Shown here one piece after another: positions 1 to 64,000 of a stretch of 64,000 nt of DNA (the stretch's first letter is position 1; the number at the start of each line of letters is the position of its first letter). The notes under the pieces were generated by a model. It saw only the letters and a list, made by a program, of their open reading frames with translations. It was not told the DNA's origin and did not search any database. The DNA is taken from assembly GCA_947625535.1 (NCBI GenBank), contig CANQOR010000001.1:2661-66660 (forward strand), written 5' to 3'. The position numbers and the translations under genes were made by a program. This stretch comes from an uncultured Bacilli bacterium. GTDB lineage: Bacteria > Bacillota_I > Bacilli_A > RF39 > UBA660.

Positions 1-217
1 AATTATAATCTTCATTTGGATTTAAAATATCTAGTAAATGATGAGGAATACCTTGTTTTTCTTCTTCAGTTATTTTAGCAGTTCCAATATTAAGATATTT
101 ATAAACTTGCATAGAATCAGCATTAATTATTTCACCATTATATATTTTAGCTAGTTCGATACTTAATTTAGTTTTACCTACACCAGTAGGTCCTGTTATT
201 ACAATTATCATAGACAT
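1..217 (-). CDS. miaA: tRNA dimethylallyltransferase, 5' part (runs off window)
   Basis: Manual translation [24 protein letters not shown]...INADSMQVY...IGTAK...IPHHLLD; AGGAAGGA RBS; not in ORF track. Confidence 0.93.
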
Positions 218-319
218 ATTCCTTCCTAACCCATTATATCACAGAATATAAAAAACCATTATTGTTTAAACTTATTTTAATAAAATATGATAATATTTAA
301 GTATGTAGAGGGGATTTAG

Positions 320-2074
320 ATGAAAAAAATTAAATTTAAGAAAGAGAGTTTTAATAACTTAAAGAAAGCTTTTTATTATGCTAAAAAGCAAAAGAAAGCT
401 TTTATATTATATTTTATAGGGAATATCTTTTTAGCTTTAATTGGAGCTGTTGCTCCACTACTTTCAGCTCAACAATTACTTAGACTTACTAATGGATTAC
501 TTAGTCAATTACTTATTATATCAGTTATTGTTTTAATAGTAGAATTAACACGTAATTTATCACATTTTATTACAAGAAAATATTCACAGATATTTGCTAG
601 AGAAGTACTTAAAGATATTCAAATAGATATAGCAAATGAAGTACTTGCTATGGAAACAGCTGATTTAGATAAGAAATCTAGTGGGGTTTTTATAGATAGA
701 ATGGTTAAAGATACTTCAAGAATTGCTGATATATTTTTAGATCTTAATATGTCTTTAACTGATTTAGTTACTAATTTAGGTATTTTATTTGCCATATTTG
801 TAATTAATAAATTTATATTTGTATACTATGTTTTATCTATTATAATAATCTTTTATTTAGAAAAAGTAAGAATTAAAAAACATAATGAATTAGATAAACA
901 TTATCGTAAGACAGCTGAGAAAACTACTGGATTAGCTAGTGAATTAGTACGAGGAGTTAGAGATATTAAAGTACTTAATGCTAGTAATTCATTTATGAAT
1001 AATATAAAAGAAAAGATTACAATGCTTAATCAAGAAAGATATAAAATGAGTGAAGTTATAAGAACTTATTCTTTTATAGTAGGTAGTGTTAGAGATATAT
1101 TAGATTTTATTTTAATACTTATATCTATTTTTATGATATCTCATAATTATATTACAATAGCTAATGTAGTTATTATATATATGTATCGTGGAAGAGTTTT
1201 TGATTTATTAACATTAACTAGTCATATGATGGAATGGTATAAAGATTTTAATTTATCTGCTAGTCGTGTATTTGAAGTAATAGATAGTGATACTTTTAGA
1301 AAAGAAAAATTTGGGAAGAAACATATTGATAATATTAAGGGAGATTTTGAATTTAAGAATGTTTCATTTAGTTATGATGGTAAAAGAAAAGTTTTAGATA
1401 ATTTAAGTTTTAAGATTAAACATAATCAAACTGTTTCTTTTGTAGGTAAATCAGGAGCTGGTAAAACAACAATATTTAATTTACTAGCTAAATTATATAA
1501 TGATTATAAGGGTGAAATATTAATTGATGGTGTTAATATTAATGAATTAGATTGTGATTCAGTTAGAGGAAATATAAGTATTATTACACAAAATCCTTAT
1601 ATATTTAATATGACTATTAGAGAAAATTTAACAATAGTTAAAGAAGGTTTAACAGAAGAAGAAATGGTTAAAGCTTGTGAGTTAGCAATGTTAGATGACT
1701 TTATTAATTCTTTACCTGATGGATATGATACTTTGGTTGGTGAAGGAGGACTTAGTTTATCTGGTGGACAAAGACAAAGACTTGCTATAGCGAGAGCTTT
1801 AGTACAGAAAACAAAGATAATCTTATTTGATGAAGCTACTTCAGCTTTAGATAATGAAACGCAAAAAGGTATTCAAGATGCAATTAATAATATGAAAGAT
1901 GATTATACAATATTAATTATTGCGCATCGTTTATCAACAGTAATTAATAGTGATTTAATTATGATGGTTGATAATGGTCAAATAGTTGATACTGGAACAC
2001 ATGAAGAATTACTTAATAAGAATAAAGAATATAAAAGACTTTATAATATGGAATTAAAAAAGAACCACGATTAA
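320..2074 (+). CDS. ABC exporter, fused permease/ATPase (MsbA/Sav1866-like)
   Basis: N-terminal TM helices; GKSGAGKT, LSGGQRQR, ILFDEATSALD, IAHRLS. Confidence 0.92.
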   Translation: MKKIKFKKESFNNLKKAFYYAKKQKKAFILYFIGNIFLALIGAVAPLLSAQQLLRLTNGLLSQLLIISVIVLIVELTRNLSHFITRKYSQIFAREVLKDIQIDIANEVLAMETADLDKKSSGVFIDRMVKDTSRIADIFLDLNMSLTDLVTNLGILFAIFVINKFIFVYYVLSIIIIFYLEKVRIKKHNELDKHYRKTAEKTTGLASELVRGVRDIKVLNASNSFMNNIKEKITMLNQERYKMSEVIRTYSFIVGSVRDILDFILILISIFMISHNYITIANVVIIYMYRGRVFDLLTLTSHMMEWYKDFNLSASRVFEVIDSDTFRKEKFGKKHIDNIKGDFEFKNVSFSYDGKRKVLDNLSFKIKHNQTVSFVGKSGAGKTTIFNLLAKLYNDYKGEILIDGVNINELDCDSVRGNISIITQNPYIFNMTIRENLTIVKEGLTEEEMVKACELAMLDDFINSLPDGYDTLVGEGGLSLSGGQRQRLAIARALVQKTKIILFDEATSALDNETQKGIQDAINNMKDDYTILIIAHRLSTVINSDLIMMVDNGQIVDTGTHEELLNKNKEYKRLYNMELKKNHD

Positions 2075-3840
2075 TTCATGGCTCTTTTAAACATTTTTTC
2101 TAAATCGTAAATACTAAATTTTATAATAGTAGGTCTTCCGTGAGGACAATTATAAGGATTATCAGTATTAACTAGTTCTCTTAGGATTTCTTCTTGAGCT
2201 TCAGTACTTATTCTTGTATTAGCTTTAATACTCATTTTACAAGCTAAAGTTATAGCTATATGTTCATTAAATTTAACACGATCAAACTTATTACCTAAAA
2301 CAATTATAGAATCAAATATTTTATGAATAGATTCTTCTTCGTAGCCTTCTTTTAACCAAGTAGGATGTTCTTTAATAGTATATGTATTATAACCAAATTC
2401 TTCTATTACAAAACCCATATTATTTAAGATATCCATATGTTCTTTAATAGTTAGAAAATCACTAGCATTTAATTCAATATTAATTGGAAATAAAGGGGCG
2501 ATTGTGGTAATATGTTCTTCTTTTAAAGCTTTTAAATATTTATCATAATTAATGCGTTCTTGAGCAGCATGTTGATCTATTAAATACATTCCTTCTTCAT
2601 TTTGAGCAACTATATAAGTACCTAGGACTAGACCTACAGGATATAAAACTAATTTTTTAAATTCATTATTAATAATAAGATCTTTGGGTTTATTATACTC
2701 TACTTCATCTTCATTAATACTTAAGTCTAATTCTGTTTGATAAGTTTCTTCTTTTGTTTCATTAGATGAAACAATATTATTTACAATATTATCTTTTATC
2801 ATAGAATTAGGTAATGTTATATTAGATTGTTCTTCTTTAAGAGCATTAGGAATTAATAATTCTTCATATAATTTATTTTTTATAGTATCAATTATCATTT
2901 GATATAGTTCTTCGGTTTTACTTAGTTTTATATCTTGTTTAGTAGGATGAATATTAACATCTATTAAAGTTGGATCGGTTTCAAATTTTAATATAACTAT
3001 TGGGTATTTAATATCTGGTTTATATGTATAATAAGCATCATTTATAGCTCTATTTAAATCGTTATTTTTTACAACACGACCATTTACTATCGTAATCATA
3101 TGATTACGATTAGATTTTAATATTTCTGGTTTACAGATATATCCTTCCATATCATAATCATCTGTACTACCTTTAACATATAACATTTTACTAGAGATAT
3201 TTAAACCATATATTTCATGTATTGTTTTATGTAAGTTATTAGAACCACTTGTTTTAGTAATTATTTTATTATTGTTAGTTAATGTAAATTGAATATTAGG
3301 ATAAGATAATGCTAGTTTTTCAATATAGGAAACTGTATTAGCTAGTTCGTATTGTTCACTTTTTAGGTATTTTAAACGAGCTGGGGTATTATAAAATAAG
3401 TTAGAAACACTTATTATAGTACCTCTTCTAGCATCAGCTGGTTCATCTATTTCTAGTTTACCACCTTTTATATGTAGATGAGTTCCAATATTAGATGAAC
3501 AAGTAATTAAATCAACTTCAGATACAGAAGCTATTGAAGGGAGAGCTTCACCTCTAAAACCTAATGTATTTATAAAAAATAAGTCATCTTCTTTAGTTAG
3601 TTTACTAGTAGCATGTCTTTCAAATGATAGTAAAGCATCATCATGTTCCATACCTATTCCATCATCAGTTATTTTTATTTCGGTTAAACCTCCATCTATT
3701 AAATCTACTTTAATAGAAGTAGATAAAGCATCAATACTATTTTCTACTAGTTCTTTAACTACTGAGGCACATTTTTCTACTACTTCACCTGCTGCTATTT
3801 TATTAGCTAAGTTTTCACTCATTACTTTTATTTTAGCCAT
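2071..3840 (-). CDS. mutL: DNA mismatch repair endonuclease MutL
   Basis: NKIAAGEVVE, GFRGEAL, DQHAAQER, CPHGRP. Confidence 0.97.
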   Translation of the reverse strand: MAKIKVMSENLANKIAAGEVVEKCASVVKELVENSIDALSTSIKVDLIDGGLTEIKITDDGIGMEHDDALLSFERHATSKLTKEDDLFFINTLGFRGEALPSIASVSEVDLITCSSNIGTHLHIKGGKLEIDEPADARRGTIISVSNLFYNTPARLKYLKSEQYELANTVSYIEKLALSYPNIQFTLTNNNKIITKTSGSNNLHKTIHEIYGLNISSKMLYVKGSTDDYDMEGYICKPEILKSNRNHMITIVNGRVVKNNDLNRAINDAYYTYKPDIKYPIVILKFETDPTLIDVNIHPTKQDIKLSKTEELYQMIIDTIKNKLYEELLIPNALKEEQSNITLPNSMIKDNIVNNIVSSNETKEETYQTELDLSINEDEVEYNKPKDLIINNEFKKLVLYPVGLVLGTYIVAQNEEGMYLIDQHAAQERINYDKYLKALKEEHITTIAPLFPINIELNASDFLTIKEHMDILNNMGFVIEEFGYNTYTIKEHPTWLKEGYEEESIHKIFDSIIVLGNKFDRVKFNEHIAITLACKMSIKANTRISTEAQEEILRELVNTDNPYNCPHGRPTIIKFSIYDLEKMFKRAMN

Positions 3841-3851
3841 TTTAACACCTC

Positions 3852-4859
3852 CTAGAAGATGGAATTTCTTATTTCGAATATTTTATCATTTGTTGTATAA
3901 ATTGTTAATTTACAAGCTTTTTTGATATTAATAAAGCCAAGGCTTTTAATTATTAAATCTGAATTATCTGGAATAGATAGTTCTATTTTTTTTAAGTTAG
4001 TTAATTTATCATCATTATTAAAGATTCTTTTTATATTTAGTTCATTACTAATATAGAAAGTAAAACTATTATTACTATTAGAATTTATTCTTAGTTTATC
4101 TTCGATTATAAAAGAAGTTATTTCTTTAGTTTGATATGTTATAGGTTTTAAATATTTCTTAGGATTAGTTCTTTCTATTAAACTATATTCATCTTCTTTA
4201 TAGATAACGTTATTTAAGTTAAAACCTGGTGAATCTATTAAAGTAAGATATTCACTTACAGGAATATTTATAAAATCAATTGTAGTATTAGGTATAGAAC
4301 TAGTAGTTATTTTATATTTAATATCTTCATGATAGAAACCATTAATTTTATTTATTAAGTTAGATTTACCACTATTAGCATAACCTAAGATATAACATGT
4401 TTTAATATGTTGTTCTTCTAAATTATTAATTAAAGATTTAGTATTTAGATTCTTTTTAGTACTTTGAAAATAAATATTTTCTTTTATATTATAATTAGTT
4501 TTTAAATATTCAATTAATTTATTTTTATTAATAGATTTAGGTATGATATCTAATTTACTTATTATTAAAGATTTAGAACATTTAATTTTTTTAAATGTTT
4601 GTAATGTTTCTTCGTTTATATTAAGAAAATCAATCATAAAATAAACATATTTAGCTTTTTTGTTTACTTCTTCTAAAATATAATTATTAATATTATTTAA
4701 TTTAGTAATAAATTTTTCATTATAATTAGTTATTTTAAAACATCTTTCACAGTATTTAGTATCTTCGATATTAGTTTTAGGAGTATAACCTACTTTAGAT
4801 TTATCTTTATTTTGTAAGATAGCTCCACAACCTAAACATTTATTCATAATAGTATTCAC
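3852..4859 (-). CDS. yqeH: Ribosome biogenesis GTPase YqeH-like (circularly permuted)
   Basis: N-terminal CxxC...CxxC; G4 SKLD before G1 GYANSGKS; DSPG; next to yqeG. Confidence 0.85.
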   Translation of the reverse strand: MNTIMNKCLGCGAILQNKDKSKVGYTPKTNIEDTKYCERCFKITNYNEKFITKLNNINNYILEEVNKKAKYVYFMIDFLNINEETLQTFKKIKCSKSLIISKLDIIPKSINKNKLIEYLKTNYNIKENIYFQSTKKNLNTKSLINNLEEQHIKTCYILGYANSGKSNLINKINGFYHEDIKYKITTSSIPNTTIDFINIPVSEYLTLIDSPGFNLNNVIYKEDEYSLIERTNPKKYLKPITYQTKEITSFIIEDKLRINSNSNNSFTFYISNELNIKRIFNNDDKLTNLKKIELSIPDNSDLIIKSLGFINIKKACKLTIYTTNDKIFEIRNSIF

Positions 4860-5367
4860 CTCTTTTTATAATGGATGTTTTTTTAAATAGTCTTTGTTCA
4901 CGTAAACGATTTATTTTAGTAATTATCGATTCTTTAGAAGATAATCTATCAACATAAATACTTAAGATATTTAGTTTATTAGCACCAAGTATATCAGTAT
5001 ATATTTGATCACCTATCATAGCTATTTCTTCTATTTTTAAATTATTTTCTTTTATTATTTTAAGATAGGTCTTTTTTAAGGGTTTAGATGATAAGTAATA
5101 GTATTTAACATTAAGAGAGTTAGCAAAACGAGATGCTCTTTTTTTTAGGGCATTACTTATTATTATAATAGTAAATCCTTCTTTTTTAAGTTTATTAAAT
5201 AAGTTAATTGTTTTAATAGAAGGTTCTTTTTTAAAGACTTCAGCAATAGTATTATCGATATCAAATAGTAAATATTTAATTTGATGTTTTTTTAAGTAAT
5301 TATAATCTATTGTAAAGATATCTTTAGTATATATACGGGGTTTATATAAATTAGACATAGACTTCAA
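4840..5367 (-). CDS. yqeG: YqeG-family HAD-IIIA phosphatase
   Basis: DIDNT, SN, KP, MIGDQIYTDILGAN. Confidence 0.9.
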   Translation of the reverse strand: MKSMSNLYKPRIYTKDIFTIDYNYLKKHQIKYLLFDIDNTIAEVFKKEPSIKTINLFNKLKKEGFTIIIISNALKKRASRFANSLNVKYYYLSSKPLKKTYLKIIKENNLKIEEIAMIGDQIYTDILGANKLNILSIYVDRLSSKESIITKINRLREQRLFKKTSIIKRGEYYYE

Positions 5368-5422
5368 CCTCTCTTATATTATAACTTAATTTTAAGATTT
5401 AAAAAACTACTTTATTAGTAGT

Positions 5423-6043
5423 TTAATTAGCATTACATGTTGAATTAGATGCAGCGAATATTTTAGTACAATTAGCATCACCACATAGATGGTTATCTTT
5501 AATATATAACATTTTCTTAGATAGTTTTTTATCATTAGGAGTAAATGTTATTACACCATTTTTTATCTTGTATTTACCTTCTATTAAGTCATTTTCACTA
5601 GCTTCATCAGAATCAGTTAAAGTAAATTCACCATGAGATTTTATATTATATAAAGTAATATTAGTTTTAGCTGTATTTTGGGTAGCACTATGAACACCAG
5701 GTAGTTTTTCTAATTCTTCAATGTATGTAGTTATCGAATCTAGAGAAGAAAAGATAATGACATAAGTATCATAAATATCTGGGTCAGTACCTAATTGTTC
5801 TTCATAGTCTTCTCTACTATAGTAAGAAGAACTTATAACATTTTGAAATTCTTCAATTTGTTTTAAAATCTTTTCATCTTGCTTAGAAGTATGATTTCTT
5901 TCTAATAAGACAACTATAGAAGATTTTTCTTCGTAATTACACCAGTAACCTTCATATTTTTTATTATTGATATTTTTAAAGATAGTTAGAGCTACTAAAA
6001 TAATTATAATAACTCCTAGTAAAAATATTATTTTTTTATTCAT
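5423..6043 (-). CDS. Membrane-anchored protein with an FtsX extracellular-domain-like segment
   Basis: Single N-terminal TM; IVVLL...V...YYSRED...LEKLPGV pattern resembles FtsX ECD. Confidence 0.5.
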   Translation of the reverse strand: MNKKIIFLLGVIIIILVALTIFKNINNKKYEGYWCNYEEKSSIVVLLERNHTSKQDEKILKQIEEFQNVISSSYYSREDYEEQLGTDPDIYDTYVIIFSSLDSITTYIEELEKLPGVHSATQNTAKTNITLYNIKSHGEFTLTDSDEASENDLIEGKYKIKNGVITFTPNDKKLSKKMLYIKDNHLCGDANCTKIFAASNSTCNAN

Positions 6044-6045
6044 AA

Positions 6046-6939
6046 TTAATCCCTTCTTATAAATTCATATTCTTTATTATTTTTTAAATTAGTTACTACT
6101 AAATATAAAGGAGATACTTTTTTTATTTGATATAGTTTTTTATATGTACCTTCTTTAGTATCATTAACATATATTATATCATCTTTTATATAATAATATT
6201 GTATAACATATTTAGATAAATCTTCAGGTTTTTCATATCCTTCGTATTTACCTTTTTCAGAAATACTTATAAAGTAATCATAACATGGAAAGAAGATTAA
6301 GTTTGTATATGTCATATCAGTTAAAGTATCATCTTTAAATTCATAATCTTCCCAGGAATGAGTTATATTAAAAATACTATGTTCTTTATAAAAGTTTTTA
6401 GATTCATCTAAAGTCCAAGATAAGTTTAAGTAATCATTAGATAAACCTATATTACCATTTTCATATTCTTCTAAGGCTTTATTATAGTATGTAGTTAATT
6501 CTTCTTTAGGAGTTATATCTATATCTTCTACTATACCTAGTCCTTTTAGATTATTATATAAAGATTGATAATCTTCATAAGGAGTTGCTACTTTTATTTC
6601 ACCATTTTTATAAATAAAGTATGATAATGGTTCTGGGGTGATATTCATAAATTCTACTAAAGCCATATCTGATGATATATCAATATGATTATAATCAACA
6701 TAATAAATATTCACTTTAGCATTATTAACTACTTTACCTAAGTAATCCATATATTCATTATATTTATCAGCTGTCTCATCAACAAAAGCAAACACTAAGT
6801 CTTTATGTTCTTCACTAGATAAATGATTTACTAAATCAGTAGCAGTTATCTCTATTAAATGATATTCTTTTTTATTACTACATGAACATATAAAAATAGG
6901 TATACATAGTATTATAAATAATTGTAAGATTTTTTTCAT
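6046..6939 (-). CDS. Putative lipoprotein with thioredoxin-like segment lacking CxxC
   Basis: Signal peptide ending ICSC; IYYVD...P...YKNGEI pattern. Confidence 0.5.
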   Translation of the reverse strand: MKKILQLFIILCIPIFICSCSNKKEYHLIEITATDLVNHLSSEEHKDLVFAFVDETADKYNEYMDYLGKVVNNAKVNIYYVDYNHIDISSDMALVEFMNITPEPLSYFIYKNGEIKVATPYEDYQSLYNNLKGLGIVEDIDITPKEELTTYYNKALEEYENGNIGLSNDYLNLSWTLDESKNFYKEHSIFNITHSWEDYEFKDDTLTDMTYTNLIFFPCYDYFISISEKGKYEGYEKPEDLSKYVIQYYYIKDDIIYVNDTKEGTYKKLYQIKKVSPLYLVVTNLKNNKEYEFIRRD

Positions 6940-7011
6940 ATTATCAAATCCCCATATTAGAATTATATCATTTTAATAGTTATTTTAAAATATAATTTAT
7001 TAGGTGATTTA

Positions 7012-7701
7012 ATGTTTTTAAGATTATTAAACTTATTTAAAGGTTTATTTTGTTTTACAGGAAGTTATTCTAATAATATATTTCCAGAGCCATTAAGTGA
7101 AGATGAAGAACAAAGATGTATAGATTTATTAATGAAGGGTGATAGTAATGCTCGTAATAAGTTAATTGAACATAATTTAAGATTAGTAGCTCATATATGT
7201 AAGAGATTTGAAGATAAGAATATATCTAGTGATGATTTAATAAGTATTGGAACGATTGGTTTAATTAAAGGAATAGATAGTTATAATCCGAATAAGAATA
7301 TTAAAATAACAACTTATATAGCCAAATGCGCTGAAAATGAAATATTAATGTATTTTAGAAGTAATAAAAAATATGGGAATGATATTAGTTTAAATGATTA
7401 TATAGGTTTAGATAAAGATGGTAATGAAATATCTTTATTAGATGTATTACCTTCTTTAGAAGATGATTTACCTACAATGATATTTAATAATATGAATATT
7501 GAATTATTACATAAATATTTAAATATATTAAATGAACGAGAGAAAGATATAATTATTAAAAGATATGGTCTTTATAATACAAATGAATATACACAAAAAG
7601 AGATTGCTAAAGAACTTAAGATAAGTCGAAGTTATGTTTCGAGAATAGAAAAAAGAGCTTTAACTAAGTTATATAAAGAGTTTTATAAAAATAACAAATA
7701 A
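7012..7701 (+). CDS. sigK: Sporulation sigma factor pro-SigK, uninterrupted
   Basis: Pro-sequence, FPEPLS, ARNKLIEHNLRLVAHI, DLISIGTIGLIK, TQKEIAKELKISRSYVSRIEKRAL. Confidence 0.9.
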   Translation: MFLRLLNLFKGLFCFTGSYSNNIFPEPLSEDEEQRCIDLLMKGDSNARNKLIEHNLRLVAHICKRFEDKNISSDDLISIGTIGLIKGIDSYNPNKNIKITTYIAKCAENEILMYFRSNKKYGNDISLNDYIGLDKDGNEISLLDVLPSLEDDLPTMIFNNMNIELLHKYLNILNEREKDIIIKRYGLYNTNEYTQKEIAKELKISRSYVSRIEKRALTKLYKEFYKNNK

Positions 7702-7711
7702 AAAAAAGAAG

Positions 7712-8155
7712 TTATTCACTTCTTCGATCCATTTCTATGTTATCAACGTCATCAACTATACTTAGTTGTTCTTCAACGACTTGTCTAATACGAGCTTTAT
7801 AGATTTTTAAACTTCTTCTTAGACGATCAGTTTCGATATCAGTTTTTTCGGCTTTGATTAAGGCATCATTAACAATTTGAGAAGCATTCTTTTTAGCAGT
7901 TGAAATTATTAAATCAGCTTCTTCTTTTGCAATCTTTCTTAATTGATTAGATGATTCTTCAGCTAATAAAGCTGCTTTATTCATCGTTGTTTCTAAATTA
8001 CGAAAACGTTGTAATTCATTTTGTAATAAAGATATTTCTGTATCTTTATTTTTTAACTTATTTAACATGCTTTCATATTCATTAGTTACATCATTAACAA
8101 ATTTATTTACTTCTTGTTTATCATAGCCGTTAATAGTTGTACTAAACTTTCGCAT
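7712..8155 (-). CDS. divIVA: DivIVA cell division protein
   Basis: FSTTINGYDKQEVNKF, coiled coil; downstream of sepF. Confidence 0.88.
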   Translation of the reverse strand: MRKFSTTINGYDKQEVNKFVNDVTNEYESMLNKLKNKDTEISLLQNELQRFRNLETTMNKAALLAEESSNQLRKIAKEEADLIISTAKKNASQIVNDALIKAEKTDIETDRLRRSLKIYKARIRQVVEEQLSIVDDVDNIEMDRRSE

Positions 8156-8185
8156 AACTCACCCTCTTTGAAAGAGTATGATCTA

Positions 8186-8587
8186 TTACCACTCTATTTC
8201 TTCTTCAGACTTTTCTTGTTCTTTAGAACTATCGTCACTTATTTTACCTTGAACATTAACATTTTTGGGAGTACATAAATAAATACCAACACCAACTTTT
8301 TGCATAGTTCCACCAATAGCATAAATGCAACCGCTTAAAAAGTCAATTATTCTTTTGGCTTGGTCAGAAGTTACTCTCTTTAAGTTAACTACAACACTAT
8401 TACGATTTTTTAAATGATCAGCTATTTGTTGTGATTCAGAATAAGCACGTGGCTCAAGAAGAATCATTTTATTAGAACTATTATCTACTTCGTTAGTTTC
8501 TTTTTCATAGTAATCATCTTCTGTACCATTTAATGCTCTTTCATCTTCATCAACTGGTTGGAAAATGCTCTTTAAATTAAATGCCAT
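8186..8587 (-). CDS. sepF: Cell division protein SepF
   Basis: IADHLKNRNSVVVNL, AKRIIDFLSG, IYLCTP. Confidence 0.95.
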   Translation of the reverse strand: MAFNLKSIFQPVDEDERALNGTEDDYYEKETNEVDNSSNKMILLEPRAYSESQQIADHLKNRNSVVVNLKRVTSDQAKRIIDFLSGCIYAIGGTMQKVGVGIYLCTPKNVNVQGKISDDSSKEQEKSEEEIEW

Positions 8588-8669
8588 ATTTCTAGCCTCC
8601 TATATTTTAATACCATTTTTATTATATATGATAATAAAAATTTTTTCAATACGTTTTATTAAAAAGAGA

Positions 8670-10241
8670 CTAATTTTGATTATCAGTTTGATGAAGAGTT
8701 AAATTATAACAACTACGACTTAAATCTAATTGTTGAACTAACATTTTTTCATATGTTAAATGAATATGTTTATATTCTTCATCTTGAATTCTAGTAAGAA
8801 TTTCTTTAACATGATTAACTATTTCATCAGTTATTATCTGATGCTTATAATTAAATAAATTAGATATTGAAGCATCTATTAAGATAATTACATCATCTTT
8901 TTCAGCATAAGATATTTTAATAGAATCACTAAATAAATGATAAAAATTAATACCTGAAATAGTATTTATTTTCTTACCAGCTATTTCTTTATGAGCTAAC
9001 TTAGTTAATGTATCATATATTTCATGATAGAAAGTAATATCGATTAAAGAGATAGATTCGATAATATTAGGATTACCTGCTCTATCAGTTAAATAATAAA
9101 ATGATTCACTATTTTTAACTGGAGTTTTACTATTTTTAATAATTAATCTTAAAGTAGATATTCTTTGTTCTAAGATATCTAACATTGATGTTACTTCATC
9201 AGTACCAGCTATTAATTCTAAATATTTACATAATGAGATAATATCATTACGAGCACGATTTACTAAATCTTGAATATTAACATCATTACTAGTAATAATA
9301 ACTTTATTAGCTGTATCCATTAAGTTCATATCTTCATTACTTAAATATTTAGGAAGAATTTCATTAATTCTTCGATAATCTTTTTCTTTACGACGTTCTA
9401 TTTCAATTTTCATTAAATTTAAATAACTTTTCTTTTCACTACTAGATAAATTACTACGATCTAAGACTAATACAAAGTCTTCAATACTAGATGGTATTTT
9501 AATTATATGATCATCCTTAATATAAGATTCTATTGTATCTAAAGAACTAGTTTTTTTAGATTCTTCTATAGGTTCTTCTTTTAAAGATGATAAATAATTA
9601 ATTACTTCATTTAAATAAGCTTTTTTACTTTCAGTTAAATTATCATATATTAAAACATTAAATATTTTACGAGTAGTAAAAATTAAAGAATGAATATTTA
9701 CTTCTTCTAAGATATTGCCTTGTAAGTCAAAATTACCAGCATAATCATGTTCAATAGTAGAAATAAAATCATTTTGTTTTTTCTTTACTAATTTAAATAA
9801 AGAGATAATAGTTTTAATAAAGAAAGCTGGATGAATATGTTTTTGTAAACTATAATTTAATAATTCATTAACTAATTCACTATTAGGATATATAGAATTT
9901 ATAAAAGTAGTTTCACCTATTTTATTAAGGGAATCTATTAATTCTTGATTTATTTTTTTAAGTTTATCTAATTCATTAGTATATTCTTTTACCCATTCAC
10001 TTCTAATAAATTTTTTTAATTCATTATCTTGAGGAGATATAAATTTATGAATTAGTTTTCTTTTATGTTTTTTAAAATATAATTCAATTATAGTTTTTTT
10101 AGGACCAAATTCATTTAAATTAATTTGGTCAAGGGGTGGAATTAAGGAAATCTTTTTACTTAGTTCCTCAATCATTTCATTATTATGTTTAATTACATCT
10201 TTTAAGTATTTTTTAAAATTTTCTAAATTCATTTTTATCAC
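8670..10241 (-). CDS. Hypothetical helical protein, possible degenerate RelE/HigB-like C-terminal domain
   Basis: 523-aa ORF with GGAGTG RBS; C-terminal FYYLTDRAGNP...ISYAEKDDVIILIDA. Confidence 0.6.
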   Translation of the reverse strand: MIKMNLENFKKYLKDVIKHNNEMIEELSKKISLIPPLDQINLNEFGPKKTIIELYFKKHKRKLIHKFISPQDNELKKFIRSEWVKEYTNELDKLKKINQELIDSLNKIGETTFINSIYPNSELVNELLNYSLQKHIHPAFFIKTIISLFKLVKKKQNDFISTIEHDYAGNFDLQGNILEEVNIHSLIFTTRKIFNVLIYDNLTESKKAYLNEVINYLSSLKEEPIEESKKTSSLDTIESYIKDDHIIKIPSSIEDFVLVLDRSNLSSSEKKSYLNLMKIEIERRKEKDYRRINEILPKYLSNEDMNLMDTANKVIITSNDVNIQDLVNRARNDIISLCKYLELIAGTDEVTSMLDILEQRISTLRLIIKNSKTPVKNSESFYYLTDRAGNPNIIESISLIDITFYHEIYDTLTKLAHKEIAGKKINTISGINFYHLFSDSIKISYAEKDDVIILIDASISNLFNYKHQIITDEIVNHVKEILTRIQDEEYKHIHLTYEKMLVQQLDLSRSCYNLTLHQTDNQN

Positions 10242-10296
10242 TCCCTTTTTAAATACGGTTTTTATTATATAATATATTTATTTTAGGGACAAACGA

Positions 10297-10320
10297 AAAG
10301 GCAGAATTTAATCTGCCTTT
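10297..10320 (-). terminator. Intrinsic terminator after glyQS
   Basis: AAAGGCAGA-ATTTAA-TCTGCCTTT inverted repeat. Confidence 0.7.
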
Positions 10321-10334
10321 ACTGGAATTTGACA

Positions 10335-11714
10335 TTAGAAGTCAATTTTTTCTTTGATATAATCTGCTACTTCATTAATATTTAATTTAATTTGTTCCAT
10401 AGTATCACGATCTCTTATAGTAACTATATTATTTTCTAATGTTTCATCATCAACTGTAATACTAAATGGTGTACCTACAGCATCATTACGACGATATCTT
10501 TTACCTATTGAACCTGATTCATCATATGTAACATAGAAATCTTTACATAGTAAAGAATATAATTCCATAGCTTTATCTTTATGAACTTTTTTAATAAGTG
10601 GTAAAATTGTTGCTTTAATAGGAGCTAATGAAGGATGAATACGTAAGACTTCTCTAGTATCATTGTTAGGTAATTCTTCTATTTCATATGCATTACAAAT
10701 AAAAGCTAAGATAGCACGATCTAGACCTAGGGATGGTTCTATTACAAATGGTGTATATCTTTCATTAGTTTCAGGATCTAAGTATCTTAAATCTTGTTTA
10801 GAATGTTCCATATGAACAGATAAGTCATAATCAGTACGATCAGCAATACCCCATAATTCACCCCATCCCATTGGGAATAAGAATTCGATATCAGTAGTAG
10901 CTTTACTATAGAAAGATAATTCTTCTTTAGAGTGATCACGATAACGTAGTTTATCATTTTTAATACCTAAAGATTTTAACCAATCAATACAATAATTTTT
11001 CCAATAACCAAACCATTCTAAGTCAGTATCTGGTTTACAGAAGAATTCTAGTTCCATTTGTTCAAATTCTCTAGTTCTAAAAGTAAAATTACCAGGAGTT
11101 ATTTCGTTACGGAAACTTTTACCTGTTTGACCAATACCAAATGGTATTTTAGCACGCATACTTCTTTGAACATTTAAGAAGTTAACAAAGATACCTTGTG
11201 CTGTTTCACCACGTAAATAGACTTTAGACTTAGTATCTTCAGTTACACCTTGATGAGTTTCAAATAGTAAGTTAAATTTTCTAATTGGAGTAAATTCTTC
11301 AGAACCACATTTAGGACATGTAATATGATTATCACTAATAAATTTTTCAATTTTTTCATTGTCCCAACCGTCAGCTGTTTCTTTACCACCTGTAAATTCT
11401 TCAATTAATTTATCAGCACGATGACGGCTTTTACATTTTTTACAATCGATAAGAGGGTCGTTAAAGTTTGTAACGTGACCACTTGCTACCCATACTTCAG
11501 GATTCATAAGGATAGCAGCATCTAAACCATAATTATAGGGATTTTCTTGAATAAATTTTTTCCACCAAGCACGACGAACGTTTTCTTTTAATTCTCTTCC
11601 TAAAGGTCCATAATCCCAAGTATTTGATAAACCACCATATATTTCACTTCCTTGGAATATAAAACCATATTGTTTACAATAGTTAGCAATATCTTCCATT
11701 TTAATTTCTTTCAT
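10335..11714 (-). CDS. glyQS: Glycine--tRNA ligase (homodimeric class IIa type)
   Basis: [31 protein letters not shown]. Start moved to MKEIKMED at 11714 (GAGAGGA RBS); the longer ORF start lies inside the T-box. Confidence 0.96.
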
Positions 11715-11748
11715 AATTATTCCTCTCTTTCTTAAATGATTTTTTAAT

Positions 11749-11866
11749 AAAAAAACTTCTAGAAATATGTAGGAACGAGTATTAACCCGCGGTTCCATCC
11801 TACTTATTTCTAGAAGAAATCACCTTATTTTATATAGCTCATGGTTGCCAACCCACTCATCGCTTG
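11749..11866 (-). promoter_or_regulatory. Glycine T-box riboswitch, miniature architecture
   Basis: T-box GTAGGA-TGGAACC-GCGGG...CTCGT-TCCTAC; K-turn stem AGCGATGA...GAGCT with GGC in its loop; T7 tract. Confidence 0.85.
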
Positions 11867-11875
11867 TATGAATTA

Positions 11876-11903
11876 ATTATAACAAATTATTTTTTTAAGT
11901 CAA
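11876..11903 (-). promoter_or_regulatory. SigA promoter of the glyQS leader
   Basis: TTGACT-16 nt-TATAAT with TGn extended -10. Confidence 0.75.
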
Positions 11904-11917
11904 TGTTTACTTAATTA

Positions 11918-12808
11918 TTAATGTTTAAAAATACTTTTGATTTTACCAATAGGACTAGCACTAGAAGCTGTTTTGTCTATCTTGGCAATAATATCATTTT
12001 TACTATTATTTAAAGCATCATATAATTCATTTAAGGTTTTATACTTAGTAATTTGGTATTCTTTGAATTTAGAATTATCATCATAGTATTTTATCGTTAA
12101 ATTACGATATACACATCTTACCTTATCAGGGACTTTTAGGACTTCACAACCTAATAAGTCTTTAAAGTAAGCAATTATAACTTTATTAATATTTTTATAA
12201 TCGTGTTTAACAGCAGTAGATATTTTAGAATTAAATTTATAAGAAGTAATTTCGTTAATTATTTCCTCTATTTTGTCGCATAATTCTATATCATCTAACA
12301 TACGGCCATCAGCTTCATGAATTTTTAGTATTGAGTCTTTTTCTTCTTCACTTAAGTCTACAAGATATTTTTCTTTTTCATCGATGTCTACAAGACGATT
12401 ATATGTACTTAATATTAAATTTACATCATTCCAAAATCTTGGATTTAAATCACAATCCGTTTCATAATTATCATCAGGATATATTTCATTAAATTGTTTT
12501 AGAAAACATTTTAATTTTAGAATATAAGCATCAACATTAAAAGGTTCATTATCAATAATTACGTTTAAAACTGTTTGACATTCTTCATATTCGTTTAATT
12601 TAAAATATTTTTTAGCATCACTTAGACGATCTTCATTATCTTTAATACCTGATACTTTAACATTACCTGATAGTTCAAGTTTGTATTTGGCAACTGCATC
12701 TTCAATTAGAATATTAGAGTGACAATATTCACACTCAGCAAACTCATCGTTGGGATTTAATTTTAAATTAGCTCCACAATTTGGACATTTAGCAGCTTTT
12801 AATTTCAT
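11918..12808 (-). CDS. N-terminal zinc-ribbon protein with TPR-like helices
   Basis: CPNCG...CEYC; AKKYFKLNEYEEC...EPFNVDAY. Confidence 0.7.
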   Translation of the reverse strand: MKLKAAKCPNCGANLKLNPNDEFAECEYCHSNILIEDAVAKYKLELSGNVKVSGIKDNEDRLSDAKKYFKLNEYEECQTVLNVIIDNEPFNVDAYILKLKCFLKQFNEIYPDDNYETDCDLNPRFWNDVNLILSTYNRLVDIDEKEKYLVDLSEEEKDSILKIHEADGRMLDDIELCDKIEEIINEITSYKFNSKISTAVKHDYKNINKVIIAYFKDLLGCEVLKVPDKVRCVYRNLTIKYYDDNSKFKEYQITKYKTLNELYDALNNSKNDIIAKIDKTASSASPIGKIKSIFKH

Positions 12809-12823
12809 TTTTATTCCTTTTTT

Positions 12824-13429
12824 CTATAAAACTGTTTCATTCCATTTTAAGGCTTTTTTATCCCAAACGTATTTAACTTTTAGGTGGCTTTCCATATCTT
12901 CAGTTATTTCTTTAGCTAAATTAAATGCTTTATTAGATTTGATAAATTTAACTAGTGAAATAATAAACAAGATAGGAGTTATAATTGCACCTAAAGCAAG
13001 ACCGATAATGGCCATAATACAACCTACATTACCTGAATTTTTTTCAAATTTTACTTCACCAAACATATTGGTTCTGGCAGTATATGAAACATTTCCGGTT
13101 TGTTCATTGTATTTATCGACATCATCACCCCAGGTAAAGAATTTCCATGCTGATGCAGCACCTACTAAGACCATTGCTAAACCTTGACTACCAGCTATAG
13201 CTGCTATTATACCAGCAACATATAAGCCACCTAAAATACACATACTAATTAAATTGCCTCTTTTAGTGTCTGTTGCTTCACTTAAAACAACAGTCATTCG
13301 AAGTAACAATTTTTTTAGTGTCCATGTTTTTTCGTCGCTCGCATCAACTTCTGATAAAAGTTGGTGTAAGCTACGATTGGCGTTAATCTTCTCTCTTATC
13401 CCCTGTTCCCAGTCTTTGTCTTTTTCCAT
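12824..13429 (-). CDS. Hypothetical membrane protein (about 3 TM)
   Basis: Start moved to MEKDKDW at 13429 (GAAGGAAAG RBS); hydrophobic segments. Confidence 0.7.
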   Translation of the reverse strand: MEKDKDWEQGIREKINANRSLHQLLSEVDASDEKTWTLKKLLLRMTVVLSEATDTKRGNLISMCILGGLYVAGIIAAIAGSQGLAMVLVGAASAWKFFTWGDDVDKYNEQTGNVSYTARTNMFGEVKFEKNSGNVGCIMAIIGLALGAIITPILFIISLVKFIKSNKAFNLAKEITEDMESHLKVKYVWDKKALKWNETVL

Positions 13430-13461
13430 TTTATCTTTCCTTCTTTCCCATTTATAATAAT

Positions 13462-13492
13462 ATTCTACCCCCCCCCGGTCTACATTTGTCAA
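13462..13492 (-). promoter_or_regulatory. SigA promoter with a G9 tract in its spacer
   Basis: TTGACA-AATGTAGACC-GGGGGGGGG-TAGAAT (19-nt spacer). Confidence 0.7.
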
Positions 13493-13539
13493 CAAAAATA
13501 TATTTATTTCGACGAACATTTTAGGCACAAAAAAATAAC

Positions 13540-14283
13540 TTAATTTAAGTTATTTATTTTATGTAAGAAGTCTTTACTTTTCAAATATAAGCCTGTATAT
13601 CTATCATAGTATTTATTTAAGAAATAATTAATTTCTTCAGAGACATCTTTACTTATCTTAATATCTGTTATAGTACTTATATCTATTAAATAATACATTC
13701 TAATTAATTTAATAGCTTTAGGAGATATTAATTTTTCATTAGTATAACAATCTTGACAAATAAATCCTCCTTCATCAGGATCTAAAGTAACTATTTTAGT
13801 TTTATTACCACATTTAATACAAGAATCTAAGTTTAATCCTACTCCTAAATATTCTAAGTATTTTAATTCTAATATATTAGTTAATATTTGAGGATTTTGT
13901 TTATCATTTATTTTAAGAATAGTATTTTTAAATATATCATAAATATTAGGATCATTATTTTGTTTTATTACTTGGTAAGTTAAATCAGTTAAGTAAGACA
14001 TATAACTTATTAAAGTTATATCTTCTTTAATATTAGATAAATTATTTATTATATCGACATCTATTAAAGTAGATAGTTTATTTTCATTATATCTAATATG
14101 AAAGTAAGCATAAGTAAATTTTAAGGTTTTAGTACGTAAAGGGCTTTTAATACTTTTAGCATTATGACACATAATACCTATTAAACCTTTTTCTTTAGTT
14201 AAAACATTTATTATTTTAGAATGATCTCCATAAGGAGTTTCTGTTATTATAATACCTTCAAATTTACTTATCATATTAATCAC
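13540..14283 (-). CDS. recO: DNA repair protein RecO
   Basis: N-terminal OB-fold pattern (GIIITETPYGDHSKI), CIKC...CQDC; downstream of era. Confidence 0.93.
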   Translation of the reverse strand: MINMISKFEGIIITETPYGDHSKIINVLTKEKGLIGIMCHNAKSIKSPLRTKTLKFTYAYFHIRYNENKLSTLIDVDIINNLSNIKEDITLISYMSYLTDLTYQVIKQNNDPNIYDIFKNTILKINDKQNPQILTNILELKYLEYLGVGLNLDSCIKCGNKTKIVTLDPDEGGFICQDCYTNEKLISPKAIKLIRMYYLIDISTITDIKISKDVSEEINYFLNKYYDRYTGLYLKSKDFLHKINNLN

Positions 14284-14285
14284 TT

Positions 14286-14366
14286 CTATTTTATATTTTT
14301 ATATTTTAAATAATCTTCTATTTTACCTGTTTTTTTAAATTTATTCCATGCTTCTTTTTTATTCAT
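14286..14366 (-). CDS. yqzL: YqzL-family small protein (26 aa)
   Basis: Manual translation MNKKEAWNKFKKTGKIEDYLKYKNIK; W..F..TG.I..YL motif; era-yqzL-recO order as in Bacillus. Confidence 0.75.
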   Translation of the reverse strand: MNKKEAWNKFKKTGKIEDYLKYKNIK

Positions 14367-14422
14367 AAAAAGAACCCATCCTTTCTAATAATATAATGGG
14401 TTCTTTATTTATTTTTTATTCA

Positions 14423-15313
14423 TTAAATAAAATCTTTTTCATTAAAACCTAGTTCATTTAAGTATCTTTCTTTATCACGCCAATTACGAATAGTTTTAAC
14501 ATATAGTTCAAGATATACTTGTTTACCTACTAACTTTTCTATATCTTTGCGAGCTTCAATACCAACTTCTTTTAGTAAAGAACCTTGTTTACCAATTACT
14601 ATTTTTTTAATAGAGTCACGATCAACGATTATATCTACTGTAATATTGACAATATTCTTTTTATCTTCATATTTAGATGTTATACATGTAATACTATGAG
14701 GTATTTCTTCTTCAGTTAATCTAAATATCTTTTCACGGACAAATTCACTTACTAAGAAACTTAATGTATTAGTAGTAATTGTATCTTCATCAAAATAACG
14801 CATATTATCAGTTAAATATTTTTTTATAACATCTATTAATGTTTTAACATTATTATTATTTAATGCTGATACTGGGACTATCTCAGCAAAAGCATATAAA
14901 TCTTTATAATTATTAATAGCTCTTAGTAATTCTTGATCTGTCATTTTATCTATTTTATTTAATACAAGAATTACACTAGCATCAGTACCTTCTAAAGAAC
15001 TAATTATTTTTTTATCACCAGGTCCTAAACCTTCTTTAGCATCTACTACTAATAAAATAACATCAACATCTTTAGTAAGACTTTGAGCTTCCTTATTTAA
15101 GAATTTACCTAATTTATTAATTGGTTTATGAATACCAGGAGTATCGACAAATACTATTTGATAGCCTTCTTCATTATAAATACCTTGAATAATATTTCTT
15201 GTAGTTTGAGGTTTATTTGAAGTAATAGCTATTTTTTCATTAATTATAGTATTTAATAAAGTAGATTTACCGACATTAGGACGACCTATTAAACTAACAA
15301 AACCACTTTTCAT
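14423..15313 (-). CDS. era: GTPase Era
   Basis: GRPNVGKSTL, DTPG, NKID, KH domain VIGKQG. Confidence 0.97.
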   Translation of the reverse strand: MKSGFVSLIGRPNVGKSTLLNTIINEKIAITSNKPQTTRNIIQGIYNEEGYQIVFVDTPGIHKPINKLGKFLNKEAQSLTKDVDVILLVVDAKEGLGPGDKKIISSLEGTDASVILVLNKIDKMTDQELLRAINNYKDLYAFAEIVPVSALNNNNVKTLIDVIKKYLTDNMRYFDEDTITTNTLSFLVSEFVREKIFRLTEEEIPHSITCITSKYEDKKNIVNITVDIIVDRDSIKKIVIGKQGSLLKEVGIEARKDIEKLVGKQVYLELYVKTIRNWRDKERYLNELGFNEKDFI

Positions 15314-15720
15314 TAAAATACCTTACCTATTAAATCTATAATATGAGGTATGTAAATGACAAAACCAATACCTGCGGCCATCATAGCTAGAACAAAGGTA
15401 GCTGCACTACCACAGTCTTTAGCTATTTTAGCTAAAGGGTGAATTTCTAAAGTTACTAAGTCAACTACAGCTTCAATAGCTGTATTAATTAATTCAGCTG
15501 ATAAAACCATACCAATAGCTAATAAACTAATTAACCATTCGTAACCTTTGACGCGAAAAAAGATGTTAGCACCTATTACACAGATAGTTGCAATAACATG
15601 TATTAACATACTTTGTTCATATTTATATGCATATATTAAACCTTCTATAGAATATTTAAAACTTCTAAAGAAACGACCAAAACCTCTTTTTTTAATTTCA
15701 TCTCTGGATATTTTCGTCAC
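15313..15720 (-). CDS. dgkA: Diacylglycerol/undecaprenol kinase
   Basis: ELINTAIEAVVD, AKIAKD; ybeY-dgkA-era order. Confidence 0.92.
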   Translation of the reverse strand: MTKISRDEIKKRGFGRFFRSFKYSIEGLIYAYKYEQSMLIHVIATICVIGANIFFRVKGYEWLISLLAIGMVLSAELINTAIEAVVDLVTLEIHPLAKIAKDCGSAATFVLAMMAAGIGFVIYIPHIIDLIGKVF

Positions 15721-16141
15721 TTAACATCAACTCCTGTAAAGAAAACATTACTTCTTCATCTTCTTTTTGCATATGATCATAACCTAATAAATGTAATAAG
15801 CCATGAACTGCTAGGAAAGATAGTTCTCTTTTTTCACTATGACCATAATCTAATGCTTGTCTTTTCATTTGGGGAATACATATATAAATGTCACCAAGCA
15901 TTCGTATACCATTATACCCTAAATCATCACTATCTTCAAATGCAAATGAAATAACATCTGTAATACGATCAACATGACGATAATCACGGTTAATTTGATG
16001 TATTTCATCATCACCTACAAATATAATAGAAAAGACAGCATTATTAACTTTTTCATGTTCTAAAGTATGATCTAATAAACTATATAAATAGTCATAATCT
16101 TTATATAAATTATTATCTTCTATAGTATAATTATTTTCCAT
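15698..16141 (-). CDS. ybeY: rRNA maturation RNase YbeY
   Basis: TDVISF, HGLLHLLGYDH. Confidence 0.96.
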   Translation of the reverse strand: MENNYTIEDNNLYKDYDYLYSLLDHTLEHEKVNNAVFSIIFVGDDEIHQINRDYRHVDRITDVISFAFEDSDDLGYNGIRMLGDIYICIPQMKRQALDYGHSEKRELSFLAVHGLLHLLGYDHMQKEDEEVMFSLQELMLSDENIQR

Positions 16142-16147
16142 TAAATC

Positions 16148-16777
16148 TTAAGCCCCCCATATACTACCAAATAATAATATAATAGCTATTAATACTAAGA
16201 TAGCTAATATATTATAAAAAATATTATTATGTAAAAATCCTGGTAAATGATTTTTAATAGCACGAATACTTATATAGAACATAAATCCTATAATAGATCC
16301 TAATACATTTAATATTATGTCATCAACATCAAAAGCACGACCTATTTTATACTGAATTGCTTCTGCTGTCAAACTTATGATAATAGAAACAAATAAAATA
16401 TGAGATATTCTTTTTGCTTTTAAATAATCAGAAACAAAATAACCAAAGGGAATAAATAAAACTATATTACCTATTACATTATAATAAAAAGCTTTAGAAC
16501 CTATTGAATATCTAGTCATTTCATAGAAAGGAATAAAATTTATACCATTAGCAGCATTTTCTGTACTTAGTAATAAATAATATAATAATAAAATATAGAT
16601 AGTAAATAATAAAGAATAGAATTCTTTATAAAAGATAAATTTATCATGATTTATATAGACACGAGATAGTTTTAGAACAAGCATTATTATTATAAATAGA
16701 GTTAACATTGGCCAAGTATTTTTTATTGCTGTATAAAATGTATCATAAAATATTGATAAATTATGCATATTATTCAT
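16148..16777 (-). CDS. VanZ-family membrane protein
   Basis: NFIPF, GNIVLFIPFG, E..Q...GRAFDVDDIILN. Confidence 0.88.
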   Translation of the reverse strand: MNNMHNLSIFYDTFYTAIKNTWPMLTLFIIIMLVLKLSRVYINHDKFIFYKEFYSLLFTIYILLLYYLLLSTENAANGINFIPFYEMTRYSIGSKAFYYNVIGNIVLFIPFGYFVSDYLKAKRISHILFVSIIISLTAEAIQYKIGRAFDVDDIILNVLGSIIGFMFYISIRAIKNHLPGFLHNNIFYNILAILVLIAIILLFGSIWGA

Positions 16778-16787
16778 CCTTTACTAA

Positions 16788-17912
16788 TTATTCATCTTTA
16801 TTAATAACTTGTTTACCTATTTCTTCTTCTGCTACTATAAATAATTCTATATTTATTTTACTATTATTTATATCTTTTTTCAAAACTTTTTGATCAATTA
16901 TATAGTATTCTCCTTTTAAAGTATGTTTTAACTTATTATCTATTTCTTTTTTTATATTATCTTCTAGTTCTTTAGTACTATATTCTTTTAATATAGTGTT
17001 TATAGCTATTTCTTTTTGAATATATAGTTCAAACCCTAGTAGATTGATTATTTTATTATTCTCTACTAAATACTTGTCTAAACGGCTTTTAAAGACCTTA
17101 GAAGACTTATTATGATATTTATATAATAAATTATATCTTGTTTTATTTAATTTAGTTATTTCTTCATAATATCTAGGTAAAGATAAATTAATAGTATACC
17201 AAGTACGTCCATATACTTTACCACTAGCACATACTTTATTTTTTAATTCATTATTATAAGTTATATCTCCTGATATAATAATATCTCCTTTTTTAACAGA
17301 ATCATTAATATCTTTTATTTCAGTACCTTTACTAGTTATTATTCTAGTAATAATACTATCTTTAGTAGATATAATATGACAATAAGAATAAGATTCTTCT
17401 TTATTCTTAGATATTTTAGGTTCTATATTAATAATATATTTCATACCTACTATTTCAATATTTAACCATTCTATTAAATCTTTATTATTATTTTTAATAT
17501 TATCTTTAATTATTTCTATATCTTGATAATTTTTAATAATAGAATACTTAGTAATACCATTTTTATCTAATTCATTTAATAAGATACTTTTAAGTTCTTT
17601 ATTCTCAGTTATTACTTCTATATTAATAGTAAATCTAGTAAAGATAAATATTAAGATAATTATAAATAAAAGATAAATAAAAGATAGATAGTTATTTTTA
17701 ATATAATTAATTAATCTTTTAGTTCCATAATAGTTATTTATTTTATAATTATAAAATTTACTTAATATTTTTAAATCTTTATCTTTTATTTTTATAGTAA
17801 TACTATCTTTATTATAATTAATATAATATATATTTATATTTAAATTTCTAAGGTATTTAATGGTTTTATTAGGTGATTTAGTTTTAATACTAATAGATAT
17901 TAAATTATTTAT
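16788..17912 (-). CDS. yqfD: Sporulation protein YqfD (SpoIV); frame open upstream of the annotated ATG, putative ATA start
   Basis: No stop from 17445 to 17921; upstream part has TM and IEWLNIEIVG; C-terminal VKKGDIIISG, ASGKVYGRTWY; follows yqfC. Confidence 0.75.
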   Translation of the reverse strand: MNNLISISIKTKSPNKTIKYLRNLNINIYYINYNKDSITIKIKDKDLKILSKFYNYKINNYYGTKRLINYIKNNYLSFIYLLFIIILIFIFTRFTINIEVITENKELKSILLNELDKNGITKYSIIKNYQDIEIIKDNIKNNNKDLIEWLNIEIVGMKYIINIEPKISKNKEESYSYCHIISTKDSIITRIITSKGTEIKDINDSVKKGDIIISGDITYNNELKNKVCASGKVYGRTWYTINLSLPRYYEEITKLNKTRYNLLYKYHNKSSKVFKSRLDKYLVENNKIINLLGFELYIQKEIAINTILKEYSTKELEDNIKKEIDNKLKHTLKGEYYIIDQKVLKKDINNSKINIELFIVAEEEIGKQVINKDE

Positions 17913-18147
17913 AGTTATATATTAAACTTTCTATTTGACCATTAAATAATATTTCTTTATCAAACATTTTAACTATTTTAAAATTAGTTCCTTTTATTAT
18001 GATATTAAAATTAGATATTTTTATAATAATTTGGTTATCGGTTATAGATATTAATTTTTCATAGTTATTTATATATATTTTATTATTAGTTAAATTAATA
18101 GAATAAGCTTCATTGATAAAGATATCTCTTAGATTATTAATTAACAT
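17905..18147 (-). CDS. yqfC: YabP/YqfC-family sporulation protein
   Basis: IYINNYEKLISITDNQI...IIIKG...ILFNGQIESL; precedes yqfD; CATATACT SigE-like -10 upstream. Confidence 0.82.
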   Translation of the reverse strand: MLINNLRDIFINEAYSINLTNNKIYINNYEKLISITDNQIIIKISNFNIIIKGTNFKIVKMFDKEILFNGQIESLIYNYK

Positions 18148-18197
18148 AATATCACCTAGTAAAGTATATGAAAAAAGAATACTTATTAGTATTCTAA

Positions 18198-19451
18198 TTA
18201 TTTTAATTTAAAGATTTCTTTTATAACTCTTTCTGAAGCATTACCATCATCTAAGTAATTAAATTTTTCATTAAACTTTTTATATTTTTTAGCATACTTA
18301 GGTTGATCTTCAATAATAGTTTCTAGGTTTTTTTCTAGTTGTTCTTGAGTTTCAGCGATTGGACCTGGTAATTCATCTAAATCTAGGTAAAAGTCTCTTA
18401 ATTTGCCTTTATATAAGTCTAAATCATACATATAGAATAACATAGGTCTTTTTAAGTTAGCAAAATCAAAGAAGACACTTGAATAGTCAGTCATAATGAT
18501 ATCACTTATTATATACATATCATTTATATCATCATTACCTGATACATCAATTACAAAACCTTTATATTTACTTACATCTACTTGTTTAGCCACAAAGTAG
18601 TGAGGACTAAATAGAATAATATATTTATCTTTAAATTTTTTAGCTAAAGAGTCAAAGTCTATACCTAAGTTATATGTATATCCTACTCCTGATTCATGTT
18701 GGTTATCTCTAAATGTCGGCAAATAGAAGATAATCTTTTTATCTTTAGGGATATTGTATTTATCTTTTATTCTTTTAATATCTTTATCTGTATAATGGAA
18801 TAATGAATCATTACGAGGATAACCTTTTTCAATAATAATATCTTCTAAGCCAAGATTTTTTAAGTTAAAAGCTGATGTAAATTTTTCAGTACAAAATTTA
18901 GATGGAGAGATAAAGTAATCAAATCTTTTAGCATCAATATCATTTCTCTTTCTTATTTCTTCAATAGTATTTAAAACACTACCATCTACTTCAATATCAC
19001 ATCTTAATCTTTTTAATGGTGTACCATGCCAACATTGAACATATACTTGGTTTTCTTTCTTTTTTATGCCTTCTTCTACGATAGAATTAACTATCCAGTA
19101 TTTAGCTATAGAAAAATATTTATAATAATCTTTAGAACCATGTTTAATAATAATTAAGTTTTTAGATTTTTTTACTTCATGTTTTTCTGGATCAACAAAA
19201 GACCAAACGAAAGTATAATCTTTAAATTCTTTCATTTCTAACATTTTTTCGTATATAGCTTTAGGACTACAACCATAAGTACGTCCATTAAATGTTTCAA
19301 ATAAAATTGTCTTATCATCTACTTTATACTTAATTAAATAGTGATGATAAGAAAGTTTTCTTCTCATCATATTAGCTTTTCTAAATATTTTTCTTAAAAA
19401 GACATTCTTCTTAGAAATATCTACTATTAATTTTTTTAATTTTTTTATCAT
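18198..19451 (-). CDS. CDP-glycerol glycerophosphotransferase family (TagF-like)
   Basis: QCWHGTPLKR, GYPRND, YLPTFRD, TDYSSVFFDF. Confidence 0.92.
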   Translation of the reverse strand: MIKKLKKLIVDISKKNVFLRKIFRKANMMRRKLSYHHYLIKYKVDDKTILFETFNGRTYGCSPKAIYEKMLEMKEFKDYTFVWSFVDPEKHEVKKSKNLIIIKHGSKDYYKYFSIAKYWIVNSIVEEGIKKKENQVYVQCWHGTPLKRLRCDIEVDGSVLNTIEEIRKRNDIDAKRFDYFISPSKFCTEKFTSAFNLKNLGLEDIIIEKGYPRNDSLFHYTDKDIKRIKDKYNIPKDKKIIFYLPTFRDNQHESGVGYTYNLGIDFDSLAKKFKDKYIILFSPHYFVAKQVDVSKYKGFVIDVSGNDDINDMYIISDIIMTDYSSVFFDFANLKRPMLFYMYDLDLYKGKLRDFYLDLDELPGPIAETQEQLEKNLETIIEDQPKYAKKYKKFNEKFNYLDDGNASERVIKEIFKLK

Positions 19452-20632
19452 TTTAATTCTCCTTTAATTAATTCATATATTTTTTTAGTACTATCTTTAC
19501 TTAGATTAGTAATAAATTTTTTTCTAAAGTTTAAAAGTATTTTTTTATCATATGAATTATTATCTATTACTTTAACTAAATCTTTAATATTTTTAGATGT
19601 ATAGTTTGGTAATTCATTAAATAGATTAACATTTAAACCATTTTCTTCTTCGTACTTTTCATAATCATATACATAAAGTAAGATATTAGTTTTTAAGATA
19701 GCTGCTTCAATCATTAAAGCTGAATAATCAGTTATAACATAATCAGCCATTTTTAAAAGACTAGGATAATTTACTTGAGGATTTATAATAACATCTTTAT
19801 ATTTACTAGTATCTATCTTTTTAGCATCTAATTCATGAAGAGTTATAACTAAGTTATATTTTTGACAATCAATATTATTAATTACCTCTTTGATATTATC
19901 TCTACCATCTCTTCTAAATGTTGGCGAATATAATATTATCGGTTTATTTTTATCTAATGTTTTAATACTTTGATAGATTTCTTCTTTATCTACTTTTAAA
20001 TTTAGTAAATAATCTACATAGGGAGTACCTATTGCTAGTACTTTATTTATATCGGTATTAAAAGCTTCACTAAATGGTTTATTCATAGCTACTGAACCAG
20101 ATAAGATATAATCATAATTGGCATGCATATTAAGAATTTTAGCTGTCTTAGGATTCATACCATCTTTACGACCTATTGATTGATAACCAAACATTTTAAT
20201 AGCTGCTAAGGCATGCCACATTTGAATTATACAAGTATTTTTCTTATGTTTTAAACAACTTATTAAAGGATTATAACCATCGGTAATTATAACTTTAGAA
20301 GTAGCTATATAAACCATTTGTTTATATAAAGTAAAATAATATTTTAAACAATTACCTAGTTCTTTAAATAATAAAGGCAACTGATGAATAATAGATTTTT
20401 TTGAAGTATGTAATACTTTATTTAATCCTTCTGATACTCTTAAACAACTTACTTTAATATCAATACTTTTATCATTATCTTTTATATAATCTATTAATAA
20501 TTGATAATTCAAGGAAGGACTATTAGTTTGACGACTAAGAAAAAAGACTCTCTTTTTTTGTTTAGTAAATAGTTTAATAAAGAAATATATTATTTGTAAA
20601 TGGACTTTAAAAATAATCAAGATAAACTTCAT
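19448..20632 (-). CDS. CDP-glycerol/ribitol phosphotransferase family (TagB/TarL-like)
   Basis: QMWHALAAIKMFG, YSPTFR, ITDYSA. Confidence 0.88.
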   Translation of the reverse strand: MKFILIIFKVHLQIIYFFIKLFTKQKKRVFFLSRQTNSPSLNYQLLIDYIKDNDKSIDIKVSCLRVSEGLNKVLHTSKKSIIHQLPLLFKELGNCLKYYFTLYKQMVYIATSKVIITDGYNPLISCLKHKKNTCIIQMWHALAAIKMFGYQSIGRKDGMNPKTAKILNMHANYDYILSGSVAMNKPFSEAFNTDINKVLAIGTPYVDYLLNLKVDKEEIYQSIKTLDKNKPIILYSPTFRRDGRDNIKEVINNIDCQKYNLVITLHELDAKKIDTSKYKDVIINPQVNYPSLLKMADYVITDYSALMIEAAILKTNILLYVYDYEKYEEENGLNVNLFNELPNYTSKNIKDLVKVIDNNSYDKKILLNFRKKFITNLSKDSTKKIYELIKGELK

Positions 20633-20679
20633 TGCTCTCTACTCCTTTAAAAAACTACCAATAATAATTGGTAGTTTAA

Positions 20680-21102
20680 TTATTGGTCTATATTTTCGTT
20701 TTCATCTTTATGTGCTGCTATAAAATTACGGAAATTAGTTGATGAGAAATCACTAATTCTTTTAAAGAATACTACATGGCAATAGTCTTCAAGGTATTTA
20801 AATTTCTCACTACCTTCCCAATCACTACCCATTACAAGTGTATCGATGTTATTAGTTTCAATATCGTGAACTTTTTGTTCCCAATTCTCTTCTGGAATAA
20901 CTTCATCAACATATTTAATAGCTTCCATAATTATTTTTCTTTCTTCATAATTAAGATATGAATGTTTATGTTTAATAGCATTAAATTCATCTGTTGAAAC
21001 ACCTACTATTAAGTAATCACCTAGACTTTTAGCAAATTTAAGTAAAGCAATATGTCCTGGTGTTAATAAATCAAATGTTCCATATGTAATAATTTTTTTC
21101 AT
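20680..21102 (-). CDS. tagD: Glycerol-3-phosphate cytidylyltransferase-like
   Basis: ITYGTFDLL.PGH, VSTDEFN, YVDEVIPEENWEQK, MGSDW. Confidence 0.85.
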   Translation of the reverse strand: MKKIITYGTFDLLTPGHIALLKFAKSLGDYLIVGVSTDEFNAIKHKHSYLNYEERKIIMEAIKYVDEVIPEENWEQKVHDIETNNIDTLVMGSDWEGSEKFKYLEDYCHVVFFKRISDFSSTNFRNFIAAHKDENENIDQ

Positions 21103-21207
21103 TTTTATCCTTCTTTTCCTTTAAAATATTAATATTTTTTAATTCTTACTAATATTTTATCATTTTTTAAATGATATATAAAGACAAAGTGTAAAGTTTA
21201 TACTTTA

Positions 21208-22170
21208 TTAATCTAAATCTTTTTCAATTACATATAAATTTTTATTATTTAATTCACTATATATTTTACCAATATATTCACCTATAATACCTAAAGATAT
21301 TAATTGTAAGCTAGTAGCTAAAAAGATAAATGGTATTATATATTTAGTAATACTATTTATTGATAAAATTAATAAATAGATAATAACTAATAAACTTATA
21401 ATAAAAGTAATTATTCCTATATATAAAATAAATCTTAATGGTTTAATACTAAATGATGTAATAATATTAGTAAGTGAAGTTATTCTTTTATTAAAAGTAT
21501 TTTTAGATTTACCAGCAAAACGATCATTTTTAGTATAATTAACTATAGATGAATTATAACCTAGTTTAGGTATTAAGACTTTTAAATTTATATTATTAGT
21601 TTTATATTTTAATATTTCATTTACTACAGTTTTATCAATTAAACGAAAATCAACATGATTTTTAATTGTTTTAATATTCATTTTATTTAATAATTGATGA
21701 GTTATACTAGAAAGTCCTATTTTAAAGAATGAATCTTTTGGTCTTGGTATTCTAACACCATAAACTACTTTATAACCTTTATCATATTCTTTTATCATTT
21801 CATCAATTATATTAATATCATCTTGTAAATCAGCATCTAAAGTAATTATTATATCGGCTAAATCGGCACATTTTTCTAACCCTGCTAAGATAGCTTTTTG
21901 TTTACCATAATTGTTAGTTAAAGAAAGACCTGTAAAAGTTTTATCACTTTTATGCATTTCCTCGATCATTGTCCAAGTATGGTCTTTAGAACCATCATTT
22001 ACAAATAATACTCTACTATCTTTAGAAATTAATGATTCTTTTAATAAGTTCTCCATCTTTATTTTTAATTGTTTGGTTGTTTCTTGAATTATTTCTTCTT
22101 CATTGTAACAAGGAACAACTATATATAAAGTTTTCAGTTTAGCAATTGATTTTGTACTTTTCTTTCTCAT
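21208..22170 (-). CDS. GT2 polyprenol-phosphate glycosyltransferase (GtrB/YkoT-like)
   Basis: VPCYNEE, VNDGSKD, DADLQD, two C-terminal TM. Confidence 0.88.
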   Translation of the reverse strand: MRKKSTKSIAKLKTLYIVVPCYNEEEIIQETTKQLKIKMENLLKESLISKDSRVLFVNDGSKDHTWTMIEEMHKSDKTFTGLSLTNNYGKQKAILAGLEKCADLADIIITLDADLQDDINIIDEMIKEYDKGYKVVYGVRIPRPKDSFFKIGLSSITHQLLNKMNIKTIKNHVDFRLIDKTVVNEILKYKTNNINLKVLIPKLGYNSSIVNYTKNDRFAGKSKNTFNKRITSLTNIITSFSIKPLRFILYIGIITFIISLLVIIYLLILSINSITKYIIPFIFLATSLQLISLGIIGEYIGKIYSELNNKNLYVIEKDLD

Positions 22171-22272
22171 TTTATGAACCTCTTTTTTACGCAAGTATTA
22201 ATAGTATATCATTTTTTTAAACATAAAACAAAACAAAGAGGTTGTCCTCTTTGTTTATTAACTTAATTAATC

Positions 22273-23022
22273 TTAAAGTTGTTTCATGAATTCTTCGTAT
22301 TTTGGTATTACATCATCTGGTTTACCAATCATTTTGATTTCACCATCATTTAACCACAATACTTCATCACATAATTCTTTTATTGTACCTAAACTATGAG
22401 ATACGATAATAACAGTTCTTTTTTCATCTGAGATTAATTCTTTCATCTTATTATAACTTTTTTCTTTAAATTGAACATCTCCAACTGATAATACTTCATC
22501 TATTAAAGTTATATCAGTTTCTAAGATAGCTGTTATAGCAAATGCTAGTTTAGAATACATACCTGATGAATATGTTTTAACTGGTTTTTTAATAAAGTCA
22601 CCAATATCAGCAAACTCAATTATTTCTTTTTCTTTTTTAGCTATTTCTTCTTCAGAGAAACCTAGAAGCATTCCTGATAAATAGATATTTTCTTTACCAG
22701 TTAGTTTTTTATTAAAACCAACACCTATAGATAGTAAAGATATTGTACGTCCATGTAAATCTATAGAACCTTTATCTGGTGAAAAGATACCAGCAATAGC
22801 TCTTAACATGGTTGATTTACCAGAACCATTTTTACCTATAATACCTAGGATTTTACCTTCTTCTATTTCAAAGCTTACGCCTTTTAGAGCATGGAATAGT
22901 TCTACTTTATTACCAAAGTTTTTCCATGATGCTCTTATAGATGTTTTCTTTAAACCACGATATGTTATATGAAGGTTTTTCACTGTAACAGCTATTTCTT
23001 TTTTATTTTCTTTTGTTGCCAT
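22273..23022 (-). CDS. tagH: Teichoic acid/polysaccharide export ABC ATPase (TagH/Wzt-like)
   Basis: GKNGSGKST, YSSGM, IDEVLSVGD. Confidence 0.85.
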   Translation of the reverse strand: MATKENKKEIAVTVKNLHITYRGLKKTSIRASWKNFGNKVELFHALKGVSFEIEEGKILGIIGKNGSGKSTMLRAIAGIFSPDKGSIDLHGRTISLLSIGVGFNKKLTGKENIYLSGMLLGFSEEEIAKKEKEIIEFADIGDFIKKPVKTYSSGMYSKLAFAITAILETDITLIDEVLSVGDVQFKEKSYNKMKELISDEKRTVIIVSHSLGTIKELCDEVLWLNDGEIKMIGKPDDVIPKYEEFMKQL

Positions 23023-23023
23023 A

Positions 23024-23806
23024 CTATATCACCTTCGCATAACTATTTTCATATTTATGAATAACATGAACACCATAAATACATAGTATTAAACCTATAA
23101 CAAGCCAGAAAGCTAAGCCTTTAATACTTACTAAATTACCTGAGATAGCTACTTGTCGTGCTTGATCCATTAAGAATGCAATTGGATTTGCTCTTAATAA
23201 TAAATAACCAAGTTTTCCTTTTAGTCTAGATCTAATATTATAGAAAATACCAGATAAATAGAAGACCATTCTTAAAGCTATATTAGTTAAATTACCTAGG
23301 TCATTAAATGTAACACCATGGTGCATTAAAATCATTCCTATACCAAATGTAATAACGTATAATACAGCAATTACAGGAATAATTAAGATTAAATGCCATG
23401 TAATAGGAACATGTTGGAATATCATTAAACCTAAAGCTAAGCCTAAAGAAATAGCCATTTTAAATAAATAAGTTAATGATTTAGAAAATAGTAAGATATA
23501 TTTTGGAATATATACTTTTGTAACTAAATCACGATTATTAACGATTAATTTAACACTACCCGTTATCATGCGGTTAAAGAAATCCCATAATGCTTGTCCA
23601 ACCATTACAAATGAAGCAAAATATAATTCATTGTTTTTGAAAACATAACCAAAAATAAATGTATAAATAAGCATAAAGCAGAATGGTTCAATAACCCACC
23701 ATAACCAGTTAAGGTATGAATCTGCTACTTCACTTTTTAGTTCGGCTTTAGCAGATCTAACAGCATATTTATAATACTTTTTGATGTTTTTAAAAAATTT
23801 TTTCAT
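23024..23806 (-). CDS. tagG: Teichoic acid/polysaccharide export ABC-2 permease (TagG/Wzm-like)
   Basis: LNWLWWVIEP, FYLSGIFY, NP motif; pairs with ATPase. Confidence 0.83.
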   Translation of the reverse strand: MKKFFKNIKKYYKYAVRSAKAELKSEVADSYLNWLWWVIEPFCFMLIYTFIFGYVFKNNELYFASFVMVGQALWDFFNRMITGSVKLIVNNRDLVTKVYIPKYILLFSKSLTYLFKMAISLGLALGLMIFQHVPITWHLILIIPVIAVLYVITFGIGMILMHHGVTFNDLGNLTNIALRMVFYLSGIFYNIRSRLKGKLGYLLLRANPIAFLMDQARQVAISGNLVSIKGLAFWLVIGLILCIYGVHVIHKYENSYAKVI

Positions 23807-23863
23807 AACTCACCTTCTACATTATTTTAGCATTTATCATTATTTATTTAAAGTATTATTTAT

Positions 23864-24904
23864 TTATACTTTTAATATTTTTTTATCAATAAATTTGAAA
23901 ATATAATTCATTATAAATGTTAAAATTATGGTAATTATAAAACTATACATTGCAAATCTATATGCATGAGATGTGGCAAGGCCAAGTTTTGAAAATATTA
24001 TCATTGGTAAACGTTGTAATATATAAATACAAAACAAGTTATCACCAAACCATTTTAATATAGGGCTGCTTAAATTAACTTTAATTGTTGCAAGTACAAC
24101 TAATAATACAAAGAATATTGAAGTTATGTTATATATTAATGCATTAGTATTAGCAATCTTCTTAATAGATAAGAATGATATTAGTACAACAAATAAGACA
24201 ATTAAATATTTTTTATTATTAAATAATATTTTATTTATTTCTTCTTTATAATAAGAGTACGTTAATCCTAAGGGATAACATAAAATGGTATTATAGCAAT
24301 AAGCTAATGCTTTACCGCGATGAACACCAATTATCATTACAATTAGTAAAGCCAATACCCAGTTTAAAGCTATGGCTTTTTTATCATCTTTATCAAATAT
24401 TTTAAAAGCAAAATAAGTAGATAAATACAAGCATAGTATAGCAAATATATACCAATTACTATTACCAATCCCCCCCCAACCGGTTAAAGCAAGTAAAATA
24501 TCGACGATAGATTTTTTATTACCAATTGGTATATTTGCAAGAGCAAACATTAAAACTACTATGTCAAAATGAACTAAAGTTTTTAAAATTCTATTTTTGG
24601 GTATTGAATCTATATATTTTTTCTTTTTCTTTTTTATCGATTCGTATATTCCATATCCAGAATAAAATAAGAACATTGTAACCATTAATTGACCTAAAAA
24701 ATTCCTTAAATATAACATTATAAAATCTTTTGACATTTGAACTTTAGTATAAGAACAATAATGACTATAAAATACTATTAAAGTAAATATTCCTTTAACA
24801 CAAGTTGTATTTTCTTTACTTAAATAATCTTTATTGCTTGAAGTAATAAATACTTTAATTCCTATTAATGAAATTAAAACGATAAAGAGTAAGTACAAAT
24901 TCAT
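23864..24904 (-). CDS. Acyltransferase-3 family membrane O-acyltransferase
   Basis: KG...IVFYSH, V.MFLFYSGYG, NWYI; about 10 TM; internal G8 tract. Confidence 0.82.
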   Translation of the reverse strand: MNLYLLFIVLISLIGIKVFITSSNKDYLSKENTTCVKGIFTLIVFYSHYCSYTKVQMSKDFIMLYLRNFLGQLMVTMFLFYSGYGIYESIKKKKKKYIDSIPKNRILKTLVHFDIVVLMFALANIPIGNKKSIVDILLALTGWGGIGNSNWYIFAILCLYLSTYFAFKIFDKDDKKAIALNWVLALLIVMIIGVHRGKALAYCYNTILCYPLGLTYSYYKEEINKILFNNKKYLIVLFVVLISFLSIKKIANTNALIYNITSIFFVLLVVLATIKVNLSSPILKWFGDNLFCIYILQRLPMIIFSKLGLATSHAYRFAMYSFIITIILTFIMNYIFKFIDKKILKV

Positions 24905-24906
24905 AT

Positions 24907-27558
24907 TTATTCTCCTTTTAATTTCTTTATTTTATTATAAACTCTTTCGCAATTGTTGGCATCATGATAAGTAAAGAAATCATCAATTCGTTTTTCGTAT
25001 TTCTTTTCAAGCTTACAATCTTTTTTTATTAAATTAATTAATTCTTTTATAAAGTCATCATAGTCAGTACAACATGGACCAAATCCCATAGTATTGTAAT
25101 CAAAATATCCTTTATTATATATTTGACCTTCATAAAAAGTTTCACGATCTGGTTGAAAATATAAAACCGGTTTTTTTAAATAACCAAAGTCAAAATAAAC
25201 ACTTGAATAATCAGTTATAAGTAATTTATTTTCACAGAATTCTTTTTGATAATTTATATTACCTTCTGCTATTTCGACATATTCATTTAATTCAAAATCT
25301 TTAAGTTGTGGTAAAACATTAGGATGAGGAATGAATCTTATTTTATAGTTATAATCTTTTAATACTTTATGTAATTTTTTATCGTTTAGTAAATTATTTA
25401 TCCACTTATAATAGTCTGTGTTTTTAAATTTTTCATTATATAGTCTAGCTCCTGTTATACGATCTATTTTATTCGCTATGTTACTACGCCATGTAAAAGA
25501 AACCATAATAGTATTATGCAATTCATATTGACTTTTTTTAGTAACTAAACCATCATAACGTGGAAAACCAGTTAGTTGAATTACATTTTTATTATAACCA
25601 TATGTACATAATGAATCATATTCTTTTTGAACTGCTGAAACAAACATATCTATATGTTTGGTATTTGGATTTAACCAGGAAGATATATCATTTTGTGTAA
25701 TTCCATGTTGTAGAAAGACATATTTAAACTTAAATAAATCTTTATAATATTGATTATTTTTACCAAATAAATTTGTTATGTATACTTCGGCGTGTGAAGA
25801 AATAATATAATCTGCATTAACAAATAAAAATTTATATTTTAAAGAATTATTATCAATAACTTTTCCATATTGTTTCATTCTTTCAAAATCTTTGCAATCT
25901 TTAGATATTACATAATAAGCATTTACTTCTTCTCTATGGTTTTCATTTATATACTTAAATAAATGTTCGGCATTATCATCAGCAACATTTACTCTATCAG
26001 ATAATAACCAAATATTTTTAGGAGCAAATGGTTTACTAAGAATTATTAATAATCTCAAAATTAATTGCTTAATTTTACCTTTACCAATTAAGCCAAAGAT
26101 ATTTTTAAACTCTCTTCCAATGCATTTAAAAATACTTCTGTTAGATATTTTAAATTTTCCTTTATCTAAAGTTACCATTTTATTTTTATATACATAATAG
26201 CTTCCTTTTAATAAATTGGTTAGATTACTTTGATTAGAAAAACTTAAATTTAAGTAATCATTATTCTTATTATATACAAAGCCGAATTCTTTAACTTTAT
26301 TAATATCTACTTTAACATCTATGCCATAATAGCTAGTGATTTTTTCGTTACTAAATGATATTTCATCAAAGTTATTATGTAATTCATAATATTCTATTTC
26401 TTGTTCTTCACCATCAACAATAAATTTGATTTTGTCTTTTGAATATAAGCTTTGATTTATACGTCCTATTATTTGTAAAATATTATCTTCAATATATATG
26501 TCATCTATTTGCATAAATTTTATTTTGTTTTTAGGTTCTTCTAATAAATTACAAATAACATCACCATCTTTAATAGAAATTAACGTTGAGATATCTTTAT
26601 TATATTTAATGTTATATATGTACATTAGATATGTTGGAGGAATATTTTTTTGTTCCTTAAAAAAATCAAAATCTATTTTCTTTATTAAATTAGTAATACA
26701 TTTTATGTAGTCTTTTTGTTCTTTTTCAGTTATTAAATCACTCATTGATGAAGTTGTTAAACGCCATCCAATATCATAAGCTACTAAAAATTTAACATAA
26801 TCTAAAACTTTACCAAATTCTTTTTCTGATTTTTCAAATAAATATTCATATACTTTGTGTGGTGTTACTGTATACCAAGGATTATTTGTTAATGAATTTT
26901 GACTAGCGGAAGTTTGATTTCGACGACGACGATAATAATAAACTGGTTTTGATAAGATCATCATTTTATATTCTTTAAATAATATTTCATTTATTAATCT
27001 CGTATCTTCTTCGTTTTTTGTTTCTAAGTCATATTTATAGTTTTTAATTACATCTTTTGTAATAAAACATGAACATGTACTTAATTGAATGTATTGATAA
27101 TCTTCTCTAATATCGATTATTTTATCATTTTTATATTTATAATTTAAAACATGATTACCTTTTTGAGCATCAAAATAACGCATTTTAGTACTAAATACAT
27201 GAACGTCTTGATGTTCTAAATAATTATCATAAACTATTTTAAAAGTATTTAATGACCATTTATCATCACTATCTAAGAAGTTTATTAATTCTCCGCTTGC
27301 TAATTCAATACCTTTATTACGAGCTGCTGAGACACCAGCATTTTTTTGTTTATAGTAAATGATATTATCAGGATATAATTCTTGATATTTTAAACATATT
27401 TTCTCTGAATCATCAGGAGATCCATCATTAATTAAAATTAATTCAATATTATCTTCAAAACCAATTGTTTGATTAATTACACTTTCGATTGTTTCTTCTA
27501 AGTACTCTTCTACATTATAAATGGGTACTATTACTGAAAATTTGAATTGTTTTTTCAT
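24907..27558 (-). CDS. Bifunctional GT2 glycosyltransferase / CDP-glycerol glycerophosphotransferase
   Basis: VPIYNVE, INDGSPD, FLDSDD; FLQHG, GFPRYD, ITDYSSV; start at 27558 in TAATG overlap. Confidence 0.9.
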   Translation of the reverse strand: MKKQFKFSVIVPIYNVEEYLEETIESVINQTIGFEDNIELILINDGSPDDSEKICLKYQELYPDNIIYYKQKNAGVSAARNKGIELASGELINFLDSDDKWSLNTFKIVYDNYLEHQDVHVFSTKMRYFDAQKGNHVLNYKYKNDKIIDIREDYQYIQLSTCSCFITKDVIKNYKYDLETKNEEDTRLINEILFKEYKMMILSKPVYYYRRRRNQTSASQNSLTNNPWYTVTPHKVYEYLFEKSEKEFGKVLDYVKFLVAYDIGWRLTTSSMSDLITEKEQKDYIKCITNLIKKIDFDFFKEQKNIPPTYLMYIYNIKYNKDISTLISIKDGDVICNLLEEPKNKIKFMQIDDIYIEDNILQIIGRINQSLYSKDKIKFIVDGEEQEIEYYELHNNFDEISFSNEKITSYYGIDVKVDINKVKEFGFVYNKNNDYLNLSFSNQSNLTNLLKGSYYVYKNKMVTLDKGKFKISNRSIFKCIGREFKNIFGLIGKGKIKQLILRLLIILSKPFAPKNIWLLSDRVNVADDNAEHLFKYINENHREEVNAYYVISKDCKDFERMKQYGKVIDNNSLKYKFLFVNADYIISSHAEVYITNLFGKNNQYYKDLFKFKYVFLQHGITQNDISSWLNPNTKHIDMFVSAVQKEYDSLCTYGYNKNVIQLTGFPRYDGLVTKKSQYELHNTIMVSFTWRSNIANKIDRITGARLYNEKFKNTDYYKWINNLLNDKKLHKVLKDYNYKIRFIPHPNVLPQLKDFELNEYVEIAEGNINYQKEFCENKLLITDYSSVYFDFGYLKKPVLYFQPDRETFYEGQIYNKGYFDYNTMGFGPCCTDYDDFIKELINLIKKDCKLEKKYEKRIDDFFTYHDANNCERVYNKIKKLKGE

Positions 27559-28520
27559 TATTTTTTCCTCCTTAATCCTACTATTTCTATATATAAAAGC
27601 ATTAATAAATATGAACATCTATAAAAACGATAATGTTTAGATTTAAATAAATTTACTTGATGCTTATAATTTTTGAAGTTCTTTTTAAAATAGTTTAAAA
27701 ATTTTTTAACAAATTCTCTTTGCAATTTTTTATCATTAAATTTTTTAAATTCTCTAATTCTTCTTACATAGAAGCCAGCACTTAATTCAATTAGTTCTTT
27801 TTCATATTTTTCAAAATCATTATTTTCTTTAAAAAATACTACCATATCTTCAAGAACATCTATTATATTTAAAAGATTCTTTTTATAACTATTAGTAATT
27901 GAATTTTCACTATCAAATAAATAATAATAAAATGGTTTTTCTATAATATACATTTTATTAGCATAGTATTTATATCTTATACCAAAAGCAAAATCTTCGG
28001 CATAGCTGTACTGTTCTGGTAAACGTAGATTATATTTATCGATAATAGATTTTTTAAATAATTTATCACAATTATAATTTGATGTTTTAGAAAATGCTTT
28101 AGCATCAGTTTCTTTACTGGTATTGATTATTTCTTTCATACCATTTTTAGTTACGTTGTAACGACCACAACATACTAAATCAATGTCATCTGTCATTTTA
28201 GAAGACATTTCTTCAAACATTTTTTCATCAACATAATCATCACTATCTACAAAACCAATGTACTTACCTGTTGCGATATCTAAACCTTTATTACGTGATG
28301 CAGCTGGTCCTAAATTTTTTTCATTATCGATAATTTTTATTTTAGGATTATCTTTATATTTATTTAATATTTTTAACGTATTATCTCTACTTTTATCATT
28401 TATAACTATTATTTCTATTTTAGTTAAAGTTTGATTTATAAGACTTTGGAGGCACTTATCAATTGTTTTTTCAGCATTATATGCAGGAACAATAACAGAC
28501 ACAATTGGTTTTGTCATCAA
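27558..28520 (-). CDS. GT2 glycosyltransferase
   Basis: VSVIVPAYN, INDKSRD, FVDSDD, AED. Confidence 0.92.
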   Translation of the reverse strand: MMTKPIVSVIVPAYNAEKTIDKCLQSLINQTLTKIEIIVINDKSRDNTLKILNKYKDNPKIKIIDNEKNLGPAASRNKGLDIATGKYIGFVDSDDYVDEKMFEEMSSKMTDDIDLVCCGRYNVTKNGMKEIINTSKETDAKAFSKTSNYNCDKLFKKSIIDKYNLRLPEQYSYAEDFAFGIRYKYYANKMYIIEKPFYYYLFDSENSITNSYKKNLLNIIDVLEDMVVFFKENNDFEKYEKELIELSAGFYVRRIREFKKFNDKKLQREFVKKFLNYFKKNFKNYKHQVNLFKSKHYRFYRCSYLLMLLYIEIVGLRRKK

Positions 28521-28630
28521 AACACCTCCCTAAAGATTTTTTATTGCATATTTTTATTATAACAACTTAGGCAAGGTATTTCAATGAACCTTACTATTTC
28601 TTGACATAAAAAAAGATGATTTTCATCATC

Positions 28631-29074
28631 TTAACTTAATCTTTGTTTTACTAAAGAACTTACTAAAGACATATCTGCGCCATTACCAAGTCTAGTTGTA
28701 GCTTCTTTCATAACTTTACCCATTTCTTTAATACTTTCAGGTTTAAGTTCAGCAAATACTTCATCTAGAACTTTATTTATTTGTTCTTCAGATAATTCTT
28801 CTGGTAAATATTTAGATAAGCATTCTATTTCTTTATTAAGATTTGCTACTTCTTCATCTTTACCATATTTAGCATACTCAGTAATACTATCTTTTCTTTG
28901 TTTTACTTGTCTTTTAATAACAACAATTGCTTCTTCATCAGATAGATCATGTTTTTTACTAATCTTTTCATTTTGAAGAGCAGTTTTTAACATACGAAGA
29001 ACAGATAAATTAAATTTGTCTTGTGCTTTCATTGCAGCAGTCATATCTTTTACTACAGTATCAGTTAAAGCCAT
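28631..29074 (-). CDS. yqeY: GatB/YqeY domain protein
   Basis: AAMKAQDK...KQRKDSI...YLPEELSEE; follows rpsU. Confidence 0.92.
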   Translation of the reverse strand: MALTDTVVKDMTAAMKAQDKFNLSVLRMLKTALQNEKISKKHDLSDEEAIVVIKRQVKQRKDSITEYAKYGKDEEVANLNKEIECLSKYLPEELSEEQINKVLDEVFAELKPESIKEMGKVMKEATTRLGNGADMSLVSSLVKQRLS

Positions 29075-29085
29075 CTTTACACTTC

Positions 29086-29277
29086 CTATCTGTCATTTCT
29101 TCTACGTTTACGAGAATTTCTAATCATTTCCTCTTTAGCCTTACGTCTTTTAACTCCTGGCTTATCATAGCATTTTTTCTCTTTTAATTTTGAAGGGACT
29201 CCACTTTTTGCAACTTTTACTTTAAATTTCTTTAAAGCCGCATCAATGTTGCCATTTTGTACTACTACTTTAGTCAT
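29086..29277 (-). CDS. rpsU: 30S ribosomal protein bS21
   Basis: IDAALKKFK...YDKPGVKRR. Confidence 0.92.
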   Translation of the reverse strand: MTKVVVQNGNIDAALKKFKVKVAKSGVPSKLKEKKCYDKPGVKRRKAKEEMIRNSRKRRRNDR

Positions 29278-29380
29278 TACACTTTCCCTCCCTTCATTAA
29301 CTATTTAAGATTATAACACTTCATAAAATACTTGACAAGTGAAAAAAACTCTTATTTCGCACTAAAAGAGATAATTTATC

Positions 29381-29409
29381 AAATAAACAAAGAGCATTTC
29401 TGCTCTTTG
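29381..29409 (-). terminator. Intrinsic terminator after the peptide pair
   Basis: CAAAGAGCA-TTTC-TGCTCTTTG followed by TTTATTT on minus strand. Confidence 0.75.
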
Positions 29410-29410
29410 C

Positions 29411-29569
29411 TTAACATTTATTGCCTTTTATAAAGTATCTTAATGTTTCACCACATGATACTCCAAGATTATATAATACAGAGATACCTCGAGCTAAAGC
29501 ATTTAGAAAACCAGCTGAAGTATAATTAGTTGTTCCACCTTTAATATTTAATAATTCTTCGTTAGTCAT
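29411..29569 (-). CDS. Double-glycine-leader peptide B (bacteriocin-like, 52 aa)
   Basis: MTNEELLNIKGG|TTNYTSAGFLNALARGISVIYNLGVSCGETLRYFIKGNKC; AGGTGA RBS; not in ORF track. Confidence 0.85.
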   Translation of the reverse strand: MTNEELLNIKGGTTNYTSAGFLNALARGISVLYNLGVSCGETLRYFIKGNKC

Positions 29570-29576
29570 ATTTCAC

Positions 29577-29720
29577 CTATTTACATACAGCAGGAGACAT
29601 TATTCCTTTACCTAATCCAATTAGAAAAGAAATTAAACCTCCTAAGAAAATACCGAATCCGGCAGATAATTTAAAACCTCCACCCTCTATATTATATAAT
29701 TCTTTTTCTGTTAAATTCAT
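29577..29720 (-). CDS. Double-glycine-leader peptide A (class II bacteriocin-like, 47 aa)
   Basis: MNLTEKELYNIEGG|GFKLSAGFGIFLGGLISFLIGLGKGIMSPAVCK; AAGGAG RBS; not in ORF track. Confidence 0.87.
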   Translation of the reverse strand: MNLTEKELYNIEGGGFKLSAGFGIFLGGLISFLIGLGKGIMSPAVCK

Positions 29721-29722
29721 TT

Positions 29723-30127
29723 TTATACTCCTTTCATAATATTTTTTATTTTATTTATTATTCTTTGTTTATTATAAATTATTTTAAAATTAATTAAACG
29801 ATCTTTACTATTGATATCTGTTTTAATAGTTATATCTTCATAAGGAATAGAATTATTTAAATAAGGTTCTTCATAAGTTATTTCTTTTATTTCATATTCT
29901 TTATTTTGATACTCTATTTTACTATTATTAAAGATATCTATTTTATTATAAGGAATTGATGCTTTAATACTACATTCTTCATTACATGTTATTATACCTG
30001 TTAAATAATAAGAATCATATGTATATATTTTCCATAATGAAGATATGAATAGGAGAAAACTTATTATAATTATATACATATTATAATTTTGAGGTTTTTT
30101 ATTTAATAGGATGATTTTATTATTCAT
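29723..30127 (-). CDS. Putative peptide-export accessory protein (1 TM)
   Basis: Overlaps exporter stop; single TM then beta-rich domain; occupies the accessory-factor position. Confidence 0.55.
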   Translation of the reverse strand: MNNKIILLNKKPQNYNMYIIIISFLLFISSLWKIYTYDSYYLTGIITCNEECSIKASIPYNKIDIFNNSKIEYQNKEYEIKEITYEEPYLNNSIPYEDITIKTDINSKDRLINFKIIYNKQRIINKIKNIMKGV

Positions 30128-32162
30128 ATGATTTCTTCATTTCTAAGATATTTTTAAAATATGTATTTTCTGTATGAGATATGTATATTAAAGTAGTATC
30201 TTTTAAATATGAATCAATATTATGTAATATTTCTGTTTCTGTTAAGTGATCTACTTCACTTAAAGATTCATCTAATATTAATATTTTAGGTTTACGTAGT
30301 AAAGATCTAGCTAAGATGATTCTTTGTCTTTCTCCTCCACTTAGATTAAAACCACTATCATATAATATAGAATCTAAACGAAGAGATTTCTTAGCTATTA
30401 TTTCATTAACTTTAGTTATATTTAGAACATCATTTATTTCTTTTAAACTATACTTTTTATTTAATGTAATATTATTTTTAATAGTATCTGAAAATATCTT
30501 TTCTCTTTGAGATACATATAAGATATTCTTTCTTATTGTATTTAATGAATAATCTTTAATATTTATATTAGCTATATTAATACTTCCATCATAGTTATTA
30601 ATATTTTTATTTAAGATCTGACATAAAGTACTTTTACCACAACCTGAGGGTCCTTTAAGTAATATATGTTCATTTTCTTTAATAAATAAATTAACTTTAT
30701 CTAATGATTTATGATAGTCATCATAACTATAAGATATATTATTAAAATTAATATCACCTGGTTTAAATTCTTCTATCTTTCCTCTATTTAATAAATCTAT
30801 ATTTATAAATTCACTTATTTTATTAAAAGATAATTTAATTAAGTGATATTTAGGAAGTAAATCTATGGCACTTTCAATAGGACTTATAAAATATGATACT
30901 AAACTATTAAATGTTATTAATTCTAAGATAGTTAGTTTATTTATACTTATTAAGTATATACCATAACTAGATATGATAAATAATCCTAATTCATTAATAG
31001 CATTTTTTAAAGATGTTATGATATTAAAGAATTTAGAATTATTAAAACTATCTTTTTCATAATTAATAAATGTTTCTTCAGTTTTATTTTCATAATAATC
31101 AATTAGATTTAAGTTACTTATAGATTCTAAAGAAGAAATATTTTCAGTTAAAGAAGAATTAAATTCTGTTTCTAAATCGATGTTATTATTTATTTTCTTT
31201 TCGATAAATGGACTTGCTATTATACCGATAATTAAATATATTATAGAAATTATACAAAGAATTAAAAATAATTTACTATTTATATTAATTAGAAAATAAA
31301 TAGATCCAAATGTTAAAGAGAAATCTAGAATAATAGTTATTAATATTTCAGAAAATAGTTCTTTTATATTATATAAATCATTTACTCTAGTAATTATTTC
31401 GCCAGTAGATCTTGATTTAATAACATCTAAAGGGAGATTAAAGATATGATATATAAAATCTGTTATTAAACGAAGATTTATATTTTTATTAAGATATATA
31501 GCTAATTCATTTTTATAATAGTTATAAAATATTTTTATAATAGTTAAAAATAAGAATATAAGCATTATAAAAATAGTTGTATTTATGTAACTAGTTTCAA
31601 CTATTGTAGTAATTATTTTTAAATAGTAACTAGTAATTATTGATAATATAGTGATAATTATATTAGATATTATTATTTTTATTAATAGTTTATTTTCTTT
31701 TAGGGCGAGATTTATAAATAAATCTTTAATATTAGTTTTTATTTTGTATAGAGGTATTTGTTTGTAAGGTTTAAAGATTAGTATTATATTAGTCCATTCT
31801 GCTATAAAGTCTTCTTTTTTTACTTTTTGATATCCTTTAGCTGGATCCATAATATAGACATATTTATTAGTTACTTTGTATATTACAACAAAGTGATTTA
31901 AACCTTTACCAGTTATTATATGAGCAATAGCTGGTAGAATAAGAGAATCTAATTTATTTATCTTTTGTCCTATAGCATTAAAGCCATATTTTTGCGCTGT
32001 TTTAATGAGATTGTAGGCTGTTGTTCCATTAGTATTAGTCTTTGTATCTAACCTTAGTGTTTCTAATGGTATATAGCCTTTATAATACTTTATAATTGAT
32101 TCTAAACAACAGATACCACAATCTCTAATATCATTTTGTTTAACTATATAATCTTTTTTCAT
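30120..32162 (-). CDS. C39 peptidase-containing ABC transporter (PCAT, ComA/SunT-like)
   Basis: QNDIRDCG, HFVV, DPAKG; TM domain; GPSGCGKST, LSGGERQR. Confidence 0.93.
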   Translation of the reverse strand: MKKDYIVKQNDIRDCGICCLESIIKYYKGYIPLETLRLDTKTNTNGTTAYNLIKTAQKYGFNAIGQKINKLDSLILPAIAHIITGKGLNHFVVIYKVTNKYVYIMDPAKGYQKVKKEDFIAEWTNIILIFKPYKQIPLYKIKTNIKDLFINLALKENKLLIKIIISNIIITILSIITSYYLKIITTIVETSYINTTIFIMLIFLFLTIIKIFYNYYKNELAIYLNKNINLRLITDFIYHIFNLPLDVIKSRSTGEIITRVNDLYNIKELFSEILITIILDFSLTFGSIYFLININSKLFLILCIISIIYLIIGIIASPFIEKKINNNIDLETEFNSSLTENISSLESISNLNLIDYYENKTEETFINYEKDSFNNSKFFNIITSLKNAINELGLFIISSYGIYLISINKLTILELITFNSLVSYFISPIESAIDLLPKYHLIKLSFNKISEFINIDLLNRGKIEEFKPGDINFNNISYSYDDYHKSLDKVNLFIKENEHILLKGPSGCGKSTLCQILNKNINNYDGSINIANINIKDYSLNTIRKNILYVSQREKIFSDTIKNNITLNKKYSLKEINDVLNITKVNEIIAKKSLRLDSILYDSGFNLSGGERQRIILARSLLRKPKILILDESLSEVDHLTETEILHNIDSYLKDTTLIYISHTENTYFKNILEMKKSYE

Positions 32163-32239
32163 ATTTACTCCCTTCACTTTATATTTTCTATGTAAGAGAG
32201 TTATTATCCTTTTTAATAAATAAAAAAAGATTAGTTTAT

Positions 32240-32677
32240 CTAATCTTCTTGATATGTAGTTGGATCTTGTTCTGGTATATTACAATGATCTGTATCTAAT
32301 AAACAAGTTGAACACTCCGTAAATTTAGATGTATCATTAGTTATTAAAGTATTAAAAGCATAATTGATAGCTGTAGGTAGTAAGAAAACTACTAAGCCAG
32401 CAACTATTTTTTTTATTAATGTTCCTACACTAGCTTTTAATTCATCTTCTTTACCAGATATAACTATTTTAGAAAAAGTTATTATTCCTCCCCCAATGAT
32501 TATTAAAGGAATAACTGTTTTAATAATATTAAGACCAATACCTATTATCATAAAAGTTCTTAATGTTCCAGGATATTCACAAAAGTGAATATCTGAAGAT
32601 GTAGCAGCATTTGTTATTGTAGGGATTAATAATATTAAACTTAGTATTAATAATTTAAATTTCTTAGATATTTGCAT
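32240..32677 (-). CDS. Pilin-like (TrbC/VirB2-type) small membrane protein
   Basis: Signal peptide (TNAA), two hydrophobic helices joined by SGKEDELK, Cys-rich tail CSTC...C. Confidence 0.55.
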   Translation of the reverse strand: MQISKKFKLLILSLILLIPTITNAATSSDIHFCEYPGTLRTFMIIGIGLNIIKTVIPLIIIGGGIITFSKIVISGKEDELKASVGTLIKKIVAGLVVFLLPTAINYAFNTLITNDTSKFTECSTCLLDTDHCNIPEQDPTTYQED

Positions 32678-32776
32678 TTATATCACCTATTAATATAATA
32701 ATATAATTTATAAAATTAGTAAAATAAAAAGTATATTTATTAATGTAAATAAATAAAATATATTAGTAATGGAGGA

Positions 32777-33271
32777 ATGAATATGATAAATAAACAAAGT
32801 ATATGGTTTACTTTTTTATTTAGTGTTATTTTAGTACTTAGTATTTTTTATGTTAGTATGAACGAAAATGAATTAAGTGATTTTGCTTTAGTTAATAATG
32901 AACCTGAAACTAGTTTAGTTATTAATGAAAGTACTGAATTAGTAGCTCTTAGAGTTCAAAGTGATGAAGAAACTTTAGAAACTATTAATAATTTACAAGA
33001 TGTCTTATTAAGTGAAACTAGTGATGTTCAAAGTAAGAATGATGCTTATAATGAGTTATTAATGATATCTAATAATAAGAGTATGGAAAGTAAGTTAGAA
33101 AAGATTATTAAAGATGAATTTAAATATGATTCTTTTGTCAAGATAAATGGTAGTAATGTAACTATTGTCGTAGATAATTCTAAACATGATTATAAGTTAG
33201 CTAATGACATTATAAGAAGAATGACAAAAGAATTTAGTGAAAATAAGTATATTACAGTTAAGTTTAATTAA
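32777..33271 (+). CDS. spoIIIAH: SpoIIIAH-like protein
   Basis: KQSIWFTFLFSVILVLSIFYV N-terminus; C-terminal DSFVKI..SNVTIVV...ITVKF ring-building motif. Confidence 0.82.
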   Translation: MNMINKQSIWFTFLFSVILVLSIFYVSMNENELSDFALVNNEPETSLVINESTELVALRVQSDEETLETINNLQDVLLSETSDVQSKNDAYNELLMISNNKSMESKLEKIIKDEFKYDSFVKINGSNVTIVVDNSKHDYKLANDIIRRMTKEFSENKYITVKFN

Positions 33272-33297
33272 CATAGTTATTTATTCTTCATAAAATA
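33270..33297 (+). promoter_or_regulatory. SigK-type promoter upstream of gerE
   Basis: AC-16 nt-CATAAAATA matches SigK consensus AC...CATAnnnTA. Confidence 0.6.
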
Positions 33298-33321
33298 TAG
33301 TAGTAAGAAAGAGAGATTTGT

Positions 33322-33525
33322 ATGAAGAATATATTAACAAAACGTGAAAAAGAAGTGTTTGATTTACTGATACTTAATTATACGACAGAAGATATTGCAA
33401 GAGCGATGATGATAAGTGAAAAAACAGTTAGAAATCATATATCTAATGTTATTCAAAAGTTAGGTGTTAATAGTAGAGGTCAAGCAATTATTGAATTATT
33501 AAAATTAAATGAAATAAAATTATAA
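33322..33525 (+). CDS. gerE: Spore coat regulator GerE (LuxR HTH)
   Basis: LTKREKEVFDLL...TT..IA...ISEKTVRNHISN..QKLGV..R.QA..ELL closely follows B. subtilis GerE. Confidence 0.85.
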   Translation: MKNILTKREKEVFDLLILNYTTEDIARAMMISEKTVRNHISNVIQKLGVNSRGQAIIELLKLNEIKL

Positions 33526-33588
33526 ACCCTTTTCAAGGGTTTTTATTCTTAAAATAATATTTATTAATATAATTTAATAGGTGGTTTA

Positions 33589-34515
33589 ATGTTAAAAAAA
33601 TATACTTTTAGAAAAATATCTTTAGCTACTCTACTCCTTTTATTAGCTTTTTTATTATATAATTTTCCTGATGAATTAAAAGAAGATGTATCTATAAAAA
33701 GAGATAAAAGTATTAATATTTATTTAATAGATGAAGATGATTTTATAGCAATGAGTGAAATAAGTTCTAATGCTAATAGTATAGATGAACAAATAGAAAC
33801 GATATTATATTCTTTAATAATAGATTCTAATTATAGTAGTAATTTACCTAATGGATTTAAAGCTATTATACCTAAAGATACGAAGATATTAGATTATAGT
33901 TTGGATGATGGTTTATTTAAGGTTAATTTTAGTAAGGAATTTTTAAATATTACAGAAGATAAAGAAGAAAAAATGATTGAAGCAATTATTTTTTCTTTAA
34001 CAACGATTAAAGATATTAAGAAAATTATGATATTTGTAGATGGGGTTAAGTTAAATGAATTACCTAATTCTCATAAGAAGTTAGATTTATATTTAGATCG
34101 TAGTTATGGAATTAATAAGGTTTATGATATTAGTACTTTTTATGATACGAAAATGGTTACGATATATTATTTAAATAAGAAGGATGATTATTATTATGTT
34201 CCAATTAGTTATGTTATAAATAGTGATGATACTAAGGTTGAAATTATTATTAATAATTTAAAGAGTAATCGTTTAAATAGTAGTACTTTATTAAGTCATT
34301 TAGATTATCAAGTAGAATTAATGAACTATGAAGAAAATGAGAATTCTTTAGTTTTAAATTTTAATGATATTTTACTTAATAGTATTTATAATGGTAAGTT
34401 AAAGGAAGAAGTAAAATATGCTATTTCTTATTCTATTTATGATACTTTAGGAATTAGTGATGTAGTATTTCAAGTAAATGGTAATGTTATTGATGAATTT
34501 AGACTTGAAAACTAG
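33589..34515 (+). CDS. gerM: GerM-like protein (two GerMN domains)
   Basis: LPNGFKAIIPKDTKIL, VNFSKEF, IIFSLT, TIYYL...YYVPIS. Confidence 0.8.
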   Translation: MLKKYTFRKISLATLLLLLAFLLYNFPDELKEDVSIKRDKSINIYLIDEDDFIAMSEISSNANSIDEQIETILYSLIIDSNYSSNLPNGFKAIIPKDTKILDYSLDDGLFKVNFSKEFLNITEDKEEKMIEAIIFSLTTIKDIKKIMIFVDGVKLNELPNSHKKLDLYLDRSYGINKVYDISTFYDTKMVTIYYLNKKDDYYYVPISYVINSDDTKVEIIINNLKSNRLNSSTLLSHLDYQVELMNYEENENSLVLNFNDILLNSIYNGKLKEEVKYAISYSIYDTLGISDVVFQVNGNVIDEFRLEN

Positions 34516-34554
34516 TAAATTTTATTATATAATCTATTTGTTCCATGAGTTAAT

Positions 34555-34631
34555 GTCCTCGTAGCTCAGCTGGATAGAGCAATCGCCTTCTAAGCGATCG
34601 GTCAGGTGTTCGAATCACCTCGGGGACACCA
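34555..34631 (+). tRNA. tRNA-Arg (anticodon UCU)
   Basis: Cloverleaf GTCCTCG...ATCGC-CTTCTAA-GCGAT...TTCGAAT...CGGGGAC-ACCA; promoter TTGAAA-17-TATAAT at 34505-34533. Confidence 0.97.
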
Positions 34632-34640
34632 TGTAAATAT

Positions 34641-34679
34641 TAAACTCGAGCTAAAATAGTTCGAGTTTTATTTATTTTA
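34641..34679 (+). terminator. Terminator after tRNA-Arg
   Basis: AAACTCGAGCTA-AAA-TAGTTCGAGTTT then T-rich tail. Confidence 0.75.
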
Positions 34680-34739
34680 TGTCAAGGTGAAATATTAAAC
34701 GCGCTTGATAAAAGAAGGATTTTATGTTATGATGAATTT

Positions 34740-34854
34740 GTCAAGGAAACTTGTACAAAATAAAAAAGGATACATTTGATTGACAGAATCAAATGCAATC
34801 CCTTTTAAGGATAGCATCTGAAATCAACAATAGTTGAAATCAGATGTTTTTTTT
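34740..34854 (+). ncRNA. Candidate small RNA (about 115 nt)
   Basis: TTGATA-17-TATGAT (TGn extended) promoter, three hairpins, T8 terminator, no obvious ORF. Confidence 0.5.
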
Positions 34855-36433
34855 ATTTTAAAGTAAATTTATGGGGATTAGTAACTGTTTCACTAGATAG
34901 TATAGCTTCCCTTACTAAACCTTCATTTTCTAATAAAGCACATTCAACGAAATCTAAACTTTTTAAGATTAAGTTATTTAGATCACGCATACTTTTATCT
35001 TTAGAAGATAATAAATCTAATAAACCATTTATATAAGAATCTGTAGCTATTAGTTTTACTTTAAATTCTTCTTCATATCTTATCTTTTTAGCTCTTAATA
35101 AACTTATTTTAGATTCTAAGATAACTCTTTTTTGTGTTTCTCTATCTAAAGGATAAAAAGGTATAATATGAGGTATTCTTGTTACTAGTTCTTTACCAAA
35201 ATATTGGGAATCATATATACGGTGAGGATCAAATGTAGTTTCTTCAGTAAATGTTTTAAAACCAACTGGTTTTTTACTATCAAATAAGTTTTGGAAAGCA
35301 CCAGCATAGACTTTGTTTAATAAATGTGTACGAAAGTTAAAGTCTTCTGATGATTTATCTTTATCTATTAAGAAAGTAGTTCCTTCTAAGAATTTTAACA
35401 TTATTTCTTTAACTGCTTCTTTAATATCTAGACCACTTTCCCCTATTTTATCAAATTCATCAAAGAAGATTAAAGCTCTTTCAGCTTTATCTAAATCATA
35501 GTTACAAGCTACTATTAAGGAATATAGACAATCTTCAATAGATGGTCCTTTTATTCCTTCAGGAACTAAGTTAGCTGTATTTACTTCAATAAATGGTAAT
35601 CCTAGGTAGTTAGCGGCAGCTTTAATAGTTTCTGTTTTACCTGTACCAGTCTCCCCTATTATAAGGATTGGTTCAGTACCATATTTTAAACCACCACGAT
35701 AGTTCATTATTAATGTTTTAGCTATGATTTTTATTTCTTCATCGTGACCAAAGACTCTTTCTTTAATATAGGTTTCTAAACCTTTTAGGGAAACTCCAGT
35801 TGGATCTATATCTATAGATTTTTTATTGCTTTCAACTACTGCAGGAGCTTTTTGAACTTCTTTAAGAGTTTCTATTTCTTTAACATGACCATTTTCAACT
35901 ATTATTTTAGTAGTTCCTTTAGCGGCTTCAGAAGATTTAAATTGAGAGATTAAATTACGATATCTTAATAGTTCTTTTTTTAATATTTCAATATCACTAA
36001 TACTTAGTAAAGCATCTAGACAATCTTCATTTAGAATTACAGCAGGTTTTTTCTTTTGCATAGAGTATTCTTCACGAGGATTAGGTGCTGTAATTATTTT
36101 CATATTTACTCTTTTTTTAGTTATTCCTTTAGGTGTACTTTCAACTAAGATAAGGGAATCTTTTTCTTCGGTAAAGAAATATTCTTTAACAAATTCTATA
36201 TCATCATAATCATATATTTCACATAGTTCTTTAGCATTATATATAGAATCTATTAAAAATTCTTGTTCTTCAATTGTCGTAATAGAATCAGCTACTTTAT
36301 ATACATCACTACTATAGAATAAATTACCCATAGAATAGCCTTCAACTACATCAATCGGAATTAAGATATATTTTATTTCTGATAGTTTTACTTTGGCATA
36401 CTTAATACCATAATCGATACGTTCTTTTTCCAT
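34853..36433 (-). CDS. ClpX/HslU-like AAA+ ATPase with long unknown N-terminal region
   Basis: VFGHDE, GETGTGKT, IFFDEFDKI, LKFLEG, GAF, PVGF loop, ELVTRIP, MRDL; start at MEKERIDY. Confidence 0.8.
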   Translation of the reverse strand: MEKERIDYGIKYAKVKLSEIKYILIPIDVVEGYSMGNLFYSSDVYKVADSITTIEEQEFLIDSIYNAKELCEIYDYDDIEFVKEYFFTEEKDSLILVESTPKGITKKRVNMKIITAPNPREEYSMQKKKPAVILNEDCLDALLSISDIEILKKELLRYRNLISQFKSSEAAKGTTKIIVENGHVKEIETLKEVQKAPAVVESNKKSIDIDPTGVSLKGLETYIKERVFGHDEEIKIIAKTLIMNYRGGLKYGTEPILIIGETGTGKTETIKAAANYLGLPFIEVNTANLVPEGIKGPSIEDCLYSLIVACNYDLDKAERALIFFDEFDKIGESGLDIKEAVKEIMLKFLEGTTFLIDKDKSSEDFNFRTHLLNKVYAGAFQNLFDSKKPVGFKTFTEETTFDPHRIYDSQYFGKELVTRIPHIIPFYPLDRETQKRVILESKISLLRAKKIRYEEEFKVKLIATDSYINGLLDLLSSKDKSMRDLNNLILKSLDFVECALLENEGLVREAILSSETVTNPHKFTLK

Positions 36434-36501
36434 AATGTCACCTGATTCGTAATGCTTTTTATTATATATTAAAGTGCAATAAAAAAGCAATCTAATTTTA
36501 T

Positions 36502-37041
36502 TTAGATTGCCATTAATTCTTCTTCTTTTTCTTTTAGTTTATCATCGATTTTTTTATTATATTCATTAATTAGTTTTTGAACTTCTTCTAACATTGTTTT
36601 TTCTTGATCTTCTGGAATACTTTCATCTTTTTTAATATCTTCATTAGCTTCTTGACGAACTTTTCTTAAAGCTACTTTAGTTTCTTCAGCTATTTGTTTA
36701 GCTTGTTTAACGTATTCTCTTCTTCTTTCTTCAGTAAGTTCGGGAACTGTTAAGATAACTGATTCACCATTATCAGTAGGATTAATACCTAAATTAGCTT
36801 CTTGGATAGCTTTAACTATATCTTTTAAGCAAGATTTATCAAATGGTTTAATCATCAATGTTTTGGCTTCAGGAACTGTTATATTGGCTAAACTTTGAAT
36901 AGGTGTTGGTGTTCCATAGTATTCAACATTAATACCATTTACCATAGCTGAATTAGCTCTTCCGGCTCTAATTGTTTTAAGGCGATTATCCATTACTTCT
37001 AAAGCACTCATCATCTTAAATTCTATATCACTGTCTATCAT
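36502..37041 (-). CDS. frr: Ribosome recycling factor
   Basis: IRAGRAN, YYGTPTP, PELTEERR. Confidence 0.97.
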   Translation of the reverse strand: MIDSDIEFKMMSALEVMDNRLKTIRAGRANSAMVNGINVEYYGTPTPIQSLANITVPEAKTLMIKPFDKSCLKDIVKAIQEANLGINPTDNGESVILTVPELTEERRREYVKQAKQIAEETKVALRKVRQEANEDIKKDESIPEDQEKTMLEEVQKLINEYNKKIDDKLKEKEEELMAI

Positions 37042-37083
37042 TTTTATCTCTTCCTTTAATAATTTAATTATAAAGCATAAATG

Positions 37084-37674
37084 TTATTTATTCAAATAAT
37101 ATTTATTAATTGCATTAGTTATTTCACCTTGGAATATAAATTCTTGTTCTTCACTCCAATAGTTTTCAATAGTTTCATTATTTTTCATCGCAGATGTTTC
37201 TATATTATAGTATAGTACTTTACCATTATCTATGATATATAAACTAGGAGCTAGTAAGTTAGTATCACTATCATCTGTTGTAACTAAGTATCCTTTTAAT
37301 AGTTCTTTTATTTCATAGTAGTTAGAATTTTTTTGATATTTATCATTATTTAAATCATAGTAATATACTTTATCTATTTTAAGTTTATTAAATACTTCAT
37401 CTATTTCTTCAATATATTTTTGAGAATATATTGAAGAACTACTACCTATAAAGATTATATTTTTACCATTACGAAGTAATGAAATCATTTTAGTACCAGA
37501 TATTACTTCATAGTATTCATTTTTATTTTCACTATAGTAATCATTTATTTTGTATATTTTTCTTTCACTATTACTAGCATATTTTTCACTTAAGTAAACA
37601 AAAGCACAAGCCATAGCTAGAAATAAGATTATATATATTATTTTTCTTAAACGAGATTTTAATCTTGGATTCAT
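37084..37674 (-). CDS. Membrane-anchored thioredoxin-like protein lacking CxxC
   Basis: N-terminal TM; IIFIG..SIYS, VYYYD, APSLYIIDNGKV. Confidence 0.6.
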   Translation of the reverse strand: MNPRLKSRLRKIIYIILFLAMACAFVYLSEKYASNSERKIYKINDYYSENKNEYYEVISGTKMISLLRNGKNIIFIGSSSSIYSQKYIEEIDEVFNKLKIDKVYYYDLNNDKYQKNSNYYEIKELLKGYLVTTDDSDTNLLAPSLYIIDNGKVLYYNIETSAMKNNETIENYWSEEQEFIFQGEITNAINKYYLNK

Positions 37675-37764
37675 AAAAACACTCCCTATAAGAAATTATA
37701 TCATAAATGTCTTTTATTTATTAGAAATAAAAAAGACACTTGTCTTAAAAGTGTCTAATTTATA

Positions 37765-38637
37765 TTAATTACCTATTTGGGCCATTACTTCTTCAGCGAA
37801 GTTATCTTGACGTTTTTCAATACCTTCACCTACGACAAAGCTAGTACAAGCAATTAATTCTCCTCCATTGTTAGTTACGTATTTAGTTACATCAATATCG
37901 CCATCTTTAATGAAAGCTTGAAGTGATAAACAAATTTCTTTGAAGAATTTGTTTAAACGACCATCAACCATTTTTTCAGCGATATCAGCAGGTTTTCCTT
38001 CGTTCATAGCTTGTTCTTTAAGAACTTCTCTTTCACGAGCTATTTCTTCTTCAGGAACATCTTCTTTGAAAACATATTTAGGTTTCATGGCAGCTGCTTG
38101 CATTGCTACATCTTTAGCTACTTCTTCGTTAGCTCCTTTGATTACAGATACAACAGCAATTTTTCCACCCATATGTAGGTATGTCCCGAATACTTCGTCT
38201 TTTTTCTTTTCGATAACAGCTAGACGACGGAAGTCTAATTTTTCTCCGATTTTAGCTGTTTTAGCAACCATTAAATCTCTAATAGTTCCATCTTTATATT
38301 TAAGTTCGTTAGCTTCTTCTAATGTTTTAGCTTTACTTTTTAGAATAGTTTCACCAACTGTTTTAATTAAATCTTTGAATTCTTCATTTTTAGTAACAAA
38401 GTCTGTTTCTGCATTAATTTCAATCATAACAGCTTTATTACCTTTTACAAAGATATCTGCTAAACCTTCAGCAGCAATACGTGATTCTTTCTTACCAGCT
38501 TTAGCAATACCTTTTTCACGTAACCAATCAACAGCTGCTTCAAGATTGCCATCACATTCAGTTAAAGCTTTTTTGCAATCCATCATACCAGCACCAGTTT
38601 GTTCACGTAATTCTTTAACTAAGCTTGCGCTTATCAT
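37765..38637 (-). CDS. tsf: Elongation factor Ts
   Basis: VKELREQTGAGMMDCKKAL, NAETDFV. Confidence 0.98.
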   Translation of the reverse strand: MISASLVKELREQTGAGMMDCKKALTECDGNLEAAVDWLREKGIAKAGKKESRIAAEGLADIFVKGNKAVMIEINAETDFVTKNEEFKDLIKTVGETILKSKAKTLEEANELKYKDGTIRDLMVAKTAKIGEKLDFRRLAVIEKKKDEVFGTYLHMGGKIAVVSVIKGANEEVAKDVAMQAAAMKPKYVFKEDVPEEEIAREREVLKEQAMNEGKPADIAEKMVDGRLNKFFKEICLSLQAFIKDGDIDVTKYVTNNGGELIACTSFVVGEGIEKRQDNFAEEVMAQIGN

Positions 38638-38668
38638 ACTTGTAACCCTTCTTTCTAAAAAATTTATA

Positions 38669-39646
38669 TTATTCGCTTAATGAAGCAATTAATTCATCTT
38701 TTTTCATAGCAGAATAACCTTTAATTCCTGAAGCTTTAGCCATGGCTTTTAGTTCAGTTAAAGTTTTAGTACTTAAGTCTTCTTCTACTTCAGCAACAGT
38801 TTCTTCTGTTACTTCAGTTTCTTCTTCAACTACTTCTTCTGCTTCTTCTTTTTTAGCTTTTTTATCTTCTTCAAAAGATTCTTCTAAAGTTTCAGCAAAA
38901 TTTTCTTCTTTTTTAGAATCTTTCTTAGCCTTTTTATCTTCTTCTGTTACATAGTCGATTATTTCGCCACCATTTGCTTCAGCAATGGCATTTCCTAATA
39001 CACCTAGAACAACTTTAACAGCTCTTACAGCATCATCATTACCAGGGATTACATAATCAACATCATCTGGATCACAATTTGTATCTACGATACCGAAAAT
39101 AGGAATATTTAATTTTCTTGCTTCTCTAATTGCATTTAATTCTTTTTTAGGATCAACAATTATTAAAGCTTGTGGTAATTTATCCATTGAACGGATACCA
39201 CATAATAATTTGTTTAGTTTTTCATATTCTTTTTTAAGATTTATAACTTCTTTTTTAGGTAAAACATCAAATGTTCCATCTTTTTCCATATTTTCAATTT
39301 CTTCAAGACGTTTTACTCTACTTCTAATAGTACGGAAGTTTGTTAATGTACCTCCTAACCATCTTTCAGTTACATAATATGAATTTGTCCTTTCGGCATT
39401 TTCTTTAGCAGCTTCTTGAGCTTGCTTTTTAGTTCCTACGAATAGGAATGTTCCTCCATTTGCAGCAATTTTATTAATTTCTGCATATGCTTCTTCGATT
39501 TTTGCTAATGTTTTTTGCAAATCGATAATATAAATGTCATCTCTAGTTGTAAAAATGTACTCTTTCATTTTTGGATTCCATCTTTTTGTTTGATGTCCAA
39601 AATGAACTCCAGCTTCTAATAAATAACTTAAAGAAACTACGGCCAT
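38669..39646 (-). CDS. rpsB: 30S ribosomal protein uS2 with acidic tail and Rho-N-like C-terminal domain
   Basis: [40 protein letters not shown]. Confidence 0.98.
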
Positions 39647-39803
39647 AAAAATTTCCCTCCTTCGTTATACTTCTGTTTGTTTCTAAATATATTCACTTAT
39701 TAAGCACTCGAATATAAAATTCACAAACATGTTTATTTGCTTTTTAAAGCCGGTACTATTGTATCAAAAAAAAGTACTTATAACAAGTACTTTTTGATAT
39801 TTT

Positions 39804-40490
39804 TTATCTTCTTGAAACTAATCTTAATGAACCTTCACATTGTTCATTTACTAATGTAGCATTATCTGGTACATCAACAATTAATTCTTTATCCATCATT
39901 TCACTAAATGGTTTAGTATGACATATTTGATAATCGATTTGAACATCAGATAAACCTTCTACTGTTATTTTAGAATAATCAACATTATCTTTAGGTTCTA
40001 TTACTTTAGTATATGTAGCATTTATTTTTTTAAAAGCTTCTTTACCATCTAGTTGATATCCATCTGGAGCCATATAAATACTAGTATCACCTATTTTAGT
40101 TTCAATAGCTGGTACTCTTTCTTCATAATAACCATTAATTGTTAAAACAACAATATCATGACCATCTTCAGTATAGTATTCATCTAATACTTGGCAATAT
40201 TTAATATTAGATTTAGTTATTTCATTATATAGTTTTTTACCATCACAATAACTTATATCATAAGCTTGATTAATAGTTACTTCATTAGGTAACATTAAGA
40301 AACTTTCATTAGTATATTCAGCTACTAAGTTTTTAACTCTTTGATTTTCTTTACCATTTATTAAATAATTAGCACCAGTAATTCCACCTACGACAAGACC
40401 ACCTGCTATAATAATAGCTGCTATTGTTTTACCAATTCTTTTAGCACCAGTCTTTTTTTCAGCATGTGCACCATTTGTATTATTTTCCAT
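39804..40490 (-). CDS. Hypothetical membrane-anchored protein
   Basis: Single N-terminal TM, strong AGGGGG RBS. Confidence 0.65.
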   Translation of the reverse strand: MENNTNGAHAEKKTGAKRIGKTIAAIIIAGGLVVGGITGANYLINGKENQRVKNLVAEYTNESFLMLPNEVTINQAYDISYCDGKKLYNEITKSNIKYCQVLDEYYTEDGHDIVVLTINGYYEERVPAIETKIGDTSIYMAPDGYQLDGKEAFKKINATYTKVIEPKDNVDYSKITVEGLSDVQIDYQICHTKPFSEMMDKELIVDVPDNATLVNEQCEGSLRLVSRR

Positions 40491-40558
40491 TTAAATCCCC
40501 CTAAGTGTTAATAATTTTAACATTCTAGAGTATTTTAGTCAAATTTTGCATAAAAAAA

Positions 40559-42046
40559 CTACTCTTCGTAGTTTTCTTCGATTATATCTGGTTCAGGTTC
40601 TGGTTCTGGTAAATCAAGACAATCTAAGTTATTTATATAATATTCAGTATCATCGATAATAATTTTGATAAAGTTTTCATTTAAACCTATTATATTTATT
40701 AATGTTCCTTCATTTAAAGTAAGATATTCATTATTATTTAAGAATAAGTAAGGTTTATATAGTAATGTAACATCTTTTTTTAAAGGTAATTCTAAATTAG
40801 TTTCTTCGAAGATAATTTCTTCAAGATTCATTTCAAAGCAATTAGGATCATTTATATAATAGAAGTTATCTTCATAGATAATTTTTATCCATTTATCATT
40901 CATACCTACCACTTCTATATTAGTATCTTTAGGTAAAGTACCTGCTTTATTAGGTAAATTGTTATAAGGACTTATTCTTAAATTAACTTCTTTAGTTAAT
41001 TTAGTAGACATATCCATATCTTTAAAGATTACTTCTTCTAAGTTACCAGGATTATATACTCCATTTACAATACTTCTTTTAGTTGCATCATTAGTTACAC
41101 TAAAGTAGGAAACATTCATATCTACACGACCAGTTATACCTGGAACACTACCACTACTAGTATATTGCCACATATGATGACGTCCTTTATAAGTATTTAC
41201 ATCATTATATAAAGCTAACCAAAGACGATAATTAGCAAACTTAGCCGTATCAAAGTATTTATTAAAAGCATTAGCATAAGAATATATCATCGGAGTATAA
41301 CCTTTACTTTTTATATAATCACAAAAAGCAATAGCATTATTAGTTAAAGTACTATAACTTACTCCTTTTAATCGATTACGATTAAATATTTCTGTATCAA
41401 TAGCAACAGGATATGATATATCATAATCTTTAATTAAGTTAACTACCCATTTAGCTTCTTCAATAGCTTCATTTTTATTTTTAGCCATTGAAAAGAAATA
41501 AACACCAACATTGATATTATTAGCAGTAGCTCCTTTAATATTATCTAAGAAACGATTATCTAAAGTTATTTCACCACTATCCATACCACGATAACCACAT
41601 CTTATCATAACAAAGTTAATGCCAGCAGCTTTAACTTTTTTCCAATCTATTTTACCTTGCCAAGTAGAGACATCAATACCTAAACTTGTTTCATTAGTTT
41701 CATATTTTTCAACAGCTTTTTTAGCTGTAGTTTTTTTAGCTTTACCTTTTTCTTTTTCATTCATTTTAACAGCTAGGGAAGGATCTTCTTTTATTTCTTT
41801 TTTACTAGCTAAATAAGTATTACCTATATCATCATACAATTCTATTACTTCAAAATCATTAGATGATTCTAAGAAATCAAAGATTTTTTCATCATATAAA
41901 GAAATTTTTTTAGTAGGTATTTTATTATTAACATTATTTTCTATTTTAATAGCATAACTATGATGATTTAAAGATACAAAAGAAAGAACTACAAATAGTA
42001 GAACAAGAATAAATATTATTTTTTTATCTTTACTTACCTTTTTCAT
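40559..42046 (-). CDS. GH25 muramidase with two C-terminal SH3b-like repeats
   Basis: GIDVSTWQG, VGVYFFS, AIDTE, WQYTSSG, VDMN; two similar C-terminal units. Confidence 0.88.
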   Translation of the reverse strand: MKKVSKDKKIIFILVLLFVVLSFVSLNHHSYAIKIENNVNNKIPTKKISLYDEKIFDFLESSNDFEVIELYDDIGNTYLASKKEIKEDPSLAVKMNEKEKGKAKKTTAKKAVEKYETNETSLGIDVSTWQGKIDWKKVKAAGINFVMIRCGYRGMDSGEITLDNRFLDNIKGATANNINVGVYFFSMAKNKNEAIEEAKWVVNLIKDYDISYPVAIDTEIFNRNRLKGVSYSTLTNNAIAFCDYIKSKGYTPMIYSYANAFNKYFDTAKFANYRLWLALYNDVNTYKGRHHMWQYTSSGSVPGITGRVDMNVSYFSVTNDATKRSIVNGVYNPGNLEEVIFKDMDMSTKLTKEVNLRISPYNNLPNKAGTLPKDTNIEVVGMNDKWIKIIYEDNFYYINDPNCFEMNLEEIIFEETNLELPLKKDVTLLYKPYLFLNNNEYLTLNEGTLINIIGLNENFIKIIIDDTEYYINNLDCLDLPEPEPEPDIIEENYEE

Positions 42047-42152
42047 ATCTTTTATCTCCTATTTTTACTATAACAAACTTAATTTTTTACTGCAATAAAT
42101 CGAAGATTTTATTTAATTTTTGACGTCAAATAAAAAAGACTTTTTAAGTCTT

Positions 42153-43319
42153 TTACCTAAAATATATTAAGTATAATAAGAAAGCTATAAAGATAATTAA
42201 ACATAGTAAACCATTAATACGTTCACTAGTTTTAGATTTACCATCTATACCAACAGCCATAGTAGCAAATAAACCACCTATTAAACCACCTATATGACAG
42301 TAGTTATCTATACCTTCAACTAAGAAACCAATAGCTAAGTTCATTACTACGACAGGAATTATTTGTCTTCTTAAAGCATTACCTAAGTATGTACGATAGT
42401 GATATCCAAAGTATAATAAAGCTCCTGCTAAACCAAAGATAGCTCCAGAAGCTCCAACTGATATAACAGATGAACCTCCTATAAAGGCTGATAATAATCC
42501 ACCGCAAATACCACTTAAGATATAAATTATAAGGAATTTAACTTTACCAACAAAGGTTTCAACTTGTGTACCTAGGATATATAATGAATACATATTAACT
42601 AGTAAATGAATTAATGAAGCATGAATAAACATATAAGATAGTAAACGCCATACTTCACCACTTTTTAATAATAAGAAGTTATTAGCTCCTAGAGTTAAAG
42701 CTGTTAAATTAGTTATACCATTTAAAGCAGCTATAGTTCCATCCATAACACAAGATAAGATAAACATAGCTATACATATTATAATAATTAGATTAGTCAT
42801 TATAATTCTTTTAGGTTTAAAAGTCTTTTCATATAACTTATTATCTTTTTCAGTTTTTTGATTAATATCTTTTGTTACATTAATAATTAATTCTACACCA
42901 TTAGTATCTTTTAATAGTTTTTCATTAATATTAGGGAAAGCTTCTAAGATACCTTCATTAGTAATATTTAAATCATTACCTACTAAAGATACTGGTTTAA
43001 TATGTTTAGTTTCTTCTAGTTCTAAATCTTCATTAACATCTAATAAAATATTTAAAGTATCAACATTAAAAGAAAAAGTTTTCTTTTTTATTTGTTTAAC
43101 AATACTTTCTATTTTGTAATTATCATATTCTAATTGTTCTTTGTTATATATATTATTAGAATTTATTCTAACTATACGATAAGGTCCTTCTGAATTTTCT
43201 AACCATATTTCATCTTTAACGCCATTAACAACTATTGGATTATAATTGCCTTCGGTAATAAAATAATGAACTAATTTCATAATTATTTCATCTTTTTTGT
43301 TCATGACGATTGTGCTCAT
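42153..43319 (-). CDS. Rhomboid intramembrane protease (GluP/YqgP-like)
   Basis: WRL, H...HL..N, GASG, HIGG. Confidence 0.92.
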   Translation of the reverse strand: MSTIVMNKKDEIIMKLVHYFITEGNYNPIVVNGVKDEIWLENSEGPYRIVRINSNNIYNKEQLEYDNYKIESIVKQIKKKTFSFNVDTLNILLDVNEDLELEETKHIKPVSLVGNDLNITNEGILEAFPNINEKLLKDTNGVELIINVTKDINQKTEKDNKLYEKTFKPKRIIMTNLIIIICIAMFILSCVMDGTIAALNGITNLTALTLGANNFLLLKSGEVWRLLSYMFIHASLIHLLVNMYSLYILGTQVETFVGKVKFLIIYILSGICGGLLSAFIGGSSVISVGASGAIFGLAGALLYFGYHYRTYLGNALRRQIIPVVVMNLAIGFLVEGIDNYCHIGGLIGGLFATMAVGIDGKSKTSERINGLLCLIIFIAFLLYLIYFR

Positions 43320-43467
43320 ATGTGTCCTCCTATCTATAATTTTATTATAATTTTTACTTCTCGTAAAGATTTATTAATATTGTATTTGTTAAGTTATGAT
43401 AAGTCAATTAGGAATATTAATCATAGTTTATTTACTCAATTAATATTATTTAATATGAGGTGAAAAA

Positions 43468-43803
43468 ATGATTTATTTACTAATTGGTTCTTATATAATA
43501 GTTTTATTTTTATTATCTTTTTTATTTTGTCATATTATTTATGAAAAGAAAATGAAGAATGATTTATTCTTTTTTGTAATATCTAATTTTATTTTATCAT
43601 TTTCTTTTTTAGTTTTACTTTTCTATTATCATGATTATTTATTTAGTTTAATAAATATATTCTTTTTACTTATTAATACTATTTTTTTAAGTTTTGAAAT
43701 TAAATTAACTTATGATAAGTATCGTTTATTTTCTATACCTTATTTAATTTATATAGCTTTTATTTTTTATCTTATTTTTGATTTGTTTCTAATGAATCTA
43801 TAA
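43468..43803 (+). CDS. Small membrane protein, possible degenerate TspO/MBR
   Basis: Four hydrophobic helices; IPYLIYIAF..YL...N C-terminus; GAGGTG RBS. Confidence 0.5.
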   Translation: MIYLLIGSYIIVLFLLSFLFCHIIYEKKMKNDLFFFVISNFILSFSFLVLLFYYHDYLFSLINIFFLLINTIFLSFEIKLTYDKYRLFSIPYLIYIAFIFYLIFDLFLMNL

Positions 43804-44677
43804 AGTTTTGGAAGTATTCAGGTAAAGGACATTCAAAGTGCATTTCTTTTTTAGTTATCGGATGAATAAAGTCCATTTTAGCTGAATGTAAGAATTGACC
43901 AAATTCGGTAGCTTTTTTAGTATTATATACGGGATCATTATATATAGGATAACCAATATAATTTAAATGAACTCTTATTTGATGAGTACGACCTGTTTTT
44001 AAAATTAAACTTACTAAGGTATAACCTTTATATCTTTTTAAGACTTTTAAGTAAGTAATGGCTTCTTTAGAGTTTTCAGCAACAACAGCCATTTTTTTAC
44101 GGTCTTTGGGATCACGACCAATTGGAGCATCAATAGTGGCCGATTCATGAGGAAATTCACCACATATTAAAGCAATATATTCTCTTTTTATATGGTCATG
44201 ATTTTTAAAATATTCCGTTAAGATAGCATGAGTTTTATTATTTTTAGCAACTAGTAATAAACCTGATGTATCTTTATCTATACGATGAACGATACCAGGA
44301 CGTTCTTCACCATTTAAATCACTTAAGTTATTAGTATAGTGCATTAAACCATTAACTAAAGTATTATCAAAGTTACCACTACCAGGATGAACAACTAAAC
44401 CACTTGGTTTATTAATAACCATTAAGTCATTATCTTCGTAGATAATATCTAAAGGCATCTTAGTAGCTGTAATATCAACTTTTTCTATAAAACCATCTTT
44501 TATTTCAATATTATCATTTTCTCTTACTTTATAAGAAGCTTTAGCTATTTTATTATTTACTAAGATATAATCACTATCAAGCATTTTAGTAATAGTTGAT
44601 CTTGAATATTCAGTGTTATTAGCTAAATATTTATCTAGTCTTTCGTTTACTTGTTCTTTTGGTACTATTAGTTTCAT
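43772..44677 (-). CDS. RluA/RluD-family pseudouridine synthase
   Basis: S4 domain, NKPSGLVVHP, HRIDKDTSG, GRTHQIRVH. Confidence 0.95.
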   Translation of the reverse strand: MKLIVPKEQVNERLDKYLANNTEYSRSTITKMLDSDYILVNNKIAKASYKVRENDNIEIKDGFIEKVDITATKMPLDIIYEDNDLMVINKPSGLVVHPGSGNFDNTLVNGLMHYTNNLSDLNGEERPGIVHRIDKDTSGLLLVAKNNKTHAILTEYFKNHDHIKREYIALICGEFPHESATIDAPIGRDPKDRKKMAVVAENSKEAITYLKVLKRYKGYTLVSLILKTGRTHQIRVHLNYIGYPIYNDPVYNTKKATEFGQFLHSAKMDFIHPITKKEMHFECPLPEYFQNFIDSLETNQK

Positions 44678-45137
44678 TTACATCTTCCCCTTTAATTACA
44701 GCATATATAAGTAGGATGACACCTATTACAATAGCCATATCAGCAATATTAAATACCGGATAATCATATTTAAAGATATAGAAATCTAAGAAGTCTCTTA
44801 CATAACCAAATACTATTCGATCTATTAAATTGCCAGCTAAACCACCAAATAATAAACCAAAAGCAAAATCATTACGAAGATTCTTTTTAAAACAAAAGAT
44901 AAAATGATATATTAGAAAAAGAGCTATTAAAGTTCCAATTATAATAATTATTTTACTATCTTTAAAGATACCCCATGCGGCTCCAAAATTATGACATAAA
45001 GTCAAATAAAAAAAATGATTTATTATTTTAACAGATTCATTTAAATTTAAAAAGGTACAAGCTAATATTTTAGTTAGTTGATCCAAAGCTAATGTGATTA
45101 TAGCAAATATTAAGATTTTCTTATTCACTTGGAACAC
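44631..45137 (-). CDS. lspA: Lipoprotein signal peptidase II
   Basis: DQLTK, N.GAAWG, GNLIDR, VRDF, FNIAD. Confidence 0.95.
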   Translation of the reverse strand: MFQVNKKILIFAIITLALDQLTKILACTFLNLNESVKIINHFFYLTLCHNFGAAWGIFKDSKIIIIIGTLIALFLIYHFIFCFKKNLRNDFAFGLLFGGLAGNLIDRIVFGYVRDFLDFYIFKYDYPVFNIADMAIVIGVILLIYAVIKGEDVNETNSTKRTSKRKTR

Positions 45138-45153
45138 CTCTTTTTAAATTATA

Positions 45154-45378
45154 TCATAAATTAACTAAAATTACATCTTCACCTATCTTAGTTATATCAT
45201 CAAATGATACTTTTGTATCTTCAGTTGACACAATAAATTTTTTAAATGTTTTCTTTTCTTCAATAATTAAATTTATTATACGACCTTGATTATTTATTTC
45301 AGCATCAATAATACGACCGATACGACGACCATCTTTAACACTAATGATATCTTTACTTTGAAGATCTGATAAATACAT
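45154..45378 (-). CDS. ylmC: YlmC/YmxH PRC-barrel sporulation protein
   Basis: LSDLQSKDIISVKDG, ITKIGEDVILV; follows sigG. Confidence 0.88.
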   Translation of the reverse strand: MYLSDLQSKDIISVKDGRRIGRIIDAEINNQGRIINLIIEEKKTFKKFIVSTEDTKVSFDDITKIGEDVILVNL

Positions 45379-45408
45379 ATTATCACCTTAATAATTATAT
45401 GTTTTATT

Positions 45409-46182
45409 TTATTTAACTAGTCTTTTTATATTTTCTAAAGCACTCTTTTCTATGCGAGATACTTGGGCTTGAGAAATATTTAGTTCTTCACTTAATTCGG
45501 TTTGGGTTTTCCCGATAATATAACGATTATAAATTATTTCACGTTCACGATCTTTTAATTTATGTAAAGCTTTTCTTAAGGATATTAAGGTTTCTTTATC
45601 ATATTCAGGAGTTTCAGCTTTTATTTGATCTAGTAAATAGATGGTATCACCACCATCTGTATATATAGGGGTATGAATACTTATAGGTTCTTTTAAAGCA
45701 TTAAGAGCATAAGATATAAAGTATTCTTCAATACCTAAAGTTTCAGCTATTTGTTTGTTAGATGGTTCTTCACCATATGTATTATAGTATTTTTCTTTAT
45801 AGTTAAGTATTTTATAAGCTATATCTTTGGTACTACGACTTACTCTTATAGGGGTTTCATCGCGAAAAGCTCTTAAGATTTCTCCTTTTATTAAGAAAAC
45901 AGCATAGGTACTAAAACATACATTTAGATTTAAGTCAAAGTTATCAATAGCTTTAATTAAACCAATACATCCTATTTGAAACATATCGTTTATATTATTA
46001 GGAGTAGTTTTAAATTTTTTTAAGATACTTAGGACTAGTTTTAAGTTACCTTCAACTAATTTTTCTTTAGCATTTAAATTACCATTTTGGTATTCTTTAA
46101 ATAATTTAATCATTTCTTCATTAGTTAAAGTTTTTAAAGTACTAGTATTAACTCCCGTTATTTCTACTTTATGATTATACAT
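45409..46182 (-). CDS. sigG: Sporulation sigma factor SigG
   Basis: KVEITGVNTSTL, FQIGCIGLIKAIDNFD, IYTDGGDTIYLLDQI, ISQAQVSRIEK. Confidence 0.92.
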   Translation of the reverse strand: MYNHKVEITGVNTSTLKTLTNEEMIKLFKEYQNGNLNAKEKLVEGNLKLVLSILKKFKTTPNNINDMFQIGCIGLIKAIDNFDLNLNVCFSTYAVFLIKGEILRAFRDETPIRVSRSTKDIAYKILNYKEKYYNTYGEEPSNKQIAETLGIEEYFISYALNALKEPISIHTPIYTDGGDTIYLLDQIKAETPEYDKETLISLRKALHKLKDREREIIYNRYIIGKTQTELSEELNISQAQVSRIEKSALENIKRLVK

Positions 46183-46234
46183 AAAAAACTCCTTTCAAAC
46201 CTATAGTGGTTTAAAAAGAGTTTTTTTATACATA

Positions 46235-47128
46235 TTATTTTTTAATTAATTTAGAGATAAAGAATCCTTCATATAAAGAAGATGGAGAAATGGTAATTAC
46301 GCCATTTAAGTTTGAAGGTAAGTAAGGTAGATCTTGATACTTAGTAATATCTAAAGGTTCTATTTTAATATTAGGATATTTATTTAAGATATAATTTAAG
46401 ACTTCTTCATTTTCACTTTTTAAGATACTACATGTTGAATATATAAGAGTACCTCCTACTTTTAAATGTTTAAGAGCTTCTTCTAATAAAACTTTTTGGG
46501 TATTAGATGAACGATTAATTAAGTCAAGAGTAAAATTATTAAATGAATCATTAATATTTAATGTACCACTTCCACTACAAGGGGCATCTAAAAGGATTTT
46601 ATCAAACATAAAATATTCATCTAAATGACGAGCATCTGTTGTTATAACTGAGACTTTTTTGGTACCTTGTAATTCTAAATTATATTTTAATCTTTCAGCT
46701 CTTATTTTATTTTTTTCAATAGCTGTTATCATAGCTTTATTATTAGTTAAAGCAGCTATTTCAGTTGTTTTACCACCAGGTGCTGCAGCCATATCTAAGA
46801 TAAGTTCATTATCTTTAGCTTCTAAGAATAAGGGTGGTAACATAGAAGATAAACTTTGTAAATATATTTTACCTTCTTGGTAGATATTTAAATTTTCAAT
46901 AGTATTTTCATTAGTATCTGGTAATACTAAAGCATTAGGATACCAAGAAAGATGATGATATTTAAGATGGTTATTATCTAAGATAGCAGTTACTTCTTCT
47001 AAAGATGATTTTAAGTTATTAACTCTTAATGTAACTGGTCTTTTGGTATTATAACCTTCTAATATTTTATTTAAATCATTAGGATTATAATAGGAAGTTA
47101 ATTGTTCTTTTAAAAATTCTGGAATCAT
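46235..47128 (-). CDS. RsmB/RsmF-type m5C RNA methyltransferase
   Basis: DMAAAPGGKT, DAPCSGSG, YSTCS. Confidence 0.92.
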   Translation of the reverse strand: MIPEFLKEQLTSYYNPNDLNKILEGYNTKRPVTLRVNNLKSSLEEVTAILDNNHLKYHHLSWYPNALVLPDTNENTIENLNIYQEGKIYLQSLSSMLPPLFLEAKDNELILDMAAAPGGKTTEIAALTNNKAMITAIEKNKIRAERLKYNLELQGTKKVSVITTDARHLDEYFMFDKILLDAPCSGSGTLNINDSFNNFTLDLINRSSNTQKVLLEEALKHLKVGGTLIYSTCSILKSENEEVLNYILNKYPNIKIEPLDITKYQDLPYLPSNLNGVITISPSSLYEGFFISKLIKK

Positions 47129-47181
47129 AAAATACCTCTTTAATAATTTTAGTATAGCATAAAAAAAGTAGATTTCTCTAC

Positions 47182-48009
47182 TTATTTAATAATTAGGAAA
47201 TATAATAAAACAATTATACCTAATGCTATACGATACCAACCAAAAGGTTTAAAGTCATGTTTTCTTATATAGTTAATTAGGAATTTAATAATTATTAAAG
47301 AAACAATAAATGCTACTAAGCATCCTACTCCTAAAATTAATAATTCACTAGTAGTAAAAACTAAACCTACTTCTAAGATATATTTAACAAGTTTAAGTAA
47401 GGAAGCTCCTGCCATAACAGGAATAGCTAAGAAGAAAGTAAATTCAGCAGCAACACTTCTTTTTAATCCTAAGACTAAACCACCTATAATAGTAGCACCA
47501 CTACGACTTGTACCAGGAATTAGAGAAAGTAATTGGAATCCTCCTACTCCTAAAGCTTGCTTGTAAGTAATATCATTTAATTCTTTGGTAGTTCCTTTAC
47601 CAATATTTTTAGATTCTATAATTAAGAAAGCTATACCATAGATGATTAACATTAGAGAAACTACAACACTATTATATAAGTGTTCATCTAACCAATCATC
47701 AAATAATAAACCAATAATAGCTGCAGGAATACAAGCAACTAATATTTTACCCCATAAGTTCCAAGTACTTAGTCTTTCTTTTTTATTTTTACCAAAACCA
47801 AAAGGACATATAGTTTTAAAATACATAATTACGACAGCTAAGATAGCACCTAGTTGAATAACTACTTCAAATAGTTTATAAAATTCATCAGAGACATCTA
47901 ATTTAATAAATTCATTTAATAAAATCATATGGCCAGTAGAAGATATTGGTAACCATTCCGTTATACCTTCAACGATACCAAATAAAATAGCTTTTAAGAT
48001 TTCTAACAT
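47182..48009 (-). CDS. uppP: Undecaprenyl-diphosphate phosphatase
   Basis: EGITEWLPISSTGH, PGTSRSG. Confidence 0.96.
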   Translation of the reverse strand: MLEILKAILFGIVEGITEWLPISSTGHMILLNEFIKLDVSDEFYKLFEVVIQLGAILAVVIMYFKTICPFGFGKNKKERLSTWNLWGKILVACIPAAIIGLLFDDWLDEHLYNSVVVSLMLIIYGIAFLIIESKNIGKGTTKELNDITYKQALGVGGFQLLSLIPGTSRSGATIIGGLVLGLKRSVAAEFTFFLAIPVMAGASLLKLVKYILEVGLVFTTSELLILGVGCLVAFIVSLIIIKFLINYIRKHDFKPFGWYRIALGIIVLLYFLIIK

Positions 48010-48019
48010 TATGACACTC

Positions 48020-48238
48020 CTATTCTACAACTTGATAATCTAATTTAGAAATACATTCTTTAACTTCATTCATATCTAATTCTTTTTTAGAAGTAATAGT
48101 TACTTTTTTAGATTCTAAATCTACTTTTACTTTAGTTACATTATCTAGTTCTTCTAAAGCATTAATAACTTTTTTAGCACAGTGTTCACAATGCATTCCT
48201 TCAACTTTTATTTCTGTATTAATTTTTTTACCAAACAT
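48020..48238 (-). CDS. HMA-domain metal chaperone (CopZ-like)
   Basis: GMHCEHC. Confidence 0.9.
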   Translation of the reverse strand: MFGKKINTEIKVEGMHCEHCAKKVINALEELDNVTKVKVDLESKKVTITSKKELDMNEVKECISKLDYQVVE

Positions 48239-48240
48239 AA

Positions 48241-49443
48241 TTATTTTCTCCTTTTCTTTTTAAATATTATGATAGTTAATAAACAAATAATAATGAATGT
48301 AGCCATAACTATAACAATAATATTATTATTTTTTAGATATTCTTTAAAACTAAATTCTATTTTAGTATTTAAGTATATTGTTTCTTCTTTTAATAGTTCA
48401 TTATCATAGTAGTAAGATATTGTTCCAATACTTTCACCTACTTTATTATTGGAAGATAATGTTTTAGGACCATTAAATTCTATTTTAAATAAATCTTTAT
48501 TATAATCTTCTGGTAAGAAGAATGAGATATCTTCAGAAGCTTCTATATTATATTCTTTTTGTTTACTATTTTTAATATCTATTTTATAGATAATATCACC
48601 TTTTTTAACTAGTTCTACGTTATTATATTTTTGATCTATAAAATCAATTAAATCTAAAGTATCAATTAAGTTATATGATAAACCATTTTTTCTTTCAGCA
48701 TTAAGTAAGATGATTAAGAAGTCATGATTATCAGAATTAATTAAAGCTGACATACAATAACCAGCATCGTTTGTAAAACCTGTTTTACTACCTAAGATTC
48801 TTGAGGTATCAAGATGCATTGTATTATTATAAGTATTGATAGTTGAATATACGGTAAGATTATTACTTAAGGTATAAGACTTAGTAGTATATATTTCTTT
48901 AAATTTAGGATTTTGTAAGGCATACTTAAGAAGAGTTAAAACATCTTTAATAGTACTATAATGTCCTTCAGCATCTAAACCAGTTACATTAACGTAATGG
49001 GTATTATTCATGCCTAATTCTTGAGCTTTAGCATTCATTTTGTCAGTAAAGTTTTTAACTGAACCACTAGTTGATACAGCAATAGATATAGTAGCATCAG
49101 CACCAGATGGTAAGATAGAAGCATAAAGTAAGTCTTCATATGTTACACAGTCTCCGACTTTTAAACCAGCTATGGAAGCATCCCAACGGACTTGATTTAA
49201 CATTTCTTTAGTAATAGTTATTTCTTCGTTTAGATCTTCTATATTTTCTAAAGCTGTAATTGTAGTCATTATTTTAGTTAAACTAGCAATACTAGATATT
49301 TCTTCACTATTTTTTTCATATAATATTTTATCATCTGTTAAATCATAAACTAAACCCTTTTTAGAATTTAATTCTGGATATGTTAAAGCGTAGATGTTTA
49401 AGGGCAATAATAAAATTATTAATGTATATATTATTTTTTTCAT
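48241..49443 (-). CDS. D-alanyl-D-alanine carboxypeptidase (S11)
   Basis: ASLTK, SGAD, KTG; signal peptide and C-terminal TM. Confidence 0.92.
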   Translation of the reverse strand: MKKIIYTLIILLLPLNIYALTYPELNSKKGLVYDLTDDKILYEKNSEEISSIASLTKIMTTITALENIEDLNEEITITKEMLNQVRWDASIAGLKVGDCVTYEDLLYASILPSGADATISIAVSTSGSVKNFTDKMNAKAQELGMNNTHYVNVTGLDAEGHYSTIKDVLTLLKYALQNPKFKEIYTTKSYTLSNNLTVYSTINTYNNTMHLDTSRILGSKTGFTNDAGYCMSALINSDNHDFLIILLNAERKNGLSYNLIDTLDLIDFIDQKYNNVELVKKGDIIYKIDIKNSKQKEYNIEASEDISFFLPEDYNKDLFKIEFNGPKTLSSNNKVGESIGTISYYYDNELLKEETIYLNTKIEFSFKEYLKNNNIIVIVMATFIIICLLTIIIFKKKRRK

Positions 49444-49513
49444 TTCATCACCTTTTAATCTTTATTTATTTTATCACATAAAAAGTAGACAATAAATACT
49501 TCTTTGTCTACTT

Positions 49514-49990
49514 TTATAAATTTGACTTTTTTGTACTTAAGTATTGTTCTTTAGTTGGATAAAGAATTAATCTTTTTTCTTCACCAACAGCATATACAGA
49601 ATCACTAATATTTAAAGTTTTAATTGGATTTTCAGGTATTTCAATTTTTCTTAATTCATTTACTTTTTCATAAGAGATAGCTATCATACCATAAATTATT
49701 CTTTGTAAATCTATATATCTTAAGTAATCTATTTGACCATTGTTTCTTAATTCCGTAAGATGGTTTTGTAAGATAGCTATTTTTTCTTCAAATTCTTGTA
49801 GTTGCATAATAACAATACGAGTACGATTTAAAGAATCACGAACAGCTAACTCAGGAGCGACACGACCTAGACCAAACATAAGACCAAGTTGGTCATTTGG
49901 TTCAGCATAGGTAAATGATGGCATTACTAAACGACGACCTTTACTAACGGAAATAGTTGTTTCACCAATAATTGGTTTTTCACCAAACAT
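49514..49990 (-). CDS. Divergent MraZ-like (SpoVT/AbrB) protein
   Basis: GE....SKGRRLVMP and second repeat RKIEIP...VYAVGEEKRLILY. Confidence 0.55.
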   Translation of the reverse strand: MFGEKPIIGETTISVSKGRRLVMPSFTYAEPNDQLGLMFGLGRVAPELAVRDSLNRTRIVIMQLQEFEEKIAILQNHLTELRNNGQIDYLRYIDLQRIIYGMIAISYEKVNELRKIEIPENPIKTLNISDSVYAVGEEKRLILYPTKEQYLSTKKSNL

Positions 49991-50087
49991 ATCTAACGCT
50001 CCTTTCAGGGTATTATTTTATAATTGGAGCTTAAGAAAGTCAAAAATTGGTCCTATTAGCAAGAAAAAAATACATTTGGAATGTATT

Positions 50088-51086
50088 TTATTTGTTTTTT
50101 TGGATAAAGTTGTAACCGTCACGGCACATTTCTTCAATACCTTTTTCAGCTTGCCAACCTAATTGTTCTTTAGCATAAGATGGATCAGCATAACAAGCAT
50201 CAATATCACCAGGACGACGAGCAGCTATTTTATAATTTACTTTAACACCATTAACTTTTTCAAATGTTTTAACTAAATCTAAAACACTGTAGCCATTTCC
50301 AGTACCTAGATTATAGCAATCTACACCTTTATCTTTTACGACTTTATCAATAGCTTTTAAGTGTCCTTTAGCTAAATCAACTACATGGATATAATCTCTT
50401 ACTCCTGTACCATCTGGTGTATCATAATCATCACCAAAGACATTTAAGCAAGGAAGTTCACCAACAGCTACTTTAATAATATATGGCATTAAGTTATTAG
50501 GTATACCATTAGGGTTTTCGCCAATTAAACCAGATTCATGAGCTCCGATTGGATTAAAGTATCTTAAGATAGCAATACTCCAATCATTATCAGCAACATA
50601 TAAATCTTTTAAGATTTGTTCAATCATTAATTTAGTTGAACCATAAGGATTTGTTGTAGATAATGGGAAATCTTCTTTAATTGGTAAAGATGCTGGTTTA
50701 CCATAGACAGTAGCACTAGATGAGAAAACAATCTTTTTACAATTATGTTTTTGCATTACTTCTAATAAAGATAAAGTTGAATCTAAGTTATTACGATAAT
50801 ACATTAATGGTTTAGCAACTGATTCACCAACTGCTTTTAAACCAGCAAAATGGATAACAGCATCTATTTCATTTTCAGCGAATATTTTTTCTAAAGCATT
50901 TTTATCACATACATCATTTTCATAAAATTTAACTTCTTTACCTGTAATGGTTTTTATTTTATCTATTACTTCTTTTTTAGAATTACAAAGATTATCAATG
51001 ATAACTACTTCATAATCACTATTTAATAGTTCACATACAGTATGGCTACCTATGTAACCACAACCACCTGTAACTAATATTTTCAT
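50088..51086 (-). CDS. galE: UDP-glucose 4-epimerase
   Basis: GGCGYIGSH, HFAGLKAVGES, YGSTK, LRYFNP. Confidence 0.97.
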   Translation of the reverse strand: MKILVTGGCGYIGSHTVCELLNSDYEVVIIDNLCNSKKEVIDKIKTITGKEVKFYENDVCDKNALEKIFAENEIDAVIHFAGLKAVGESVAKPLMYYRNNLDSTLSLLEVMQKHNCKKIVFSSSATVYGKPASLPIKEDFPLSTTNPYGSTKLMIEQILKDLYVADNDWSIAILRYFNPIGAHESGLIGENPNGIPNNLMPYIIKVAVGELPCLNVFGDDYDTPDGTGVRDYIHVVDLAKGHLKAIDKVVKDKGVDCYNLGTGNGYSVLDLVKTFEKVNGVKVNYKIAARRPGDIDACYADPSYAKEQLGWQAEKGIEEMCRDGYNFIQKNK

Positions 51087-51187
51087 AATATTCCACCTCT
51101 CATTTATATTTTTATTTTATCAAATATTTAATTAAACTAAAACCTTTTTTTAAATATCATAAAAAAAGAAAAGATTAACTTTTCTTC

Positions 51188-51727
51188 TTAGTAATTTTCA
51201 CTCTTTAATTCAAAATAGCTTTGAGGATGAGCACATACTGGGCAAACAGCTGGAGCTTTTTTACCAATAACTACATGACCACAGTTACGGCATACCCAAA
51301 TAGCATCTTCATCTTTAGAGAATACTACTTTATCTTCAACATTCTTTAATAGTTTTCTATATCTTTCTTCATGAGTTTTTTCAATAGCAGCAACTGCTCT
51401 AAATTTAGCAGCAATAGCTTTAAAACCTTCTTCATCAGCTACTTTAGCAAATTCTTCATACATGTCTGTCCATTCATAGTTTTCACCTTCAGCAGCAGCA
51501 AGTAAGTTTTCTTCAGTAGATGGAATTTCACCACCATTTAATTCTTTAAACCACATTTTAGCGTGTTCTTTTTCGTTATTTGCAGTTTCTTCAAAAATAG
51601 CAGCTATTTGTTCATAACCATCTTTTTTAGCTTTAGAAGCAAAATAAGTATATTTGTTTCTTGCTTGTGATTCACCAGCAAATGCAGCCATTAAATTTTG
51701 TTCAGTTTTTGATCCTTTTAGTTCCAT
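51188..51727 (-). CDS. rbr: Rubrerythrin
   Basis: [12 protein letters not shown], ExxH motifs, CRNCG...CPVC. Confidence 0.95.
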
Positions 51728-51834
51728 ATTAATTCCTCTTTCCTTTTATATTTAGCATGATATTCTTTTTTAAATATCATCGTTATTATTATATCATTTT
51801 TATACTTAAAGTCAACGAAAGAGATATGTTTATT

Positions 51835-52158
51835 TTATTTCTTTTTAGCTATTTTAACAGCTGTTCCATAAGCAATTATTTCAGCTGCTGATGACATTAC
51901 TTGAGATGAACCATATCTTACTCCAACAACAGCATCAGCACCTAAACTTTTAGCTTCATCAACCATTCTTTTAGTAGCTATTTGACGAGCTTCTTTAATC
52001 ATTTCGGTATAACCAGATATTTCACCACCAACAATAGTTTTCATTCCAGCCATAAAATCACGACCAATATTTTTAGATTGAACTACTTGACCTTTTACAA
52101 TACCTAAAGACTCCGTTATTTCATAACCAGGTACATAATCAATACTTACTAGCTTCAT
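51835..52158 (-). CDS. YbjQ/UPF0145 family protein
   Basis: GRDFMAG...VGGE, GADAVVG, AYGTAV. Confidence 0.9.
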   Translation of the reverse strand: MKLVSIDYVPGYEITESLGIVKGQVVQSKNIGRDFMAGMKTIVGGEISGYTEMIKEARQIATKRMVDEAKSLGADAVVGVRYGSSQVMSSAAEIIAYGTAVKIAKKK

Positions 52159-52783
52159 CTTCTTCACCTCCATTTATTTCCTTAATTCTTATAATTAAAT
52201 TAATGATAATAGCTATAACTGGTATTAAAAAAACTAAAGCTAATAGATAACCTAAATTAAATGAATTAAATTTATCTTCCATATAACCAATATATAAAAA
52301 TACGATAGTTGGAATAGAAAATAAAATACCAAAAATTATACTTGATAAGACAGCACCAATTATTTTTTTAGTTTTATTAGATTTTGTATCACGCATTGTA
52401 AAACCTTCTTTATTTAATATATTTATATTTTGAAAATATTTAATTATATCTATATCTTCATATGTTTCATTATTTTCAATTATTTCTAAACACATATTTT
52501 TTACTTTTTGATAATTTTCTTCTTCATCTTCAAGATTTTTAATTCTTTTTATTAAACAATCTTTTAATGATAAGTTATGGTTATTTAATTCTTTTAATTC
52601 ACTAATAGGAACACCTAGTTCTCTTAAAAATTTAATTATTTTTAATTTATTTAAATCTTCTTCAGTATATAAGCGATAATCATTATTTTGATTACGTTTA
52701 GGATTAATTAGTCCTTCTTGCTCATAGTATCTAATAGCTTTTTTAGATAGATTAACTATATTTTCTACTTCATTAATAAACAT
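52139..52783 (-). CDS. MerR-family regulator with C-terminal TM helices
   Basis: AIRYYEQEGLI.P.R..NDYRLY; two TM at the C-terminus. Confidence 0.9.
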   Translation of the reverse strand: MFINEVENIVNLSKKAIRYYEQEGLINPKRNQNNDYRLYTEEDLNKLKIIKFLRELGVPISELKELNNHNLSLKDCLIKRIKNLEDEEENYQKVKNMCLEIIENNETYEDIDIIKYFQNINILNKEGFTMRDTKSNKTKKIIGAVLSSIIFGILFSIPTIVFLYIGYMEDKFNSFNLGYLLALVFLIPVIAIIINLIIRIKEINGGEEDEASKY

Positions 52784-52805
52784 AATAAACTCCTTTCATA
52801 TTAGT

Positions 52806-52836
52806 AATATAGAGTATTACCTAAGGTTAAGGTCAA
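52806..52836 (-). promoter_or_regulatory. MerR-type promoter/operator
   Basis: TTGACC-19 nt-TATATT with dyad ACCT-T-AGGT in the spacer. Confidence 0.7.
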
Positions 52837-52871
52837 GTACTTTTTTAAAAAAAGAATCTTTTTTAAAGATT

Positions 52872-53612
52872 CTAATTTCTAGCTGCACCATCGACTTGTA
52901 AGATAACACCAGTAATGTAACTTGCCATATCACTTGCTAAGAAAAGGAAAGCATTAGCTATATCTTCTGGTTTACCAATACGACCTAATGGAATTGTTTT
53001 AATTAATGGTTCAATCATTTCTTTAGGTAAATTTTTAACCATATCTGTTTCCGTAATACCAGGAGCAACAGCATTTACTCTAATACCAAATGGTGCTAAT
53101 TCACGGGCTAAAGACTTAGTTAAGCCATTAACAGCAAATTTAGTAGCAGGATACATTACTCCACTTGGTTGACCATATACACTAACCATTGAACTAGTAT
53201 TTAATATAACACCTTTACTCTCTTTTAAGTAAGGAGTTACTACTTTAGAACAAACGAATACGGCTTTTAGATTTAAGTCAGTTATTTTATCATATTCTTC
53301 AATAGTAAATTTATCTAATGGTGTACTAGATGATAAACCAGCATTATTGACTAAAATATCAATATGACCATATTTTTCTTTTATTTCAGCAAATACTTTA
53401 CTAACTTCTTCTTCACTAGTTAGATTAGGAAAATAACCACATACTTCGTACTTGGAATTTTCACTTTGTAATTCACTTAGAGCTTTATTAACGCTTTCAG
53501 CTTTAGAACCTAGTAAAGCAACTTTAGCTCCATTTTGTAAAAATTTACGAACTGTTTCTAGTCCAATTCCACGAGTTCCCCCTGTAATAATAGCAACTTT
53601 ATCTTTTAACAT
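52872..53612 (-). CDS. SDR oxidoreductase, probable 3-alpha-hydroxysteroid dehydrogenase (BaiA-like)
   Basis: TGGTRGIG, NNAG, NTSSMVSVYGQPSG..YPATK, VDGAAR. Confidence 0.75.
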   Translation of the reverse strand: MLKDKVAIITGGTRGIGLETVRKFLQNGAKVALLGSKAESVNKALSELQSENSKYEVCGYFPNLTSEEEVSKVFAEIKEKYGHIDILVNNAGLSSSTPLDKFTIEEYDKITDLNLKAVFVCSKVVTPYLKESKGVILNTSSMVSVYGQPSGVMYPATKFAVNGLTKSLARELAPFGIRVNAVAPGITETDMVKNLPKEMIEPLIKTIPLGRIGKPEDIANAFLFLASDMASYITGVILQVDGAARN

Positions 53613-53704
53613 ATTAATTCCTCCATCTATAGTATACTATATTAATTATTTATAAAGTATATTTTTTTAAAGATAACATAAACTTATTAATAGAAAGGAT
53701 TTAT

Positions 53705-54160
53705 ATGAAAAAGATATTAAGAAGTTTATATTATTTGTTTTTACCTATTATATTAGGTAGTTTAATTGGTTTATTAATTAAAGATAGTATTGATTATGAA
53801 GTATTAATTAAACCTTTTTTAGCACCGCCTAAAATATTTTTTCCTATTGCATGGTCCATCATTTATTTATTAATGGGTATTTCATGGTTTAAATTAAAGA
53901 AGGACAATCTAGCAGATAGTGATGATGCTTTAATTTATTATAGTCAGTTAGTTGTTAATTTATTATGGAGTATTATTTTCTTTGTATTTAAATGGTATTT
54001 AGTTGCTATTATATGGATTATATTATTAGATATATTAGTTTATTATATGCTATATCTATTTAATAAGAAGAACAAGTTAGTTGTTTATTTAAATATTTTT
54101 TATGCTTTATGGATTACTTTTGCTACTTATTTAACAATTGGAATATATTGGTTAAATTAA
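53705..54160 (+). CDS. TspO/MBR family protein
   Basis: LIKPFLAPP..FPIAW..IY.LMG, QL..NLLWS..FF, W..FATYL. Confidence 0.92.
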   Translation: MKKILRSLYYLFLPIILGSLIGLLIKDSIDYEVLIKPFLAPPKIFFPIAWSIIYLLMGISWFKLKKDNLADSDDALIYYSQLVVNLLWSIIFFVFKWYLVAIIWIILLDILVYYMLYLFNKKNKLVVYLNIFYALWITFATYLTIGIYWLN

Positions 54161-54171
54161 AAAAGAAATTC

Positions 54172-55314
54172 TTATTCAGAATTTCCATTAAATTTTTCTT
54201 CAAGCATTTTTATAGGTTTTGATTTATCTTTCATAATACCAGATATTGATTCATCATGATGAATAGTATAAATTATTTCAGCTACTTCTTTAGAACAATC
54301 ACAGATATGTAACCATTTATATTTTAAATACTCTTTAGGAATATAAGATAAGTTTGTCGTATATAAGCCATCGAATTTACCTTCTTTATAGTATTCTTCA
54401 AATTTCTCTACTCCTTTAGTAAATAAAGCATAAGTAACCATTATATATATTTTTTTAACATTACGTTTCTTTAGTTCATCGATAACATCAAACATGCTAC
54501 CACCACTAGATATCATGTCATCTGAAACAATAGCTGTAAAACCATCAAGTTCGGGATTACCAGAATAATCATGAGATATAACTGGGTATTTACCATCTAC
54601 TAAATGATTATAATCTCTTTGTTTAACAAAACTACCTGCTTCACGATGAATATGATCATAGTTAAAACTATTTAAATAGACATTACGTCTTCCAGTTGCT
54701 CCGTTATCAGGAGCGACAAATACTAATTTTTTTAAACTACTTTTTGAAGAATCTTTGATAAAAGCTTCTAAGATAGTATTAGTGGCATAGAAATTATCAA
54801 ATTCCATATTACGTATGGCATGTTCTACTCCTTCATCATGAGCATCAAAAGTAATAAAACTTTTAACACCATTTAACATATCTAATTCATGAAGAGACAT
54901 ACCGCACATTAAGTTTTCTCGAGTATTACGACGATGTTGACGACCATCATATAATAATGGCATTATGATATTGATACTTTTAGCATGACGATTACAAGCT
55001 CCAATACCATCTTTTAATTGCATCATTATATCATTAGGACTTGTATGATTAATTAAACCACGCATTTTATATTCTAAAGAATAATTACCTACATCAGTTA
55101 AGGTAAAAATATCTTTACCACGAACTGTTTCTTTTATTTCTACTTTAAGATGACCATCATCAAAAAAGATTTCATTCATTGGTAGTAAAAAAGTATATTT
55201 TTCTTTATCTAAATTATACATTTCAAGTAAATGTTCATTTACTTTTTCGCCTAATTCTTTGGCACTTTCAAAGACCATTAATCTTAAATTATCTTTTTCT
55301 ACTAATTTTTTCAT
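54172..55314 (-). CDS. prs: Ribose-phosphate pyrophosphokinase family protein
   Basis: F.DG, TVRGKD, MP.LY.GRQ, DAHD, APDNG, DDMISSGGS. Confidence 0.82.
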   Translation of the reverse strand: MKKLVEKDNLRLMVFESAKELGEKVNEHLLEMYNLDKEKYTFLLPMNEIFFDDGHLKVEIKETVRGKDIFTLTDVGNYSLEYKMRGLINHTSPNDIMMQLKDGIGACNRHAKSINIIMPLLYDGRQHRRNTRENLMCGMSLHELDMLNGVKSFITFDAHDEGVEHAIRNMEFDNFYATNTILEAFIKDSSKSSLKKLVFVAPDNGATGRRNVYLNSFNYDHIHREAGSFVKQRDYNHLVDGKYPVISHDYSGNPELDGFTAIVSDDMISSGGSMFDVIDELKKRNVKKIYIMVTYALFTKGVEKFEEYYKEGKFDGLYTTNLSYIPKEYLKYKWLHICDCSKEVAEIIYTIHHDESISGIMKDKSKPIKMLEEKFNGNSE

Positions 55315-55478
55315 TCTACTCCTCATATAATATATTTTTTATTAAATAAGATAAATCTTTAAACCTATAAAACCACCCCAATTCATTATTACACTACATA
55401 TTGATTATAACACTTAAAAAAGTAAACGGATATGTTTACTTTTTATTTTTTAATTATTTTGTCTATATTATGTCTTAT

Positions 55479-56363
55479 TTATCTAGTAAAGTATTTATGA
55501 GCTTTAGGTGTTAAAGTTAATTTAGATTCACTATTAGTACTAATTGATTTATTATCCATAAATTCATTTAGTAATTCTTCTAAAGAGGAATTACCATTTA
55601 TAATACGATTTATATAAGATATGATATATTCTTTAGTGCTATTAGAACCATAGTAATATTCCGCAAACAAGTTATAAGCTCTAATATCAGAAATTATGTA
55701 TTTAGCATCTTCTAAGGCATCATCTTTACTTTTAGATATGGAACCTTTAGAAAATAAATATAATTCTTTACATAAAATATCTAGTTCATGTATACGACGA
55801 GAATCTAATGCTCTTAATAGTCTTTCTTCTTTAGCTAGTATGGAAGCTATAACTAATTCATTAAAGATACTTAAGACTTCAGCATTATAATATTCTTTAA
55901 TGGCTCCTTTTAAGGCATCTAAAGAGGCATGAGTTATTTCATGAGTATAAGAACAAGATGTTAATTCAGTTACAATACTATTTAATAAGATACCTTGAAA
56001 AACAATTGGATATTCTTTATTTGGAAGAAATTCAGTTAATAAAGCTCCAAAACATATTTCATCTCTTTTTTTAACGGGATAAATTGGTAAATCTAAAGGA
56101 TTTATTTCGCTTATTTGATATTTTTTAAATAAACGATGTTTAATATAGGGAACATTTTTTAAATCATAAAATGAAGTAAAGAAAGCACGACCATCATGAG
56201 TAGCATCTTCAATAGTTGTCCTATGAATGGGATTCATTTTTTTATTAGTATCTAATTCTTTTAATTTATCTATAGTTTGAATTAATTTAAAATCTGGGAC
56301 ATATAAACCATATACAGTTTTATAACCTCTTCGATATATTTGTTCATTAATAGATATTGTCAT
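55479..56363 (-). CDS. HEXXH putative zinc metallopeptidase, paralog 2
   Basis: SYTHEITH...YNAEVLSIFNEL. Confidence 0.6.
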   Translation of the reverse strand: MTISINEQIYRRGYKTVYGLYVPDFKLIQTIDKLKELDTNKKMNPIHRTTIEDATHDGRAFFTSFYDLKNVPYIKHRLFKKYQISEINPLDLPIYPVKKRDEICFGALLTEFLPNKEYPIVFQGILLNSIVTELTSCSYTHEITHASLDALKGAIKEYYNAEVLSIFNELVIASILAKEERLLRALDSRRIHELDILCKELYLFSKGSISKSKDDALEDAKYIISDIRAYNLFAEYYYGSNSTKEYIISYINRIINGNSSLEELLNEFMDNKSISTNSESKLTLTPKAHKYFTR

Positions 56364-56365
56364 TA

Positions 56366-57238
56366 TTAAAACCTTCTTTTTAAATACATATTCATATCAT
56401 CTTTATTTTGACTATTAGTAAAAGTTATATTAAATTTTTTTAACAATCCTTCTACGGTTAAACGATGATTAAAGACTTCTTGAATATAATGCATTATTTT
56501 ATATTTAGTTTCCTTATTACCATAATAGTAAATAAAGAATAATTGGTAAGCTTTTAAAGTTGAATGAAGATATGAAGTACCTTCTATTAAGACTTCTTTT
56601 ATTTTATCATCATAGGTAGTTGCATACTTATCTAGTTCAATAATAGAAGATTGTAATTCTCTTAAACGTAAATTATCATGTAAGATTAAAAGACTTTCAT
56701 CTTCTTTAGTTTCTAAAGCTTGTACTAGTTCTAAAAAGATACTTAAAAATTCAACATTATTATAATCATTAACTATTCCTTCAAAATGATTTAATTGTGT
56801 ATGAGTTAATTCATGTGTATATGATAAAGATGATACTTCAGTTAAGTTTGATGATAATTCTATCCAACGATATTTTAAGAAGTCAGTAGTATTAAAATAG
56901 ATTATTTCATTAGAACAACCATAAAACATATCATTATTTTTTACTTTTTTAACTGGTAAATTAAAAGGATGAATATAACCATTAATTTCTATTTTAGTAA
57001 CATTAAATAATTTATATTCTTTAACATATGGAATGGGATTTAATGTTAAATACTTAGATAAAAATTCACGACTTGTTTTTAAAACTTGTTTTAGTTTTTC
57101 TGGATGAGCTTCAATATTAGGTTCGGGCATTTTATCAATTAAACTAGCTATCATAATTAGTTCTTTACTAGGAGGGATGACAGCTGGTATTTCTTTAAAA
57201 CGACGGAATTTAATTTGTTCACTGATATTATGTTCCAT
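56366..57238 (-). CDS. HEXXH putative zinc metallopeptidase, paralog 1
   Basis: SYTHELTH...NNVEFLSIFLEL. Confidence 0.6.
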   Translation of the reverse strand: MEHNISEQIKFRRFKEIPAVIPPSKELIMIASLIDKMPEPNIEAHPEKLKQVLKTSREFLSKYLTLNPIPYVKEYKLFNVTKIEINGYIHPFNLPVKKVKNNDMFYGCSNEIIYFNTTDFLKYRWIELSSNLTEVSSLSYTHELTHTQLNHFEGIVNDYNNVEFLSIFLELVQALETKEDESLLILHDNLRLRELQSSIIELDKYATTYDDKIKEVLIEGTSYLHSTLKAYQLFFIYYYGNKETKYKIMHYIQEVFNHRLTVEGLLKKFNITFTNSQNKDDMNMYLKRRF

Positions 57239-57320
57239 ATAAATTGTCCTTTCATTAGTTGCTTATTATAAGTTATCTATATTTTTATGTCAAAAAAAAG
57301 AAAAAATACCAGGGTATTTT

Positions 57321-57773
57321 TTACTTATGTTTTTTTATAACATCGACTTTTATTTTTCTTAAAGTAAATAATGTTACTCTATTTCCACAATTAGGACATT
57401 TAGCATGATTAATTCCTCTTTTATTAGGTAATGGTAGTTTTAAAGTAGTATGACATTTAAAACATTTTTTATATACATATAAATTACGATCTTGATAATT
57501 TCTTATAATATTAGTAAATGGCTTTTTTATCTTTTTTATAATATTTAAGAATTTTTGATTTTCTTTATAACGAGTACTCTTTTCTTTAGATAGTAAACGA
57601 AAGATAATAAGACCAAATAATAAAAGTGGTATTAAATCACAAATAAAGTTATGAGTAAATAAACTAATTATAAGAGTAATTAACCAAATAGTAATTAAGA
57701 AGCGATTTAGTTCATCTATTAAGTTTAATAATATGGTTTTAATACTAGGTAGTTGACCGTTGTTAAAAGGCAT
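57321..57773 (-). CDS. Membrane protein with C-terminal zinc ribbon
   Basis: DELNRFL, two TM, CFKC...CPNCG. Confidence 0.7.
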   Translation of the reverse strand: MPFNNGQLPSIKTILLNLIDELNRFLITIWLITLIISLFTHNFICDLIPLLLFGLIIFRLLSKEKSTRYKENQKFLNIIKKIKKPFTNIIRNYQDRNLYVYKKCFKCHTTLKLPLPNKRGINHAKCPNCGNRVTLFTLRKIKVDVIKKHK

Positions 57774-57788
57774 TATATTCCTCCTTTG

Positions 57789-58346
57789 TTATTTTATTTT
57801 AGTTCCATTAGTAAGAATGTTATCAATAAAAGATAGAAAGTCTATATTACTAGGTGGTTTATCATATTCATAAACAGATAATGTTTTTAGTTCTTCATCT
57901 GTTAAATCAGAGAAAGATTTAGCATAAGAGATTTGATGTTTACAAATAGATGAAAGAGCTTCATCTAAAGTATTATACGGATGAATACCACGATTTAGAC
58001 CATCTGAATGTTCAAAGTGATAGTATTTATTATCTTTTTGATAAATTAATAAGGTATGAGTTGGTCCGCCATTTTCATATGGTAAATTAAAAATAAGAAA
58101 GTATGTTTTAAATTGATAGTTATGTTTAGTAAACCAATCTCTTTCTAATTCTACTTGATCGTAACAATGACCTGTTTTAGTTTCAAGGAGTTTTTCAGGA
58201 GAAGATAAAGTCCAAGAAAGAATATTAGCTTCTGCTTCATCACTATTACCAAGATATTTATGACCTTCTTTATTAACATAACCATAATCAATAATATCCA
58301 TAAATTTTAGTAATTCTTGAGGTGTTTTTATATCTTCATATTTCAT
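57789..58346 (-). CDS. Transglutaminase/papain-like fold protein
   Basis: GHCYDQVELER, PTHTLLIY, YHFEHS (Cys-His-acid triad). Confidence 0.65.
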   Translation of the reverse strand: MKYEDIKTPQELLKFMDIIDYGYVNKEGHKYLGNSDEAEANILSWTLSSPEKLLETKTGHCYDQVELERDWFTKHNYQFKTYFLIFNLPYENGGPTHTLLIYQKDNKYYHFEHSDGLNRGIHPYNTLDEALSSICKHQISYAKSFSDLTDEELKTLSVYEYDKPPSNIDFLSFIDNILTNGTKIK

Positions 58347-58350
58347 TTTA

Positions 58351-58983
58351 TCACCTTATTTTTAATATACATTTAATGTTATCATCTAAGAGACTAGCAA
58401 ATTTTTCACCATCTTTTAAAGAACCAACAATACTACCATAATGAGTTGGAATAACATAAGATGGTTTTATTTTATTTATCCATTTAGCAGCTTCTTCATA
58501 GGTACAAGTAAATGTTCCACCAATAGGAATTAAAGCGATATCGCAGGAAACGTTTTTAACTTCTTCAGTGACATCGGTATCACCTGAAACATATAAACGT
58601 TTATTATTAATAGTAATAATATAACCAACATATTTATTATTTTTAGGATGAAATTGTTTATCTATATTATAACTAGGTACTGTTTCTACTTGATAATTTA
58701 AAATATTATATAATTCATTAGGGTTAACACCAATTATATGGCGATTATTTAAACCACTAGATAAAACTTTAGGAGCTATACTATCAGGTATAACTATTGT
58801 TGTGTCACTTTTCATAACTTTTTTAATTGATGGAACATCAAAATGATCATAATGATCATGAGTTATAAAAATTAAATCAGCATCATGAGTTTCTTCTTCG
58901 ATTTTAAAAGGATCAAAATAAATTATTTTATCAGTAGTTATTTTAATACTACTTTGAGTATTTATTTCTATATTATCAATCAT
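58351..58983 (-). CDS. MBL-fold metallo-hydrolase
   Basis: DPF, THDHYDH, SGDT, PIGG, IPTHY. Confidence 0.9.
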   Translation of the reverse strand: MIDNIEINTQSSIKITTDKIIYFDPFKIEEETHDADLIFITHDHYDHFDVPSIKKVMKSDTTIVIPDSIAPKVLSSGLNNRHIIGVNPNELYNILNYQVETVPSYNIDKQFHPKNNKYVGYIITINNKRLYVSGDTDVTEEVKNVSCDIALIPIGGTFTCTYEEAAKWINKIKPSYVIPTHYGSIVGSLKDGEKFASLLDDNIKCILKIR

Positions 58984-59629
58984 TATTATTCCTACTTTCT
59001 TTTTCATTTATATTATTAATTCTTAGATATTCTTTTTTAAATAATGAATCATTATAAATTATTTTATTTAAGTCTTTTAAAAATTTATCATATTCATCAT
59101 CTTTAAAATACATTTTATCTTTAGCATAACCATTGGTACCAAATTTTTCTTGCATATGAAGTTGAGATTCTTTAATTATTTCATCTAAAGGCATATCGGG
59201 ATTTTTTTCAATACGATAAGTATATGTTCTTTTAAAAGGACTTTCAATATCGGTATTACGATCTGCTGAAGAGACAATACAACCATATATAGTATGGGGT
59301 TTAGTTGACTTAGAAGCTCGATGTTCTTTAACAGCTTCGGACATAATATCTATTTCTTCTTTAGTAAACCATTTTAATAAGTTTTTATCTTCTTTTAAGA
59401 TATTAGAACCTAGTAGTTCATGATTTTTAGCATCTAAATGATGAGCTATATCATGATAATAAGCAATTGTATAAACCATATTTAAATTAATATTAGGAAC
59501 TTCCTTAGCAAATTTTAAACTACGTTTAATAACATAATTAATATGGTCCATATTATGTCCTTGTTCATTTAAATTATTTAAAGGAGCTATATTGTCTTTT
59601 AAATAACTCTTTAATTCTTCATTTATCAT
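58976..59629 (-). CDS. HD-domain phosphohydrolase
   Basis: GHNMDH, YHDI, EHRAS, SADR. Confidence 0.88.
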   Translation of the reverse strand: MINEELKSYLKDNIAPLNNLNEQGHNMDHINYVIKRSLKFAKEVPNINLNMVYTIAYYHDIAHHLDAKNHELLGSNILKEDKNLLKWFTKEEIDIMSEAVKEHRASKSTKPHTIYGCIVSSADRNTDIESPFKRTYTYRIEKNPDMPLDEIIKESQLHMQEKFGTNGYAKDKMYFKDDEYDKFLKDLNKIIYNDSLFKKEYLRINNINEKESRNNND

Positions 59630-59645
59630 AAGTTATACTCCTTTC

Positions 59646-60026
59646 TTATAATTCATCTATTATAAAAGGATTATTTTCAATAGCATTTACTAATTCTTCA
59701 TTAGAATAATTATTTTCTTCTTTAAAGTCTTCTAAATCAAAAGGATCTAAATTTAATAAATAAGGATTAGTATCAAATAATAAGTTAAGATTATGAAAGC
59801 CTAGTTCAATAAATTTATTTAAAAGACTTACTATATCTTCTTTATTACGAGATAGATATTCGGGATTTGAAGTAATAATGTTTTTTATAATACGTTTATC
59901 GCAATGAATAAGACTTAAAATATCAATTAAGATATTTAATTCTATCTCATCTAAAAGATAAGGATTACTTTCTAACATATCATTTATTTCTTCTTCATTA
60001 AGACCTAGTTCAATTAGTTTTTCCAT
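59646..60026 (-). CDS. Short acidic mTERF-like repeat protein
   Basis: Units such as LGLNEEEINDMLESNPYLL and LGF...LFDTNPYLL. Confidence 0.6.
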   Translation of the reverse strand: MEKLIELGLNEEEINDMLESNPYLLDEIELNILIDILSLIHCDKRIIKNIITSNPEYLSRNKEDIVSLLNKFIELGFHNLNLLFDTNPYLLNLDPFDLEDFKEENNYSNEELVNAIENNPFIIDEL

Positions 60027-61242
60027 ATTTTTGCTCCTTGTAATTATTATAATCGTATTGTTTAACTAGCTCCCCTTTAGTTATTTTAAATCTTTTTTGG
60101 AAATATTTTTCATCACTAAATAGTAAGTAATAATCATCTTTAGTTGGAGTTAAATTTTGACTTTTTAAAAATTCATATCGAGCATATGTAACAGCAACAC
60201 TTTGCATTAGTTGTTTAGGATCATTAATAATAACATCTTTTAAACCAATATTTATTAAGTAAGTAATTTTATCAGAGATGTTTTCTTTACTAAATCCAAA
60301 GATACCGGGAAAGATAGTTAAGATATTTATTACTTCATCATGTGATATATCAAAATCTTTTAATTCATTTATTCTTTTTTGTAAACGAGTCTTTTTATAA
60401 GTATACAGGGCGGGATGTAGAATAGTCATTTTATAAAGTTCAGTTTGTTTAAAACCTAAATTAACTAATTCAGTTAGTTTATCTTTTAAAGTATTAATAC
60501 TATAACCAAAGATAGCTGGACTTTTATATAATAGTTTTAATGTTTGTTTTTTAGTATAACCTAAATTAATTATATCTTTTATTTTATTATCTAAAGATTC
60601 TTTAGTATGTCCTAGGACAGAGGGATTTAATTTAGCTATTTTATGAGCTTGGTCTTTAGTATAACCAATAGATTCTAAATTGGTTAAAGATGTTTGCATT
60701 TTATCATAACTATAACTGAATATTTTAGAAATGGTTCTTGTCATACGCATCATATCATCTTTAGAATAACCTAGTTTCATAATATCTTTTTGACGAGATT
60801 TAAGCATTTCAGGAGAATAATTAAAGATATTAGCATTACCTAGTAACATTTTTAAAGCATCTTTTCGAGAATAGTTTAATTCTACTAAGGTATCTACTTT
60901 ATTAATTAATGATTGTTTAGCTAGACATAATGTTTCAGAATAAGATGTTATGATAGTTAGACAATTTTCTAAAGTATAACCTAATTCTTGTAGGGTTTTT
61001 ATTTTATCTTGTAAATTCATAACAGTTAAGCCATAGATATTAGGTGAAAAAACAATCATTTTAATTATAGTAGGTCTTTCGATACCTAAACTTTCTAAGT
61101 AGGCATTATTTTCTTTAGCATGTTTTAAGATAGTTTCTTGTAAACTATTTTGATTAACTAAGGTTTCTACTACTTTAGTTATTTCTTCTTTGGTAAAACC
61201 AAATGAAGTTAAATATGTATATAAATCTTCATTAATTGTCAT
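60010..61242 (-). CDS. mTERF-like 35-aa tandem repeat protein
   Basis: Eight consecutive 35-aa units with consensus xxLGYxxxxxxK(M/I)xxxxPxIxxYSxxxLxxKxxxL. Confidence 0.75.
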   Translation of the reverse strand: MTINEDLYTYLTSFGFTKEEITKVVETLVNQNSLQETILKHAKENNAYLESLGIERPTIIKMIVFSPNIYGLTVMNLQDKIKTLQELGYTLENCLTIITSYSETLCLAKQSLINKVDTLVELNYSRKDALKMLLGNANIFNYSPEMLKSRQKDIMKLGYSKDDMMRMTRTISKIFSYSYDKMQTSLTNLESIGYTKDQAHKIAKLNPSVLGHTKESLDNKIKDIINLGYTKKQTLKLLYKSPAIFGYSINTLKDKLTELVNLGFKQTELYKMTILHPALYTYKKTRLQKRINELKDFDISHDEVINILTIFPGIFGFSKENISDKITYLINIGLKDVIINDPKQLMQSVAVTYARYEFLKSQNLTPTKDDYYLLFSDEKYFQKRFKITKGELVKQYDYNNYKEQKYGKTN

Positions 61243-61316
61243 AATATCACCTATTTATAAAAAATATCTCTTATTGCTAAGAGATATTATATCATAGAAA
61301 AGAAGTTTATTAAAAT

Positions 61317-61955
61317 TTATTGTTTAATGAAATGGGAACGATCTGCTCCACATAATGGACAGATGAAATCATCTGATAGTTCTTCATCAGTTTCAAGAAC
61401 ATAACCACATAAATCACAAACATATTTATATTTACCGGTTGTTTTAGGTTCTTCTACTTCTTCATAAGTTGGAGCTTTTTTAGGAGCTTTACCTTTTATT
61501 ACTTCGTGATAGTAACGATATGTCATTTCTTTTTCATCATTATATTTTTTAGTATCTACTACTTTAGCAATTATTACATCATGAGTATTAGCATCAATGA
61601 TATTTACTACTTCACAAACTAGGTAACCACATACACCTTCATTTATTACTTTAATATTACCGACAATATCATATTTAAAATCTTTAAATTTATCGGTATC
61701 TTTAGATGAAGTAAAACCAAAAGTAGAAATAATATTAGGATTTATTTTTTCATTTATGATAGCAACAATAAATTTATGAGATTCCTTAATTATTTCATTA
61801 GTATAATTTTCTTTATTTAAACTTATTGATACTAATGGATTTTCACTAGTTATTTGAGTTAAAGTATTAATAACACATCCAGCATCTTTAGAATCACTAT
61901 TACTACTTACAAGATATACTCCATAACTAATATTTCTTAATATTTTTGTATCCAT
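61317..61955 (-). CDS. Flavin reductase-rubredoxin fusion (Hrb-like)
   Basis: ISYGVY, GCVINT, FGF.SS.D.DKF, THD, YYH..IKGKAPK.APTY, CDLCG...CPLCG. Confidence 0.9.
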   Translation of the reverse strand: MDTKILRNISYGVYLVSSNSDSKDAGCVINTLTQITSENPLVSISLNKENYTNEIIKESHKFIVAIINEKINPNIISTFGFTSSKDTDKFKDFKYDIVGNIKVINEGVCGYLVCEVVNIIDANTHDVIIAKVVDTKKYNDEKEMTYRYYHEVIKGKAPKKAPTYEEVEEPKTTGKYKYVCDLCGYVLETDEELSDDFICPLCGADRSHFIKQ

Positions 61956-61996
61956 AATTAACCTCCATATATAATATATTATATCATAAAAAAGAG

Positions 61997-62728
61997 TTAC
62001 TCTGTAACTCCTTCGTTTAATTTATTAGTTATTTTATTGTATTCAGTATAGTACTCTGTCTTATTAAAAGTAATTGTATTATTTTTAATTGTCCAAGTAC
62101 TTTTATTAATTATTAAATAATCTATAGCTTCTTCATAAATATCTAATTTATTAATAGCTTTTTCATATTGGGTAGCTAGATTATTTTTTAATACTTCATC
62201 ATTTATTTCACTAGTTAATTCTAAGTAGAAATTAACGTAGTAACGATCTAATTTTTTATCAGCAATATAATTAAGTTTTAAATCTTCATTAGTTAAATAT
62301 TTTAAGAATAAATTATAATAATCATCTATTTGAGCTTTAGTATTAGAAATCATATCTTTAGATTTAGTAAATGTTGGTCCATCACTTTTTATATTAGATA
62401 TATCTAAGTAATTATATTCATTTTCAGAATCTAATAGAAAAGCAATATTTTTTAAATTATTATATAAATCTGTATAATAAGTTTTAATAGCATCTTCAAC
62501 AGCTTTATAATGACCACTATTTATTTTACGAGTTTCTAAAATACTATTAATATCAAAGGATTCATCATAATTTATAATAGCATTATTAATACTTCTGATA
62601 TCTTCTTTTATAATAGATTCTTTATGAAAATCTAGACCTATTTTAATTCCTATGACAACTATTAGGACAAGAGCAATAATTGATAAAAGTATAATTATTT
62701 TTTTCTTATTCATAGTAATTCTCCTCAA
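61997..62728 (-). CDS. Hypothetical membrane-anchored protein
   Basis: N-terminal TM; GHY.AVE.AIK.Y segment. Confidence 0.65.
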   Translation of the reverse strand: MRRITMNKKKIIILLSIIALVLIVVIGIKIGLDFHKESIIKEDIRSINNAIINYDESFDINSILETRKINSGHYKAVEDAIKTYYTDLYNNLKNIAFLLDSENEYNYLDISNIKSDGPTFTKSKDMISNTKAQIDDYYNLFLKYLTNEDLKLNYIADKKLDRYYVNFYLELTSEINDEVLKNNLATQYEKAINKLDIYEEAIDYLIINKSTWTIKNNTITFNKTEYYTEYNKITNKLNEGVTE

Positions 62729-62825
62729 TGCATAATAAGTATATCGATATTAAAAATTAAAATCAATTAGATTACTTTTTTATTAATAATAATTGACAAA
62801 TTTTGACATAAATAACTGATATATT

Positions 62826-63506
62826 TTATTCTTCTTTCGCAACAATTATGAGATATTTTTCTTGATAATTTTGATATTTTTTTAAAAAAGAACAAGTTTG
62901 TAAGATAAGTATTTTATCATCTTTATTTAAATTAATATCTAATTTATATAAAGATTTATCTTGTAAGTATTTTAAATGTTCTAACCAGTGTTCTTCATCA
63001 ATAGATAGATTCATATAAGTAAAATCAGTTGGTTCTATAAAGACAGAAAAGATAGTAAATGTTCTTTCTTTTTTAGAAGTTATTAATTTAATAGTACGAT
63101 TTTTTTTAGTAAATGATTCATTATAATATTTTTCTAGTTCATGAAATGGAGGATTATAAAAGGTAGCATTATGACCATATAAGATGATTTTTTTATCTTT
63201 ATTAATATCTAGACGATAATCGATAAAAATGGAACCAGCTAGTTCTTTTTCATTATAAATATTATGAGATAAGTAATAGGTATTATCTTTACCTTGAGCT
63301 ATGGGTTCATTTATATCAGTATTAGGAATTGATATAATACCTACTAAATTAGTATTAGGATATAAATAATTTATATCGGAGATTATTTTAGGCGTTGGTA
63401 TTTCTTCGATATCATAGATAGTAATAGTTTCTTTTTGTTTTATTTGGGATGAATAATTAATTAAACAAAGAAAGATTAGAATAAGTAGATAAAGATTTTT
63501 TTTCAT
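62826..63506 (-). CDS. Class B sortase
   Basis: IPNTDINEPIAQGKDNTYYL, GSIFIDYR, ILYGHN, ILQTC. Confidence 0.85.
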   Translation of the reverse strand: MKKNLYLLILIFLCLINYSSQIKQKETITIYDIEEIPTPKIISDINYLYPNTNLVGIISIPNTDINEPIAQGKDNTYYLSHNIYNEKELAGSIFIDYRLDINKDKKIILYGHNATFYNPPFHELEKYYNESFTKKNRTIKLITSKKERTFTIFSVFIEPTDFTYMNLSIDEEHWLEHLKYLQDKSLYKLDINLNKDDKILILQTCSFLKKYQNYQEKYLIIVAKEE

Positions 63507-63570
63507 AATAATGCACCATTTAATATGCTACTAAAATTATGAGGGAAGTCAATAAATATTTTGATAGGAA

Positions 63571-63608
63571 AAAAGAAGTGTTATTATGAGTTTTAACACT
63601 TCTTTTTT
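63571..63608. terminator. Bidirectional intrinsic terminator
   Basis: AAAAGAAGTGTTA...TAACACTTCTTTT. Confidence 0.7.
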
Positions 63609-63615
63609 ATTGATT

Positions 63616-64000
63616 TTATATTATAGCAGTATAGTTTATTCTAAATGATAATTTTAAATTTAAAGCTTCGTATACTTTATTAGTTTGGATAGGATAATAA
63701 ACTTTAACTTTAATTGTTTTCTTTTCTTTAGATGCTAAAATATCATCTTTAGCTATCTGGCGATCATCTAAGTATGTTAAAGAATATTTAAGGATGTTTT
63801 TATCATTTTCAATATTAAAGAATAAATCACTTATCTTAGCATCTAAAGTACCATTATTTGTAACATCAATAGTAAATTCATAGAATTCATTTTCGTTATC
63901 TAGTTCGACATCTAACGATACTTCATTATCATTAATAGTTAGGTTCCCTTCTTTACTACCTTCACTTACTTGTAAGTTTTCAAAATCAATATTCCACATA
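63616..64000 (-). CDS. Beta-rich, probably secreted protein, 3' part (may start outside window)
   Basis: WNIDFENL..., YEFTIDVTNNGTLDAKI Ig-like pattern. Confidence 0.55.
   Translation of the reverse strand, partial: MWNIDFENLQVSEGSKEGNLTINDNEVSLDVELDNENEFYEFTIDVTNNGTLDAKISDLFFNIENDKNILKYSLTYLDDRQIAKDDILASKEKKTIKVKVYYPIQTNKVYEALNLKLSFRINYTAII

What the first reader, a model, noticed from the sequence alone, without database searches (positions are those of the whole stretch)
11836..11864. Glycine T-box with an ultrashort 29-nt Stem I and no Stem II
Seen (minus strand): AGC-GAT-GA-GTGG-[GTTGGCAA]-CCAT-GA-GCT, i.e. a K-turn (GA motif) plus a 4-bp helix capped by an 8-nt loop with the Gly codon GGC followed by A. 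The T-box bulge TGGAACC (UGGA) pairs with the UCCA end of tRNA-Gly. The whole leader is only about 120 nt from a clear promoter. Known: Bacillus glyQS T-boxes lack Stem II but have a long Stem I with apical T-loops that bind the tRNA elbow; actinobacterial ileS T-boxes have ultrashort Stem I but keep Stem II. Inference: this one lacks both stabilising modules, so it may be a minimal T-box class.
Basis: partly seen in the sequence, partly recalled or inferred. Interest (0 to 1): 0.8.

Follow-up and report, generated by a model that had tools for sequence, protein, structure and literature searches.

The report
Minimal glycine T-box riboswitch before glyS
The leader of the glycyl-tRNA synthetase gene is a tRNA-sensing T-box riboswitch about half the usual size: it reads the tRNA anticodon with only a small kinked hairpin, a design conserved across many genera of uncultured gut bacteria.

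Summary
On the minus strand, 11864-11836 is a 29-nt K-turn hairpin whose loop shows U-GGC-A. A 15-nt linker, Stem III, a canonical T-box antiterminator (bulge UGGAACC) and a terminator with U7 follow, about 124 nt from a near-consensus promoter, ahead of glyS. Rfam's T-box model scores only 43.6 bits against a cut-off of 93.

The design is conserved. A model built from it finds full-length copies of 60 bits or more in about 114 of 151 genera of the family. All 47 copies inspected keep a Gly codon (GGA 32, GGC 15) followed by a purine, and 46 of 47 have U before it. The stems covary. glyS lies downstream in 38 of 38 checked.

There is no distal Stem I and no room for a Stem II.

New here: the terminator's 3' strand pairs with the Stem III region, so the terminator encloses an intact antiterminator. 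tyrS in the same genome has a sibling ultrashort Stem I showing UAC.

Function is untested. I found no description of this class in print. The scan noted the same kind before on other DNA (e1-1145288).

Verdict: a real new variant of a known kind.

The parts
11898..11903 (-). -35 hexamer TTGACT
   Evidence: 11 of 12 matches, 16-nt spacer; conserved position in congeners
11876..11881 (-). -10 hexamer TATAAT with TG extension; inferred start near 11869
   Evidence: the start site is inferred, not shown
11836..11864 (-). Ultrashort Stem I: C-stem AGC/GCU, K-turn (bulge GAU, tandem G.A/A.G), 3b.3n G.U, 3 WC pairs, 8-nt apical loop
   Evidence: covariation; motif counts
11846..11850 (-). U + specifier GGC (11849-11847) + conserved purine A in the apical loop
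   Evidence: U 46/47, purine 47/47, GGC 15 / GGA 32 of 47; glyS downstream 38/38
11821..11835 (-). 15-nt single-stranded linker: conserved AUAUA start, ends in AGGUG (RRRxG purine string before Stem III); too short for a Stem II or IIA/B
   Evidence: AUAUA in 31/47; RRRxG in at least 27/47 by a crude script
11806..11820 (-). Stem III hairpin (6 bp, 3-nt loop; -2.1 kcal/mol), followed by AA at 11805-11804
   Evidence: 98.1% of cells paired, 3 of 6 pairs with double changes; AA in 45/47
11769..11803 (-). Antiterminator: helix A1 (11803-11798 with 11774-11769), 7-nt T-box bulge UGGAACC (11797-11791), helix A2 (11790-11786 with 11779-11775, G.U at its base)
   Evidence: Rfam alignment; covariation; bulge identical in 47/47
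11805..11816 (-). 5' strand of the terminator; overlaps Stem III and its 3' flank
   Evidence: MFE; explicit energies; covariation
11756..11767 (-). 3' strand of the terminator, pairs with 11816-11805 and encloses the antiterminator
11749..11755 (-). U-tract (7 U) of the intrinsic terminator
11721..11728 (-). Purine-rich ribosome-binding site (AGAGAGGA) before the glyS start; not sequestered in the predicted folds
   Evidence: read from the sequence
10335..11714 (-). glyS: alpha2-type glycyl-tRNA synthetase, 459 aa, ATG at 11714-11712
   Evidence: orthologues in 58 of 61 related genomes

Best explanation
This is a working, transcription-attenuating glycine T-box that controls glyS with a stripped-down decoding module.

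SHOWN BY SEQUENCE AND COMPARISON
- A promoter is followed by a K-turn hairpin that presents U-GGC-A in its apical loop. Then come a 15-nt linker ending in the RRRxG purine string, Stem III, AA, the canonical antiterminator with bulge UGGAACC, and a terminator with U7.
- Each helix covaries and the loop always holds a glycine codon.

INFERRED
1. The loop pairs with the anticodon of tRNA-Gly. Across relatives it reduces to a 7-nt N-U-GGM-A-N loop with the layout of an anticodon loop (U at '33', purine at '37'). GGC would read the GCC anticodon here, and GGA the UCC anticodon in most relatives. This would be a loop-loop contact, without the elbow-binding distal Stem I and without Stem II.
2. The K-turn points the linker and discriminator towards the acceptor end.
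3. UGGA in the bulge pairs with the free UCCA end, and the Stem III purine strings latch onto that helix, as in solved discriminator structures.
4. The switch is between the weak Stem III hairpin (-2.1 kcal/mol) and a 12-bp helix that the 3' tail forms with the Stem III region. That helix extends A1 downward into a long terminator hairpin (-34.1 against -20.7 kcal/mol). Uncharged tRNA would hold Stem III and its flanks in the discriminator and block invasion by the tail, giving readthrough. Charged or absent tRNA would leave Stem III free to be invaded, giving termination.

So A1/A2 persist in both states. This differs from the textbook switch, in which the 3' strands of A1/A2 become the terminator's 5' strand.

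The confidence of 0.8 is for a functional glycine-sensing T-box. I put the Stem III exchange itself at about 0.55.
For: THE ELEMENT ITSELF
- Anatomy at the stated coordinates.
- The Rfam T-box model aligns the linker, Stem III and antiterminator, E = 1.2e-8 in a 301-nt search.
- MFE -37.3 kcal/mol, z = -4.55.
- tRNA-Gly GCC x2 and UCC x1 all end in UCCA.

DISTRIBUTION
- 26 of 30 glyS loci of relatives carry the same leader. Three have no T-box and one, from another family, has a long canonical Stem I.
- Model R1 finds full-length hits of 60 bits or more in about 114 of 151 genera of the family (hand count).
- In a class-wide sample, 12 of 13 genomes of the family hit at E <= 1e-8. Only 3 of 137 genomes of other families do, and weakly.
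All are uncultured Bacilli/Mollicutes-like MAGs by their titles.

GENE AND CODON
- glyS lies downstream in 38 of 38 and in 74 of 80. The 6 misses have 10-1306 nt of downstream sequence available.
- Of 47 leaders: GGA 32, GGC 15, U before the codon 46, purine after it 47, bulge UGGAACC 47.

COVARIATION
- Antiterminated structure, 38 sequences: 96.2% of cells paired, 16 of 24 pairs changed on both sides, 0 of 500 shuffles reach this, and slid controls give 37-52%.
- The three WC pairs of the hairpin each show several pair types.
- Terminator helix between the Stem III region and the 3' tail: 12 pairs, 11 with changes on both sides, 90.6% paired in 47 sequences.
- The MFE shows the nested terminator in 37 of 38 and in 68 of 76.
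- Energies of the two states.

SUPPORTING CASES
- The tyrS leader of the same genome has the same K-turn and short hairpin, with U-UAC-G in the loop and UGGU in the bulge. It is conserved in about 24 congeners. This supports reading the loop triplet as the specifier.
- Both tRNA-Gly isoacceptors exist in one GGA-type and one GGC-type genome.
Against: - There is no experiment and no usable RNA data. One search found only small shares, and I laid no reads.
- The published view cuts against self-sufficiency. Truncated Stem I's showed barely detectable tRNA affinity without Stem II, and transcriptional T-boxes are said to need the elbow-binding motif (passages of PMC7583486). The usual excuse for glycine T-boxes is three G-C pairs (GGC:GCC), but most relatives use GGA.
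- The hairpin is weak at -7.2 kcal/mol.
- The K-turn 3' GA is replaced by NA in 9 of 47 leaders, and strict RRRxG was counted in only 27 of 47 by a crude script.
- Alignments A2 and A3 were fitted to the modelled structures, and the genomes are kin, so the covariation figures flatter the model.
- Because A1/A2 stay formed inside the terminator, the canonical competition is missing. The Stem III exchange is my inference from folds, covariation and published structures, not an observed switch.
- The simple terminator scan reported 0 sites here, because the hairpin's interior exceeds that scan's loop limit.
- No L7Ae-type K-turn-binding protein was found in the genome, which is 88% complete. This removes one possible helper but proves nothing.
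Confidence: 0.8

Rival explanations
1. This is a real tRNA-Gly sensor that is not self-sufficient. An unidentified helper supplies the affinity that the distal Stem I or Stem II gives elsewhere. Candidates are a K-turn- or tRNA-binding protein, RNA polymerase pausing, or the conserved AUAUA linker acting as a minor-groove prop.
For: The literature says a truncated Stem I alone barely binds tRNA (PMC7583486 passage). The linker begins with a conserved AUAUA in 31 of 47 leaders, with no assigned role. The K-turn is kept in nearly all.
Against: No L7Ae-family gene (PF01248) was found in the genome, which is 88% complete. No conserved neighbouring gene other than glyS was seen. A helper is not needed to explain any sequence feature.
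Confidence: 0.25
2. The specifier reading is the same, but the switch differs. tRNA docked on the bulge and stacked on A1 blocks closure of the lower 12-bp helix by steric or topological hindrance. Stem III is a bystander.
For: A1/A2 persist in both predicted states. In published structures the tRNA acceptor stacks on the discriminator (review passages).
Against: Stem III itself is conserved and covaries, and the terminator's 5' strand always overlaps it. Published work finds the antiterminator alone does not bind tRNA without Stem III.
Confidence: 0.15
3. This is a decayed T-box. A deletion removed most of Stem I, and the leader now acts as a constitutive or non-specific attenuator, or senses only free UCCA ends without reading the anticodon.
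For: The Rfam score is far below the family cut-off. The hairpin is weak.
Against: The leader is kept in about 114 of 151 genera. It shows compensatory changes in the tiny helix, and the loop triplet is always a glycine codon even though its third base changes. The tyrS sibling shows the tyrosine codon at the same place.
Confidence: 0.05

Closest known systems
Transcriptional glycine T-boxes (glyQS/glyS leaders of Bacillus, Geobacillus, Oceanobacillus, Listeria, Clostridium tetani)
   Same: Glycine specifier followed by a purine. K-turn at the base of Stem I. No Stem II. Single-stranded linker. Stem III with purine flanks. UGGAACC bulge reading U73-CCA. Intrinsic terminator. aaRS gene downstream.
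   Different: Those have a long Stem I whose distal double T-loop platform stacks on the tRNA elbow, described as essential for transcriptional T-boxes (PMC7583486). All glycyl T-boxes analysed in PMC11404447 have it. Here everything distal to the specifier is missing and the specifier sits in an apical loop. The terminator pairs with the Stem III region instead of with the 3' strands of A1/A2.
Ultrashort-Stem-I translational T-boxes of Actinobacteria (ileS of Mycobacterium; Sherwood 2015 and Battaglia 2019 as cited in the review; I could not open either paper)
   Same: The specifier is mounted in the apical loop of a short Stem I above a K-turn. There is no elbow contact.
   Different: Those keep Stem II and the IIA/B pseudoknot, which are needed for tRNA binding. 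They act on translation by sequestering the ribosome-binding site, and they read isoleucine. This one has neither module and ends in a terminator with a U-tract.
tyrS leader of the same genome (G000 contig C4, outside the window)
   Same: The same K-turn plus 3-bp hairpin with N-U-codon-R-A in the loop. The same nested terminator through Stem III.
   Different: It reads UAC and has UGGU in the bulge. It keeps a IIA/B-like element (CGUUA...) between Stem I and Stem III, though there is no room for Stem II proper.
Complexes of two tRNAs with complementary anticodons (recalled from older biophysical literature; not checked here)
   Same: Two 7-nt loops with U at position 33 and a purine at 37 pair through three bases and are far more stable than a free trinucleotide duplex. 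This is a physical precedent for a loop-loop specifier contact.
   Different: These are not regulatory elements. The resemblance is a lead only.

Membership tests
T-box leader (Rfam RF00230) | Conserved T-box sequence forming helix A1, a 7-nt bulge UGGNACC and helix A2 | tested here: met
   Rfam alignment. Bulge identical in 47 of 47. A1/A2 are 99.6% and 98.7% paired with compensatory changes.
T-box leader (Rfam RF00230) | Fourth bulge base complementary to the discriminator base of the cognate tRNA | tested here: met
   UGGA against UCCA in all 3 tRNA-Gly genes of the genome.
T-box leader (Rfam RF00230) | Specifier codon, followed by a purine, matching the amino acid of the regulated gene | tested here: met
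   GGC-A before glyS. GGC or GGA in 47 of 47, purine in 47 of 47. glyS downstream in 38 of 38.
T-box leader (Rfam RF00230) | GA (K-turn) motif at the base of Stem I | tested here: met
   Read from the sequence. 5' strand in 44 of 47, 3' GA in 38 of 47. Folding as a K-turn was not tested.
T-box leader (Rfam RF00230) | Stem III flanked by 5'-RRRxG and AA-3' (discriminator domain) | tested here: met
   AGGUG-Stem III-AA in the window. AA in 45 of 47. Strict RRRxG in at least 27 of 47 by a crude script.
T-box leader (Rfam RF00230) | Score at or above the family's gathering cut-off | tested here: not met
   43.6 bits against 93. No T-box reported in the window at gathering. 0 of 20 related loci pass.
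T-box leader (Rfam RF00230) | Uncharged-tRNA-dependent antitermination | not testable with these tools
   Needs in vitro transcription or a reporter assay.
Canonical transcriptional (class I) T-box architecture | Long Stem I with distal AG bulge and apical loop forming the elbow-binding platform | tested here: not met
   Stem I is 29 nt, and the promoter leaves no room upstream. Rfam deletes 92 model positions.
Canonical transcriptional (class I) T-box architecture | Terminator whose 5' strand is the 3' strand of the antiterminator (mutually exclusive with A1/A2) | tested here: not met
   The terminator's 3' strand pairs with the Stem III region and A1/A2 stay formed.
Actinobacterial ultrashort-Stem-I (class II, translational) T-box | Stem II with S-turn and IIA/B pseudoknot docking on the short Stem I | tested here: not met
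   Only 15 nt lie between Stem I and Stem III. Linkers are 13-21 nt in relatives.
Actinobacterial ultrashort-Stem-I (class II, translational) T-box | Sequestration of the ribosome-binding site instead of a terminator | tested here: not met
   A 12-bp helix plus U7 ends about 20 nt before the ribosome-binding site.

The most novel reading that the evidence does not exclude
A self-sufficient RNA of about 120 nt is the smallest natural tRNA-charge sensor that acts on transcription. It would recognise tRNA identity by a bare anticodon-loop-like hairpin (a loop-loop kiss, with neither an elbow contact nor a Stem II prop). It would switch by exchanging Stem III for a terminator that wraps around a permanently formed antiterminator. 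That would mean the elbow platform and Stem II are accessories rather than requirements of co-transcriptional tRNA sensing, and that Stem III, not A1/A2, can be the moving part of the switch.
Probability: 0.45. Interest if true: 0.85.

Novelty: new variant of a known kind. Interest (0 to 1): 0.72.

Why it matters
Current models hold that a transcriptional T-box must catch its tRNA quickly through the elbow-binding end of a long Stem I, and that a short Stem I needs Stem II. A class that has neither, yet is conserved with compensatory changes across many genera, tests those rules directly. It also gives structural biology and RNA engineering a sensor half the usual size.

The class is invisible to standard annotation. 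Rfam at its gathering threshold finds 0 of 20 related leaders. T-box counts in these abundant gut and rumen bacteria are therefore underestimates.

The Stem III-for-terminator exchange appears in 7 of 14 T-boxes of this genome. If real, it adds a second wiring of the T-box expression platform, and it fits the recent finding that Stem III is part of the charge-sensing domain.

Tried and rejected
- Rfam at gathering threshold on the window reported only a tRNA. The T-box appears only at a relaxed threshold.
- The simple terminator scan found nothing, because the hairpin encloses 47 nt.
- Public RNA runs: 7 runs hold at most 0.08 of the sampled words, all kept as contigs. I did not lay them, so there is no expression evidence either way.
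- I asked whether the choice of GGA or GGC follows the tRNA-Gly repertoire. One GGA-type genome (G115) and one GGC-type genome (G183) each have one GCC and one UCC gene, so no such link shows in 2 of 2 genomes.
- Looked for a K-turn-binding L7Ae-family protein and found none (genome 88% complete).
- Looked for pairing partners of the conserved AUAUA linker (5' flank, A2 loop, 3' tail) by eye and found none convincing.
- Other R1 hits of 84-101 nt in the family resemble the own-genome hits, which are the 3' halves of ordinary long T-boxes. I did not pursue them as further minimal leaders.
- My U-run rule cut 8 tails short (labelled 'Tbox5strand') and found no U-run in 4. These are script artefacts, not different topologies.
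- Papers I could not open: Sherwood 2015, tried by DOI and by a guessed PMC id, and Vitreschak 2008, tried by a guessed PMC id. What I say of them comes from the review.
[quoted passage not shown] That figure may bear on novelty.
- Literature searches that found no description of this class.

Full report
WHAT IS THERE

On the minus strand, a near-consensus promoter sits at 11903-11876: TTGACT, a 16-nt spacer, TG-TATAAT. It consists of:
- a C-stem AGC/GCU;
- a three-base bulge GAU;
- tandem G.A/A.G;
- a G.U at the K-turn 3b.3n position;
- three Watson-Crick pairs;
- an 8-nt loop GUUGGCAA.

The rest of the leader runs as follows:
- a 15-nt linker (11835-11821) that ends in AGGUG;
- a 6-bp Stem III (11820-11806);
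- AA;
- helix A1;
- the bulge UGGAACC (11797-11791);
- helix A2 with a G.U at its base;
- the return strand of A1 (to 11769);
- two bases;
- a 12-nt segment (11767-11756);
- seven U (11755-11749).

The glyS start is at 11714, behind a purine-rich ribosome-binding site.

IS IT A T-BOX?

Rfam's T-box model does not reach its cut-off on the window. In a local search it scores 43.6 bits against 93, E = 1.2e-8. It aligns the linker, Stem III and the antiterminator well and deletes 92 positions of Stem I.

The same genome (1.82 Mb, 28.5% G+C, 88% complete) has 13 other T-box matches of 158-207 nt. This one is the shortest.

The genome encodes tRNA-Gly(GCC) twice and tRNA-Gly(UCC) once. All three end in UCCA, which is the complement of UGGA in the bulge.

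IS THE SMALL STEM I REAL OR A RELIC?

I took glyS loci from 30 relatives:
- 26 carry the same leader;
- 3 have no T-box directly upstream;
- 1, from another family, has a long canonical Stem I.

A covariance model of the 26 (A1, R1) was run on one genome per genus of the family. By my hand count of the listing, about 114 of 151 genomes have a full-length match of 60 bits or more. I inspected 47 of these leaders, from about 45 genera.

In a class-wide sample, 12 of 13 genomes of the family match at E <= 1e-8. Only 3 of 137 genomes of other families match, weakly and with further reduced or doubtful hairpins.

A strict pattern was scanned over one genome per species: K-turn strand, a 4-8 nt gap, UGGMA, a 28-56 nt gap, then the T-box sequence. 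By their titles these are uncultured Bacilli, 'Mollicutes' or 'Tenericutes' MAGs from guts and rumens, and one is 'Mycoplasma sp. CAG:472'.

glyS lies downstream in 38 of 38 model hits. It lies downstream in 74 of 80 pattern hits; the other six loci have 10-1306 nt of downstream sequence.

In 7 of the 38 model hits another gene lies between the leader and glyS.

CONSERVATION AND COVARIATION

Of the 47 leaders:
- the loop triplet is GGA in 32 and GGC in 15;
- it is preceded by U in 46;
- it is followed by a purine in 47;
- the bulge is UGGAACC in 47;
- the 5' K-turn strand is present in 44;
- the 3' GA is present in 38.

The three Watson-Crick pairs of the hairpin each show several pair types. 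For one pair the counts are UA 14, GU 12, GC 11, AU 5, CG 2. The outer C-stem pair flips between A-U (22) and U-A (21).

For the antiterminated structure on 38 sequences:
- 96.2% of cells pair;
- 16 of 24 pairs change on both sides;
- no shuffle of 500 reaches this;
- sliding the partners drops pairing to 37-52%.

Two cautions apply. These alignments were fitted to the model, and the genomes are relatives.

Counting extra closing pairs, many loops reduce to seven bases, N-U-G-G-M-A-N. That is the layout of an anticodon loop, with U at '33' and a purine at '37'. One genus has a 5-nt loop, A-GGC-A.

The change of the third codon base, with the amino acid kept, is what a specifier would do.

A second case supports this reading. 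The tyrS leader of the same genome (outside the window) has the same K-turn and 3-bp hairpin, with U-UAC-G in the loop and UGGU in the bulge. It is kept in about 24 congeners.

NO STEM II

Linkers measure 13-21 nt. Their last five bases belong to the Stem III purine string, so neither a Stem II nor a IIA/B pseudoknot can fit. The linker starts with AUAUA in 31 of 47 leaders. I have no explanation for that.

THE TERMINATOR IS WIRED DIFFERENTLY

The 12 bases before the U-tract do not pair with the 3' strands of A1/A2, as textbook T-boxes do (review passages). They pair with 11816-11805, which is most of Stem III plus the A after it.

The off state is therefore one long hairpin that contains an intact A1-bulge-A2 (MFE). 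Explicit energies are:

| Element or state | kcal/mol |
|---|---|
| Stem III alone | -2.1 |
| Antiterminated state | -20.7 |
| Terminated state | -34.1 |

The same topology is the MFE in 37 of 38 and in 68 of 76 relatives. In the second set, the other 8 were cut short by my U-run rule.

With a model of the terminated fold (R2, A3), the 12-pair helix is 90.6% paired. It has changes on both sides in 11 of 12 pairs, and slid controls give 45-52%. Stem III itself also covaries. Two exclusive helices are therefore both conserved, which is the signature of a switch.

By MFE of their 3' parts, the 14 T-boxes of this genome split as follows:
- 7 use this nested wiring, including long-Stem-I ones;
- 5 use the canonical wiring;
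- 2 pair the T-box 5' strand with the tail.

HOW IT MOST LIKELY WORKS (INFERENCE)

1. The loop pairs with the anticodon of tRNA-Gly.
2. The K-turn aims the linker at the acceptor arm.
3. UGGA pairs with the free UCCA end.
4. The purines flanking Stem III latch onto that helix, as in the solved discriminator structures summarised in PMC7583486.
5. This holds the weak Stem III closed, so the tail cannot invade before the polymerase has passed the U-tract.
6. With charged tRNA, or none, Stem III is unprotected and the far more stable terminator forms.

WHAT SPEAKS AGAINST IT

- The same review states that truncated Stem I's have barely detectable tRNA affinity without Stem II, and that the elbow contact is essential for transcriptional T-boxes.
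- The usual argument for Stem II-less glycine T-boxes is three G-C pairs. It does not cover the GGA majority.
- A helper is therefore possible. I found no L7Ae-family gene.
- There are no RNA data.

COMPARISON AND NOVELTY

The element works like a glyQS-type T-box and shares every feature of the discriminator. It fails two features of the canonical transcriptional architecture: the long Stem I and the terminator wiring. It also fails both features that define the actinobacterial ultrashort class: Stem II and translational control.

I found no description of such a class. Nine literature searches turned up nothing. Neither did the passages I read of five papers:
- PMC7583486;
- PMC11404447, whose abstract and passages describe only long-Stem-I glycyl T-boxes;
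- PMC7778990;
- PMC2494555;
- PMC10907184.

Rfam at gathering finds 0 of 20 related leaders.

Earlier agents of this scan reported the same kind of minimal glyS leader in another genome (e1-1145288) and a translational minimal one in a CPR bacterium (e1-2046577). My evidence is independent of theirs.

VERDICT

This is a real, conserved new variant of the T-box riboswitch, and its function is still to be shown.

Noticed in passing
G000 contig C4:47418-47548 (L013:1546-1676), outside the window: The tyrS leader also has an ultrashort Stem I: a K-turn plus a 3-bp hairpin whose loop shows U-UAC-G, with bulge UGGU. It keeps a IIA/B-like CGUUA element but has no room for Stem II. It is conserved full-length in about 24 congeners and one other genus.
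   Followed up: partly
G000, 14 T-box loci (L001-L014): By MFE of their 3' parts, 7 of 14 T-boxes have a terminator that pairs with the Stem III region and encloses the antiterminator. Five are canonical, and 2 pair the T-box 5' strand with the tail.
   Followed up: partly
window 11831-11835 (-) and the same position in relatives: The linker right after Stem I begins with AUAUA in 31 of 47 leaders. No pairing partner or role was found.
   Followed up: partly
L019, L021, L023-L026 (congeners), between the T-box terminator and glyS: An insertion of roughly 110-140 nt (by eye) carries a ribosome-binding site and a small ORF of about 16-20 codons with a conserved E-x-E-R-G stretch. It is absent from this window.
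   Followed up: no
L093 (G042, another family), L092 and L095 (a third family): These are weak R1 hits outside the family. The G042 hit lies directly upstream of glyS and has an even smaller hairpin holding GGA-A. The other two have doubtful or missing Stem I's, and I did not check their downstream genes.
   Followed up: no
L090 (G210): A variant of the minimal leader has a 4-bp stem and only a 5-nt loop, A-GGC-A.
   Followed up: no
window 34555-34628 (+): The only Rfam match at gathering threshold in the window is a tRNA gene of 66 bits. Its anticodon loop reads CUUCUAA, which suggests anticodon UCU, Arg.
   Followed up: no
L050, L051, L054, L055, L057, L064, L070: In 7 of 38 genera another gene of about 0.5-1.4 kb lies between the minimal T-box and glyS, so there the leader controls a two-gene operon.
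   Followed up: no
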